Below are positions 1 to 64,000 of a stretch of 64,000 nucleotides of DNA, piece after piece. Position 1 is the stretch's first letter, and each line of letters begins with the position of its first letter. This stretch comes from Thecamonas trahens ATCC 50062 (Eukaryota > Protista > Apusomonadida). The stretch covers positions 1 to 64,000 of the forward strand of contig NW_013657673.1 in the NCBI RefSeq assembly GCF_000142905.1, read 5' to 3'. The translations under genes were made by a program, and so were the position numbers. The notes under the pieces were generated by a model. The model was given only the letters and a program-made list of their open reading frames with translations, was not told where the DNA came from and did not search any database.

Positions 1-409
1 GACCGCCGCCCGCCGCCGACCGACCACCGCCGGCACCACCGAGGGCAAGCTAGCCATCGACAGGGCATTGGAGGCGATGCATACGGATAGCCACATCAAT
101 GGCAATGGCTACCAGGCTGCTCTTCAACCCAATCCTCCCCTCCCTCCTCCGGCCTTGCCCGTCACAGCCCGCGCCGGCCTGCTCATCGCCCGCCGCCCCT
201 GCTGCCGATCACCGAGCCAGACGACGAAGCCACCGGGCTGGCCAAGACAAAGAATAACAAGAGAGGGCAAGGGCAAACGATATCCAATGCAGTGGTGGAC
301 TAGAGTGTAGTGGTCTGCCACCTCTTCCAATCCCAAGCCCTCGTCTCCATCGACGTCCATCTCAATCGAATCCCGTCCGTCCTCCTCGCCCCTGCCGCCC
401 AAGCCCCTC
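1..409. repeat. Direct repeat copy 1 (~410 bp, cut off by window edge and N gap) of 1516-1921
   Basis: 1-409 (gaccgccgcccgccgccgacc...aagcccctc) aligns colinearly with 1516-1921 with scattered substitutions and a small indel. Confidence 0.9.
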
Positions 410-1515
410 NNNNNNNNNNNNNNNNNNNNNNNNNNNNNNNNNNNNNNNNNNNNNNNNNNNNNNNNNNNNNNNNNNNNNNNNNNNNNNNNNNNNNNNNNNN
501 NNNNNNNNNTCCTCATCCAACTCGCCCACATCAATGCTCAAGCTCAATCTTCATACCCACCATCCTTCCGCCCGCCACGCCATCCACGTCATGACCCCCT
601 CATCCCCCCCTACCATACTCATTACCACCGATCACCACAAACGACCACCCCCACCCCCTACTCCACCACCATCACTTTTATTGCAGCCACAACTACTACC
701 CCCTTGCCTTGGCCATCCTCACCACCATCCCATCGCGCACTCCGCTTCCTCTTCCTCCTCATCCTCCTCCTCTCCCCGCTCCATCTCACCCGCATCGTCA
801 TCCCCGACTCCGACACCGGCATCTGTCAACCATCACAAGTCATACTGCCCAATCTCCCACCAACAGCAATCTCAAGCCACCCCACTCCAACCCAGCTCCC
901 TCTGTTGTCCTTGCCTCGACGGCCACCAGCCGCCAGCCGCCGCCCGCTCGCCCGATCAGCCCCACCTTCATCACCACCTAGCTCCCACCCACCACTAACT
1001 ATGCAACCCGCGACCACACTTCCGGCCATCACTCGCCCCAAACTAGCTTCAGTACGAGTATCGCTGTCATCGATATCCATTTGCCTCGGCTCATTTCCGC
1101 GTCGACTTGTTTTGCCTAGGCGGTTGAGCACGTCCTCGACCTCCCGACCCCGCACATGCCCCCCACCACACTCATTGCAAGATATGGCCAATCTGATTTC
1201 ACTACTGCCCTACTACACGCCCACACTACCCCTTGCACAATCTCCAATCCACAGCTGTAGTATTCCGGAATCCGAGTTTCGCCGGCTCAGGCCCAAGTTG
1301 TTGACCCTGTGTCCCTTCGAAGGTGCTCACCCCCCTGCCGCGTCCCCATCTCCGACCCCCACTCCCCACCATCTCCACCCACAACCACCACACCCACGCC
1401 ACACGTACTCACTATGCATGCAAACATAGCCACCCACTTCCTGCCCGCCGATACGCACATCAGCCGACGCCAACCCGTCAACAGCATCGCTGCCGGCCGC
1501 CTGCTGCTCGCCGCC

Positions 1516-1921
1516 GACCGCCGCCCGCCGCCGACCGACCACTGCCGGCACCACCGAGAGCAAGCTAGCCATCGACAGGGCATTGGAGACAATGCATGCG
1601 GATAGCCACATCAATGGCAATGACTATCAGTCTGCCCTCCAACCCAGTCCTCCCCTCCCTCCTCCGGCCTTGCCTATCACAGCCCCCGCCGGCCTGCTCA
1701 TCGCCCGCCGCCCCTGCTGCCGATCACCGAGCCAGACGACGAAGCCCGGACTGGCCAGGACGAGGAACAACAAGGGAGGGCAAGGGCAAGCGATAGCCAA
1801 TGCAGTGATGGGCTAGAGTGCAGTGGTCTGCCCTCTCTTCCAATCCCAAGCCATCGTCTCCATCGACGTCCATCTCAATCCAATCCGTCCGCCCTCCTCG
1901 CCCTCGCCGCCCAAGCCCCTC
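1516..1921. repeat. Direct repeat copy 2 of 1-409
   Basis: Same sequence as 1-409, offset ~1515 bp. Confidence 0.9.
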
Positions 1922-2219
1922 CACCCTCATCTTCCACACCCCACACACACCCATCAGCCGTATCATACTCACCTTCATCAAACTGGCCGAGAACAAGCCA
2001 CTCCTCCTCTCACTCTCCTCCTCAACCACATCCTCATCCCCGCCTCCCCTCAACCCCTGCACCCACTCCCATCGGCCTACCCATGCCTCAATCCCGATGA
2101 CTACGGGGGCACGACCCGATTCTACAACGCGCACGAGTCGCACTGGAGTGAGAGTGATGCACACCGCTCTGCCCACACTTGACGCCAACCCACACGCCCC
2201 GCACAGAAGCACGCTTGTG

Positions 2220-3122
2220 CATGCCCAACCCAGTAGCAGGTGACTTTGTGCTCGTCTCCCCGGTCCGGGCTGCTCTGCACAACTCGCCCGCGTTGACCAT
2301 GCTCTCTCGGCCTTGCAACACGGCGACTCGTCCTCGCCTTCCATCGGCATCACGTGGCTTGTCCCCATCGCGGAAGCCGTTGAGGGCGGCCTTGTGGACC
2401 ACGCAGAGTATCTGCGGTTCACAGAGCGTGCCCGGGCTGGTGTCTTTGAGCTCTCGTGCTATGTACTCACCGACATGACTGACGTCGTCGTGTCGCATCA
2501 GATCACTCGCATTGTCTCGGTCCCTCCGGTTCCGCGGGTCATCATCCACGAGGCCGGTGGCAGTGACAAGATCGTCGACCGTCTTGCAAAGGACGACTAC
2601 GTGTTGGCTGGCCACTGTTCGGTCGTCTCGCGCTCGTTCCGCCTGCTCTCTGACGACGAGATCAAGTCGGCCCGGCAATCGTCACGCCGAGCCACGTCCG
2701 CCGCGCGCCTCGCCGCCACCACCGCGCCCGTAGACTTTTCGCCCACCAAGCAATCGTCACTTCATTCGTACATCTCGCCCAATCCGTCTCGGGCGCCACA
2801 GCAGGGCCTCAAGTCGCAGACCTCGCCAGCGATCTCGTCGCCGCCGGTCTACTCGAAACTGTTCCAGACCTCCTATGCAAGCCAGCCAGCCACGTCCCGC
2901 AAGCGTCAGCTCGACTTACAGCCGCCTCGTGCACAGCAGCCCAAGTTTGCCCGCCTTCTCGATCAGCCTCCCGCCGGGAAGCGTGGCAAGCACATGGTCG
3001 ACGCCGCCAAGACCAAGCGCAAGCCGCGCAAGCGCTACGACCATCGCCGCAGCAATGCGCTTGTGCAGATCGCGCAGACTGGCAGCAAGCCGAACCGCAA
3101 CCGCTACTCCAGTCTTCGTTGA
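2220..3122 (+). CDS. Putative BAH-domain protein with basic low-complexity tail; 5' end unresolved; one homopolymer frameshift at ~2260
   Basis: Adding one C at ~2260 gives GDFVLVSP..QLARVD..IGITWLVP..YVLTDMTDVVVSHQITRIVSV..DDYVLAGHCSVVSRSF. This follows the BAH strand order (GDxVLV / ARI / VxWF / ELFLSD..IxG..V / FFCR). Confidence 0.55.
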
Positions 3123-3138
3123 TCCTTGCCGTCGCCGG

Positions 3139-3656
3139 CTACGGCATGAGCAGCTTGCGCCGCTTGGGATTCGCAGCCTCGCTCTCAGCCCCGTCGTCGC
3201 TGACGGCCGCCGCCCCTCGCCCTCGCCCGCATTCTCGCCCGCAGTAGACTTGGATAGAGGCTGCGGGTGGTGTGGAAAGTAGATCTTGCGTCGGATAACA
3301 CCCACAATTTCAAACGATGTCTCGGTCGCCAGCGTGCCCGTCCGCACACGCTTCATCGCCGCCAGCGGGTGCTTGAGCGTCACCACCGAGCCCTCCAGGA
3401 GATGGCTCCCGATGATCAGCGTAGCCGAGTTCTACCACACACCGTGCCGCCCAATCTCATGCATAAGTACTGCCTATCTCTCCTCTCCCTCTCCCTCTCT
3501 CCACACGCTGCCCTTGCCACCTACGTCGTCGTTGACGGTAAGCTTGCCGAGCCTCCGCGCCGAGTACTCGGTCACCCCGTCCAAAACGCCCTGCAACTCG
3601 ACCATGGTCCACTCTAGCGTCCCCGAGCCACCCGGCACACACACAGTCCACCGCAT
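3139..3656 (-). CDS. CTF8: Chromosome transmission fidelity protein 8 (Ctf18-RFC subunit); intron 3432-3524; probable frameshift ~3190
   Basis: Spliced product EWTMVELQG..LGKLTVNDD|NSATLIIGSHLLEGSVVTLKHPLA..FEIVGVIRRKIYFPHHPQP matches Ctf8. GT..AG intron is in phase 0. Adding one G gives the tail ..NPKRRKLLMP* at 3139; uncorrected, the ORF runs to 2916. Confidence 0.85.
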
Positions 3657-3836
3657 AGGCTCAAGCTTCTGGTGCGACGTGTGGTGTGAGCTCTGTGAAT
3701 CGTGACCCCGCCGCCGTCGTCTCGGGTAGAATCTTCACACTCGGTTGAGTCGGTGCCTGCTGCCGAGTCGGCCAGCTCAAACGCACCGTGACCTTACTTG
3801 GACCCTGGACGTCCACGCCTGTCTCTGCACCGAGCC

Positions 3837-4388
3837 ATGTCAACTCCGAGCGCAGCTGCCCTCACTTCGTCGCAGCTTGATGCCCTTCTAGAGTCCGCCA
3901 ACTTTCTTGCTGCTGGAGGGGAGACCTCGCTCTCCGCGCCCGAGCTTGTCGAGTACTACGGGCTACAGCAAGAGCCTGATCTGGTGTGGGGCGTCGACTG
4001 GAGCAAGCAGGATCTCGATCCTGTCCTTGTTGCTGCCACAGAGGCGTCTGCGACTGGCCCTGCTGATCCTACAGAGTCCGCCACCACCCCTCTTCGGTGC
4101 ACTGTGGCATCTGCGTCTCTCCGGGCCGACTCGATCAAGCTCGCCAACCTCCTGCCGCTCTCGCTCCGCCTTGTTGCTCCTGTCCCGGAAACTAATCGCG
4201 ATCCCTCGGCTGCTGCCTCGCCTCAGGTGCCTGCGCCGGTGGCTACTGCGCTTGCATCAAAAGCACTGGCCCCCGCTGATGATCTCCGCCGTCGCATCAA
4301 CGCGGCACGCATGCGCAAGCGCATGCAGCCCACTGCCCCGCCGCAGGCACCTCCATCCAAAAAGAGCAAGTCGCTGGCGAGCACATGA
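3837..4388 (+). CDS. Hypothetical protein (~183 aa)
   Basis: ATG at 3837, typical codon usage, fills the gap between neighbouring genes; no recognisable domain. Confidence 0.55.
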   Translation: MSTPSAAALTSSQLDALLESANFLAAGGETSLSAPELVEYYGLQQEPDLVWGVDWSKQDLDPVLVAATEASATGPADPTESATTPLRCTVASASLRADSIKLANLLPLSLRLVAPVPETNRDPSAAASPQVPAPVATALASKALAPADDLRRRINAARMRKRMQPTAPPQAPPSKKSKSLAST

Positions 4389-4415
4389 TCGCCCTCTCAT
4401 TCGTGTGTATTCGGC

Positions 4416-4448
4416 TCACTCGACATCCTCTTCTACGCCGCTGCCGTC

Positions 4449-4479
<31 letters not shown>

Positions 4480-5546
4480 TCCGTCTCCTCTCGGACGACA
4501 AACCACTCGCCACGCTGGATGTCGCGGAGCGCGACGAGGACGCCGACTGCCTCGCCGTCGTCATCCTCAGCCCACGCCACACCGCAGTTGCCATCCGGCG
4601 CATGCGGGAGCTCAGCCTCGGGCATGTCGCCTTCGGTGAAGAGCACAGTACCCTCCTCCACGTCGTCGGCGGCGTAAAGGCCGTCCTTGTTGGTCACAGG
4701 GCCGAGCTCGTCGTCGCTACCCTCGTCACCGCTGCTGCCTGGGCTGTGCTCCACAGCGTTGTCATCGAGAAACACATCGTGTGCCACAGAGAGCGACAGC
4801 TGGGTCCGCGGCAAATGAGTGCAATGCCACCACGAGACCGTGTCGACAACAAGCACGTCGCCCGCGCTACACGGGATGGTGTACACCACGCCGTCGCGCC
4901 GGATCCGCCACACCTTGATCCCTGCCAGCTGAATGTGCCATGTTGCATTGCAGTTGACCGAGTCAGTGTGCTCGCGCCGGCCCTGCAGCGGCTCATCATT
5001 GATGTTGCGGCCGGCAAAGACCCAGACGCATGGCGAGACATACATCGGCCGATCCGGGTCCGCCAGCGGGAGCACGGCCAACGGCAGCGCCGCGTCCACA
5101 CCTGCCACCAGCGCACGCGCGCCCTGGGCCACGTACGACGCGTACCACTGCTCACCGTCGTCGCCATTGCGCGATGCCGCCGCCCGTAGCTCTGCCAGGT
5201 CCTTGGGCGTGCCCTTGGTCGTCGACTCCATCGTCCACGTCTCGCCGATCTTGTCCTCATAACCGACGCAAGCCTCCAGAACCCGACCAGCAGCCTGGAT
5301 CTCGCCATCCGCGCTCAGAATCCCGGCTTCGACCGCTGCCCCGGGCAGAAAGGCCACGCCATGCTCTGCAAACACTCTCTCCCAGTTCGCCAGCGTCGTC
5401 CGGATGGGCAGCTCATCGAGGCCGCGACCACGGACAGCCCGCTCGGCCTCGCCACCACTTGCGCCGGCTTCGCCACCACCGTCATCCAGCCGCCGCTTCC
5501 GCCCGGTCCTCTCCCCGCCCTTGCGCAATGTCTCTACCTCCGCCAT
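4416..5546 (-). CDS. JmjC/cupin 2-oxoglutarate oxygenase-like protein with a C-terminal degenerate SET-like domain
   Basis: JmjC motifs EHTD..TWHIQLAGIKVW..GDVLVV..WWHCT. SET-like motifs GLYAADDVEEGTVL..LPHAPDGNC..LVALRDIQRGEW. Confidence 0.75.
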
Positions 5547-5696
5547 AGCCTCCTCTCGTCCACGTTCCGCCGCCCAAAGGTCGGGCCGAGTTGAGTCGTG
5601 CCGCGTCTGCAGGACGCCCGTCGCCGCAGTCAGTCGGCAACACTTGTCCGTCGCCTACACACACGCATTTATACCTCACACACGCGCGCCAGTCTC

Positions 5697-6805
5697 ATGA
5701 GTAGCGACGGTTCCGCACAGCCGCTGTTGGACCTCGCTGGGTTTCCGAGCCCACACGGTGCTGGAGCAGAGCGAGGCGATGCGCCACTGCCGCTTAACCC
5801 GCCGACGCCTGGGAAGAAGGCGAAGAAGGGCAAGGGCAAGGGCGGAAAGGGCACGGGCAAGGGCGGAAAGGGGAAGGCTGGAAAGAGCAAGGTTGATGCT
5901 GAGACTCGGCTCGGCTCGGCTGCACCATCGCCCGGCGCGAACACCGACGACGCCGATGATGATGTTGATGGTGATGATGATGATGATGATGACAATGCGG
6001 AGAACAGCGCGGGGGCAATGGCGAGAAAGACGGCGGCAAAGGTGGCGGTGGCGGCGGAAAGAAGAAGAAGAAGATCAAGAAGCTGAAGCGGCAGGTTGAG
6101 ATGCTCGAGGCGTCGGCGCTGGCGCTGGTGCTTGAGCTGGACAAGTCGGCGCAGCTGGAGGCGCTCGAGGAGGGCGTTAGGGTCAAGATGGAGGCGCTGC
6201 GGTTTGCTGTGACCGGTGACTCGAACCCGGTGGCTGGCCATGAGCTGCTCGGCGACGTTGCCAATGCGTCGGGTGGTGTCGGGACTGGCGCGTCGATCAA
6301 CGGCGACGACGGCGGAAGCCTGCTGGAAGGTATGGCTCCCGAGTTGGATGCGCTCGCGCAGCTGGAGGCAGCCAAGCAAGCAGCCAAGGACCAGAAGAAG
6401 CGTGAGAAGATGATACAGAAAGAGGAGCTCAAGGTGCTGGCCCGGATGAAGGAGCCGCGTACGCTGCTGGCCAACGAGCGGACGTTTCTGTCATGGGCGG
6501 CGTCGTCGCTGCGCCTCGGCGCCATCGGCACCGCACTCATTACCTTCTTTGGCCACACCGCTTTCGCCATGTTCCTCGGCTGTGCGCTGTGGACCATTGC
6601 AGTTGTCTACCTCGCGTACTCGATCCGCCGTTACCGGCAGCGCGCGCAGGCGCTGCTCACCGCCTCGGACGGGCCTTTCCTGGACGTAGCGGGGCCTGTC
6701 TCGTTTGTGGGCATCATCATTGTTGCCATTGTGCTCTACATCTCGTTCTTTGTCATTGCGGGGCCGCAGCCCAAGGTTCACTTTCAGTCTGCCAAGAGCA
6801 GTTGA
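5697..6805 (+). CDS. Vtc1-like (DUF202) membrane protein with charged N-terminal extension; frameshift ~6060
   Basis: EPRTLLANERTFLSW plus 3 TM helices is the VTC/DUF202 signature. The K-rich/D-rich ORF from ATG 5697 joins by adding one base at the AAA run ~6058-6060. Confidence 0.8.
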
Positions 6806-7369
6806 TTGCGCTTGTTTGCGAGAAGCCGCGCGCCGAAAACAGCCTGCTCCCCCTCCGCAACCTGTCTGGCTCGTCCGATGAAGATGGTGCGACGTTGGGT
6901 ACGCTCGTCAACACTGCCGACGAGAACTATGACCCCGCCCCGCCTCGTCGTTGCCGTCGCTGCTGCAGCCAGCAGCTGGCCCACAGTGAAACTGTCACGT
7001 ACGCCCGCCCACATCTTCCTCCCGACCAACAGCACTATACAGTTGGTTGAGGCGGCTCTTCGTCATCGCCACACACACAACGAATGCCTGGCAGCCTCGA
7101 ACTATTCTCCAAACAAGCAACTTTCACAGGCCATCGGGAGGGAGGGGGTACAGAAAACGCAGAGGGGAGCGAGACGCAGCGCAGAAAGTTGAAGATAATG
7201 GACAGCGCGAGCGCGCACTCGCCGTAAGGACATCGGCGACACAGGAGACAGGCCGCCCGCCGGCAACCGACAGAGGCCGGCGGAACGGAGAGCCAGAAAC
7301 AGTGATGAACGTCACCGCTGCAGACGTAGGTGAACCTGAGGCTGAAGCTGTTGTTGTCACAATGGTGGC

Positions 7370-7372
7370 TGC

Positions 7373-7420
<48 letters not shown>
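7370..7420. repeat. (GTT)n microsatellite
   Basis: Run of about 15 gtt units. Confidence 0.9.
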
Positions 7421-7442
7421 AGCTAGTGTCGTCGTCACTGCC

Positions 7443-8053
7443 TTACATCATCGAGAACTGGGCGACCTTGGACTGGAACGCCTGCATGCACGCATCCAAT
7501 GTGTTGGCAAACGACTCGCACTTGCGGGTGGCGGCATCAGGCGAGAGGCCCTCGTTGGCCTTCATGCACTCGGACATGGCCTCAAACTGCTGCGGGCAGG
7601 CGACCGACATCATGCACAGCGCCGACTGGATGGAGACCTCCTGGCACTGCTGCGGCATGGCCTCAAACTGCAACCACCGACACTCTCATTGTGAGCCATA
7701 CAGACATACACACACCGAGCCGCATGCTCTTCCACTGCGTACCCGCTCTACCCCACTCATCCCCTCGCTGTCCTCTTGCTATCCGCCTCCCAGGGGCTCT
7801 CCAGCCCCTCTCGGCTGCCCCACTCCGTCGCCTGCCAACGCGTCACCATCCAAACGTCACAACGCCGTCACCCGCTGCCCCTTCCTACAGCCTACACCCT
7901 AGCCTAGACACCCACACTGGGCCCACCACAGTCTACATAGACACATGCACGTACGTTCTGGCCGTAGCGCTGCTGGCACTGGGCGGCAATCTGGCCAACA
8001 GAGCCGCACCGGCGGCCGATCTCGTCGACTTGGGCAGAGGTAGTGGGATCCAT
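7443..8053 (-). CDS. Quadruple CX9C mitochondrial intermembrane-space protein (Mix14/CHCHD5-like); intron 7668-7954
   Basis: Exon 1 MDPTT..CGSVGQIAAQC..GQN|GTACG; exon 2 CAG|FEAMPQQCQEVSIQSALC..CPQQFEAMSEC..CESFANTLDAC; four CX9C motifs. Confidence 0.8.
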
Positions 8054-8344
8054 GTTGATTGGTTGTGAGCGTTGAAGTGGGGTGTCGCCCAATGCCAGCG
8101 TCAGCGGTAGAGCCGGAAGAGCCAGAGCCGCACACAGCCCCTGTGTGGCAGGGGGCAGGGTCAGGACCCGGTGCTTGATGAGTGGCCAGCATTGGCCAGT
8201 CCATGAACCAGCCCATGGCAAGGATGGCGAGCAGAGCTTTGCTCCGCAAGCATCGCCGCAGGCATCAGCAGCCGATGACAATCGCCGCAGCAATGAGCAA
8301 CAGACAAGGCGGCCGTGACGAAACGTACATGACACTCGCGTGAC

Positions 8345-9309
8345 GTGGGCGAGGCCGAGGTGCTCCGCCACTGCACCGCCGCCACCCCTCTCATGCCTCA
8401 CCGCAAGCGCAAGGCCAGGCCAATGCTGCCCACCCCGCAGGTGGGGCTCAACGTCAACGACATCATGCCGCACGGCCGCACCCCGCCTTCGCCGCACATT
8501 ACTCCGGTCGACCGCGACGACGCCGGCTCAGCTCCCGTGGCTCTCGCCTCTCGCATGCAGGCCCCGCCACACGCCCAGCCTGCAGCGAGTACCAATGGTA
8601 CTGGAGACAGCGGCCGGCCAGCGACTGTCGCTCGTCCGGGAAGCCAGCAGCACCCGCCGCTGCCCGCAAGCCACCCGTCTGCCGTCCCGGACACCCCGCC
8701 GTCGACGAGCTCCACTCCGCTCGGCGTCGATGCAAAGACGGGTCCGAGCAACGGCAAGCAGAGTCATGCCTTCCCGACCTCGCTCGTCTCATCGACCGTC
8801 CACGACAAGGAGGACACGCCGTCAGCTGTCGCCATCGCCTCGCCCATGATCGCCAAGCCCTCGACCCGGTTCTCCATCTCGCCGTCGGCTACCCTCCCTA
8901 CCTCGGTCATGCCGGCTGTGCCCTCCCTCCCTGCCGACAAGCACCAGCAGAACCAGAAGGGTCAGCAGAACCACGCCTCTCCGCACGCACCCGAGGCGGA
9001 CTCGGCCAAACCCCCGCGATAGACACCCCGCCGGCCAAGACCGCCCGCCACCCGACCGACGATCCGGCTCTGGTTGCTACGCCGGAGCCCGCCTCGGCCG
9101 CCGCCGCCACCACCACCGCCGGCCCTGCGGCAACCGCTGCCGCACCTCCGACAAGCACGCAAGCCGCCACCCCGCCGTCACCCTCGCCTGGCGACGATGC
9201 CGAGCCCGACTCGGCTCCGGCATCGGCCATGTCGACGCCGCCCGGCTCGTCGGCCGGCACCTCACGCCCGTCGCATGCTCCCGGCCACAGCGGCCTCGGC
9301 GCATCGGCC

Positions 9310-9344
<35 letters not shown>

Positions 9345-11680
9345 GAGCAGCAAGGCCGTCCGATTCAGCGTCGATGACGACTCGGACGATTCGGACGAGG
9401 AAGAGGCCGACTACTACAACCCGTTCAACAAGGAGCCGATTGTGCTCCCGCGCGTCGGCATGGGCCGCATGGAGCAGGTCCTCGACATGTCCATTGCTGA
9501 GCTGGCTTCATCGCCGCTGGTCTTCAACCGCGAGCTCTCCGAGCTTGACTTTTTCTGGCGCGTCCTCTATGAGGCCATGGACGAAAAGGCACCGCTCCTC
9601 GAGCGCATCAAGTTCCTCGCTATCACCTCGGGCAACATCGACGGATACGTCGGCAAGCGCGTCGGCAACTTGACCAAGGTCTACTCGGAGGAGCTGCAGA
9701 TGGCTGCTGACATGGGCGAGGGCTACCGCCCGCAACTGGTCTCCGTCTACGAGACCATCCACTCCATGACCGACGAAATGGGCGAGGTCTTCTCGTCAGT
9801 CACCACCCAGCTCACCGCCCACGGCGTTCATGTCCTCCGCATGGCCGAGCTCACGCCTGAGGAGCTCGAGCCGCTCCGCGAGGTCTTCGTCTACGACGTC
9901 GAGCCACTGCTCACCCCATCGCCGTTGACGCCCGCCACCCGTTCCCGGCAAACGTTCGCAACATGACCGTCAACCTCGCCGCGCTCCTTATGCCCAAGGG
10001 CAAGGGCTCGCTCCGCTTCGTCTACCTTCCGGTCCCTCTTGACCTCGGTCGGTGGATCCAGATCTCGTCGCCGCGCGGCCGCTTCTGCTACGTCCGCTCC
10101 GAGGATCTCATCCGCCACTTCCTCCCCACCATGTACCCGCTGCACAAGATCGTCGCCGCGCACGTCTTCCGCGTCACCCGCGACTTTTCATCGACGACCT
10201 CTCGCCCGACCCCGAGGACGTTCTCGAGCTCATGTCGTCGGGCATCGACATGCGCCGCTACGCTCAGGTCGTCCGCCTCGAAGTCACCCACGACGTCCAC
10301 CCGGACGTCATCGAAATGCTCTCCTTCCACCTCAACATCGAGCGCATCTCCATCTACTCGCTCAAGTTTGAGGAGCTCATCGGCCTCGCAGACATGATGT
10401 TCTTTGTCCGCCTCCCGCTCCCGGCCCTCAAGTACCGCCCGTGGCGGCCCATCCCGCACCCCTCGTTCCGCTCGCTCACACAGCTGACCAACGGCCGCCC
10501 GCGCCCACTCACCCCGGACATCGCCGCCTCGGTCTTTGATCTCGTCTCGGAGCAGGACATATACATCCAGTTCCCTTACGTCTCGTTCGAGTCAACCGTC
10601 CAAATCTTTGTCCAGTCGGCAGCCATCGACCCACAAGTCCTCTCCATCAAGATGACCCTCTACCGTCTCGCCTCGCAAGACGCCGTCGTCGACGCTCTCA
10701 TCAACGCCGTCGCCAACGGCAAGGAAGTCACCGTCATCGTCGAGCTCAAGGCATCATACGACGAGGCCCGCAACCTCGCCTACGCCACCGCTCTCGAGCA
10801 AGCCGGCGCCACCGTCTGCTACGGCCTGCAGGGCATGAAGACCCACGGAAAGATCATTCGCGTCGTCCGCTCGCAGCCCGACGGCCTCCGCACCTACTCG
10901 CTCGTCGCCACAGGCAACTTTAACTCGACCACCGCTCCGCTCTACATCGACATGGGCCTCCTCACCGCCCACCCGGAAATCGGCCACGAGCTCGGCCAGG
11001 TCTTCAACTACCTCACTTCGTACTGCGGCCGCGGCAAGTTCAAGAAGCTCCTCGTCTCGCCCTTCAACACCACCGCCACCTTTGTCAAGCTCATCAAGAA
11101 GGAGACCCGCAACGCAGAGGCCGGCAAGAAGGCTCTCATCATCGCCCGCCTCAATGGCCTCACAGACAAAACCATCACCGCCGCCCTGTACGAGGCCGCC
11201 GCTGCCGGCGTCAAGATCGAGCTCCTGGTCCGCGGCATGGCCCGCATCCGCCCGGGCATTCCCGGCAAGACCGAGAACGTCCGCGTCATGTCATACGTCG
11301 GCCGCTTCCTCGAGCACTCGCGCATCTACTACTTTTACAACGACGGTAAGCCGCGCTACTACCTCGGCTCCGCCGACTGGATGACCCGCAACCTCAAGTT
11401 CCGCATCGAGGTCCTCACCCCAGTCTACGACAAGAACATCCAGGCCTGCATCATGTCCGAGCTCCAGCTCTACCTCTCGCCCGAGCGCGCCAACGTGTGG
11501 GACATGCAACCCGATGGCCGCTACCAGCGCCGCCAGCCGCCGCGAACAACCACAAACCGCATGGGCGTCTGGGGCATCATGATGGACTCGGTCGAGGTCC
11601 TCGACGCAGGCATCCAGACCTCGCATCTGCACAAGTTCCGCTCACAGCGCAAGTGGGACGCCACCCCGGTCGCTCCGTGA
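8345..11680 (+). CDS. ppk1: Polyphosphate kinase 1 (bacterial type) with long low-complexity N-terminus; frameshifts ~9012, ~9916, ~10187; start uncertain
   Basis: FNRELS..PLLERIKFLAI, TPIAVD..HPFP, IKMTLYR, VELKASYDE, KTHGK (phospho-His), TGNFN, GRFLEHSR, GSADWMTRNL..RIEV. Confidence 0.93.
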
Positions 11681-11703
11681 TCTCCCTCCCGCCCTCCCGC
11701 GTC

Positions 11704-12887
11704 TCATAGCTCATCAAACAAGTAGTCGAGGCCCTGCCCCAGCTCCCACACCGCCACTCCCACCCCCGCCCGTGCCGCAAGCTCCAGCCGGACGTGCAGC
11801 GAGCCAAGACTCGGGTACCACACCTCGTGTTCGCGCCCTTGGCCGTCGACGTAACGGTAGACGTGCTCCGACGAGCCGCTGTCCCACTCGATCTCCCCCC
11901 GTGTGCCCGGAGCAGCTCGAGGTACTGCGAGCCTACTATCGGCCCGCCGCTTCCGTCGCCGGCAAAGTCGTTGCCGTAAAAGTTGAGCCCGAGAAAGACC
12001 TTGGATGCCAGCTGAGGCGCGTTCGGCGGCACAATGCCCTCGAGCGCACGCTCCATCCACGCCAGCGGCGCCGATGGCCCCGGTGAGCCCGGGTGTGAAA
12101 AGTCATACGTCATCACCGACACCCCCTCGAGGTGGCCAGCCAGCGCCGCCAGATCGCCGTAGTCGAACCGCTGCCGCCGCGCGCCGAACGCGGGGTGCGC
12201 TGGCGGCGCGACCATGATCACACGCGTCACGCCTGCGAGCTGCTCCACCAGCAACGTCATTCCGGCCTCATGGATCCGCATGCCAGGAAGGCCACCGGTC
12301 TCGAGTGTCAGTCCGTCGAGTCCGTACTCCTCCACCGCTGCAGCAAGAAGCGCGACGAGCTCGTCGATGCGGGCGCGGCTGCCCAGGAACCGAGCAAGCC
12401 CCTCGGCCCCGACGCCCTCAAGATTGACACGCGGGAGAACAAGGGCTCCGCGCGCGCGGACACGCTTCATCCACTCACGGTCAACCTCGTGCCGCCCACC
12501 AAGCTTGAGCTTGCCGCTCCCGTTGGCTCGCGAGAGATCGACCTGGAACCACACTGGGACGAGATGGCTGAACTTGGCAGCAAAGACCTTGGCCAGCTTG
12601 TACCCGCGCGAGTTCCACGGCGTCACATACCCGAGGCACCGCCCCGCGAACCGCTTCGTCTTGATTGCCTTGGAAAACTCGCGATGGTGTTCCACAACCT
12701 CCTCGCTCGTCACACTGCTGCCCACCACCACCAGCCCCCGCTCCGCCACCGAGCCCTCCGGCCGGGTCCGCCGCCGTCCACCCACACCTGCTGCCGCTAC
12801 CCTCGCCCCCAGCGCAACCAGCACCACAGCAACAACCACAGCCAGCAATCCCAATGATGCACCTCTGGCCCCACCGCACTTGATCAT
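11704..12887 (-). CDS. CHID1: Chitinase domain-containing protein 1 (GH18-like, probably inactive); frameshift ~11897
   Basis: Signal/TM segment, LGYVTPWNSRGY..KFSHLVPVWFQ, LDGLTLE, VMTYDFS, LGLNFYG, HEVWYPS..GVAVWELGQGLDYLFDEL. Confidence 0.9.
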
Positions 12888-13222
12888 AATCGCGCTCTTC
12901 CAAGCCAAGCCGAGACAAATGCCGTGTGTCGCTCGCGCTCGCTCTCGCTCTCGCCCTTACTCTCGTGCTCGCTCTCACACCGCGCCAGTCGCTAAGTGCC
13001 CGCCCTCACGCCATCCCCCTGCCTCATACTACTCACAACGATGGCCCCTCTTTCATTGAGTTCAGTCCATCACCCATCCATCTCCATTCCATCACGCTGC
13101 ATCGACAGCAGCCGAGCCATGCTTCGCCAGGCTCGGCTTCGGTGACGCGGCTTAACCCCGCCTCACCCCGCCTCACCCCGCCCCAACACATCTACTTGCA
13201 CGCAGCCTCGCCTTCACCCTCG

Positions 13223-13942
13223 TCAATCGACGCCACCACCAGCAGCAGCAGCATCGCCGGCGTCGGCGTCGGCGTCAGCCATGCGGATGGCGCGGATGTC
13301 GCGGATGGCGAGCTCGAACGGGCCGTCGACGCCATCGGCGAGCGTAAAGCCGAGCGATGTGATCCGCCGCGAGTCGAGCTTCAGCTGCTCAACCTGGACA
13401 AAGCCGCGCCAGGTCATGATGAGCGCGTCAAAGGGGATGCGGACGACGGCCCAGTCAGCAGCAGCGCTGGCCTCATGGGTCGGCAGCGCTGCCTGGTGCA
13501 GATCATCCGGCACCACAGACTCGCAGCCGACGTTAAACTGGTATGGCCGCCCATCGCCGCGGCACACAATTTCAAACGCGTCGTAGTACTCGAGCGACGG
13601 GACCGTTGTTCCCGGCACCGTCCGGAACGAGGCAAAGCCCGACCGATCGTACCCGGGCGCCGGCGTCGTCGACAGCTCGCCCTTAAACACAACATGCGCC
13701 TCATATCCAGGCCCGTCCCCAGCCACCGCCTCGGCCGTCGCCCGTGAGCTGCCCTGGATCGTCTCGTCGGTCACCACCATCCACGAGCCCATCTCCAGCG
13801 GCTCGATCTCCGTCCCGGCCTCGGCCGCCGCCTCGGCCTCGGCCTTGGACCACCCGCCCCACGCCGTCAGCCGCACCACCGCCTGCGGCAGCGCAGGCCC
13901 AGCTTTCATAGCCCGCCACCGGCTCTTTAGTGCCCGAAACAT
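13223..13942 (-). CDS. NDUFAF1: Complex I intermediate-associated protein 30 (CIA30)
   Basis: WMVVTDETIQGSS, FKGELS, RSGFASFRT, CRGDGRPY, WAVVRIPF..TWRG, DGPFELAI; likely ATG 13942. Confidence 0.88.
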   Translation of the reverse strand: MFRALKSRWRAMKAGPALPQAVVRLTAWGGWSKAEAEAAAEAGTEIEPLEMGSWMVVTDETIQGSSRATAEAVAGDGPGYEAHVVFKGELSTTPAPGYDRSGFASFRTVPGTTVPSLEYYDAFEIVCRGDGRPYQFNVGCESVVPDDLHQAALPTHEASAAADWAVVRIPFDALIMTWRGFVQVEQLKLDSRRITSLGFTLADGVDGPFELAIRDIRAIRMADADADAGDAAAAGGGVD

Positions 13943-14513
13943 GCCTTCCTCCACACTACCGCGTCCTGCCGAGTGATGTGGTTGCCAACCTGTGTCTTGC
14001 CCTCGGCGCCGAGCTGCTGAAGCTGCCGAGTTAGCACGTCGCAGCCCGTCGCAGCCCGTCGCAACACACGCAACACACGCGATGAGCACTCAATCGACTC
14101 CGCAAGTCATCCCCATACCTACGGGTTTACACTCTACATTCACGCGCAGCACTTTGGTGTTTTCCATCACCTCCACCTGCCCCCTACACGCACCGATCTC
14201 CATCCCGATCTCTCTCCCGCCCATGACGCGCTCCTTGCGCCTACCCTGATACCGCACACAACAGAACACACACCAACGCCCACCCGGCCACCAACACCGC
14301 CATTCACCCCCGTCCACTCCTACACGCCCCCACACACCCTTTCGGCCCTCCGATCCTCCGATGTGACCATTTCCCCCTCTCCGGCCCACCTCAGCAGACC
14401 GGCCAGTTGCGGCCACCGCCCGCACCAACCCTTCCAACCGAACACACACACACACATACACACACACACACCACAAACTCCACACAGACCCCACCCCTCT
14501 CTTACGCTCTATC

Positions 14514-15399
14514 ATGTCGCAGAAGAACTTTGTGGTTGTGGCTGCTGCTGCTGGTGCTGTGGCTGTGGCTGCCGCTGCTGGGTACTACCTCTACACCTCT
14601 ATGTCGTCGACGACGACCAAGGCGGCGGTCAGCAAGGAGACAAGCTCGGCTGCCGAGACGACGACCCCGACGACCAGCTCGGCTTCTCAGGCCCAGGATG
14701 GCGTTGAGACGGCTACTTCGCAGACGTCTGTCGAGAACAGCTCGCCCATCCCGCGCTCGTCGGCGGGCAAGAAGAAGAAGAAGAAGTCGTCGTCGTCCAC
14801 TACCACCGCTACCGCTGCCGCCTCGTCCGAGTCCTCGTCCACCGCTGCTGCAGCCACTACAGCCGCTGTTCCGGCAAGCCCGACTCCGTCGGCAGCCGCT
14901 CCTGCCTCGGTCGCGTCCCCGGCGACGCCTGCCTCGCGTACGATCTGCCTGCATCCCCCTCCTCCTTGCCTGGCCCGCTCTGATCCCTCACTCCCCACTC
15001 ACCCTTCCCCCTCTCTCTCACCTCCTCTTTCCATTCAGAGACCTCGGGCGGCAACGCGTCGACGCCGACGACCGCTGCTGTCGCTGCCAAGTCGCCCGGT
15101 GCCTCGGTAGTCTCCTCGCCCATCACCATCTCGTCGACCCCGACCGAGGAGACGGTCAAGGCCAACGAGCCCGCTGTCATCCCGCCGGATGCCGAGACCT
15201 TCCCGAGTACGTCATATTCTCCCTCTTACTACCCCCCCCCCCACCACCACCACCACCACCCCAACCCTAACCCTAACCCCCTCGCCACTTACAACACCCA
15301 CCCCGTCCCATCGCAGCCGATGCCGCCGAAGAGGCACCGGTCGAGGATCTTGCACCCGGAGGCTCCGTGCCGCGGTTTGGCATGGGCATCCGCCGCTAA
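14514..15399 (+). CDS. Hypothetical signal-anchored Ser/Thr/Ala-rich protein; introns 14938-15038 and 15207-15316
   Basis: N-terminal hydrophobic anchor followed by GYYLY. Two GTACG..CAG introns splice in phase to TAA at 15397-15399. Confidence 0.7.
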
Positions 15400-15646
15400 C
15401 GCTGCTAGCATCCGCGCTTCGCCCATCATGCATCACCCCCCATCCCATCAAAGGACTCAAACGCAACCCCCCCCCCCCCCCTCCCCCTCCTCCTCCTCCT
15501 CCCCACTCAGTCGTGCCAACTCCCTGACGCCACCACCACGTCACCCTAACCACACACGCCACAAGCCACACACCACACACACACCTCTCCACCACACACA
15601 CTCTCTCTCACACACACACGCAGTTCGCTCTCTCCCAATTCCACAC

Positions 15647-16928
15647 ATGTCTTGCTCTTCCTCGTCCGAACCCCCGCTCCTCGTCGAGGCTACCGATACG
15701 GTGGGGAGCTCTGAGGCGGGTCCTGGCGGTCAGGCCGACGGTGCCGTAGCTGACGATAGCAAAGTTCCGGTCACCATCATCACGGGCTACCTGGGAGCCG
15801 GCAAGACGACGCTGCTGAACTATGTGCTGACCGCGCAGCATGGCAAGCGCATTGCGGTGCTGATGAACGAGTACGGCGGCCGCGGGATTGAGGAGTCGAT
15901 GGCGCAGCGCGACGTGAACGAGCCGCCAGTGCTGGCCGAGGACGACGATGGAGAACAGGCGTCCAAGGCCGACTTGTACGAGGAGTGGGTCGAGCTCAAG
16001 AACGGGTGCATCTGCTGCTCAGTCAAGGATGAAGCTGTCTCGGCGCTGGAGGCGCTGATGGAGAAGAAGGGCAAGTTTGACTACATCCTACTCGAGACGA
16101 CCGGCCTCGCCGACCCGGGCCCCTCGCCTCGATGTTCTGGCTCGATGAGGGTCTGCACTCGGCCATCTACCTCGATGGAGTCGTGACTCTGGTCGACGGC
16201 ATCTACGGCCTCGAGCAGCTGGCCGAGGAGGCGCCGCGCGGCGCGCCCGAGAACCTCATCAACGAAGCCGTCAACCAGGTCGCCCACGCCGACGTCGTCA
16301 TCCTCAACAAGGCCGACTTGGCCACGCCGCAGAACCTGGCCGACCTCTCTGCCGCCGTCCTTGCCATCAACTCGCAGGCCCGCATCCTCACTACCACCCG
16401 CTCGCAGGTCGATCTCGACGACATCCTCAACATTGCCGCCTACGACTTTAAGCCGCCGCTCATCGTCGACGAGGCCGGACCCGCCTCGCACGACCACGAT
16501 CACAACCATGACCATGATGATGGTGTGCCCTGTGTAACCTGCCCGCCGACCCACGTCCACTCGGCCGAAGTCACCACCCATGTTGTCGAGACCCCGCACC
16601 CGCTGGTCAAGGCCCGCCTCGTCGCATGGCTTGAGGACTTGCTGTGGGAGGACCACGCCCCGACGCTCATCCTTCGCGCCAAGGGCCTGCTCAACTACGC
16701 CGGCTCGGATCTCAAGCACGTCTTCCAGGCCGTCCGCCTCCAGTACGACATCGTCTCGACCGTCCACTGGGACTCGGCAGACAACCGCATCTCGCGCCTG
16801 GTCTTTATCGGCAAGCACCTCCCACCGACGCCCTCGATTCCGCCTTTGCCGCCTGTGTCGCCACTCCTGACGAGCTTGCCCATGCCATCGCCAACCCACC
16901 GACGTCGGACTCGGACGACGATGCGTAA
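15647..16928 (+). CDS. ZNG1: COG0523/CobW-family Zn metallochaperone GTPase (ZNG1/CBWD); frameshifts ~16121, ~16821
   Basis: [37 protein letters not shown], His-rich [21 protein letters not shown]. Confidence 0.93.
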
Positions 16929-17055
16929 ACCCGCGACTCACCGCCAACCGCCGCACTCCTACCGAACAACACCCACCCACCCACTTCCCACCACACATAC
17001 ACACACATATATATATACATACATACACACGCACACACATTCTCTCTCACACACC

Positions 17056-20000
17056 ATGTCTGCTGACAAGGATGCGTGGGTGGCCACGCAGCACAGAGTA
17101 CGCCCCACCCCTACCCCCCCCCTCCCTCCCTGCCCCTAACCCCCAAAACCCCTACCTCCACCCGCCTCCACCCAGTCGCACTCACTCACACGCACACACA
17201 CACTCTCTCTCTCTCTTGCCAGACCTTCACTGCATGGGTCAATGCCAACCTCAGAAAACACTCGAGCAAGCCCGGTGCCATCGATAATCTAAAGACAGAG
17301 CTCAAGGACGGTCTCCCGCTCATCTATCTGCTCGAAGTTCTCATCGGCGGCAAGGTGGGCGGCGGAGCGTACAAGACCAATGCCCGGATGAAGATCCTCC
17401 AACTGAACAACATCAACTTTGCGCTCGAGGCATGCCGCGACGCGGGCATTCGGGTCACATGTGGTGCGGACGATGTCTTTGACGGCAATCTCAAAATGAT
17501 CCTTGGCCTGGTGTGGACAATCATTCTCCGCTTCCAGATCTCCGGCGACGACGATGGCGGAAGCAGCTCAGCCGGAGCCGCAAAGTCGGCTCTCCTCTCC
17601 TGGGTGCAGGCGCACATCGGACACTATCCTGACATGGAGCTAACCAACTTTACGTCGTCGTTCCAGGACGGCCGTGCACTCTGTGCTCTAGTTCACTCGC
17701 TGGATCCAGCCCTGCTCGACTACGACGGCGCGCTCGAGCTCGAGCCGCTTGCCCGCGCCGAGAAGGCATTTTCTCTTGCTGCCGATCGCTTTGACATCCC
17801 GCAGCTTCTCACCGCTAGTGATCTTGTCGACCACCCGGACTCGCATTCGGTCATGACCTACGTCTCGTACTTCCGCGCCGTCGCCAAGCACCTCGAAGCC
17901 ACGTCCAAAATCGACAAGGCCTCGCTGGAGGAGGCCAAGCGCGACGCCGTCTCTCGCCTGGAGGCTGCCCTTGCCCGAGTTGCAGAGCTTGAGGCCGCCC
18001 TCGCGGCCGCCACCGCGGAGTCGACAGCCCACATCGAGCAGCTCGCCGAGTCGTCTGCTGCTGCCAAGCTTCTCCAGCTCCGGGTTGACTCGCTCGAGGC
18101 CGCCAACGCCGAGCTCAAGGCCTCAGTCGAGTCGTGGATCGAGAAGTCGGCCCACATTGAGCACTCGCTGGCAGACTGCCACGACACATGTGCCTCCAAG
18201 GACGCAGAGCTCGAGGCTCTAGCCGCCAAGCTCGATGCCGCAAATGCTGCCGCCAGCAAGATGCAGACTGCCGTCGATGCCGCCGACGCCGCCAAGGACG
18301 TCGCAGCAAAGGACGTCGCCGCAGCAAAGGGCGCTGCCGCCAAAGAAGCCGCCGATGCCGCCGATCGTTATGCCAAGCTTGAAGCCGAGCTCGCTGCTCT
18401 CCGCGACGACCTCGCCGCCACCCAGGCCGATCTCGACGACTGCTGCACCACCCGTGCCGAGCTGACCAAGGCCAAGCGCGAGCTAGAGGACAAGCTCTCG
18501 CAAGTTACCCGCAAGTCGCTCTCGGCCTCTGAATCGGCGTCCATGGTCGAAGCAAAGGTCTCGTCGCTCACTGCTGAGCTCTCGTCGACCGAGGCCGAGC
18601 TCACCGCTGCTCGCTCCGACGTCTCGACGCTCACCGCCGAGCGTGACACAGCCCGCGAAAACACTACCCGGCTCACCTCGGAGCTGGAGGCGCTCAGGAC
18701 TGAGTTCGCTGCCGAAAAGGAGACAACCGCCAAGCTCCGGGACGAGCTTGACTCGCGGGTGACTCAAATCGGCGAGCTGTCCGAGTCGGCGTCATCACGC
18801 GAGTCCGAACTCGCTGCCCAAGTCTCGGCCCTCGAGGCCGAGCTCGCCGATAGCCGCGACGCTGCTGCCGCTGCCGACGCCTCGATCAAGTCGCTCACTG
18901 CCCGACTCGAAGCCTCGCAGGCTTCGGCCGCCGAACTCGAGACTGAGCTGGCGGCCAAGTCGAGCGACGCCGACAAGTCTGCACAGGCGCTCGCCAAGCT
19001 GCAGATGGAGGCCGATCAGGCTGCTCGACGCATCGAGTCGCTCGAGGCTGCGCTCGCCGCTACCCAGGACCGCGAGGCTACCGCCTCTCGCTCCGCCGAT
19101 GAGCTCCGGGTCGAACTCGACGAGACGGCGCGGAACTTGTCCCGCGAAAAGGCGTTCTCCGCCAAGTTGCAGGAAGAGGCCGCTGCCGCCGTCAAGACCG
19201 AGGCCAAGCTCCGCGCCGATGTGCTTGCTGCCGAGGAGGCGGTTCTGGACGAGCGCGACGCCTCTGCCGCGCTCAGTGACAAGGTCGCGCAGCTCGAGGC
19301 TCGGGTGGCCGCTGCTGCTGCTGCCGACGACGATGCCGACGACGACGCCGCGTCAGCCGCCGCTGCCGAGATTGCGTCGCTCGAAGCGCTGGTCAACTCA
19401 CTCCGCGCCAAGGTCCGGAGCGCACAGACCGAGGCCCTCAATGCCAACTCGGACCGCGAGTCGGCTCTGGCCAGCGCCGAGGCGCTCAAATCGGACGTCG
19501 AGCACGCCCGCGCGCAGGCTGCTGCCGAGCGCGACGCCCTCGAGGCTGAACGCGCCGCCCGTGAAGCCGTCGCGTCGGAGCTCATGAAGACCGAGTCATC
19601 CGTCCAGGAGCTGCAAAGCCAGCTGGAGGCGTCGGCTCGCGAGCGCGCCGCTCTTGCCGACGAGCTCGCCGCCCTCCGCGCCGCGTCGGTTGCCACCGGT
19701 TCACACGCTGCCGAGTCGGACGCCGCGCTCGAAGAGGCCGCATCCGAGCGTACCCGCCTCGCTGTCGAAATCCAGTCGCTGCAAGAGAGCCTTGCACAGA
19801 CTGTGGCGGCGCGCGATGCGGCGGCAAAGGCGACCGAGGCCGCAGCGGCCAAGGCCGCCGAAGCTGCTGCCGATGCCGAAACGCTGCGCGAGGCCCGCGA
19901 TGCCGAGGCCCACGCCAAGGTTCTCGCCGAGACCCGTGTGGCGTCGTTAGAGAAGCAAATTGCGCGGATTGAGGCCGAGGCCGAGTCGCGAGTCGCCGCC

Positions 20001-21157
20001 GAGCGCGCGCGCATGGAGGCCTCGCACTCGTCGCTCAAGCGCGAGCTCGACAACTCGGTCGAGGCCACCGGCTCGCAGGCCGCCATCATGGCCGACCTAG
20101 AGGCCAACTTTCAGGCGCTCTCGGCAGCCCATGACGAGTGGCATGCCAAGTACCTTGCCGAACAGGGAAAGCGGGTCGAAAAGAGCACGAGCTTGCGCAG
20201 AAGACGCAAGAGGCGCGGATGGCCACCTCGCAGGCCGAGTCGCTCAAGGACGCGCTCGCCGAGGCGCAGGCCGAGGTGGATGAGCTCACCGCGCTCAAGA
20301 TCAAAATGCATGGCGACCTCGCCAAGCTGGAGGACCTGGTGCTCCAGTTGCAGGGCAAGGCCAAGAAGACCAAGGCCAAGGCCAAGGACCAGGTCGCCAA
20401 GCTTGTGGCCGAGCTCAAGGACCGCGATCTCAAGATCGCCGAGCTCTCGCGTGAGCGCGGCGACGCGGCAGGCTCGCTCTCGGTCGTCCGCAAGCGCGCC
20501 ACCTCGCTTCACCTCTCCAACAAGCAGCTGAAGGAGGCCATGGGTGCCACCGAGTCGTCGCTCCACGAGCTTCGCTCGGCGCTCGATGCTGCCAACCGCC
20601 ACAACGCCGAGTTGGAGGCCGAGCGCGACGAAGCCACCGCGACGCTCAAGGCCGAGCGCGCCGACATGGCGGCCCGTCTTGAGCGCGCTACCGCGTCGGC
20701 CTCCATGTCCGAGGAGCGCGCCGATGAAGCCGAGTCGCAGAACGCATCGCTTGTGGCTGAACTCGACCTCGTCCGCTCCACTCTCACCGACGCCAAGACC
20801 ACGCTTGCCGAGCTCCGCATCGAGTTCCGCCATCTGAAGGCGTCCAAGGCTGCTGCCCTTGCCGAGCAGGCCGACGAGCTCGCAGCCGCCCGCGGCCTCG
20901 TCGACGCCAACAAGGCGCTGACCAAGGAGCGCGACGAGCTCGCCCTCGCCCGCGCACGCATGTCCAAGGTCGTTCGCACCCTCCGCCGCCGTCTCAACGA
21001 GGAGGAAGCCGCCAAGCGCGAGCTCATTCTCAAGCTTGAGACCGGTCAGCGGACGAAGGAGGAGATCGAGGCCATCGCCATCCTCCAGTACCAGCTCGGT
21101 GAGGCCCAGGCTGCCGTCAAGGCCTGTACCTGCGGCGCCGCCTCGGCCTCGCGCTAG
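17056..21157 (+). CDS. Tandem calponin-homology (alpha-actinin-type ABD) protein with long coiled coil; intron 17098-17222; frameshift ~20180
   Basis: WVATQHR|TFTAWVN, LKDGLPLIYLLEVL, DGNLKMILGLVWTIILRFQI, LLSWVQ, NFTSSFQDGRALCALV, SVMTYVSYF, then ~1000 aa heptad repeats. Confidence 0.9.
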
Positions 21158-21358
21158 TTGGCCTTGGATCGGTAGCGTTGTCGATCAATCGTCGACCAGA
21201 AGCCGTCCAGGCGAGCCGCAGCTAAAGTAAAGCTAGCTGAAGTGAACGCAAGAATAGACCACAGTCTGTTGCCTGCCGCCTGCTGCCCGCGCTCCTCTCG
21301 CCACACACCACTCCCACCGCGCCCACGCAACACCACTCTCGCCACACGTTGGTACACC

Positions 21359-23801
21359 ATGCGACTTGCGCTCGGGGCCAAGTCGTTCTTCGCCAACCCA
21401 CCGCCCGCCACCTCGGCCTCGCACACCACGCCGACGCTGGTCGTCCTCTCGCGGTTCCACTCGCTCGCCCCGCTGCGCCACCCGCACCTCGCGGCGCTGC
21501 TCTCGCTCGCCCGCGGCCGACATGAACGGCTGACTCTTGTCTCTGAGTATGCCACGTCCACCCTGGATGGATGCCTGGAGGCGTACGCGGGCGATGCGGC
21601 AAAGTGCGCCTGTGCCTGTGTCCAACTTATTGATGCACTGGCTTGTCTCGAGGCGCGGGGTGTGGCCGGCATCAATCTCGCTCCACGCGCCGTCCTCACA
21701 CTCGGAGACTCGGTGCTCAAGATCGCCGACTATGCCATGGCCCATATCACCGATAATGGCGCGCTCGTCGACTTTGATGTCGTTGACCCGCGGCTTGCCC
21801 CGCCCGAAGGCCTAGACGTGATCTCGCCAAAGGCGGACGTTTGGGCGCTCGGCCTTGTTCTCGCTGCGCTTTGGCTCGGCACTGAGTGGCAGCTGAGTCT
21901 CAGTGATGAGGCCGAGCCGGTCGAGGCGCAAATAGCTACCCTCATAGAGCCAATGCCGCCGCTGATGGCGAGTTTTGTGGCGCTGGCGCTGGCGGTCGAC
22001 GTCGAGGCACGGCCGCTCGCCTCGGAGCTGCTGTCGCACCCGTGGCTGGCCGGTGGGACCAATCCGAGCGGCGGATGGATTTGGGCTCCTCAGCCTGTCG
22101 TGCGCTCGCTCCACCTCCCGCCGCTCGACGAGGTGCTCGATGACGCGTCGCTCGACGACATCCTCGCATACTTTCCCATCGAGCACGTGCTGACTTTTGG
22201 CGGCTGATGGGCGGCGACGAGGCAAGCGTCACAGCCGACGCGCCGGCGTCTAAGCTTCCATCGATCGCGCGTGTGCCTCGGATTGTGCGTCTCGCGGCGA
22301 CGCCGAGCACAGCCCGGGTGGCGTCGGCGGCGGCGGCGGCGTACTCGGCCGAGCTCCACATCATCGAACTTGACGGCCTTGCGCGCCGGCTCACCGAAGG
22401 TCTGGCGCGATTCAAGGCGTCGTGCGAGACCCAGGCCGAGAACGGCGAGACCTACATGTTCGGCTCGCCGTATCTCGCCGCGTCAGCCATGCTTGTGCAG
22501 GCCGACGACGGGTCCGCCTTTGAGCCTGCCGCCGTCCCGCTCGTCATCCGAGAAGCCGACCTCGACTACCAGCTCGCGCGCATCTTTGTCTTTACTCGCA
22601 TTCTCCGCGACATGCCGCACTCGCGGGTGGAACTCCTTGCCGAGGCGCGCATCGACGTTCCGCCGCTGCTCCGCGGCGAGATCTGGGCCGCCATTCTCGG
22701 CCTCGGCGCGCCGCACGCCGTTGCAGCTCACTATCACAGCGTCGACAAGGTCTCGCCGCACGTGTCGGACCACCAGATTGCGGTCGACTGCCGCGATGCC
22801 ACCAGTACGACGACATGCTTGCCACGCCGCTTGGACACGCCAAGCTCACCCGGGTCATCAAGCGGTGGACAGCCGGCCACTCGGTCATGGTCTACTGGCA
22901 GGGCCTTGACTCGGTCGCGGCTCCGTTTGTGCGGCTCCTTTTCCACGACGAAGCCCTCGCTTACGGCTGCCTCGAGGCAGTCATCAACAAGCACCTCGCC
23001 GACTTTTTCGTCGAAGACAACTCGGTCATCATGCGCAAGAGCCTTGCCGCGTTCTCCGCGCTGATGGCGTTCCACTTTCCGCGTGTCGCCGCTCACCTCC
23101 TCACCATGGACTTTCGGCCCGAGCTCTACGCCATTCCCTGGTTTCTCACCCTCTTTGCGCACGTCTTTCCCATCGACTCGCTGGTTGTTCTCTGGGACAC
23201 CCTCCTCCTCGGCCACACCTCGCTCAAGTTCTTTGTGGCGCTTGCGCTTGTCGAGCAAATGCAATCACTCCTCGTCTCGGCCGACTTTTCGGTCTGCATC
23301 CTTGCCTTTTCCGAGCTGCCCAACGTTGACTTTGAGCTCGCAGTAACGGCTGCCAAGCGGCTTTTTGCCGCCACTCCGCCGTCGATCCGCAAGCTTCAGC
23401 TCTCGCCTGTCGCGCATCTGGACGATCCAGTCGAACCCGAGTGGTCGCCGCGCATTGCGCCTGCTGATGTCCTCGCTGCGCTGCGCGCGAGTCCGCGCCG
23501 CGCCTGCGTTCTCGACATTCGCCTTCGTGAGCACATAGTCCGCGACGGCGGCACCCTCCAGTCGGCCGTCGTCATTCCGTATCCCGAGGTCGAGGTCGAG
23601 CCGTCGCGGCTCCTCGACGAGCTTCCACCCACCGTCGACGGGCAGGGCGTCCGGATCGTGGCCATTGTGGCGTCGGCTCCGGATCACGCCACCAACGTTG
23701 CGCAGGCGCTTGTAGCTGCCGGTCTCGCCCATGTTGCCATTGTTGACGGCGGCTGGGAGGCGCTCGCAGCGCAGCGCAAGGCGCGGTCCGCGCAAGCGTA
23801 G
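21359..23801 (+). CDS. TBCK: TBC1 domain-containing kinase (pseudokinase + Rab-GAP TBC + rhodanese-like); frameshifts ~22197, ~22788
   Basis: LRHPHL..LVSEY..KIADY..APPE..KADVWALG; PLVIREADLDYQ..DVPPLLRGEIWAA..QIAVDLPRCHQY..YWQGLDS..ELYAIPWFLTLFAH; C-terminal VLDIR..VDGGWEAL. Confidence 0.92.
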
Positions 23802-23839
23802 CTGCTTCTACAAGGCAACTTCCGTAAAGTGTATGGCGT

Positions 23840-26641
23840 TTACTTCCACGCGTGGCGGACATTCCGACTCCCGTCACGGCTCTTTCCGCGCGACGCCGCA
23901 GTGCCGCTGAGATAGCCCGGGGTGCGATCGCGCTCGCGGCCGCGGCCGCGCTCGCGGCCATGACGAGGATGACCACCACGGCCTTCAGTCCGCGACGGCT
24001 TGTCGGTCTGCGAACTTGATCGCGACCGCCGCCGCACGCGCTGGCGCACCGGCTGCCTCTCGTTATGCCGGCCCTGGCGAGCGCCGTGTGAGCCGTGGCT
24101 CTCGTCGCCGCGCCGACTGCTGCGTGACTTCTTGGGCGACTGCGGGAGTTGCGACTGCAGCTGCGACATTTTGGACTGTAGCATACCAATCTGAGCCTGG
24201 ACCGAGGTAGATGCATCAGTATCGTGCTCGTGCTCGTACTCGGACTCGTCGGACGAGCTCACGTCGGCGTCGGCGTCGGCTCCGGCTCCAGCACTTGTAC
24301 CGGCAGCCTGCGTCGCCAAAAACGTGTCGAACATCGACGAGACCCGCTGCGAGACTTCGGCCACAATGTTGTCGCGGGCGCTGGTGGCCTCGGTGTCCTT
24401 GGACGCCTCCTCCTCAAAGCCGCGGACAACACGCGCAAAGGCGGCGTCAATCTCGGACGCGCGTGCGTTCTTGGTCGCAATGGCAGCCTTGATGGCAGCA
24501 ACGTTGTTGTCGGCGGAAGCGCCGAGCGGAGCAGGCGCAGAGCTGCCGCGATCGGGCGTGGCGGCGTGGACCGGCGACGGCGGGAGCGGGGTCGGCTCAG
24601 GCTGGCGCGCCAGTGGCGACGGTAGCGAGTCGGCAAGTGAGCGCCGGTAAGCCTCTAGCTTGGCCTGCTGCGAGGAGACAAGGCTGTTGAGCTGGCCGTG
24701 GTGGTCCTGGATGAGGGTCTCGATGTTGCCGCGGAGCTCGTCGATGGTGGCGTAGGCGGCGGCAAGCTTGGCCGACGTTGCCCGCGACGCCTCCTTGGCC
24801 GACACCAGCTGGCTCTCCAGCACGCTGTTGGCCTGCTTGGTGTGCTCGAGTACGAGTGCAAGCTCCTTGTTGGCCGCCTGAAGCTTGGCAACCTTGTCGC
24901 GAAGCGCCATCTTGGTCGACGCGCGATCGGCCTCGTCAGCTGAGTAAGACGCCAGGATGTCCGAGATCTGGCTCTGCATCCCGTCAAGCTGCTCGGCAAA
25001 GCGGAGCTCGGCTGCGGCCAGTCGCTCGCGCTCGTCCGCCAACGCGGCTTCATAGTCGTCAGCCTCGCGGGCGGCGTCGTTGCGAAGCTCGGCAACGTAT
25101 GCGTTGTGCTCCTCGCGGAGCGCTGTGAGCTTGGCTTCAGCATCGACCTGTGCCTGCGCCACGCGGGCCTCGGCCTCGCGGACCGCTTTTTCGAGCGCAG
25201 CCTCGCCGCGGGCGGCCTCTTCGGCAACAGCGGCGGAGAGCGCAGCCCTGCCCGCCTCGGCTGCCGACGTCACGTCCTGCTCGGCCTGGGCGCGGGCAGC
25301 GAGCGCGGCCGCGTGGGCATCCTTGAGCGCGTCGTACTCGTTCTGAAGTGCAGCGAGCGAAGCTTCGAGGAGCGAGACGCGCTTGGAAGCGCCCGACGCA
25401 CGTGAGCGCTCTTCCTGAAGCAGCGCGGTCACCGACGCATTGTTCTTCCGCCACTCGGCCTCGAGCTCGTCGCGGGCGACGTTCCACGCCGCACGCTCGT
25501 CATTGGCCGCCGCCCGCAGCTCGGCGGTCTCGTCCTTGAGCTTGTCGATGTTCTCGAGCGCTGCGTCGTACTTGGCGTGCAGCGCGTCACGGGCGTCGAC
25601 CGCCCGCTGCGCCTGAGCCTGCGCCTCGGAGAGCTGCAGCCGCAACTCACGCTCGGCCGACGCCGCCTTTTGCTCGGCAAACAGGGCTTCCTTGCGCTCG
25701 GCGGTGAGCTTCTCGACCGTCTGCGCGAGGTCAGCCTCGAGCTGCGAGCGAAGCGCAGCAGCGTCGGTGGCCTTAGAGCCGGCGGCAGCCTCGGCGGCGG
25801 CGAGCTTCTCGCGGAGTGCGGCAATGGTCTGGGTGTGGGTGAGCGAGCGGTCCTGGTGGAAGGCGCGCTCCGACTCGAGCGTGGCCTTTGTCTGGGCGAG
25901 TGCGGCCTCGAGGCGCGCAATCTCGCTGGCGGCGGCCGCTGACCCGTCGGTGCTCTCCAGTGCCGATCGCTGCAAGTACGAGATCATGGCGTCCTTCTCG
26001 GCCAGCGCAGCCTCGAGGGCGGCGACGCTCTCGTTGGCCTTGACCGTCGTCATCTGGACGGCATGCTGCGAGCGTGCCTCCCGAGCCGCCGACGCCCGAA
26101 GCTCCGACTCGAATGCAGCCTCTTGCTCGTCGAGCTTGGCCTCATACTGCGCCGCGGTCGAGTCGAGCGTAGTCGAGAGGTTGAGGATGGTCTTTTGCAG
26201 TGCGCCGGAGGTCCGCGCGGCCTCGGACGTCAGCTCTGCTGCCAGCGATGGCGAACGAGAAGCATAGCTCGTCGCGCCGAGGCTCAGGCCCGACCCGTTG
26301 AGCACCCGAACCGAGTCGCCGGCGGTATTTGCTGCCGCGCCCGCCTTGCCTGTCGCCGCCGCCAGCTTGTCCTTCTCCCTCTCCAGCGTTGCCAGATACG
26401 CCTCGCGCATGATCGACTCTGACCGAGAACCCGAGCCATCAGTCCGGCCTCCCAGCCGACTAGCAGCCAGCGATGCGCCGGCCATGGCCTCGCCACCACC
26501 AGAGAGCGACGACCTGGGTCCGGCGGCCTCGGTGGCGGTGCCGAAGGAGAGCTTGGCGGCAGGTGACGCTGCGAGCTCCTGCTGTGTGCGAGCACGAATA
26601 CGCTCCATCATACGCTTCACCATAACAGACGGAGAGTCCAT
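23840..26641 (-). CDS. Hypothetical long coiled-coil protein (933 aa)
   Basis: Uninterrupted ORF with A/E/L/R-rich heptads; no recognisable globular domain. Confidence 0.8.
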   Translation of the reverse strand: MDSPSVMVKRMMERIRARTQQELAASPAAKLSFGTATEAAGPRSSLSGGGEAMAGASLAASRLGGRTDGSGSRSESIMREAYLATLEREKDKLAAATGKAGAAANTAGDSVRVLNGSGLSLGATSYASRSPSLAAELTSEAARTSGALQKTILNLSTTLDSTAAQYEAKLDEQEAAFESELRASAAREARSQHAVQMTTVKANESVAALEAALAEKDAMISYLQRSALESTDGSAAAASEIARLEAALAQTKATLESERAFHQDRSLTHTQTIAALREKLAAAEAAAGSKATDAAALRSQLEADLAQTVEKLTAERKEALFAEQKAASAERELRLQLSEAQAQAQRAVDARDALHAKYDAALENIDKLKDETAELRAAANDERAAWNVARDELEAEWRKNNASVTALLQEERSRASGASKRVSLLEASLAALQNEYDALKDAHAAALAARAQAEQDVTSAAEAGRAALSAAVAEEAARGEAALEKAVREAEARVAQAQVDAEAKLTALREEHNAYVAELRNDAAREADDYEAALADERERLAAAELRFAEQLDGMQSQISDILASYSADEADRASTKMALRDKVAKLQAANKELALVLEHTKQANSVLESQLVSAKEASRATSAKLAAAYATIDELRGNIETLIQDHHGQLNSLVSSQQAKLEAYRRSLADSLPSPLARQPEPTPLPPSPVHAATPDRGSSAPAPLGASADNNVAAIKAAIATKNARASEIDAAFARVVRGFEEEASKDTEATSARDNIVAEVSQRVSSMFDTFLATQAAGTSAGAGADADADVSSSDESEYEHEHDTDASTSVQAQIGMLQSKMSQLQSQLPQSPKKSRSSRRGDESHGSHGARQGRHNERQPVRQRVRRRSRSSSQTDKPSRTEGRGGHPRHGRERGRGRERDRTPGYLSGTAASRGKSRDGSRNVRHAWK

Positions 26642-26790
26642 GGTGAAGGATGTTTGTGGGGGGGAGGGGGGGGGGAGGGGGAGGGGGGAGGTGGAGAGGT
26701 GCCCGTGCCCGATGCCGGTGCGGGTGGCGACAGCTTGGCGCCAAACTTTGGTCGGCCAACGAACGGTTGAATGCCAACACTAGGAAGGAG

Positions 26791-27520
26791 GGAGCCGGTG
26801 GCTGGCGACGGGAGCCGACGGCTGGCGACGGGAGCCAATGGCTGGCGACGGGAGCCAATGGCTGGCGACGGGAGCCGATGGCTGGCGACGGGAGCCGATG
26901 GCTGGCGACGGGAACCAATGGCTGGCGACGGGAGCCGATGGCTGGCGACGGGAGCCGACGGCAGGCGACGGGAACCAATGGCTGGCGACGGGGGCCGATG
27001 GCTGGCGACGGGGGCCGATGGCTGGCGACGGGAGCCGACGGCTGGCGACGGGAGCCGATGGCTGGCGGCAGGCACCGACGGCAGGCAACGGGAGCCGATG
27101 GCTGGCGACGGGAGCCGATGGCTGGCGACGGGAGCCGACGGCAGGCGACGGGAACCAATGGCTGGCGACGGGGGCCGATGGCTGGCGACGGGGGCCGATG
27201 GCTGGCGACGGGAGCCGACGGCTGGCGACGGGAGCCGATGGCTGGCGGCAGGCACCGACGGCAGGCAACGGGAGCCGATGGCTGGCGACGGGAGCCGACG
27301 GCTGGCGACGGGAGCCGACGGCAGGCGACGGGAACCAATGGCTGGCGACGGGGGCCGATGGCTGGCGACGGGGGCCGATGGCTGGCGACGGGGGCCGATG
27401 GCTGGCGACGGGAGCCGACGGCTGGCGACGGGAGCCGATGGCTGGCGACGGGAGCCGACGGCTGGCGACGGGAGCCGATGGCTGGCGGCAGGCACCGACG
27501 GCAGGCAACGGGAGCCAGTG
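26791..27520. repeat. 20-bp minisatellite (GCTGGCGACGGGAGCCGATG) x36 with 180-bp higher-order repeat
   Basis: 36 full units at 26801-27520; variant units recur at 180-bp spacing (26961/27141/27321 and 27061/27241). Confidence 0.97.
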
Positions 27521-27727
27521 GAGAAATGATCGGTTGCCTAAAGGGAAGATGTTGCTGATGGGATGGTCTGTGGTGGTCATCGACGTCGCGCGGCGGCGAG
27601 GTACTTGGCGAGCGAGTCTGAACCTCGCATCGATGGCGATGGCAATGGCAATGGCAGACGATGCGAAGACTACATCTCCGCCGCTGCCATCGCCATCCAT
27701 GGCTGTGGCAGAAGCCGTGACGTGGGA

Positions 27728-29494
27728 ATGACGAGCCTGAGAGCCAATTCGGCGACTCAGGCCCCGACCACCAGCACCAGCAGACTCTTCTCACTCGAGC
27801 ACAGGATGGAGCGGCACGTGGTGACAGGCAGCCAAGCTGCGGTCAAGTACTGGCTCGCAGACCACACGACATGTTCAGAGTCCGAGGCTGGTGTGTACTG
27901 GCTGGTGCCGGCTACCACCGCCTATCCAGCTGCCAAGGCTGAGACTGAGGCTGAGGCTGACCGAGTCATCGTCATGGACAACTCGGCGGCGTGCAGCGAG
28001 GCGATGGCAGCGGTCAAAGACGGAGCGGCTGTGGTGGTGTACGATGTGGATCGGGTGCTAGCGTGTGCGCATGCGGCAGGCGGAAGGCTGTTCGCGGACG
28101 TCATCCGGGTCTGTACCGCGGCGTCGACGCTTGTCCTCGCCTTTGAGCCCGCGACGGCGAGGAGCGTGGCCGGCGACACGCTGGTGGCGACGTTGGCAGG
28201 CGGGATCGAGGGCGTGGAGGTGAGCGACGACGATGTGCAAAGCAGCATGGGCATCGGGACGGTGGTAGGCGCGCAGGTGGCCGCGTGGCGGGTCGAGACG
28301 CTGCTGATTGCGCCCTCGGCGGCGCCGGGCGATCCGTGGCAGCCGTGCGCACCGCCGCTGTACCAAACGGCGACGTTTGTGCAGCCGGGCGCGCGGGTCA
28401 ACGGCCCGTACGACTATACCCGGTCAGGAAATCCGACGCGGACTGCGGTGCAGGAGGCACTGCGCCGGCTCATTGCCCGAGCGTCCGGGCTGGACGCGTC
28501 GAGCGTCGCTGTCTTTGCGCTGAGCACGGGCATGGCGGCGCTCTCGGCTGTGGTCAACCTTGTGCCGCCGGGCGCGACCGTGGTGGCGTGCGACGATCTC
28601 TACGGCGGCATGCATCGGCTGCTGACCCAGGTCGCAAGCCCGCACGCCGGCATCAAGACTGAGTTTGCGCGGGTGAGCGACGCCGACGCGCTGCGGGCGC
28701 GCCTCACTGAGCTCGCCGCCGACGGCCACGACGTCCGCCTCGTCCACATCGAGTCGCCGTCGAATCCGTTGCTACACATTGCTGACATTGCGGCGGTGGC
28801 CGCGGTCGTCCACGACGCCGGCGCCCTGCTCTCGGTCGACAACACCATGATGACCCCGCTGGGGCAGGCGCCGCTGGCACTCGGCGCCGACATTGTTGTC
28901 CACTCGGCAACAAAGTACCTGTGCGGCCATGCCGACGTCATGGCCGGCGTGGTGGCAGTCAACACCGCAGCAGCACCTTGCGCGGCGGACACTCTCAAGT
29001 TTCTGGTCAACGCTCAGGGCTCAGGCCTTGCTCCCATGGACTGCTGGCTAATGCACCGCTCGCTCAAGACGCTGCGGGTGCGGACAGCAGCAGCTGTGGC
29101 GGCCGGCGCCAAGATTGAGGCTTTTCTCGCCTCGGCCCCGTGGGTCACCGCTCTACACTCGGCACGCGGCTCGGCGGTTCACGCCGCGCAAGCCGCCTGG
29201 ATCCCGCCGGTCTTCTCGTTTGAGACCGGCGACGTCGAGTTCTCCGCCCGCCTCCTCAAGGCTTGCCGCGTCTTCAAGATCTCGGTCTCATTTGGCTCGG
29301 TCGCCTCGGTCATCGAGCTTCCTGCCGCCTTTTCGCACGCCTCCATTTCTCCCGACGCCCGCACGCTGCCGCAGGACCTGGTCCGCCTCTCAGTCGGCCT
29401 CGAGCACCCGGACGATCTCATTGCCGACCTCGCCGCCGCTGCCGCTCTAGCTGCCGCCCGGTCGCCTCTCCCGGCTCGCCCGGTGCCGTCCTGA
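27728..29494 (+). CDS. Cystathionine beta-lyase (PLP transsulfuration family) with ~180-aa N-terminal extension
   Basis: PPLYQTATF, YDYTRSGNPTR, STGMAA, DDLYGG, ESPSNP, VDNT, HSATKYLCGHAD (PLP Lys), ISVSFGS, RLSVGLE. Confidence 0.88.
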   Translation: MTSLRANSATQAPTTSTSRLFSLEHRMERHVVTGSQAAVKYWLADHTTCSESEAGVYWLVPATTAYPAAKAETEAEADRVIVMDNSAACSEAMAAVKDGAAVVVYDVDRVLACAHAAGGRLFADVIRVCTAASTLVLAFEPATARSVAGDTLVATLAGGIEGVEVSDDDVQSSMGIGTVVGAQVAAWRVETLLIAPSAAPGDPWQPCAPPLYQTATFVQPGARVNGPYDYTRSGNPTRTAVQEALRRLIARASGLDASSVAVFALSTGMAALSAVVNLVPPGATVVACDDLYGGMHRLLTQVASPHAGIKTEFARVSDADALRARLTELAADGHDVRLVHIESPSNPLLHIADIAAVAAVVHDAGALLSVDNTMMTPLGQAPLALGADIVVHSATKYLCGHADVMAGVVAVNTAAAPCAADTLKFLVNAQGSGLAPMDCWLMHRSLKTLRVRTAAAVAAGAKIEAFLASAPWVTALHSARGSAVHAAQAAWIPPVFSFETGDVEFSARLLKACRVFKISVSFGSVASVIELPAAFSHASISPDARTLPQDLVRLSVGLEHPDDLIADLAAAAALAAARSPLPARPVPS

Positions 29495-29796
29495 GCCCCG
29501 ATCTAGGCTGAACCCCGCTTGAGCCTAGCAAGAGTACATCAAGACCACAACACATACCCCGCCATCAATCAAACTTCCCCTGCCCGGCTCCTTTCCCCCA
29601 CGCGCGCTCGTAGCAACCTGCATCGAGGTGAGAGAGAGAAAAAAAAAACTCCGCTCGCGCGCCAATGCGACTCGCAGCGACAATGCCCAAAAGCGACCAT
29701 CGACGACCGACAAAGGCAAAGAGGGGGGGAGGGAGGGAGGGAGGCTAGGGGAGGCACAGGCGTACGACACAACACTCGACCAAACTCAAGTCAAGT

Positions 29797-30693
29797 ATGT
29801 CCCAAGCACGGCACCCCAAGCGCCTCCATGTGTCTGGCCTCTCTGACGAGGTCCGCATGGACGACATGCACAACATCTACGGTCGGTACGGACGGGTGGT
29901 GGACGTGTGCCTCAAGCGTGGCTTTGCCTTTGTCGAGTTTGAGACTCGTGGCCAAGCGCTGGACGCTATCGAGGCTACCGACAACCTCCCTGTCTTTGGT
30001 CGGCCCATTCGTGTTGACTTTGCCAACGACCGGAGGGGCTTTGGTGCTGCTGGTCGCGTCGGCCCGCCCGGTGGTGGTGGACACGGCATGCCGCCGCCGC
30101 GTGAGCGAGGTGGTCGCGCTCCGCAGGGGCCCAAGTTCCCTGTGCTGGTCGAGGGCATTGCCCCGCGCACCTCGTGGCAGGATCTGAAGGACTTTGCTCG
30201 CTCTATTGCCGAGCCGGGCTTTGCCAACGTCTTCTCCGACGCACAGGGTCCGTTTGGCATCATCGAGTTCCGCTCCATGGAGGACGCCGCCGACGCCGTC
30301 ATGCGGCTCAACGAGACTGAGATCAACGGCGACCGCGTCACCGTCCGCTTCGAAAAGTCCATCCGCGAAGAGGGCGAGGCCTTTGTCGACCGCTACATGG
30401 CGAACCCGCCGCCGCCGCCGGTTGACTCTGCCCCGGCCGGCGACGCGTACCGCGAGCGCCGCTCGCCGCCGCGCGCCTCGTACGACGACCGCCGCCACAG
30501 CCGCGAGCGCTCCCGCTCTCGCTCGCACGGCCCGGCTCGCTCGCGCTCCCGCGAGCGCGACAACGACTACCAGCCCATCACCGATGCCGAACGCGCTACC
30601 GCCGCCGAGAAGATCGCCGCTGACGCCGAGCCCGTGCCGCCGCAGGACCAGGACGTGCCGCCGCAGGACCAGGACGCGCCGCCGCAGGAGTAA
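29797..30693 (+). CDS. SR-family splicing factor (two RRMs, SRSF4/5/6-like)
   Basis: RGFAFVEF RNP1, pseudo-RRM SWQDLKDF, RS dipeptides. Confidence 0.9.
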   Translation: MSQARHPKRLHVSGLSDEVRMDDMHNIYGRYGRVVDVCLKRGFAFVEFETRGQALDAIEATDNLPVFGRPIRVDFANDRRGFGAAGRVGPPGGGGHGMPPPRERGGRAPQGPKFPVLVEGIAPRTSWQDLKDFARSIAEPGFANVFSDAQGPFGIIEFRSMEDAADAVMRLNETEINGDRVTVRFEKSIREEGEAFVDRYMANPPPPPVDSAPAGDAYRERRSPPRASYDDRRHSRERSRSRSHGPARSRSRERDNDYQPITDAERATAAEKIAADAEPVPPQDQDVPPQDQDAPPQE

Positions 30694-30761
30694 GCCGAAC
30701 TCAAAGCCCAAGACGAGGCCGACGACGACAACATCCGAATACATTTTTACCGAGGAGAGAC

Positions 30762-31976
30762 CTACCGCCTTCGCCGCGCTGCGCGAGGACGCCAGGGACG
30801 AAGCTTGCACCGCGCTGTGGTGCTTGATGGTGCAACCACGACCGGGACTCGAACAATGCCTGTGGCTGGTGGTGGTGACGCGGTCGAGAGGAGCGTGGGT
30901 GGGGTCGAGGTGGAAGTGGGGGGCGCGGGGGCGGTAGGTGGGGGCAGGAGGGGGACCGAGGCGGTGCCAGGTGGCGTGGCGGTGGTGGCTGCCACCGCGG
31001 CAAGCGATGCGAGGCCACCGCTCGTCGGCGGCACTGCCGCAAGAGACGCGAGTCCGTCAGGCTGCGCTCCCGCCGGCCGGCTGGCTGTTGCCAGCGACGC
31101 CAGCCCGCCGGGCCGCACAACCGTCGCCGCGCTTGTCGTCGCGAGCGACGCCAACCCGCGTCCGGTGCTGCTTGGAGCCGATGCGGGTGGAGCCCGGGCC
31201 GAGGCCGCTGAGGCCAGCCCGGTGAGCCCGCCCAACAATGGCGATGGCTTGGCCCGCCCAGCTGTGGCAGCGAGGCCGGCCAGCCCTGTTGTCGGAGCCG
31301 ATGCCACGCCACCAAAGCCCGGCGCCGGATCAGCCCGAGGCGTTGCCGCCACCGCTGCGCGCGGCCGCCGGCCCGGCCGACGGTATTGGTGCGACGGCGC
31401 GGCCGCGCGCGCCGCCACCAGATTGGCGATTGCTCTCGTTGGACTCGCCGCAAAGTACCGTCGCGAACCGAGGCCGGGTGCCGAGTGGCCGAGCCAGTTG
31501 TGGATGGTCCGGCACCGGTCGAGCTCGCCGCGGACCAGGTGCCGCTGATCGTCAAACAGAATCGGGAGTGGGCCGAGATAAAACGGAAGCTCAGCCGGAT
31601 TGACACGCGCATTGCGTGCCTTGCGCCGCCCGCCCTTTCGTCGCCTTGCCAGCCCCCTCGCCATCCGCTGCGCCTCGCGGACCACTATCATCGCCTTGTT
31701 CCCGTCCAGCGCAAACTGAGACAGATCGTCCGGCATCGGCGGCGTCCCTGCCCGATCGCCCCAATCTCCCCCATATCCACCACCGTCTGGACCATCTCCC
31801 GCACAAGTGCGGCTCGCCGAGCTTGCACTCGCCGTCGCCGCGCCGCCGCCGTCTGAGCCGGCCGCCGAGCTCGTGCTTGTGCTCGTGCTCGTGCTCGTGC
31901 TCGAGCTGCTCTCAACCCCGCTGCCGTCCCCACTCCCGCTGCCGGCGCCCGCAAGGACCGCAAACAGGTTTGACAT
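30762..31976 (-). CDS. Hypothetical low-complexity protein with repeated GLASLA motifs
   Basis: 404-aa ORF from ATG; about six G-L-(A/T)-(S/G)-L-A repeats. Confidence 0.6.
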   Translation of the reverse strand: MSNLFAVLAGAGSGSGDGSGVESSSSTSTSTSTSTSSAAGSDGGGAATASASSASRTCAGDGPDGGGYGGDWGDRAGTPPMPDDLSQFALDGNKAMIVVREAQRMARGLARRRKGGRRKARNARVNPAELPFYLGPLPILFDDQRHLVRGELDRCRTIHNWLGHSAPGLGSRRYFAASPTRAIANLVAARAAAPSHQYRRPGRRPRAAVAATPRADPAPGFGGVASAPTTGLAGLAATAGRAKPSPLLGGLTGLASAASARAPPASAPSSTGRGLASLATTSAATVVRPGGLASLATASRPAGAQPDGLASLAAVPPTSGGLASLAAVAATTATPPGTASVPLLPPPTAPAPPTSTSTPPTLLSTASPPPATGIVRVPVVVAPSSTTARCKLRPWRPRAARRRR

Positions 31977-32706
31977 GACCGTATGGGTGCTTCCCGCTGA
32001 GGGTCGAGTCTGTCGCAGCGAGCGGCGCCAGCGTCAGTGGCGTCGTCGTCGCAGCCAGCTCGTCGCCCGGCTCGTCGGTCTCATCGAAGCCAGGCGCAGT
32101 CTTTTGCCGAGCACGCGGGTTTTTTGCCCATTGCAGGGCAGCATATTCTTTGAACTGTAACTCGCTATCGGATGGCAGTCTGCATGCGACATGGGCATGG
32201 TTGGGTAGCTGGTGTTGTAGAGATTGTTGCGATGTGATTGATGTTCACTGCACGCCACAGAGCAAACACAACATGCAAACTGTGTGTTCCATGGAACACT
32301 ATTTCCGTGATCAACCATTTTGACAAAGCCAGACAGCAGAGTCAGCGATCGCACCTCGAGAACCACCGTCACCTTTCCTTTTCTCTCTCTCTCCCTTCTA
32401 CACACCACTACCATACTCTCTGCTGCTACTTCCATCCCCTCGACCCGAAATCCGCACTCTAATCACAGTTTAGCCGGAAATCGGAACTTGTACGGCCTCG
32501 CCCTCTTGCTCTCCCCTCCCCTCGTCCCAAGCAATCAACCATGTCCACGCCTCTCCCTGCGATCCGCCTCTCCCATGTGGTCATGGCTCGCATGGCCTCC
32601 TCGATCGTCAGACTCATCTCCTCGAGCAGACGTCGCAACCACACGACGACGGCTTGAACGCCGAATGACCGGCGACTTTGGCTCACACCCCACTCTCACA
32701 GACACC

Positions 32707-34608
32707 ATGGTATGCGACCAGTCCCCAATGTCCCCGCCTCACCCCACCTTCACCCCTCCCCTCCCCCCCCGCCCCTCCCCTGCAATTGAACAGCAACTCA
32801 TGGTAGACCACATGTGCCACAGGCTGACAAGAAGGCATCCAAGGCGTTCCCGCTCGCCACCGACGAGCTCCATGCCACCATCCTGGACATGGTCCAGCAG
32901 GCCGCCAACTACCGCCAGCTGAAGAAGGGCGCTAACGAGGGTACGTACCACGAGTGTCAGCCTCCGTTTCCTTTCCCATCCCCATCCCCTCCATGCTCTT
33001 CATCCACCTCCCTGTCCCCTTTCTTCCACATCCCCATCCCTCCCTCTTTCCTGGGCTCCTCCTCTCCTTGCCCCCGTTGTCCCTGGCTGCGGCAGAGGGA
33101 CTCGCCGCCGTCTCCCCTTCCTCGCCCGCCAGCCTTCCCCGTCCGCCCGGCGTCTCCCTCTCCCTGCCCCCTGCACCCACCGAGTCCCCTTCCCCCTTCC
33201 CCTCCTCCCCCTCCCCCCTCCCCCCTCCCCCCCCCTCCCCCCACTGTACCCCCTCTCCTCCCTCCTCCTCCCTCCCCCCCCCCCCCGAGCGCACATACTT
33301 TTGGGATGGATTGTGATTTCCTTCCCACTTTCGGTTTGCCTCTCACTGGCACCACCGCCACCANNNNNNNNNNNNNNNNNNNNNNNNNNNNNNNNNNNNN
33401 NNNNNNNNNNNNNNNNNNNNNNNNNNNNNNNNNNNNNNNNNNNNNNNNNNNNNNNNNNNNNNNNNNNNNNNNNNNNNNNNNNNNNNNNNNNNNNNNNNNN
33501 NNNNNNNNNNNNNNNNNNNNNNNNNNNNNNNNNNNNNNNNNNNNNNNNNNNNNNNNNNNNNNNNNNNNNNNNNNNNNNNNNNNNNNNNNNNNNNNNNNNN
33601 NNNNNNNNNNNNNNNNNNNNNNNNNNNNNNNNNNNNNNNNNNNNNNNNNNNNNNNNNNNNNNNNNNNNNNNNNNNNNNNNNNNNNNNNNNNNNNNNNNNN
33701 NNNNNNNNNNNNNNNNNNNNNNNNNNNNNNNNNNNNNNNNNNNNNNNNNNNNNNNNNNNNNNNNNNNNNNNNNNNNNNNNNNNNNNNNNNNNNNNNNNNN
33801 NNNNNNNNNNNNNNNNNNNNNNNNNNNNNNNNNNNNNNNNNNNNNNNNNNNNNNNNNNNNNNNNNNNNNNNNNNNNNNNNNNNNNNNNNNNNNNNNNNNN
33901 NNNNNNNNNNNNNNNNNNNNNNNNNNNNNNNNNNNNNNNNNNNNNNNNNNNNNNNNNNNNNNNNNNNNNNNNNNNNNNNNNNNNNNNNNNNNNNNNNNNN
34001 NNNNNNNNNNNNNNATACTTGGTTGCCTCCCTGGACTGTGTCCCCGGCAAACAAAGCCTGTCATTTCTCGTAGGACCACTCTGCTTGGCTCATTCCGGCA
34101 GTCACAAAATTTTAATGCCATTCCCACCACCCACCCCCCCCCCCCTCCCCCACCACCACCATGACCACCCCCACCACCCTCACCCCGATCACATGCATTC
34201 CTCCGCTTCCATTTTATATCATTGCCCATGGCTGAATCATGGCTCATCTCGGACTCGTGGCCTTTGTTCCCTCCCCTCCCCTTTGGTTTATCGCCTTGCC
34301 CCTTCGCCGCACGGTACTCACCCCCCCCTTCTCCTCCTGCTACAGCGACCAAGACGCTCAACCGTGGTATTGCCGAGCTTGTGGTGATGGCTGCCGACAC
34401 CGAGCCGATCGAGATCCTTATGCACATTCCGCTCCTGTGCGAGGACAAGAACGTGCCGTACGTCTTTGTGGAGTCGCAGGCTGCGCTTGGCCGTGCCTGC
34501 GGTGTCTCCCGCCCGGTCATTGCTGCCTCCATCACCGTCTCGGACGGCTCGCAGCTCCAGACCCCGCTCAACAACCTCAAGGACGCCATCGAGCGCCTCC
34601 TCATCTAA
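32707..34608 (+). CDS. SNU13: Snu13/15.5K (box C/D snoRNP and U4 k-turn binding protein); exons 32707-32709, 32823-32940, 34346-34608
   Basis: M|[27 protein letters not shown]|[48 protein letters not shown]. Confidence 0.96.
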
Positions 34609-34812
34609 TCGGCCCTCGCCCTCTCTTAAACTCCCGAACATCCATTCCCCCCCCCTCCCTTCCTCTCCTCCTCCCCCCCGTTCTCCCTTCTGCTTGCCTC
34701 TCGCCACGTGCCACGTCCCGCCGACAACTCGCCGCCCGTACCCAAACCAACACCGTCTCCCTAACTCGGCACCACTCGACTAGGTGCGGGGACGGAGCGA
34801 GCAGCAGCAGCC

Positions 34813-35961
34813 ATGGCGTCCTTCTCGGTCTCGACACGCCGCTCAAGCTTGTTATCTTTCTTGCGTACATGTCGTTGTGGACAGGCCTCCGTATCATCAT
34901 CTTTGCCTCGCAGCAAGGCAGCCAGTACAACACAGCCGCGGTGGTACGTCCTCGCTCCCCCCCCTTCCCTCGCCTTGCCCTCGCTTCACCCTCCTCTGTA
35001 CTCACATACCTTTATATATACATATATATGCACAAACACACATGTAGGTGCTCTGCATCGAGACTGTCAAGCTCCTGCTCGCAGCGCAGATGTTTGTGTC
35101 AAGGGATGGGACGTTCAGCGAGCTGCTCGCCCAGCTGAGCAAGCATCGGGCTCTCCTGGCAAAGTACTTTGTGCCAGCCTTCCTCTACTGCATCTACAAC
35201 AATCTTACCTTTACCGTCTTGTCGGTTGTCAATCCGTCGACTTACGCCATTCTGCAGCAGCTTAGGCTGGTGGTCACGGGATTGCTCTACGAGCGGTGCC
35301 TCTCCAGGCGGCTCTCACGGATGCAGTGGATCGCCATTGTCCTTCTCACCATCGGCTGTATGGTCAAGGAGGCCGACCAGTTCTCAACCAGCAGTAGTGT
35401 CTCGACGCGGACCACGCCTGTGACTATGTATCTGTTTATCCTGCTGCAGATCGCATGCGCTGTCGCTGCAGGCGTCTACAACGAGGTCCTGCTCAAGGAA
35501 GAGACCGGGACAAGCATCAATTTGCAGAACGTGTGCATGTATCTCAACTCGATCGTGTGCAACGTTTTGTTTATGGCCCTCGGCTTTGGCCGTTACTCCC
35601 TCGCCGAGGCCCTCGAGCCCGCAACATCCGCCCGCTCTTCTCCTTCTCGGTCTTCCCCATCATCCTCACCTACGCCTCCATCGGCATTGTCACCTCGATC
35701 TTCCTCAAGCACCTCAACTCGGTCCTCAAGACCATCGCCTCAGCCCTTGAGCTCTACGCCACCGCTGCCACCGCCCTCCTCCTCTTCGGCACTCCCATCG
35801 ATGGCTTTACGGTCATCTCGCTCATTCTCGTCTCAGGCGGCGTCTACATCTACTCGGCTTTCCCCCCGGATCCTAGCCCGCCTACACTCTCGCAGCCTGC
35901 CCGAAACGACGACGATGCCGACGCCGTCCTCACGGCCGGCAAGGGCGAGGTCTCGGTCTGA
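34813..35961 (+). CDS. Nucleotide-sugar transporter, SLC35A family; intron 34944-35047; frameshifts ~34823, ~35618
   Basis: YNTAAV|VLCIETVK, YFVPAFLYCIYNNL, TYAILQQLR, QWIAI, AGVYNEVLLK, NLQN, GIVTSIFLKHLNSVLK. Confidence 0.9.
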
Positions 35962-36268
35962 CTTGAACCTCTCCCCTCCCCTCCCCCTCTTCATTGCCAC
36001 TACATCTCGTCAACCCAGGCCCACCAGGCCCACCAGGCCCACTAGGCCCCCCATCCCTCCCTCTACCGCCCATGCTCACCAACTAGATCTTCAAAGCAAT
36101 CATATCCCACATTCCAAATCCCTCCTCCCCGCCCATTCTGCTCGCCGACCTGCCGTTGCCTGTCACCCGCTCTCCCCGCCCGCCTCCCACGCAAGCGCCC
36201 CCTCCCTCTCCCTGCACTCGCGAACACTGCACTTGCTCTAGAGAGACAAGAAGGCAAGGCGGGCAGCC

Positions 36269-39200
36269 ATGGGTAGCTACTTTCGGCCGTTGTCACCTAC
36301 CCGCTTCTCCACACGTCCAAGATACTCACTGGCGCCTTATGTGTCGCCAGAGCCGGCGCTCCTGGCCGACCTCCCGCGACTTGGTTCGCCGCCACCCGCA
36401 CATGGCTCGTCCTCGTCCCCAAACCACGACCCTTTTCGGGCAACGGCTCGTCAATCGTCACCCATTGCCTTGTACCACCACCGACAGGGACAATGGTCGG
36501 ATCGCCCGCTCTCAGAGTTCTCCCCGCCGCGTCACCGCCATCATACTCGTGATCACCGCCATCGCTCTCCCCTCCCGCCGCATGCATCGTTGTTGGCGAG
36601 ACCCAAGGAGACCCTCTCCGGCATGCGCCACATCGAGCAGGTGAGGTTGGCCCGTGAGCGCGAGGAGGCCCACCCGCCACCAGCCCGCCCGCGCAGCGTC
36701 AACTCGCCGCTCTTTGAGCTGGCGGATCGCAGCTCTCCGCCCGGCACCCGCTCGACGACAACGCCAACCGGCGGTGTTGCTGCGTCCGGCGTCGCGGGCC
36801 CGAGCGGAAGCCGCGGAAGCATAGCCGGGGCCAAGGCTGCCGAGCGGAGGCGGCGGCGGTCGCGCAGCTCGGCTCGGCGCGACTCGGCGCAGTCGGCGCG
36901 GTCGGCGCGGTCGGCGCGGTCGACACGGTCGTCGCTCCCGTCGACCGTCATCGAGCTCGACGAGGTGTCTGCCAGTTTTGGCGACGGATCGAGTTCCGAG
37001 GCTAGTGCTCAAGGCGAGTCGACCAGCTTGGCGCAGAGCGGCAAGCCGCGGTCGATCGCCTCTCTCCGCGCCCGGGAGGACTCGGCAGTTCTGGACGACT
37101 CGTGGTACGATCCACCGACGGTCAATCGGAGGCTTATGAGTCTCAAGCTGAGCCAAGAGCCGCGGCGCGACTCGATGTTTCTCGGCTCGACCGAGTTTGC
37201 GACGACGTCGTCGCCCGATGTTCGCTCCTCCAACGCAGACCTCAACATTCATCCACCGCGGCGGTACGCGTCGACGCTCTCAATTGGAGGGCACGGATTT
37301 GCGGCGACGGTCGCGCCCTCGGGCTCGCACATGTCGAAGAGCGGGTCGAGCTCGGAGCTCGGCTCGCTGCCGTTTGCGTCGGTTCCAGTCAACTCGGTGG
37401 TGTCGGGCGAGGACCAGTCACTTGTCGACCCATCGGGCCATCCAGTGGTGCTCAAGTCCGCGCTGCGGGCACGGGTCGACGGCGCGCTGGACTCCGTTGC
37501 CTACCTGGTAGTGGTCTCCATCGTCACACTCTATGTGCTCTACATCGACGACGCAATTGTGGTTGCTGGCCGAGAGCACACCGACGACACCAAGCGGATC
37601 ATCTTTGCCTTTCTTGTCCTCAAAGTTCTTGCCGCCTTTTCTTCCTCGGCGAGTTCATCGTCTTCAACTGGGCACGCCGCGAGACGTACCCGTTCTCGTT
37701 CTTCTTTTGGCTCGACATACTTGCGCTTGTCTCGTTTGTGCCGGACTTGCTCGAGCTCTTTGCTGGCATCACCTCGCTCGGCCTTGCCGGCTCGCTGGCA
37801 GTCTCGCGAGCCGGGCGGGCGGCGCAGGCGTCGTCGCGGGCGGTCCGCGCGTCGAAGCTCGCCAAAGCGCCTCTGGGCACGGTCGAGAACCAGATCGACG
37901 AGTTCAACCGCATGTCTGGCCTCGCCCGTCGGCCGTCGGCTCGCAGCTCATCCAGGTGACAACTAACAAGGTTACCGTCCTCGTCCTCCTTGTCTACTTT
38001 GCCTCTCTTCTCCTCCAGGTTGAGGCGCCACTCGAGGACCACGTCAAGGCCAACATCGAGGCGGTGGAGGCGACGATGCTCGCAGGCAGCAGCGGTGCTG
38101 CGCTCGTGGAGTCGACCCTCATTCCCGCGCTCAGCGCAGGCTACGGTTCGACAAATGTGGAGCTGCTGCACATGTGGTCGCTTGGTACACGGCTGGCCGG
38201 CTCGCAAGCTGCGGTCGACATGCTCAACCCGGTGTACGTGGTCAAGGTTGTGTCGTCGTCGAGGAACTCGGGCGCCGAGTACTCGGTCCGGCACACTGTC
38301 CGCCTCAACGCCGGCCTCAACATTGTGCTCATCACGATCCTGCTTGCTGCGCTCATTCTCGGCTCGTACCTCATATCCAAGGATGCGGACCGATTGATCA
38401 AGGTTGCCATTCACAAGATTACCCGCGCGCTCATGGCTGTCTTTGACAACATCTCGCGCAAGGCTGTCGAGCCGGTTCCCACCGTGTCGGGCGGTGGGTT
38501 GGCGTCGGTGTCGGAGAAAAGGCTTCCGGTAGCGGCGAGAACTCTGAAGCCACTGTCCTGCTCAACATGCTCAACACCATTGGTGAGCGGGCCGGCTCAG
38601 ACGCGGCGCTCGTCCGCAGGCTTCGGCAGCAGCGCGAAGAGTACCTGGTAGCTGCCAAGCGGATGGAGATGGAGCTCCGGCAGTGGCGGCGGACCAAGCC
38701 GACCGCTCACATCGGGCGAGTCCCTCTGTTCTCGCGCGAGACCGAAGGCTCGGACCCGCTCTCCAGCGAGTGGATTGTCTTTGCCGACGAGTCGACCGAG
38801 CTGTCGGGCGCAGCTATCAACGCGGCGCTCGACGCTGTTGTTTCTGCGCTCGGCGAAGTCCCGCAGAGCGAGGCGCTGGCCAAGGTCGTGCTCTCGGGCT
38901 CGGTGCCGGGCCTTGTCGGCTGGCTCGTCTCGGACCTCCAGCCGCTACCGTTTGTTCCCCCAGGCGAGGTCCTCGACTACACATACGTACTCATGGTCAA
39001 CTACCGGTCGTTCATGGACCCGGCAGCGCTGCTGGAAGACCTCATCATGGCATACTGCCGCGCACCACCCAAGGTCACCGCATCGCAGCACAGGCTGATC
39101 GAAGAAGGCATCACGCCCGAGGAGATGCGGCTGGTCCGCGAAATGTTTGCAAGGTTTGATGCCGACGGCAACGGCACGCTCTCGCGCGACGAGATGGCCA

Positions 39201-40435
39201 TGGTTCTCTCCGAGCTCGATCGTGGGTGCACGCCCGAGGATGTCGAGACGCTGATGACCGAGCTCGACGAGGACCAGTCGGGCGAAATCGACTTTGACGA
39301 GTTTTTCAATGGCCTCACCAGCCTCATCTCCAGCCGCGAGGCGGCGCTCGAGGCGTGGAAGACTGACGTGCTGGAGCCACTCCGCCGCAGGGTTGCCCTC
39401 GTCCTCGAGTACTGGATCACCCAGTTTACCTCGGACTTTGTCACCTCGCCCGACTTGCTCGCGCTGGCCGAGACCTTCCTCGGCCTGTTCATGCCCGAGA
39501 CCGGCATGGAGGCCGAGGGCGACGCGCTGCTGAACCTGCTTGATTCGGTGCTGTCGCGGGCGGCGAGCGCAAACGCAGCGCACGTCGGTGTCCGCCTCGA
39601 CACCGGCCTTCCGCCCCTGCCGCGGATGTCAGGCGGCGCGGCCGACGCACTGTTGGCGGCCGACCCGGTGGAGATTGCGCGCCAGCTGACGCTGGTCGAC
39701 GCCCGGCTGTACGGGGCCATCCAGCGGACCGAGCTCGTCGACGGCGCGCACATGTCCGAGAACAAGAACGTGCGCGCACCCAACGTGTCGGCGCTTGTCG
39801 CTCAGCACAATGCAGTCTCGCGGTGGGTCGAGGCATCGATCCTTGCACCAACCAAGATCAAGGAGCGGGTGGCGGTCATCAAGCTCTTTGTCCACACCAT
39901 GGTCGCTTGCTCGCAGCTCTCCAACTTTAATGGCGTCATGGCCATCTACGCCGCGCTCCAGGGCACCGCCATCGATCGGCTGCGCAAAACATGGGCCAAG
40001 GTTCCCAAGGACGTCATGTCCGAGCTCGAGGCCGTCGGCGCCCTCATGAGCTACGAGAAGAACTTCAAGGCGTACCGCAGCCATGTTGCGGAGCTCACCG
40101 GGCCCTCAGTCCCATACCTCGGCATTTACTTCAAGGACCTCATCGGAGTCGACGAGGGCAACGAGAAGCGGACCGCGAACGGGTTCATCAACATGGAAAA
40201 GTGCTACCTCACCGCCTTTACCATCTCGGAGCTCCTTCGCTGGCAGCCCGAGACCTCAGCGTATACCTTTGTCGGCATCGATGAGGTCCAGGCGCTCTGG
40301 CGCGAGTTCTTTGAGCCCGCCGACCTCCGCCTCCCGCTCGGCTTTGATGTCGAGCCCGGATGGGTGCCGTCGCCGCCGACTGAAGATGATCTATTCAAGC
40401 TCTCGCTCGAGCGCGAGCCGCGGGTTAAGCGGTGA
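36269..40435 (+). CDS. Multi-TM voltage-sensor-like module + EF-hand-interrupted REM + CDC25 RasGEF (~1390 aa after three +1 homopolymer repairs at ~37638, ~37926, ~38497)
   Basis: TM segments with FFFWLD (S3-like) and RAGRAAQASSRAVRASKLAK (S4-like); REM YRSFMDP..RRRVALVLEYWI; EF loops DADGNGTLSRDE and DEDQSGEIDFDE; CDC25 EIARQLTL, NFNGVMAI, RLRKTW, VPYLGIYFKDL, FINMEK. Confidence 0.85.
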
Positions 40436-40490
40436 TGCGCATGTTGCAAGAACGGCGACACAGCTGGCTTTACTGCGGCGGCAAAAGTAA

Positions 40491-40952
40491 CTACTCCATC
40501 ATCTCAATCTGCATCGGCTCCTCTTCGTCCTTGCCCTTGCCACCGTCAGTCGGCTCGGGCTTGGGAATGACGAGCTTGATCGAGTTGTCGGGCGCACGAG
40601 TGGCGGTCACCGTCTCGGGGTTGACTCCGGTCGGAAGAGGGAACGAGCGCGAGAACGACGAGAACGATGACTGCGAGCAGGTGAAGCCGTCGACCTCCTT
40701 GGTCGACGAGTGTTCGTCCGAGCCCGAAATCGTCACGTTGCCGTCCTTGATCGAGAGCTTGACCTTGTCACGCGGAACAGGCAGATGCGCCACAACCTCG
40801 TATGCTGTATCCTTCTCGCTTACATTAAACGAGAGCCGCGAGTGCGGCGTCGACGTCGTCACCGCACGCGAGTGCGGCGACCGCACAGAGCCGACGTGTT
40901 CAAAGACCGGCCAGTCGTCCCAGAGCCACGAGCGGAACGGAGAGAGCATCAT
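40491..40952 (-). CDS. Small heat-shock protein (Hsp20/alpha-crystallin)
   Basis: FNVSEKDTAYEVVAHLP..VTISG..SFSRSFPLP..V.PETVTA..IKLVIPK. Confidence 0.92.
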   Translation of the reverse strand: MMLSPFRSWLWDDWPVFEHVGSVRSPHSRAVTTSTPHSRLSFNVSEKDTAYEVVAHLPVPRDKVKLSIKDGNVTISGSDEHSSTKEVDGFTCSQSSFSSFSRSFPLPTGVNPETVTATRAPDNSIKLVIPKPEPTDGGKGKDEEEPMQIEMME

Positions 40953-41502
40953 CTTTGTTGTCTTTGTAAATGTTGTCTTTGTCAGTGTACGCGATTGACT
41001 GGGTGACTCCCCTGGCCGTTGCTCGTGCCGGTTTTATTCTGGTCTGTGGGAGCGTGCCCGACGAATTTCGTGAAGCTGGGAACGCTTCGCTGGTGCCCAA
41101 CGTTATCCGCGACAACATTCTGCGCTCAAATGTCTCAGAAAGCTCGGGCAGGGATGCGGAAAAGCGCTGCTGGAGAAGGGCAGTCTGCTTGCATTGCAGT
41201 GAAGGAGCAGAAAGCCACTCAGAAGGAGGCCTATGTGTGTGGGGATGGGTGGCTAGTCCTGCGCGAGGCAGTAAAGCTGAAAAAGTGATGTACCGAACAG
41301 AAAGCAGTTGCGGGGAAGTCCTTGCAAATCTCGTAGAGACATGGCTATTCCAGCCGCAGGCCTAGTTTCTAAGTCAATACGATGTATCGTGATACTGCAG
41401 GTGCGGTAGCGGGTGTATTGAGCGTGCGCGTGTTGGTAGGTGGGACTGTGGACGTGGCTAGGGCGGGTGTGACCCTTCACTTTTTTCTCCCTCTCCGTCT
41501 CG

Positions 41503-41539
<37 letters not shown>

Positions 41540-41805
41540 TCTCTCACAACCAGCAATCCAGCCACGATCAAGCGTAATCGCTGCACATTGCAGCTTTGAG
41601 CAGCATTGTGACAACCAGATGTGAATTTGCATGACTTCCGCAAGGTCCAGGCAATTGATCATCGGCCGGCAAGTCGAGGGGACAAGACGAGCGGTTTTGG
41701 CGGTCAAGTCGGTCAGCCGGCATTCAGCCAGCCGCCAGACCAGTGAGAGGGGGAGGGGAGCGGGACAAGGTCACATTCAACTCGGAGCAGTCGGCGTGCG
41801 GAGGT

Positions 41806-44382
41806 ATGGAGGGGCATGGTGTGCTGCAGGAGCTATATGCGGTGTCTGGGGACATGGACGCCGAGGTCAAGCTGCTTGACCGCGTCACAACCTGGCTGTT
41901 CTCAGAGTCGGCAGCAGCAGAGAGCAATCAGGGGAGCGTGGCGAGGATGGACGGTGACGACTGGCTTGCGCTGCTGCGGTATGCCTTTGAGCGAAGATAC
42001 GGATGGTCCGAGTGGCACTCGCCACCGCAAGCTGATGAGGCTGGCCAAGGAGCTGAGCGCGCCGCCGGCTCTGGCTCTGGCTCTGACTCTGGCTCTAGCT
42101 TGGGTGACGGACCGGCTACGCCGTGCAAACAGAAGGGTGTGAGCCAAGTCGATCTGAGCACTGAGCCGTCACCGCCGCGGCTGCCGCCGATGGGATCGTC
42201 GGCCTCGCTGCTCGCCGAGTCGTCGCGGGGGATGAGCCATGTCAACAGCGCCATCAACGAGTTGCTGCTCAAGCTCAAGGCGCACCAGGAGTGGCCGGAG
42301 GCCGTACACCATGCGCTGGCACAGGTGCGGCTGCTCACGACCAAGCATGCAGTTCGCAAGTCGGCGCTGATGTTTGAAATTGACCACGGGCTGGCGCACG
42401 GGACCGAGGTGCGGGACCTTGTTGTGGCCGGCCTCTTTGACGTGTGGTCGGCGATTCGCAAGGCTGCGGCAAGCCGCGTTCCACAGCTGATGGCGGCGAG
42501 ACCGGAGGCGACCGAAGCGCTGGTGGATGAACTTGTGGCGGCGGTGACCGAGTGCAGCGAGGTGCCATGGCAGACACGACACGGCGCAGTGCTGGGACTG
42601 ACGGCTGTGGCGTGTCGCGGGTACGAGCTGGTGCCGCCACTGGCGTCGCGCGCACAGGTTGTTGTCGACGGCCTGCTGCGGCTGATGGCGTCGGCGCAAG
42701 CCGCGGTGCGAACCGCAGCAGTGGGCGCGCTTGCTGCGGTGGCGGCGCGGTCACCAGTGTCAGTCACTGTCGAGCTGCTGCAGGGCAGCATGGCAACAAG
42801 TGGCGAGACGCTTGCGGCGGCAGTACTTGCGGCGGCGAACGCACCGCTGGACGTGGTGCTGGCGCAGTGGGAGGCGCGTGTGGAGGCGGGGGTTGCGCTG
42901 CTGGGCTCGGCGGCGTCGACGGTGCGACAAGACGCGGCACGGCTGGCGGCACTGGTGGCGCAGCGGTGTCGCGCGGTTGGTGCGATGGAGTCGCTTGAGC
43001 GCGTGGTGTCGGCCGTGGTGGCTGGCGCCGAGGCCCGCAAAGCCGGCGAGTGGCAGGTCTGCGAAGGTGCGCTGTTTGCGCTCGAGCACGTGCTGGAGAA
43101 TGTGCTGGCACAAGACGCACGCGGGCGTGGTGAGGCCGGTCCTGAACCGTCCGCCACCGCGGATCCGCTAATCATGGAACTCGCAGGTCCGGCAGGCGCA
43201 GGTGTGGCCATCTACGCTCAGGGCGTGGAGCTGTGGTGCGCGCCCGGGGTGAGCGCACCAAGCCGGCTCTCACCAGAGCTGCTGGCCCGGGTGCTGGCTC
43301 TGGTTGTGGCGGCGCAAGGCGCAGAGGTGTGGGAGCTGACCAGGATGAGCGCGCGGGTGCTTCCACTGGCTGCGCGAGTCCTGCTGGCGCACGCACCGCA
43401 CGAGCTGGAAGCGAGCTGGCAGGCGCATCTGCCGGGGCTGGAGGCGCCGGACGCAGCGCCAACCGACGATGCACTCGTTGCGCTGCACACGCTTGCTATT
43501 GCGCTGGATGACCGCGACTATGTTTTGAGAGCAGAGCATGTTCTTAGCTCGGCTGTGGCGCCGGCACTGGCCATGGTGCTCTCGGCGCCGTTCCGGCTCT
43601 CGTCGGTGCCCGCGGTCGAAGTTGTGGTCCGCGCCGCAGTGGCGCAGAGCGGCGGACTGGACGATGCTGATCTCGCCGAGGTTGCCGGCAAGCTCCGCAA
43701 GCTGACGTGCATTGCGCACAAGATCCTCAAGCGCAAGATGGCCAAGATGGCGGCGCTGGCCGGCGCGGCAACAAAGGTGGTGATGGAGAAGAGGAGCGCG
43801 TCGAATGCCAAGGCGGCAGCGCTGCAGGACGAGGTTCTCAAGGCCATTGCGCCACTCGCCGAGGACCTGGCGGCGGTGCTTGGACCACTTGCTGCTGCAA
43901 AGTGGATCCACTACTTTGCGTCGCTGGCGTATGTGGTGGGCGCCGAGGCGGTGCGTGAGCCGCTCCTCCTTGCTGTCGCCGCGGTGGTTCGGCGGACGGC
44001 CAAGCGCGAGCTCGAACTGGCGCCTGAAGCGCTTGCGGCCGCAGTCTGCTGGATGGCGCCGCTGCTCCGTGATCCGGTGCTCGACGACGATGGGCTGAGT
44101 CTTGCAGTCGACATTGTTCGCAGCGGCGTATCCCACCTTGTGGCCTGCGGCTACAACGAGGTCGCCCACGTCGTCGACGTCGTCCACATCGCTCTCGCGG
44201 CGCGGATCGACAGTGTGGAGGCGCTGGGCGTCTCGGTCGAGAACGAGCTCTTGGCGCTGCTCGCTGTCGATGAGAGCGAGAGCTTTGCAGCAGGCAGCGG
44301 CGTTCCCGCAACCGAGGCCGTCGACACCGAGCTTGACTCGGTCACTGAGCTGCTGGAATGGCTGACACGCCGGAGTGAATGA
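41806..44382 (+). CDS. Hypothetical ARM/HEAT-repeat protein
   Basis: Long ORF with HEAT-like units (WQTRHGAVLGL, AVRTAAVGAL, TVRQDAA, WQVCEGALFAL, WELTRMS). Confidence 0.75.
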   Translation: MEGHGVLQELYAVSGDMDAEVKLLDRVTTWLFSESAAAESNQGSVARMDGDDWLALLRYAFERRYGWSEWHSPPQADEAGQGAERAAGSGSGSDSGSSLGDGPATPCKQKGVSQVDLSTEPSPPRLPPMGSSASLLAESSRGMSHVNSAINELLLKLKAHQEWPEAVHHALAQVRLLTTKHAVRKSALMFEIDHGLAHGTEVRDLVVAGLFDVWSAIRKAAASRVPQLMAARPEATEALVDELVAAVTECSEVPWQTRHGAVLGLTAVACRGYELVPPLASRAQVVVDGLLRLMASAQAAVRTAAVGALAAVAARSPVSVTVELLQGSMATSGETLAAAVLAAANAPLDVVLAQWEARVEAGVALLGSAASTVRQDAARLAALVAQRCRAVGAMESLERVVSAVVAGAEARKAGEWQVCEGALFALEHVLENVLAQDARGRGEAGPEPSATADPLIMELAGPAGAGVAIYAQGVELWCAPGVSAPSRLSPELLARVLALVVAAQGAEVWELTRMSARVLPLAARVLLAHAPHELEASWQAHLPGLEAPDAAPTDDALVALHTLAIALDDRDYVLRAEHVLSSAVAPALAMVLSAPFRLSSVPAVEVVVRAAVAQSGGLDDADLAEVAGKLRKLTCIAHKILKRKMAKMAALAGAATKVVMEKRSASNAKAAALQDEVLKAIAPLAEDLAAVLGPLAAAKWIHYFASLAYVVGAEAVREPLLLAVAAVVRRTAKRELELAPEALAAAVCWMAPLLRDPVLDDDGLSLAVDIVRSGVSHLVACGYNEVAHVVDVVHIALAARIDSVEALGVSVENELLALLAVDESESFAAGSGVPATEAVDTELDSVTELLEWLTRRSE

Positions 44383-44449
44383 AACCCATTTGAAAGGGGA
44401 CAATTTGGAGGTCGAACCAATAAAATGCTCAGCCAAGCGTTTTATACTT

Positions 44450-44570
44450 GAATGCGTTCATCCTATGCTGAAAATACCCGATCCCGTCTCGCTCTCGGAA
44501 GTCAAGCAGCATGAGGCTTGGTTAGTACTGTGGTGGGGGACCACACGGGAATACCGAGTAACGCATTCTT
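44450..44570 (+). rRNA. 5S ribosomal RNA gene
   Basis: ~120 nt; helix I GAATGCGTT/AACGCATTC; conserved CCCGATCCCGTC, GAAGTCAAGCAG, GGTTAGTACT..GGGACC..GGGAATAC. Confidence 0.93.
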
Positions 44571-44580
44571 TCTTCTTTTT
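44569..44580 (+). terminator. Pol III oligo-T terminator of 5S gene
   Basis: TTTCTTCTTTTT directly after helix I. Confidence 0.65.
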
Positions 44581-44905
44581 GCCCAACTACACACCCTCCC
44601 TACATACATCCACCCACCCCTAACCCCACCATCGTTAGTGCCCATCATCGCGCATCATCTTGCCGGCCACCTCCCTCCTGCCTATGTTCTCTCACCCATC
44701 CAAAGTTTGACATCGGCATGTGCGCAGCCAGGTTGTGGGCCAACTCATCATCGAGTCGAGCATTCCTTCCACGCCGTACTGCCGGCGCCGGCCAGCAGCA
44801 GGATCAGCTCGAGCTTCTTTTGCCGTCGCCGCGAGCCACCTGACGACGACAAGCCTTCTCACCGGCAGGTCTTTGGCGGGGGACAGGTGAGAGGCAGACA
44901 GTGAC

Positions 44906-45575
44906 ATGTTCTTCAGCCCGGGCTTCTCACCCGTGGGCAGCAGCAACCGGCAATACGGATACCCAACGGGGGGCAGGAAGGCCCACCGACATGGCTCCAT
45001 GTTCTCATCTCGGCCCTGCTCTACGTCCTTCTCACGGCCTTGGCCGTAGCCATGCTCGCGCCGGCTGTCGGCAGCGGATGTGTGGCGGAGAAGTCGGCGA
45101 GTGAGCCATCGCTGGCGGTGCTGGGCACGATGAGCGGCGAGGGCGAGTGCTGGGAGGTGATGTGATGCAGGTGTACCAGACAGGCATGGTGATGGCGATC
45201 GCCTGTGGTCTCGTCACTGCTCTACACCATCTCGACGAGCCAGGACTGGGAGGCATGTATGGCGGGGCGACGGTGGTCCTTGGCGGCCTCTTTCATACCC
45301 TCGTCACTGGCTCGGATGTGTGGCGGAAGGCGCTCCACGGGCTGCCGCTCATGCGGGCGGCCGAGCTGCGCCTCTTTGGTGTTGTCCATCACTTTGCGCT
45401 CCTCATCACCGTCGGTACCATCGGCGTGCTCGTCGGCAACAAAATGGCGTCGGGGAGCTGGCTTGGCCCGGCCATGGACGTCGGGTCGGGACGCCCGCGT
45501 CGGACAAGCTACCTTGACGCCGTCACCGGCATGGAGACCTACGGTGAGGCCAGCCTCTGGGCCGACGACTGGTGA
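44906..45575 (+). CDS. Hypothetical multi-pass membrane protein; frameshifts ~44970, ~45153
   Basis: ATG 44906; hydrophobic segments in three successive frames that join by +1 G in G-runs. Confidence 0.55.
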
Positions 45576-45584
45576 TGGATGCAC

Positions 45585-46772
45585 TCATTGCAGCACCCGC
45601 TCTGCGCGATCAATAAAGTACCGCGGCTCACGGATGACGGCCACCGGGTCGACATGGACGAGATGGCCTGCGGCAGCGAGCCGGGCGTAGTCGGCTGCCG
45701 AGGCGTGGTGGCCGGCGGCCTTGCCGCCCTCGCAGCCATCGTCGTCGACAAAGCGCACGTCGACGATGCTGCGCTCGTCGCGCGGCCGCAGATTGTCGTC
45801 AAAGAAGATCTCAGCAGGCGCCTGCCCGCGCTCGCCGTCCAGTGCAAAGAGCTTGCCGGCATGCGCAGCCTCGCCGGCGCGTGACCACGCCGCAAACTCG
45901 TCGCGGACAAACATGACTCGCGCCGCTCCAGGCGCAACAAGATGGGAGAGGAGCTCCCGCCGGACACCGCACACGTCCTGCGCCGCCACCCGGCCATCGT
46001 CCATGACCATTGTCACCGCGTCGGTGCCCGATCGGACAAGTTCGGCGGCGCGGGTAGTCGCCGCCGCCGGATGGAGGCCACGCCAGACGGCTGCCATCAC
46101 GGGCTTGCCAGCAGCCTCGGCCGCAGCCACTCCGGCGTCGACAGCGCGAGCTAACGCTGCACGGACAGCATCGAGCTCAGAGCCAAAGGTGCGAAAGACG
46201 AGGCCGAACGAGGCGAGGCCGCCGGAGGCGACGGCAGTGACCGCGGCGTCGAGCAGAGCCACGGCTGCATCAACCACAAACGGGTCGCGGCTCCGACTCA
46301 GCGCGTCACGAAGCTCCTGCGCCTGTGCCCACGCCTCACGCTCATACGTCGAGCTTGTGGGCCGCCCGTAGTGGCAGGTCAACGCCTTGCGCTCGCCCCG
46401 GATCGCCGCAACCGTGTCGGCGTCAACCGGCGGCGGCGGCAACGGCAGAGCCACCGTATCGACAAAGGTCTTGTACGAGCTGATCTGCGCCGCCCTTGCC
46501 CGATCGCCTGTCACCAAGACCGACGTCGGCAGCGGGAGCCGCGTCCATGACACCGGCGGCGAGGTTGGTGAGCCATGCCGGTCCGAGGGTGATACCGGCG
46601 TTGGAGGAGGACGCGGGCAGAATCCCATTGCCTGCTCGGCCGTCAGCTCGCAGCAGACATCGAGCTGCGACTTGCCGCCGGCTTGATCAACCATGGCGAT
46701 GGTCTTGTTAATGTCGAGGTGGACGACGAGCGATCTGCTCGCCGCTGCCGCCGGGAGCCTGAAGGCAAGCAT
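45585..46772 (-). CDS. Hypothetical protein with HAD-like motifs
   Basis: VVHLDINKTI (motif I-like), LVFRTFG, IFFDDN (motif IV-like). Confidence 0.65.
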   Translation of the reverse strand: MLAFRLPAAAASRSLVVHLDINKTIAMVDQAGGKSQLDVCCELTAEQAMGFCPRPPPTPVSPSDRHGSPTSPPVSWTRLPLPTSVLVTGDRARAAQISSYKTFVDTVALPLPPPPVDADTVAAIRGERKALTCHYGRPTSSTYEREAWAQAQELRDALSRSRDPFVVDAAVALLDAAVTAVASGGLASFGLVFRTFGSELDAVRAALARAVDAGVAAAEAAGKPVMAAVWRGLHPAAATTRAAELVRSGTDAVTMVMDDGRVAAQDVCGVRRELLSHLVAPGAARVMFVRDEFAAWSRAGEAAHAGKLFALDGERGQAPAEIFFDDNLRPRDERSIVDVRFVDDDGCEGGKAAGHHASAADYARLAAAGHLVHVDPVAVIREPRYFIDRAERVLQ

Positions 46773-46889
46773 ACGACGATAGCGAGTGAGGTGTGACGTA
46801 GTAGCCCGGGAAAAGCAGGAGGGGGGGGGGGGGGGGGAAGCTACCTCCAAGAACAACACTATGTCACCCTATGTTGATGCCTTCTTCAT

Positions 46890-47841
46890 TCACTTGCGGG
46901 CGAGGGCCGAGGACGACGGCTTGGGCACGACGGCGTGGCCCTCCGAGAGGTGAACCTCGACGTGGCACGGCGAGCACATGTAGGCGTTGATGCGGCCGTG
47001 GGCGCGGAAGGTGCGGCGGCGGGTCTTGGGCGCCTGCTGGACGGCAATGCGCTTGACAAACAGCTTCTCAGTGTCGAGCTCCTTAAGCTCAGCCGAGGCC
47101 TGGGCGTTCTGGAGGAGGCCGAGGATGACCTTGGCAGACTTCTGCGGCCACCGACCGTTGGTCGCCTTCAGGTTCTTCATCTGCGAGTGCTTGCCCGGGC
47201 CACCGGTGAAGCGGCGGAACGGAACGATCTCCTTCTTTGCGATCACGTTCTTGAGGTACGCCACCGCGCGCTCGAGCTTCATGCCGCGGATAGCATGAGC
47301 GGTCTCACGGGTGTTCTTGAAGTGGACGCGGAGGCTGCTCCCGCGAGCCTTGCACGCTGTAATTCGCCACACACATCCATGTGAGTCATGCCCTCCTCCT
47401 CCTCGTCTGTCATACGCGCCTTGCGCCTTGCCCATCCCTGCCCCACCCGGCGCCCCCCCGTCTGCCAATGCCCACCTCTGATCCGACGAAAAACACCGCC
47501 TCGAGAGCAGCCTCCTCAGCCTCCCCCTGCGAGCTTGCTTCAAGCCAGACGGCCTCAAGCCAAAGAGACGCAAGATGCAGACGTGCTTGTGTGTTGGTCA
47601 CAGTTGCAGGCCCGTGGGTGCGGCGACAGAGCCAGACGTGGGCCGAGCACGGCAGCCTCCGGCACAAATGGGCCATCTCGGGCATCGGAATCATTGCGTC
47701 CGACGAGGGCTGTGCGGGTGCGGCATAGGGGCATACCCACTGCCATGGGGTACACACAACAAGGTCCATGCCTCTACGTAGTAGCTACCGGTGGTACGTA
47801 CACTTCTTCGCGTTTTCCGGCTTGTACGCGTACTTGACCAT
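46890..47841 (-). CDS. RPL17: 60S ribosomal protein L17 (uL22); intron 47357-47801
   Basis: MVKYAYKPENAKK(S)|CKARGSSLRVHFKNTRET..GRWPQKS..RRTFRAHGRINAYMCSPCHVE. Confidence 0.97.
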
Positions 47842-48270
47842 TGTACAGGGAGAGGAGAGGTTGCCGTCTCGTCAAACAAATCGCTGCCGTCAATTGAGCT
47901 CGCGTGTTTCCCGCTCGCTCATCCGAATCTGTTTTTCACTTTTCGCCAATCCGAGCCGACGCAACCGACGCAACCTGCGCGGCACCGACGCAACCCAACC
48001 CGTGCGTCGCACGACCCAACAGCCGGCATCCTCCCCTTGTGCTCAACGATGTCACAAACTCCAACGCTTCGACTCCATCCATCACTGGACAGTCTCGACC
48101 ATCCTCTGATCGACTTGTTTGTTGTTCATTTCTCTCGCCCCGTCTCCCAGGGTCTCATCTTGTGCTCGAGCTCGGTTGCGACCGCATCGTGAAACGGCGC
48201 GAGCCGAGTGTGGCGACAGGCTCCACATCTCAAGCTCTTCTGCGCATGCGCTGGACTCAGAGCCAGACAA

Positions 48271-49076
48271 TCAGGCCGACGGTCCGGCCTCGCCCGGCCA
48301 GTACCCGCCGTAGGGGCCTGGATACTCGCGGTTGTGAGTCGAGTGCGACGGCGGGAGGCCGCGTAGAGGATAGCCGCGGCGCATGCGCGAGCCGTGGATG
48401 CTGTGGAGAACGTCGTTGATGGTAGCCTCGTAGACGGCGTCAAACTCGGCGCGATACGCCGGGTCGCGCTCCAGCCGGTAGTCTGGGTCCCAGTTGTCGC
48501 GGTTTGCGTAGTACGGTCTGCGGAAGACGCCGCCGACCGTCCACCCAAACCGGAGCAGCAGCCGGCCCTTGTTCTCCTCCGTTCTGCGTCCGCGCTTGTC
48601 GCGGACATCAAACCACTGCTCATCGGGCACGCCGCCGCGCGGAATCAGCCGCTCCGCGATGACTACCCGCCCGAGGTAGTCTTCGCCGACCTTGTCGTCG
48701 TCCCACAGATCAACCTCGATCACATCGCCGTGATCATCAGGTTCAAACTCAAGCACTTCATCCCACACCGGGTTGAGCGTCCGCTTCATCACCCTTGTCT
48801 TCAGCTCCTGCTTCCGATACCTGACTGCAGCGTACGGATCCGACTTGCCCTTGCCACGATCCCGTTTGGCCAGCCCCTCTGCCTTGATCACTATCTCCCT
48901 CCGGTCCCCCCGCCCCCGCCATCTCTCCATCAGTCCCTTTCCGCATCTCCGTTCCCCTCTCTGCCCACCATCCTCCATCATCATGCCCATGCCGATGCCG
49001 ATGCCGATGCCCTCCCCCCCCCCCCCCCCCTCCCCCTTGCAGCGAGACCAGGCCGGGGCTGGGACCCCAACACCAT
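48271..49076 (-). CDS. C2-domain protein; first exon uncertain, main exon 48271-48890
   Basis: VIKAEGL..KSDPY..KTRVMKRTLNPVWDE..DLWDDDKVGEDYLG, with the Ca2+-ligand Asp residues present. Confidence 0.8.
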
Positions 49077-50080
49077 CTCTTCAACCCCTTCGAGTTTTCG
49101 CCCCACGATAGCTCCACACTAAGACCGATATTGCTCATACCCGTCCAGATGTCGTTGGAGAGAGTCATGACGCTCGTTGCTCTAAGGAGAAGGCCGCTGA
49201 ACGTCCTCGTGGCACTCAATGTACGAGAATGAGTCGGCCGAAGATATGAGAGCTGAAGATACGTCCGAGCGACTCCGCACTTACGATAATCCGACAGCCC
49301 GCGGTGTAGAATGAGAAGAACGTGCGTCTAAAACGCGTCGCCGACTAGNNNNNNNNNNNNNNNNNNNNNNNNNNNNNNNNNNNNNNNNNNNNNNNNNNNN
49401 NNNNNNNNNNNNNNNNNNNNNNNNNNNNNNNNNNNNNNNNNNNNNNNNTCCCCCCCGTCCACCTCGACCGTTGCCGTCCCTTCCACCCCCACCCCCACCC
49501 CCACCGACCCACCGACCCACATACCATGCACCACAAGCACATCATCCACAGCACCCTCTTCCTCAGAGTACGATGACATGACCACCCGAGTGTGTACTGG
49601 TTGAGGTAGTCAGGTAACAGCTCCCGTCCTCGTCCCCGTTGCCTTGCACCACGCAGGCGACTCACGCCTCTCCCCCCCTCCCCTCCCCCCTCCCCTCCCC
49701 TCTCTGCTCATGCCCCGCTAGCCACATCAATGGGCAAGACATAGATTCAAGCTTTCCATTCCACCCATCCATCATCTCTACATTATACCCACGACAGTCA
49801 TCATGACATATGCCGTGTGTAAGGGAGTACGATCGCGTGCCCTATCGTGCTCCCCCCCTCCCCCTCCCCCCGCGTGCAGTTGCCGTCCCCTCCCCCCCCA
49901 ACCCCCCTCATCGACAACTTGCTTGTTGCCTTTGGCGGATATACCCTGGGACCGTCAGCGTGATCAGTGCAACAGCGTCATGTACCTCGATCTCCTCGAC
50001 CTGTCGTGAGAAGTACGCTGCTCGTCATCACTGGCTCATGCCGGAGACCACCTGTCTAACGGACAAGACGCTACGGTAGG

Positions 50081-51097
50081 ATGAACCTGCTCCGGACAGG
50101 GCGACTCACACTCACTGCGCTTGTCACGCCGAGAGTGGCGACCACAAGCGCATGCTCGGGCTCTGTTGGCTCGCTCGACCTCGCGGCGCTCGAGGATAAC
50201 GTTCGCAGGCAGGCGGCGTCGGGCGTGACGGGCCTGGTGGCACTCGGCTCGTCGGGCGAGTGGTCCTCGCTGGCGTTTGATGCAAAGGCGACGGTGCTCG
50301 AGGTGGTGGGCGATGTAGAGCGGCGCCGGCGAGCCGATGATCCTTCAGCTTCGCCGCTCCTTCTCACCGCAGGAACCGGCGGCAACTGTCCGGATGAGTC
50401 CCGCGAGCTGGGCGAGGTGGCTGCCGCCGCTGGCTTTGCCGCCCTTATGGTCGTCCCGCCGCACTACTACGGGCCGATGACAAGCAAGAGCGATCTGCTC
50501 GCCTACTACCTCGAAGTTGCCGACTCGGCACCGCTCCCGGTTGTTCTGTACAACATTCCTCAGCTCACTGTCGGCGTCGATCTCACGCCCAGCATGGTCA
50601 GCAAGCTCGCTAGCCATGCCAACGTGGTTGGCATCAAGGACTCGATCGGCTCGGTTGTCCGGCTCCAGCAGCTGGTGGCGGCGACGGCCAACGCCGATGA
50701 CTTTGCGGTCATCACAGGCTCGCCGTCGATTCTGGTCCCAGCGCTCATGGCTGGCGCTGCAGGCTCGATCACCGGCCTCGCCAACGTCTGCGCTGCGCGG
50801 GTCGAAGCACTCACCGCCGCCACGTCGGCCGTTCTCGAGCACGGCGCTTCCGCCGACCGCATGCAGGCCATTGTTCGCGAACAGGCTGCGCTTGCCACCG
50901 CCAACAACAAGCTTGGTGCCTATGGCATTCCGGGCCTCAAGGCCGCAGTCGACATCGCCGGCGCAGGTACAGCCGGCCTCCCGTTTGCGCCCATGACTCC
51001 GGTGACGGGCGACGAGCGCGACGCCATTGCCGCTCTCCTTGATGCCACCTCGGGCATTCCGCTTGCGCGCCCGATCGATCCAGCGACAGCGCTCTGA
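50081..51097 (+). CDS. DapA/DHDPS-family class I aldolase (HOGA1-like)
   Basis: ALVTP, LGSSGE, AGTG, VPPHYY, VVLYNIP, GIKDS (Schiff-base Lys), GIPGLKAA. Confidence 0.88.
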   Translation: MNLLRTGRLTLTALVTPRVATTSACSGSVGSLDLAALEDNVRRQAASGVTGLVALGSSGEWSSLAFDAKATVLEVVGDVERRRRADDPSASPLLLTAGTGGNCPDESRELGEVAAAAGFAALMVVPPHYYGPMTSKSDLLAYYLEVADSAPLPVVLYNIPQLTVGVDLTPSMVSKLASHANVVGIKDSIGSVVRLQQLVAATANADDFAVITGSPSILVPALMAGAAGSITGLANVCAARVEALTAATSAVLEHGASADRMQAIVREQAALATANNKLGAYGIPGLKAAVDIAGAGTAGLPFAPMTPVTGDERDAIAALLDATSGIPLARPIDPATAL

Positions 51098-51106
51098 CGC
51101 CGGCCA

Positions 51107-52983
51107 TTAGACAGCATGGAGTCCACGCTGCCGCTCGCCGCTGGCCATGGCCTGCGCCTTCAGCCGCCACTTGAGCGTCGCCGGGAAGCTGCGGTCGGCG
51201 CCCGAGACAAAGGCCCACCAGTTGCCGGCCACACCCTCGTCGAATGGATTAAACTTTTGACCATCACTGTTGCGCAAGTACCGATACTTGGCGCCGTTGC
51301 GGACCTCGTTGAATAGCTCGTTGCGCGAGATGAACCAGGTCTGGGAAAACCAGATGGCGCCAGCAAAGACAAAACCAAAGACAAGGACAAGCGAGTTCCA
51401 CATCGGCCAGCTAAGCTCGACCCACGACACGTTGTCCAAGCTGCTGCTGACCAGGGTGCCCGATCGGACCGTCGCCCACCACGCCACCGCGCCGAGCCGA
51501 GTCCGAGGCACGAGATGGACAAGCGCCGCGAGAGTGTATGCGGTAGTCAAGAGGAGAAAGACATAGAACGGGCCGTGGTTGCCGGCACCCACGCACGTTC
51601 CCGTCGCATCGCAGTGGTGGTCCATGGCCGGCACACATCCGCGGCACCGCGCACAGTGCTTGGCCCGCAGCGGCCGGACGGCGTCGCACGTCTGGCAGTA
51701 GCCGGCAACCAGCGTCGGAGGCGCCCACGCGTACATGTCGATCGGCTGTGCCGCACCGCGGATCTCGCCCGGCATCTCGTCGAGCGCAGGACTCACTAGC
51801 GAGAGCTTGGTCGTCGAGAACGGGAAGCCAGGATGCGGCGTGCGGAACCGTGGTGCGAGGTACACGCCTGACGGCGAGGTGACCAGATGGAGGAACGAGA
51901 TGAGGACCGCCATCGCGCCGCAGCTCCACATCAGCCACTCGGACGTGCTTGCGTAGCCCGCCCAGGTAGATACAAAAGCCACAGTGCTAGAAATGAGGCC
52001 GCAGCAAATGGCCGGGACCCATCGCGGGTGGCTAATGACGTTGCGGTTTGACTTGACAAAGTTCATCATGCCGAGACCAAGCGGGACAATCACGAGTACC
52101 CACGGGCCGCCGAGCGCCATCAGTGCCGCGACGACGGCAGTGAGGGTAAAGCCAAGTCCTGCCGCCACCTTGCCGGCGGCCTCCAGCGAGACCATGCCGT
52201 CGTCGAGCGCCACGTCCGGGTCGCGCAGCCCAACCGGGACGCCAGCGATGCGCTCGAGGTACGTTGCCAGCAGCGTGGCCTCACCGGAGCCGACGCCCGC
52301 GCGAGCCTCAGCCTGTGCCAGCCGGACCGCCACATCCAGCGCGCTTTCGCCGACCTCGTCCTGGATCCGCAGCCGCGCACCGGCGGCAACAAGCTTGGAG
52401 ACCGAGATGGGGAAGACAGCAGCGGTGGCGAGGTGCAGCGGGTGCGGCCGCGGGCATCGACTGCGTCCAGATCCGCCTTTGCGACGATGAGCACGTCGAG
52501 CGCCTCGCGATGCCCCGCAGCGGCAGCAACCGCCAGTGGCGTCCGCCCGGCACCGTCCTTGGCGTTCAACAGCTTGCGTCCCTCGGGCACCGTCGCCGAG
52601 CAGACCAGCAGTCGCAGAAGGAGGAAGGCATTGCACGCCGCAGCGCAATGGAGCAGCGTCTCGCCACCGCGTGAGCGAGCCGTCACCGACGCACCCGCCA
52701 CTACCAGCTCGGCGAGCATGCCGGCGGCATGCGGCGAGTCCTTGCCCGCAGCGAGACAGAGGGCGGCCGCAGGCGTCAGGCTGCTCGACCCCGCTTTGGC
52801 GTCTATCACCTGAGCACAGAGTCGCAGCAGTGTGCGGAACTGCTTCCGCGATGGCGGATGTGCAGAGGTGACGGCGATGTGGAGCACGGTCTCGCCCGAG
52901 CTGCTACACACCTCGGATGCGTCGCCACTCTCCAGTCGGCAGATCCGCTCCCACCGCCCGTACCGCGCGAGGTCGATGGCCAT
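51107..52983 (-). CDS. Ankyrin-repeat DHHC palmitoyltransferase (Akr1/ZDHHC17-like); frameshift ~52442
   Basis: Ankyrin repeats GETVLHIA, GETLLHCAA, GRTPLAVAA, GRTPLHLA; CQTC..RAKHCARC..DHHC..CVGAGNH; NPFDEG. Confidence 0.9.
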
Positions 52984-53036
52984 GAGTCAAGTGGTGCGGG
53001 GGCAGGGGCAGGGGCAACGGGTGCGGCACGCGGGTT

Positions 53037-53840
53037 TTACTTTGATGTATTGAGCTTGAACTGCCAGACCGAGAAGATAAAGGTGGCAAGGTACATGCCT
53101 GCAGCGATGTAGCAGGCGGTGCCTGTCTTCTCCTTGTCGGACTTGTTCATCTCGCCCTCCGGGTCGACGAGGTTATCGTTGCCAGAGAACAAGAAGCCCA
53201 GGACAGCGAGCATGACCAGACCCCAGGCCGAGATAACCGAGCAGCAGGCCGAGCATCCGTAGCCGCAGATGGGCCACTTGCACTTGGTTCCGCTCGTGCT
53301 GCCAGCCTCATCCTGCGAACCGATCTGGTTGCGTCTACGGCGGGTCGACTGCCTCCATCCATTCGTCACCACCAGAACCATCATACCAACGACAACGACA
53401 GTCACCACACCAAGCGGACCAAGTCGGTCATCACCATCGCCATCACCATCGCCATCATGGTCATGCCCACGTCGACCGGGAGACGACGACGACCAGGACC
53501 GGTCCAAACCCCGCATGCCGCCGCCACCAGCACCGCATAGAGCCACAGCAGCCACATAGGCGAGTGTCACAGAGATAGAGCATACGTATAGTGTACCAAG
53601 GGAGTGAGTGTGGCGGTAGGGTCGAGGGGAGGAGGGAGGGAGGGGGGGGAAGGGGGGCAGGGAGGGCGATCACCACCGAGTCGAACCAAGTCACGCGCAG
53701 GTTGCGCCGCATGTCCAAGCGCATGAGGGACGGAACATGGTAGATGGAGAGAAAATAAGCACACCTTGGTATAGAAGAGGTAGTTTGGGGGGAATGGGGA
53801 GAGTTTGGGGTGGTGAGGAGGCAGGAGTCGTTCGTACCAT
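53037..53840 (-). CDS. RNASEK: RNase kappa / V-ATPase subunit f homologue; ATG-only first exon 53838-53840, intron 53313-53837
   Basis: ICG..SACCSVISAWGLVMLAVLGFLF..CYIAAGMY..QFKLN; ATG|GTACG..CAG|GAT in frame. Confidence 0.85.
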
Positions 53841-53896
53841 AGGCAAGGAGATGAGGCAAGTGGTTGAGGCCGTCGTCGCGGCCGTGGCCGTCACCG

Positions 53897-53960
53897 ATCG
53901 GTCGGTCGGTCGGTCGGTCGGTTGGTCGGTCGGTTGGTCGGTCGGTCGGTCGGTCGGTCG
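53897..53960. repeat. (GGTC)n tetranucleotide microsatellite
   Basis: About 15 ggtc/ggtt units in the divergent RNASEK-Rho intergenic region. Confidence 0.9.
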
Positions 53961-54080
53961 ATGGTGCCCCCCCCCGCCGTCCCCCGTTTGGGCGCAAGGG
54001 GAGAGAGCTCAAAACGGGGCGGTTCGGCGTAGTCGTTGATCTGATGGGTAAGCTCTCCCAGAATCTGCCATCGCCTCATC

Positions 54081-54683
54081 ATGCAGAATATCAAGCTTGT
54101 GGTGGTGGGAGACGATGGGGTGGGGAAGACCAATCTGCTCCTCACGTACACGCAGAACAGGTACACGGGCAACACGGGCTACACGCCGTTGGTGATGGAC
54201 AACTATGGCGGGACAAATGTGATGTTCGGCTCGACGCCTGTCTCGCTCTCGATGTGGGACACAACAGGCTGCGAGGACTACGATCGCCTGCGTCCGCTCT
54301 CGTATCCGTATACAGATGTCTTTCTCGTCTGCTACTCTGTGGCGTCACGGACATCGTTTGAGCACGTCGCCTCCCGGTTCGCTCCCGAGATCACCCACCA
54401 CTGCGGCGATGCTCCCAGGATCCTCGTCGCGCTCAAGGCCGACATACCCGAAGACGATCGGACAGTCACATACAAGGACGGCCAAGAGCTTGCCGATGCC
54501 ATCGGCGCCGCTGCCTTTGTCGAAGTCTCGTCACTCCTCCACCTCGGCACTGATTCCGAGACCGACTCGGATCTCCGCACAACTGTTCCGGCCGTCTTTC
54601 AGCTCGCCATCAAGACAGCGCTCGAGAACTGTAGCTCGACATCAGGCACGCCGCGATCCAAGCACAAGTGCTTGATCATGTAA
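54081..54683 (+). CDS. Atypical Rho/Rac-family GTPase, copy 1
   Basis: IKLVVVGDDGVGKT, WDTTGCEDYDRLRPLSYP.TDVFLVCYSV, LKAD, CAAX CLIM. Confidence 0.93.
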   Translation: MQNIKLVVVGDDGVGKTNLLLTYTQNRYTGNTGYTPLVMDNYGGTNVMFGSTPVSLSMWDTTGCEDYDRLRPLSYPYTDVFLVCYSVASRTSFEHVASRFAPEITHHCGDAPRILVALKADIPEDDRTVTYKDGQELADAIGAAAFVEVSSLLHLGTDSETDSDLRTTVPAVFQLAIKTALENCSSTSGTPRSKHKCLIM

Positions 54684-54882
54684 ACCCAAGCAGTATTTGG
54701 TCCCGAGTCAAGCCCGTCCAGGCTAATCGCAGCCGATCAGTTGGGACAACGCTTAGTTGCCCCTACGATTGGCAACCATCATGTAAACCCAAGCAGTATT
54801 TGGTCCCGAGTCAAGCCCGTCCAGGCTAATCGCAGCCGATCAGTAGGGACAACGCTTAGTTGCCCCTACGATTGGCAACCAT
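54675..54882. repeat. 103-bp tandem duplication (one mismatch) containing a stem-loop
   Basis: 54675-54777 repeats at 54778-54880; difference cagttggg vs cagtaggg. Confidence 0.95.
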
Positions 54883-54933
54883 TGAATGTGTAGCTGCGGA
54901 GTGGCAGCTCACCCGACTGACAGGCCCGCGGTA

Positions 54934-55541
54934 ATGCAGAGGGTCAAGGTTGTGGCCGTCGGTGACGATGGCGTGGGAAAGACCTCGCTCTTCACCACCT
55001 ACGGCGACGACGCGTTCCCACACGACTTTGTGGCTCCTATCCAGGACTGGTGCATCGAAGTCGTCCACGAGTCGCCCGAGTCAGGCACAGAGCCTCGGCC
55101 GATCATACTCGCGCTCTTTGACACGCCCGGTGGCGACAAGTACGACAGCTTACGCCCGCTCGGCTACGTCGATACTGATGTGTTCCTTCTCTGCTACTCG
55201 GTGGCCTCGCGTGCATCATTCGATCGCATCGCTGCCAAGTTTGTCCCCGAGATCGACCACCACGGCCCGAAGGCGTGCCTCGGATCCTTGTTGGCCTCCA
55301 GGCCGATACCTCCGACTCTGAGCGATCCGTGACATTCCAGGATGGCCAGGCCCTTGCAGACTCTATCGCCGCGGTCGCCTTTGTTGAGATCGCCGCCAAG
55401 TCGCACATCGCCTCGAGTGCCCAGCGCACACACGCATATCCCGCCCTCACCACCGTCCCGGGGCTCATCCACTTTGCGATCGAAACTGCCATCGCCTCGC
55501 AGCCGTCGCCCCCTCCACCACGCAAATGCATCATCGTGTAA
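54934..55541 (+). CDS. Atypical Rho/Rac-family GTPase, copy 2; frameshift ~55267
   Basis: VKVVAVGDDGVGKT, FDTPGGDKYDSLRPLGY.DTDVFLLCYSV, PRILVGLQAD, CAAX CIIV. Confidence 0.88.
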
Positions 55542-56049
55542 ACCCTCCATCGCTTTCCCCGTCACCCAAGTGCTAAGACCGGCCAGGCCCAGCGGCCACG
55601 GCAGCGCTTCCACCAAGTGCAGCCAGCCACTCGGCGTCTTGGGGTTGGCATCCAGCCGACGTGGTCGAAGATACACATCATCGCATCCACCACATCCTCT
55701 CCCTCTCCCCTTACGCCTCCACGCCGACTACCCGCCGGCCTCAACGCACTCTCAGATCAAAGACTGGAGGTGATGATGTGGCTCGCCGTGGCACGCCGCA
55801 CCTTGCCGGGACTGGAATTGGTTGCTTCGCCTGAGCAGACGAGCGCGGCTCGTGCGACATGGTCGACGATGACGAGTTGGAGCGGCGAGAGAAGGAGGAG
55901 CCACGGCCTTGCACCGCTCGCCCATTCGAGGAGGGCATGTCCGGAAATGACAATGAGTACGTATCAGATGTTCTTGATGTAGACAACCAAGTAGCACTGG
56001 TCATGGTTACCTCCTGAGCCCATGGCAGGCCAGGAAGGGTGCGGCGGAG

Positions 56050-59000
56050 GTGCCCCCCTTGACCCGCTGCCTTCCCATCCGGCGAGCAGAGTTTGATGGA
56101 GGAACCCATCCGCAAGGGGAGGGAGTCTTTGGAGATAGCCATGCCATGTACAGACGGAATAACGTAGCCACGAGAACACCAGTTGGATGTAGCGAGTTGT
56201 TACACCTTGGTCTACCTTCTTGGCTACTTTATATCACATTCCCCGCCCTTGTTCGCCCTACCGCCGCCTGTCTGGTGACGCCCCCATTTTTTTGGGATGC
56301 CTCCGGCAAGAGCCTGCAGGTCGGCTGGCGGCGGCCCTCGCCCAGGGACGGCGAAGAGACCGGTGGGAGAGCCAGAGCAGACTCACGGAGAGCCGAACCG
56401 CTCGAATGTGTGCTTAGAGTGAAACAACCAGTTCCTCGCCAGTTCGGCGAGTCCTCGGCGGAGCCGTTCCCCAGGACCAAGACGGCACCGCCGTCGCTGG
56501 GTTCGGACGCCGAGGCTGGTGCCGGTGGTGCCAGCGCTGCTGGCGGGCAGGCTGGCGGGCAGGGCCAAAAGGGCCAGCAGGGCCATCCTGGTGCGATGGG
56601 CCAAGGCCAGGGCATGCCGCAGCAGATGTACCCCATGCAGTACGGATATGCTCCGTACCAGGGCTACCAGCCGTACCCGTCGTATCAGGGCTTCCCGCAG
56701 TACGCTGGTGCGCCGCCGGCGGCCTACACGCAGCACTCGAGCCCCGGTGCTCCTGCGCCGGCCGCTGCCAAGCGCTCCGGGCTCAACCCTGCTGCGTCGA
56801 TCTTTGAGTATAAGGCTGCCTCGAAGATTGTCGTCTCTACCCCTCAGGGTAAGGAGGTCGACATTAACGAGCTGGCCGGCAAGAAGGCTAAGGCTGCTGC
56901 CGAGGCCAAGGCTGCTGCCGAGGCCGAGGCCAAGGCTGCTGCCGATGCCAAGACCGAGGCTACTACCGAGGCGGTGGCTGATGCCAAGACTGAGGCTGCT
57001 GCTGATGGTGCTGACAAGCCGAACGCGTCCGAGGCCGAGGCCGAGACTAAGGCCGAGCCCAAGCCGAACGCGTCCGAGGCCGAGGCCGAGACCAAGGCCG
57101 AGACCAAGACCGAGGCCGAGGCCGAGGACAAGCCGGACGCCGCCGAGACCGAGGACAAGCCGGCTGCCGACGCGGATGAGGCTGGCTCGTCGGCCGAGGC
57201 GACGGCGGCTGCAGCCGAGGCCGAGGCGCGGGCTGCGGCGGCCAAGGCTGCGGCCGAGGCTGCGGCTGAGGCTGCGGCTGCGGCTGAGGCCGAGGCACGG
57301 GCCGCTGCACGGCGTGCAGTGCCGCACGAGGTTGAGCCCGGCAAGATCAAGCGGTACACGCGCGAGCAGCTGATGCATTTCAAGGATCTGACTGCACCGC
57401 CGGACTCGGACGTGTTCCGCAAGTTCAAGGAGCATTACGAGGAGATGGAGCGTGCTGAGCCGCGGCAGCAGCGGAGCCGCGGCAAGGCGAACAACCGCGG
57501 CCGGCGGTCGAACCGCAACTCGCGGAAGAACGACTACCAGGGCGGCGGACGCGGGCGCAAGCGTGGGTCGCGCAAGGGCCGTGGTCGGCGCGGCGGGTAC
57601 AACGGCGGTGGCAAGGGCCGGCCGACGATCGACCCGGCGGACGTCAAGCCGCTGGAGCTGTCCGAGTCGCGGTGGAAGCCTGCGACTGCGTCGCAGGCAG
57701 ACCTCGACGAGACCGCGCGGGTGATCAAGGCGGCCAAGGGCATTCTCAACAAGCTGACGCTGGAGAAGTTCGACCGGCTGTCGAAGAAGCTGGTCGAGGT
57801 CGGCATTTCCTCGCCGGCCATTCTCCGCGAGCTCATCGGGCTCATCTTTGACAAGGCCATCGACGAGCGACCGTTTGCGTCGATGTACGCGGCGCTCTGT
57901 GTATTCCTCCAGGAAAACGTGGAGACGTTTACCGAGACCAACGACGAGGGCGAGGAGGAGGACGTGTCGTTCCGGCGGCTGCTGCTCAACCAGTGCCAGG
58001 AGAAGTTTGAGCGGCCAACGGAGCTGTCGGAGGAGGAGAAGGAGGGCATGACCGAGGAGGAAATCCGCGAGAAGAACCACATTCTCAAGCTCCGCCGGCT
58101 GGGCAACATCAAGTTTATCGGCGAGCTGTTCAAGCAGCGGATGATTTCGGCGCGGATCATGCACGACTGCGTGCTCACGCTGCTCAAGGATCCGGAGAAC
58201 CCGGACGAGGAGGAGCTCGAGTCGCTCTGCGAGCTGATGGAGACGGTCGGCAAGATGCTCGACGTCCCGCAGGCTGCGCAGTACATGAAGGCGTACTTCC
58301 AGCGGATGACCGCGCTCTCGACGTCGGACAAGGTCCCGTCGCGGATCCGGTTCCACCTGCAGGACATCATTGCGGCGCGCAAGAATGGGTGGGAGTTCCG
58401 CAACGCCCGCAAGAAGAAGGGCCCGAAGACCATTGCCGAGATTCACGCCGAGAAGGCCGCCGAGGAGCGCGCTGCGGCCGCCGAGGCTGCGCGCAACGAC
58501 AAGCGCGACCGTAAGCGGGGCGGACGGCGCGAGCGGGGCGGGCGGCGCGAGCGGGGCGGGCGCGGCGACCGCGACCGTGGCGACCGCGACCGCGACCGTG
58601 GCCGGTACCAGCGCCCGGCGGCGACCGACCGCTTTGCTGTCAGCCGCAACAACTACGAGCGGCCGGAGCAGTTTAACGCCCGCAAGTCGAAGAAGGCTAA
58701 GGCGTCGAACAGCGACGGTTGGTCGACGGTCAACCAGGGCACGGCCAAGCGCCCGTCGGCGACCTCGGAGGACCATCTGACGCTCGGCCCGTCGCGCGGC
58801 GGCTCGTCGCTCGCCTCGGGCGCCCGCGGCTGGAAGTCGTCGTCGGACGACAAGCCAAAGTCGAGCTCGGGGACCAAGAAGTCGACGTCGGTCGGCCAGA
58901 ACCTGTTTGCTCTTCTCGAGGCCGGCTCGTCGAGCTCGAGCTCGAGCTCGGAGGACACCCAGAGTGGCTCGGGCTCGGCTGACGCGAGCGGCTCGGCCGA

Positions 59001-60180
59001 CGCGAGCGGCTCGGCCGACGCGAGCGCTTCGGGTGCCGAGTCGCTGACCGAGGAGGACATTGCCGAGGCACACAAGGCCGGCAAGTCGCTGTTCAAGGAG
59101 TACACGTCCGCCAAGGACACCGCCGAGGCTGTGCAGTGCATCGAGGAGGTCGAGACCGCGCCGGCATGGGTCGCCATCGCGGGCGGCCTGCTCGCCATGT
59201 ACGAGTCCAAGGCCGACGATGTGGCCGCGGCGCAGGAGCTCCTCGCGCACATTCTCGAGGCGACCGAGCTGCTGAGCTCGGCGGCTGACGTGCAGGCGCT
59301 GCTCGCCATGGTTATGGAGGCCCTGCCGGATCTCTCGATTGACGCACCGCACGCGCCCAAGTACGCCGCGGCATCGGCGGCACTCCTCATCGACGCGCAC
59401 AACCTGGCGCTCGACGATGTGCTCACCCCGGAGGCCCTGGAGCCGTTTGGGATGTCTTCGCACCGCGTCGTCAGCTCGTTTGTGAGCGCGCTCAAGGACG
59501 CTCGCGGCGGCAATGTGGCCTCGGTCGTCGCCACCTGGCGGGCGTCGTCCATCGACCTCATGGAAGTGCTGCCCGGGCGGATGGCCGACGTTTCCGGCCT
59601 TGCTGACTGGATGTCGCGCGCCGGACTCGACGGCCTGTTCAAGCCCGAGCATGAGGTGCACCGCGTCAAGGCCAAGAAGATGCAGCCTGTCCTCTATGCC
59701 GCCTTTGTCGGCGGCACCTCGATCGACGACGTCCTCACGCTCATTGCTGAACTCCCTGTCGAGCTCCGCGAGTCGCCCGAGTTTGCTCGCGCGGCCCTTG
59801 CGGCCAACCTGGAGTTTATCGCCAAGATGGCACCGCTCGCCAACGGCTTTGCCGACTCGGAGCTCAAGACTACTGTCACCGAGCTCGTGGCCAAGTACGC
59901 CTCGATCCTCGTTGTCGTTGTCAACGCCTCGCTCGAGGCCCAGGCCGAGTGCGTCTTTGAGCTGCAGGCCTACGTCTGGGACCTGGCCTCTGCTGCCGAC
60001 GGAGCCTTCCCGCCCGAGCTGCTGCCGTACCTCTTCCACACCTACTACGACAACGATGTCATCAAGGAGGAGGCCTTTGAGGCCTGGGCCAGCGACTCGC
60101 GCTCCACTCCCGGATACGAGGAGTGCAAGGCCGAGGCCGCCGCCTGGCTCAAGTGGCTCGCCGAGGCTAACCCCGAATGA
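56050..60180 (+). CDS. eIF4G: Translation initiation factor eIF4G (MIF4G, MA3, W2); true start probably downstream or spliced
   Basis: YTREQLM (eIF4E-binding YxxxxLphi), KGILNKLT.EKF, LIFDKA..P.FASMYA, FRRLLLNQCQ, LGNIKFIGELF, SRIRF; W2 YDNDVIKEEAF..W..WLKWL. Confidence 0.93.
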   Translation: MPPLTRCLPIRRAEFDGGTHPQGEGVFGDSHAMYRRNNVATRTPVGCSELLHLGLPSWLLYITFPALVRPTAACLVTPPFFWDASGKSLQVGWRRPSPRDGEETGGRARADSRRAEPLECVLRVKQPVPRQFGESSAEPFPRTKTAPPSLGSDAEAGAGGASAAGGQAGGQGQKGQQGHPGAMGQGQGMPQQMYPMQYGYAPYQGYQPYPSYQGFPQYAGAPPAAYTQHSSPGAPAPAAAKRSGLNPAASIFEYKAASKIVVSTPQGKEVDINELAGKKAKAAAEAKAAAEAEAKAAADAKTEATTEAVADAKTEAAADGADKPNASEAEAETKAEPKPNASEAEAETKAETKTEAEAEDKPDAAETEDKPAADADEAGSSAEATAAAAEAEARAAAAKAAAEAAAEAAAAAEAEARAAARRAVPHEVEPGKIKRYTREQLMHFKDLTAPPDSDVFRKFKEHYEEMERAEPRQQRSRGKANNRGRRSNRNSRKNDYQGGGRGRKRGSRKGRGRRGGYNGGGKGRPTIDPADVKPLELSESRWKPATASQADLDETARVIKAAKGILNKLTLEKFDRLSKKLVEVGISSPAILRELIGLIFDKAIDERPFASMYAALCVFLQENVETFTETNDEGEEEDVSFRRLLLNQCQEKFERPTELSEEEKEGMTEEEIREKNHILKLRRLGNIKFIGELFKQRMISARIMHDCVLTLLKDPENPDEEELESLCELMETVGKMLDVPQAAQYMKAYFQRMTALSTSDKVPSRIRFHLQDIIAARKNGWEFRNARKKKGPKTIAEIHAEKAAEERAAAAEAARNDKRDRKRGGRRERGGRRERGGRGDRDRGDRDRDRGRYQRPAATDRFAVSRNNYERPEQFNARKSKKAKASNSDGWSTVNQGTAKRPSATSEDHLTLGPSRGGSSLASGARGWKSSSDDKPKSSSGTKKSTSVGQNLFALLEAGSSSSSSSSEDTQSGSGSADASGSADASGSADASASGAESLTEEDIAEAHKAGKSLFKEYTSAKDTAEAVQCIEEVETAPAWVAIAGGLLAMYESKADDVAAAQELLAHILEATELLSSAADVQALLAMVMEALPDLSIDAPHAPKYAAASAALLIDAHNLALDDVLTPEALEPFGMSSHRVVSSFVSALKDARGGNVASVVATWRASSIDLMEVLPGRMADVSGLADWMSRAGLDGLFKPEHEVHRVKAKKMQPVLYAAFVGGTSIDDVLTLIAELPVELRESPEFARAALAANLEFIAKMAPLANGFADSELKTTVTELVAKYASILVVVVNASLEAQAECVFELQAYVWDLASAADGAFPPELLPYLFHTYYDNDVIKEEAFEAWASDSRSTPGYEECKAEAAAWLKWLAEANPE

Positions 60181-60198
60181 ACCCAAGGACTATCCTAC

Positions 60199-61279
<1,081 letters not shown>

Positions 61280-61616
61280 GCCAAAGCTGGCGATGAGTGT
61301 GCCAGATGCCTGACGCGTCCCGCCCAACCCCCCCCCCCCCCCCCCCAACTGAGCTCATCGCTGGGCTCACGGTCAGGCAGCATTCCCATGCACACAGTCG
61401 TGTTAATCGAGTACATGGTGCCCATAGAGGCAATGTCAGGGAGGGGAAGGGGGGGGGGGGGGGGGGGGGGGAGGGGAGCAACGAACCGAGGCATCNNNNN
61501 NNNNNNNNNNNNNNNNNNNNNNNNNNNNNNNNNNNNNNNNNNNNNNNNNNNNNNNNNNNNNNNNNNNNNNNNNNNNNNNNNNNNNNNNNNNNNNNAGGGG
61601 GAGCAACAACCAGGCA

Positions 61617-62965
61617 TCAGCGGCGAAGGTTGTTGAGGCGATCCTGAAGGTCCGAGTCTGCGTTTGCGGCAACAGGCGTCCGCTCCGCATCCGAGGTGGG
61701 CGGGGCAGAGACAAGCGACCCCGACGGCGCGGCGTCGAGGGTCGACGCAATGTCCAGGCCAAGCTCGTCCATGACCTGACCAAGGATGGCATCCTCTTCG
61801 GCCTCGTCATCCTCGGAATCCATGACGTCGTCCATGACGTCCTCCATCATCTCCTGCTTGGCCTCGGAGATCTCCGTCTGTCGCTCAAACTCCATCATGA
61901 TAGCCTGGATCTGCGGCATGTTGAGTTGCTGGTTCATCGACCGCATGGCCTTGGTCACGCCCACCATCGCCTGTGCCATGGCCTGCTGCGACTTGAGCGT
62001 CTGGATCCGGAGCGAGACCGCCTGCAGCTGTGTCCGCATCTGGTAGAACTTCTGGATGTACTTGCGCGTCCGGACGAGGTCCTTGGCCATCACCTTGGCC
62101 GCGCCCATCTGGTTGTCCTTGGCTGCCTTCTTGATATCCGCAATGATCTTCTTCTCCGACCGCTGCATGCTTGTCCGCTCACGATCCAGCTCCCGCATCG
62201 CCTTCTTCAGCGCCCGCTGGTTCTCTCGCAGGATCTCTGTCCGCCCCACCACCGATCCCACACCAGTCCATCACCGAGAAGAAGCGCATCCCAGAGCAGC
62301 CAGCCGAGAGAGAGAAAGAGAGGGAGACAGGAGAGGAAGACAATGACCCCGATGCACATGCCCCGGACACCACCCCCACGTCGACGATCAGCATCAGCAG
62401 CCAGCCCACCAGCAGCATGGGAAACAAGACAGCAACAAGTGAGTGATATTGCGCAAGGGGATGGGGAGACAGGAAGGAAGGAAAGGGAGGGGGAGGGGAG
62501 GAGAGGAGAGGAGAGGAGAGGGGAGGGGAGGTTGGTGGCTTCTCCCCGTTCTCTCGCATGTGCAACTGACGTACGCTTGGGTGTCTTCTTCCTGTGGCAG
62601 GCAAAGGGAAGGGAGAAAGGGGAGGAAGGGATGAGTGTAGAAGGACCGGGGGGAGGAGGAGGGGGGGGGGGGGGATGGAAGGATGAAAAGGGGGAGGGAG
62701 GAGGGGAGAGGGAGGGGGAGGGGGGGGGGGAGGGAGGGGAGGGGGGTGTTGTCGTCGACGTGACGGGCGTGTTGTCGGCGGTGTTACTCGTGTCGGCGTC
62801 GTCTTCATTCTGGGTATGGAAGCCATGGCCAAACCATCCACACCACCCACACCCACACCCACACACACACTCTCTCTCTCTCTCTCTAGCTCTCTCTAGC
62901 TCTTTCTCTGGCTCTCTCATCCCTCTAGGTATTGCTACTACGTACTTGCCAAACAGCCACTCCAT
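61617..62965 (-). CDS. VPS2: ESCRT-III Vps2/CHMP2A; exons 62946-62965, 62575-62591, 61617-62236
   Basis: Spliced MEWLFGKKKTPKQILRENQRALKKAMRELDRER..AKDLVRTR..C-terminal MIM1 DLQDRLNNLRR. Confidence 0.95.
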
Positions 62966-63108
62966 GGTTGTTGCCTCGCTTTGTCGACAAGTGTGTGCCG
63001 CTCCCCTTCATCGGTCGGCTGCACACACCCCACACACCCAATCTCATGCCCCCCATTCTCTTCCTTCGCTCCGGTGAAACAATACGATAAGTGTGTTTGT
63101 AGAACAAG

Positions 63109-64000
63109 TTAAGCGGTGACAGGCTTGCGCATGACAACAAGGTGCATCGGGGTAAAGACGTTGAGCTTGCCGCCGTGGACGAGGCCGTCGACGGCAGTGA
63201 GGAGCATCTCGTGGACGTCGGTGGTGCCCTCGGGGCGAGGCCAAAGAACTCGGTGAAGATGCAGGTCATGTGGGTGAGCTGGTACGAGAGCCACGACATG
63301 TCGAGGCGCGAGTACCACGGGCGAGTGTCGACGACGTCCTGGGCAAGGTCTGCGTCCGAGATGACCTCAAAGCCGACAGCCTCGGCCGCGGCCTTGACGT
63401 CCTCAAACGAGCGGATCGGCGGGAGCGCGTTGCCGTACTCGATGTCCTTGATGGCCTGCACATGCTCCTCGTTGTTGGAGTCGTAGTTGGGCGTCGTCAG
63501 CCACTCGTACGACGCAAACACGCCGCCGGGCTTGAGCGTCCGGAAGACCTCGCCGTAGACGAGCTCGAGCTTGGGCGCATGGCAAGTGGCCTCGATGGCG
63601 TACGCCACGTCAAACTTGTCGGCATCAAACGGCATCTCCAGAAAGTCGCCCTGCACAACGTGCACGCGCTCGGCGAGACCCATCTCCTTGGCGTAGTTGT
63701 TGGCCTTGGCCACCTGGTACTCGTTGATGGTGATGCCCTGCACGTTGCCGCCAGAGTGCGACGCAATCGCGCGCGCCGGCCCGCCCACGCCGCACCCGAC
63801 ATCGAGCGCAGTGAGTCCGGGCTTGAGCCCAATCACGTCAGCGATCCGCTCCTCGTGCCGCCGGATCGAGTCGTCGTGCGACTCGGCAGTCTTGGTGTGC
63901 GCAAAGTGGAAGCTCTGGCCCCAGCCGTACTCGTACCAGTCAGACACAATGTTGTAGAACGAAGAAATCATCGCAGGGTTCTCGTCACGGTCGTTCTTGC
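63109..64000 (-). CDS. SMT1: Sterol 24-C-methyltransferase, 5'-truncated by window; frameshift ~63233
   Basis: YEYGWGQSFHFA, LDVGCGVGGPAR, AYAIEATCHAP, LKPGG, YEW, C-terminal FTPM. Confidence 0.95.

Follow-up and report, generated by a model that had tools for sequence, protein, structure and literature searches.

A Ras exchange factor fused to a voltage-sensor-like membrane module in Thecamonas trahens

A single gene at positions 36269-40435 (+) in the marine flagellate Thecamonas trahens ATCC 50062 encodes a RasGEF fused to a membrane module whose first four helices are, as judged from sequence and predicted fold, homologous to voltage-sensor domains (VSDs). The window analysed here is the 64,000-nucleotide stretch at the start of contig NW_013657673.1. 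From the N- to the C-terminus the product comprises a probably disordered N-terminus, S1-S4, TM5, an outer domain, TM6 with a stalk, a likely coiled coil, a REM domain containing an EF-hand pair, and a CDC25 domain. Because a VSD-like module is fused to a Ras-activating enzyme, membrane voltage might control Ras directly.

Results

Locus and reading frame

36269..40435 (+), whole coding sequence, 1389 codons including three absent homopolymer bases, collinear with the intact orthologue P0007
36269..37495 (+), N-terminal region of ~409 residues, low-complexity in translation, probably disordered and cytosolic, no Pfam family
38517..38520 (+), third assembly gap, A4 that reads as A5, with an additional A after 38516 in 4/4 runs

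In the assembly the open reading frame is broken into four pieces, A (36269 to ~37640), B (~37636-37925), C (37926 to ~38519) and D (~38516-40435), with a frame shift of -1 at each break, namely at T4 (37637-37640), C3 (37925-37927) and A4 (38517-38520). Read support was taken from contigs of four public runs, two from organism samples and two from marine or estuary metagenomes, representing at least three studies. At the first gap, contigs of runs X1, X3 and X7 have an additional T after 37636. At the second, run X3 has an additional C after 37924, and an X9 contig stopping at 37927 has a loose end consisting of C and the next bases of the window. All contigs of the four runs that span the frame-break sites have the additional base. 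With T, C and A inserted, the sequence reads as 1389 codons and a stop, with no internal stop. This read-corrected joined protein was used for the stop count and for motif positions, while Pfam searches were performed on the four pieces separately. The first-pass annotation of this DNA had proposed one reading frame after three single-base homopolymer repairs, and the contigs support these repairs; the motifs it listed are present in the order it gave (VTLYVLYIDD, FFLGEF, YPFSFFFWLDIL, SRAGRAAQASSRAVRASKLAK, SAVGSQLIQVTTNKVTVLVL, LNIVL..SKDADRLI..IHKI and EATVLLNMLNTIG).

The orthologue P0007 (L024:995-4402), obtained from marine metagenome contigs, is intact and encodes 1135 amino acids collinear with pieces A-B-C-D. 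Identity is 66-82% over B-D and 37% for piece A, where only the end (the last ~180 amino acids) can be aligned. P0007 reads uninterrupted through junctions 1 and 2 as predicted (…AFFFFLVEF… and …NRMSGLAPSQIG…). Four T. trahens paralogues are likewise uninterrupted open reading frames of 1184-1399 amino acids with the domain order of the window gene. A contig joint at 36879>37817, seen in one metagenome run with a side of 21 letters, was assigned to another organism or a paralogue and not to splicing.

If the frame breaks were real, the locus would be a pseudogene or would hold a membrane protein and a RasGEF as two genes. The three breaks in the assembly as given would fit such a reading, as would the fact that among the runs on record that carry the gene none is RNA. 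It is nevertheless very improbable and we rejected it on the reads and the intact relatives: every covering contig of the four runs, which come from at least three studies, restores the frame, and the adjoining gene has the same type of homopolymer error. Since the reads restore one open reading frame, the orthologue is intact and the paralogues are uninterrupted with matching domain order, 36269-40435 is one gene, in which three one-base homopolymer deletions of the assembly account for the frame breaks.

The S1-S4 domain

37496..37567 (+), S1 helix with a conserved DD at its end (family D34 92%)
37589..37677 (+), S2 helix with F-x-x-E (FLGE; family F65 97%, E68 89%)
37637-37640 (+), first assembly gap, inside the S2 helix, T4 that reads as T5
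37687..37767 (+), S3 helix YPFSFFFWLDIL with a conserved Asp (family D89 98%)
37783..37869 (+), S4 helix SRAGRAAQASSRAVRASKLAK, basic in steps of three at 6/8 family positions, with Q at the third of these positions
37879..37927 (+), short S4-TM5 linker helix, containing the second assembly gap (C3 at 37925-37927, C4 in reads)

The proposal that S1-S4 resemble a voltage sensor agrees with three kinds of evidence: sequence homology, charge pattern and predicted fold. Across the family, eight S4 positions, three residues apart except for one step of four, carry K or R in 80-97% of the sequences, and the intervening positions carry almost none. The window protein has R, R, Q, R, R, K and K at these positions (6/8 basic) and lacks the eighth charge; its S4 is unusually polar, with Ala and Ser between the charges. 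It retains D33, D34, F65, E68, Y80 and D89. By position, F65, E68 and D89 together with D33/D34 would form the charge-transfer centre and the outer S1 acid. In more than 100 sequences, no feature of the module is more strongly conserved than the periodic S4 charges and the S2/S3 counter-charges.

The Pfam search of the four window pieces gave no family match in the membrane part. At the level of the family, 37 of 57 members match Ion_trans at E<=0.001 (best 3.3e-10), and four family members, scanned singly, score above its 25-bit cut-off (P0111 with 32.7, P0124 with 27.3, P0061 with 26.8 and P0016 with 26.6 bits). The best paralogue, L019, lies slightly below it with 23.6 bits (E 3.5e-5). In a profile search of the PDB, Hv1 came first (E 0.0022), followed by the sensors of Kv1.2 and Nav.

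For the fold, the intact orthologue L024 was modelled in place of the window protein. AlphaFold2 reached a pLDDT of 56 with a six-sequence alignment; with the 102-sequence alignment used for the final model, pLDDT was 86.5 and pTM 0.81. The predicted model contains a four-helix VSD fold, with S4 modelled at moderate confidence (pLDDT 59-80). Among solved structures, the Ci-VSP sensor matches its S1-S4 part best (Z 14.1, rmsd 2.8 A, 131/136 residues), although Z values of 13-14 can occur by chance for helical bundles. Nearly all of the ~45 further matches in this exhaustive VIA search are voltage sensors. Foldseek against the PDB returned almost only voltage-gated channels, with weak E-values of at least 0.078. 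Taken together, sequence, charge pattern and predicted fold identify S1-S4 as a VSD homologue.

A putative dimeric transducer in place of a pore

37944..38021 (+), TM5 QLIQVTTNKVTVLVLLVYFASLLLQV, in the predicted dimer interface
38022..38315 (+), outer alpha/beta domain on the extracytoplasmic side, ~95 residues long, separating TM5 from TM6; pore loop absent, as read from the secondary structure of the model
38316..38462 (+), TM6, extended by a long stalk helix in the cytosol (SKDADRLIKVAIHKI…), with heptad-spaced contacts in the predicted dimer
38546..38596 (+), conserved cytosolic helix EATVLLNMLNTIG, preceding all types of output domain that the family has
38606..38692 (+), charged helix ALVRRLRQQREEYLVAAKRMEMELRQWRR, likely a coiled coil from its sequence

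The first-pass annotation had described the module as ion-channel-like and K+-channel-like. This is not supported for the second half of the module, where TM5 and TM6 flank the ~95-residue outer domain. Neither the family sequences nor the model revealed a conserved selectivity-filter motif or pore loop between the two helices. Channels match the model either in the VSD only or, when stretched over the whole module, with an rmsd of ~14-15 A. We rejected a K+ pore; the GYG at ~38140, which is part of the outer domain, is not conserved among the paralogues. We consider it improbable that the module provides an ion or proton pathway, whether Hv1-like, omega-current-like or a K+ conductance, with the GEF anchored beside it or regulated by the local flux. 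The rank of Hv1 among solved structures speaks for such a pathway, as does the K+ conductance reported for the purified Paramecium cyclase (as cited in PMC12414865 and PMC10651576); against it stand the poreless TM5-TM6 region and the related Phytophthora proteins, in which pore-helix homology is likewise absent (PMC12223298).

Residues 150-339 of the model resemble the TM-sensor-TM-HAMP modules of bacterial histidine kinases. A homodimer prediction gave a score of 0.41, compared with 0.00 for the best control. This mark was reached by 21/30 solved same-chain pairs versus 0/23 solved single chains and, among eukaryotic proteins, by 17/29 same-chain pairs versus 0/30 single chains. The homodimer runs share at least 55% of their contacts, with a partner pLDDT of at least 62, and the predicted interface comprises TM5, the outer helices and, in TM6 and the stalk, the heptad positions. 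The module is thus predicted to dimerise, and according to the model TM5-TM6 is not a pore and resembles a dimeric sensor of the histidine-kinase type.

The same features would suit a ligand-gated receptor GEF, in which an external ligand would bind to the outer domain and the signal would travel by way of the TM5/TM6 dimer and the stalk, S1-S4 being a structural or modulatory accessory that has ceased to report voltage. The likeness to histidine kinases, a predicted interface entirely within the TM5-stalk half, the folded alpha/beta unit of the outer domain and the decay of S4 charges in dictyostelid and some Thecamonas copies all point in this direction. However, the strongest conservation falls on the S4, S2 and S3 charges, which is hard to reconcile with S1-S4 as a passive scaffold, and the outer domain is poorly conserved across the relatives. 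We regard a ligand receptor as unlikely, though with more in its favour than an ion pathway.

The cytosolic output

38888..39478 (+), REM domain (RasGEF_N) split by an insert, Pfam PF00618, E 9.3e-12, residues 108-304 of the piece
39134..39316 (+), calmodulin-like EF-hand pair within REM with canonical loops (DADGNGTLSRDE and DEDQSGEIDFDE), Pfam EF-hand_1/EF-hand_7
39671..40204 (+), CDC25-type RasGEF catalytic domain, Pfam PF00617, E 2.5e-53, profile positions 1-180/181

The REM and CDC25 domains named by the first-pass annotation were both recovered by Pfam in piece D, with the EF-hand pair between the parts of REM. This pair matches calmodulin in the PDB, and the closest solved relative of the GEF unit is SOS1 (E 2.7e-33). 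By its domain matches the gene product is a CDC25-family RasGEF, with REM followed by a full-length catalytic domain, and is predicted to have exchange activity. Pfam gave no Guanylate_cyc match in the window gene. As its C-terminus is a RasGEF and a cyclase domain is absent, the gene lies outside the ACalpha cyclase family and shares only the input module with it.

Family and exchange of outputs

Among the best 150 relatives of the module, 105 have a class III cyclase output. Profile E-values of the cyclase-type members reach ~1e-47, and these versions include apicomplexan ACα-type and ciliate proteins; a cluster of apicomplexan 'adenylyl cyclase alpha' has the module fold in common (TM 0.74). 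Two cyclase-type paralogues, L021 and L028, are encoded in T. trahens itself. The motifs that the first reading attributed to alveolate channel-type cyclases (FFFWLD, RAGRxxR, VGxxLxxxTT and DAxxL) correspond to the family consensus.

RasGEF versions of the module number seven in T. trahens and also occur in dictyostelids, Ceratiomyxa and Lithocolla, so that the architecture is indeed shared across protists and the fusion is conserved. Full-length homologues of Lithocolla and Ceratiomyxa derived from transcriptomes place the two halves on a single mRNA in these organisms. The module with its post-stalk helix is found ahead of cyclase, RasGEF, RhoGEF and RGS domains. PDE outputs also occur among the sister proteins of RasGEF-type members.

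Since most copies of this module carry class III cyclases, the suggested exchange of a cyclase for a RasGEF output is supported. In a module tree, a branch with an SH-like value of 97 separates the cyclase types from all RasGEF types. The tree was built with FastTree only, is midpoint-rooted and has several long branches, and a single swap is therefore consistent with it but not proven. Some RasGEF-type relatives have few S4 charges, with 3-4 in dictyostelids and a degenerate S4 in paralogue L023, and voltage sensing may thus not be general.

The literature searched contained no paper describing a fusion of a VSD module with a RasGEF and no characterised protein of this design. The earlier statement that the architecture is uncharacterised holds to this extent; however, Pfam PF26726 'Helical_RasGEFs' is already recorded, as precomputed matches, on dictyostelid RasGEFs and on cyclase-type relatives. 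No precomputed PF26726 match is listed for the orthologue P0007. Word-indexed homologue searches returned few relatives, and a Dictyostelium discoideum AX4 orthologue or gene name was absent from their matches.

Discussion

We lean towards the view that the gene encodes a plasma-membrane RasGEF of ~1389 residues that is controlled by voltage, its input being a VSD combined with a dimeric unit of TM5, outer domain, TM6 and stalk. All coupling to voltage, including control of the GEF, is inferred. The charged S4 helix would move when the membrane potential changes, and its movement would be relayed by the S4-TM5 linker to the core formed by the TM5/TM6 dimer and from there through the stalk and the conserved helix with the 'ExxLLxxL' motif. 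A resulting shift in the position or autoinhibition of REM-CDC25 could make the loading of Ras or Rap at the membrane track voltage. Calcium bound by the EF-hand pair within REM may act as a second input. Against this model, RasGEFs do not require a dimeric state.

Precedents for VSD-coupled enzymes are VSP, SLC9C1 and the Paramecium/Plasmodium cyclase (PMC10651576). The closest relatives of the input are the VSD-type cyclases of Paramecium, Tetrahymena and Plasmodium (ACalpha; Weber et al. 2004, as cited in PMC10651576) and of Phytophthora (PPTG_13136 and PPTG_13761; PMC12223298). They have the whole membrane module in common with the window protein (S1-S4, TM5, outer domain, TM6, stalk and 'ETxxLE' helix) but end in a class III cyclase in place of REM-CDC25 and the EF-hand pair. 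For a recombinant related cyclase, voltage gating is yet to be demonstrated (PMC10651576).

Ci-VSP is likewise a poreless VSD that drives a cytosolic enzyme. While in VSP S4 is joined straight to the enzyme by a short linker, the window protein has two more TM helices, the outer domain, a long stalk, a GEF output and a predicted dimer. The second half of the module resembles bacterial sensor histidine kinases in topology and predicted fold, and the predicted dimer of the window family likewise runs through both TM helices and the stalk. The likeness is at the level of fold: a HAMP or kinase domain was not detected in the window protein, and a VSD stands in front.

The dictyostelid RasGEFs of Cavenderia fasciculata (XP_004358992) and Dictyostelium purpureum (XP_003291660) have the same module-RasGEF architecture and retain the acidic and aromatic residues of S1, S2 and S3; they differ in their reduced S4 charge and in the absence of the EF-hand insert. 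A survey of Dictyostelium RasGEFs shows TM bars in a figure without discussing them (PMC1273635). SOS, RasGRF and RasGRP share the REM-CDC25 unit, and the EF-hand calcium input recalls RasGRP and RasGRF. In contrast to these soluble, membrane-recruited proteins, the window GEF is an integral membrane protein with its EF-hands inside REM.

To our knowledge, direct control by a voltage sensor has so far been accepted for few classes of enzymes or transporters, namely VSP (a phosphatase), SLC9C1 (an exchanger) and, with less certainty, the cyclase of protists. We tentatively suggest a broader class, with the window gene as one member, in which a dimeric VSD transducer drives interchangeable RasGEF, RhoGEF, RGS, phosphodiesterase and cyclase outputs by membrane potential. 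Such a class of voltage-regulated eukaryotic signalling enzymes with a common transducer may, with the same reservation, be largely undescribed. Direct tests are feasible: intact proteins exist in the family, the dictyostelids in which it occurs include the genetically tractable Dictyostelium discoideum, and natural controls exist in the paralogues with charge-decayed S4 and in the sister proteins with cyclase, RhoGEF, RGS and PDE outputs. Voltage-controlled Ras or Rho tools are a possible yield. If our reading of the window gene is true, membrane potential would be linked to the Ras switch for growth and motility without calcium or channels as go-betweens. If the broader class is true, voltage would directly gate small-GTPase signalling in apusomonads, dictyostelids and nucleariids, for example in motility and electrotaxis.

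Results

One gene behind four reading frames

As assembled, the gene at 36269-40435 (+) runs through four overlapping open frames in succession (pieces A to D), each shifted by −1 relative to the previous one. Contigs from four public sequencing runs (X1, X3, X7 and X9), namely two T. trahens samples (2010 and 2020), an estuary metagenome and a marine metagenome, were aligned to positions 35000-40600 and carry additional bases at the breaks.

Frame breaks in the gene and bases added in the contigs
37637-37640, +, T4 run, break 1: extra T in X1, X3 and X7
37925-37927, +, C3 run, break 2: extra C in X3; loose end in X9
38517-38520, +, A4 run, break 3: extra A in all four runs

Every contig spanning sites 1 and 3 has one extra base, and the loose end of the X9 contig ending at 37927 reads C followed by the next bases of the window. 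With the three bases restored, the frame comprises 1389 codons without an internal stop and has its stop codon at 40433-40435, which bears out the single frame that the first-pass annotation had obtained by three single-base homopolymer repairs. Database searches were run with the four pieces separately, not with the read-corrected joined sequence.

Independent proof of continuity is provided by intact paralogues and a collinear orthologue. In the T. trahens genome, which spans 28.7 Mb in 131 contigs, the membrane module occurs at least ten times; four of these copies are unbroken ORFs of 1184-1399 residues with the order module, RasGEF_N, RasGEF as in the window gene, and contigs C32 and C37 carry two further copies with a RasGEF. 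Paralogues match NCBI entries of T. trahens ATCC 50062, an apusomonad, exactly. The orthologue P0007 (L024:995-4402; 1135 residues), which occurs on marine metagenome contigs including those of Tara Oceans, aligns collinearly with each of the four pieces. Identity is 66-82% across pieces B-D and just 37% where the end of the N-terminal piece A can be aligned. The orthologue is continuous through junctions 1 and 2, exactly matching the read-supported corrections. The observation of a single gene for membrane module and RasGEF is confirmed.

One-base homopolymer deletions seem to be common in this assembly. The adjoining nucleotide-sugar-transporter gene (35048-35961, +) is also frame-broken, with an extra C behind 35617 in all four runs, and in one run a further C follows spacer position 36197. 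An estuary-metagenome contig joins 36879 to 37817 via seven other letters, its shorter side being only 21 letters long; splicing was set aside as its explanation, and the contig probably stems from another organism or a paralogue. GC content falls to 0.415 at 32001-34000; most of the remaining 2-kb bins in the window lie at about 0.6-0.7.

S1-S4 as a voltage-sensor homologue

The membrane part of the window pieces aligns to the paralogues piece by piece. In a confident AlphaFold2 model of the P0007 module, based on a 102-sequence alignment (pLDDT 86.5, pTM 0.81), the four helices S1-S4 are followed by a short linker helix and TM5; an alpha/beta domain of ~95 residues then leads to TM6, which extends as a long stalk helix. 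Four lines of evidence (Pfam, solved-structure profile, predicted fold and charge pattern) agree with the proposed homology of S1-S4 to voltage sensors and argue for a voltage sensor domain (VSD). Ion_trans scores at or slightly below the Pfam cut-off in window pieces and paralogues; in the wider family, 37 of 57 members reach E≤0.001 (best 3.3e-10), and every match falls in the S1-S4 part of the profile. Against solved structures, the paralogue profile puts the Hv1 proton channel at the top (E 0.0022), with Kv1.2 and Nav sensors next. Exhaustive structural comparison of the P0007 model places the Ci-VSP sensor crystal structure on top (Z 14.1, rmsd 2.8 Å, 131 of 136 residues), and nearly all of about 45 lower rows are voltage sensors; because a Z of about 14 is possible by chance among helical bundles and Foldseek E-values for the module model are weak, the fold evidence is supportive and not decisive alone. 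In the alignment of 102 sequences, S4 has K/R at eight positions in 80-97% of the sequences and almost none between them; these positions lie three residues apart, with one step of four. Conservation is 89-98% for the S2 F-x-x-E, for the S3 Asp and for an S1 Asp. All S1, S2 and S3 counter-charges are retained in the window protein. Of the eight S4 charges it has six, the third position being occupied by Gln; its S4 is unusually polar and model confidence there is only moderate.

In the RasGEF-type paralogue L023 (L023:3494-7558:+; contig C65, AMSG_10857), L and Q replace the S2 F and E, E replaces the S3 D, and S4 has only three charges. The sensor has decayed, and L023 offers a natural "sensor-dead" comparison.

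TM5-TM6 and the predicted dimer

A pore loop between TM5 and TM6 was found neither in the paralogue and family alignments nor in the P0007 model; the channel-like reading of this half is not supported. Residues 150-339 of the P0007 model resemble bacterial TM-sensor-TM-HAMP histidine-kinase modules (ESM Atlas). Voltage control of Ras exchange by the window protein is an inference, which we put at roughly even chances; its main rival is ligand sensing via the outer domain.

The module is predicted to form a homodimer, with controls passed. The prediction scored 0.41 (best control 0.00), a value reached by 21 of 30 proteins whose solved structure is a pair of one chain and by none of 23 whose solved structure is a single chain (eukaryotes: 17 of 29 versus 0 of 30). 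Contact agreement between runs was at least 55% and partner pLDDT at least 62; the predicted interface comprises TM5, outer helices and heptad-spaced TM6 and stalk positions, with the sensors peripheral.

Stand-alone bacterial proteins from Spirochaetota, about 340-380 residues in length, have the fold of the whole module (ESM Atlas clusters, TM 0.66-0.68), a hint that the VSD-plus-sensor unit arose, or has a relative, among prokaryotes.

The catalytic half

In piece D, Pfam identifies REM with an EF-hand pair inside it, followed by a full-length CDC25 RasGEF domain (E 2.5e-53); the nearest solved relative is SOS1 (E 2.7e-33).

Insert within REM
39134-39316, +, calmodulin-like EF-hand pair with two canonical loops (Pfam; calmodulin-lobe likeness in solved structures)

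This insert is present in P0007 and absent from the other paralogues and the dictyostelid proteins checked.

One module, many outputs

When 1.84 billion representatives were searched with a profile, 2613 module relatives were retrieved, 1156 of them at E≤1e-10; among the best 150 of the 2613, 105 have class III cyclase-like C-termini and 12 RasGEF. Sources of cyclase types include a euglenid, a ciliate, a green alga and Rhodelphis, and an apicomplexan "adenylyl cyclase alpha" cluster has the module fold in common (TM 0.74). The motifs that the first-pass annotation named for channel-type adenylyl cyclases proved to be module-family consensus, in the forms FFFWLD, RAGRxxR, VGxxLxxxTT and DAxxL. 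The exchange of a cyclase for a RasGEF that it proposed is supported in that both outputs occur with the same module. In a FastTree tree of the module, a well-supported branch parts all cyclase-type sequences from all RasGEF types; the tree is consistent with an old output swap, a single event not being proven.

The module also occurs with other partners and thus behaves as an interchangeable input for many signalling outputs.

Further partners of the module in related proteins and loci
RhoGEF-PH, downstream of the module: P0016, P0027, P0061
RGS, downstream of the module: P0051, P0065, P0092, P0124
Phosphodiesterase, upstream of the module: P0111, P0127
SH3 alone: L022:2807-5179, P0011

Among the members checked, most with a cyclase, RhoGEF or RGS output and about half with a RasGEF have a cytosolic helix behind the stalk, E-T/A-x-x-L-L-x-x-L; the window gene carries it as EATVLLNMLNTIG. 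Its conservation across output types points to a common transmission device.

Two T. trahens paralogues are cyclase-like (L021:3078-5894:-, contig C53; L028:3950-6466:+, contig C18). Since Pfam calls Guanylate_cyc on neither, and L021 has E and S at the consensus Asp positions of the FCDIR and GDAF motifs, both may be inactive pseudo-cyclases.

Beyond Thecamonas, the RasGEF-type fusion occurs in dictyostelids, Ceratiomyxa and the nucleariid Lithocolla, in the latter two on one mRNA because the sequences are transcriptome assemblies. Dictyostelid copies have only 3-4 S4 charges.

Discussion

The fusion of a VSD module with a cyclase is already known (Weber et al. 2004, as cited in PMC10651576 and PMC12414865), and a 2025 paper on Phytophthora zoospores describes VSD-cyclase proteins without a pore helix (PMC12223298); the window module likewise has no pore loop, but its output is a RasGEF. 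Full-text literature searches turned up no publication in which a voltage sensor is connected with a RasGEF, in line with the initial statement that no characterised protein of this architecture is known. A survey of Dictyostelium RasGEFs displays transmembrane bars in a figure and does not discuss them (PMC1273635). Dictyostelid proteins and cyclase relatives alike are annotated with a newer Pfam family, PF26726 ("Helical_RasGEFs"); curators have thus already noticed that RasGEFs can contain a helical domain.

Apart from the channel-like TM5-TM6, the initial interpretation is supported in all computationally tested points. While voltage-sensor-coupled enzymes are already known, the RasGEF as output is new, and the window gene opens onto a broad module family, most of which is undescribed.
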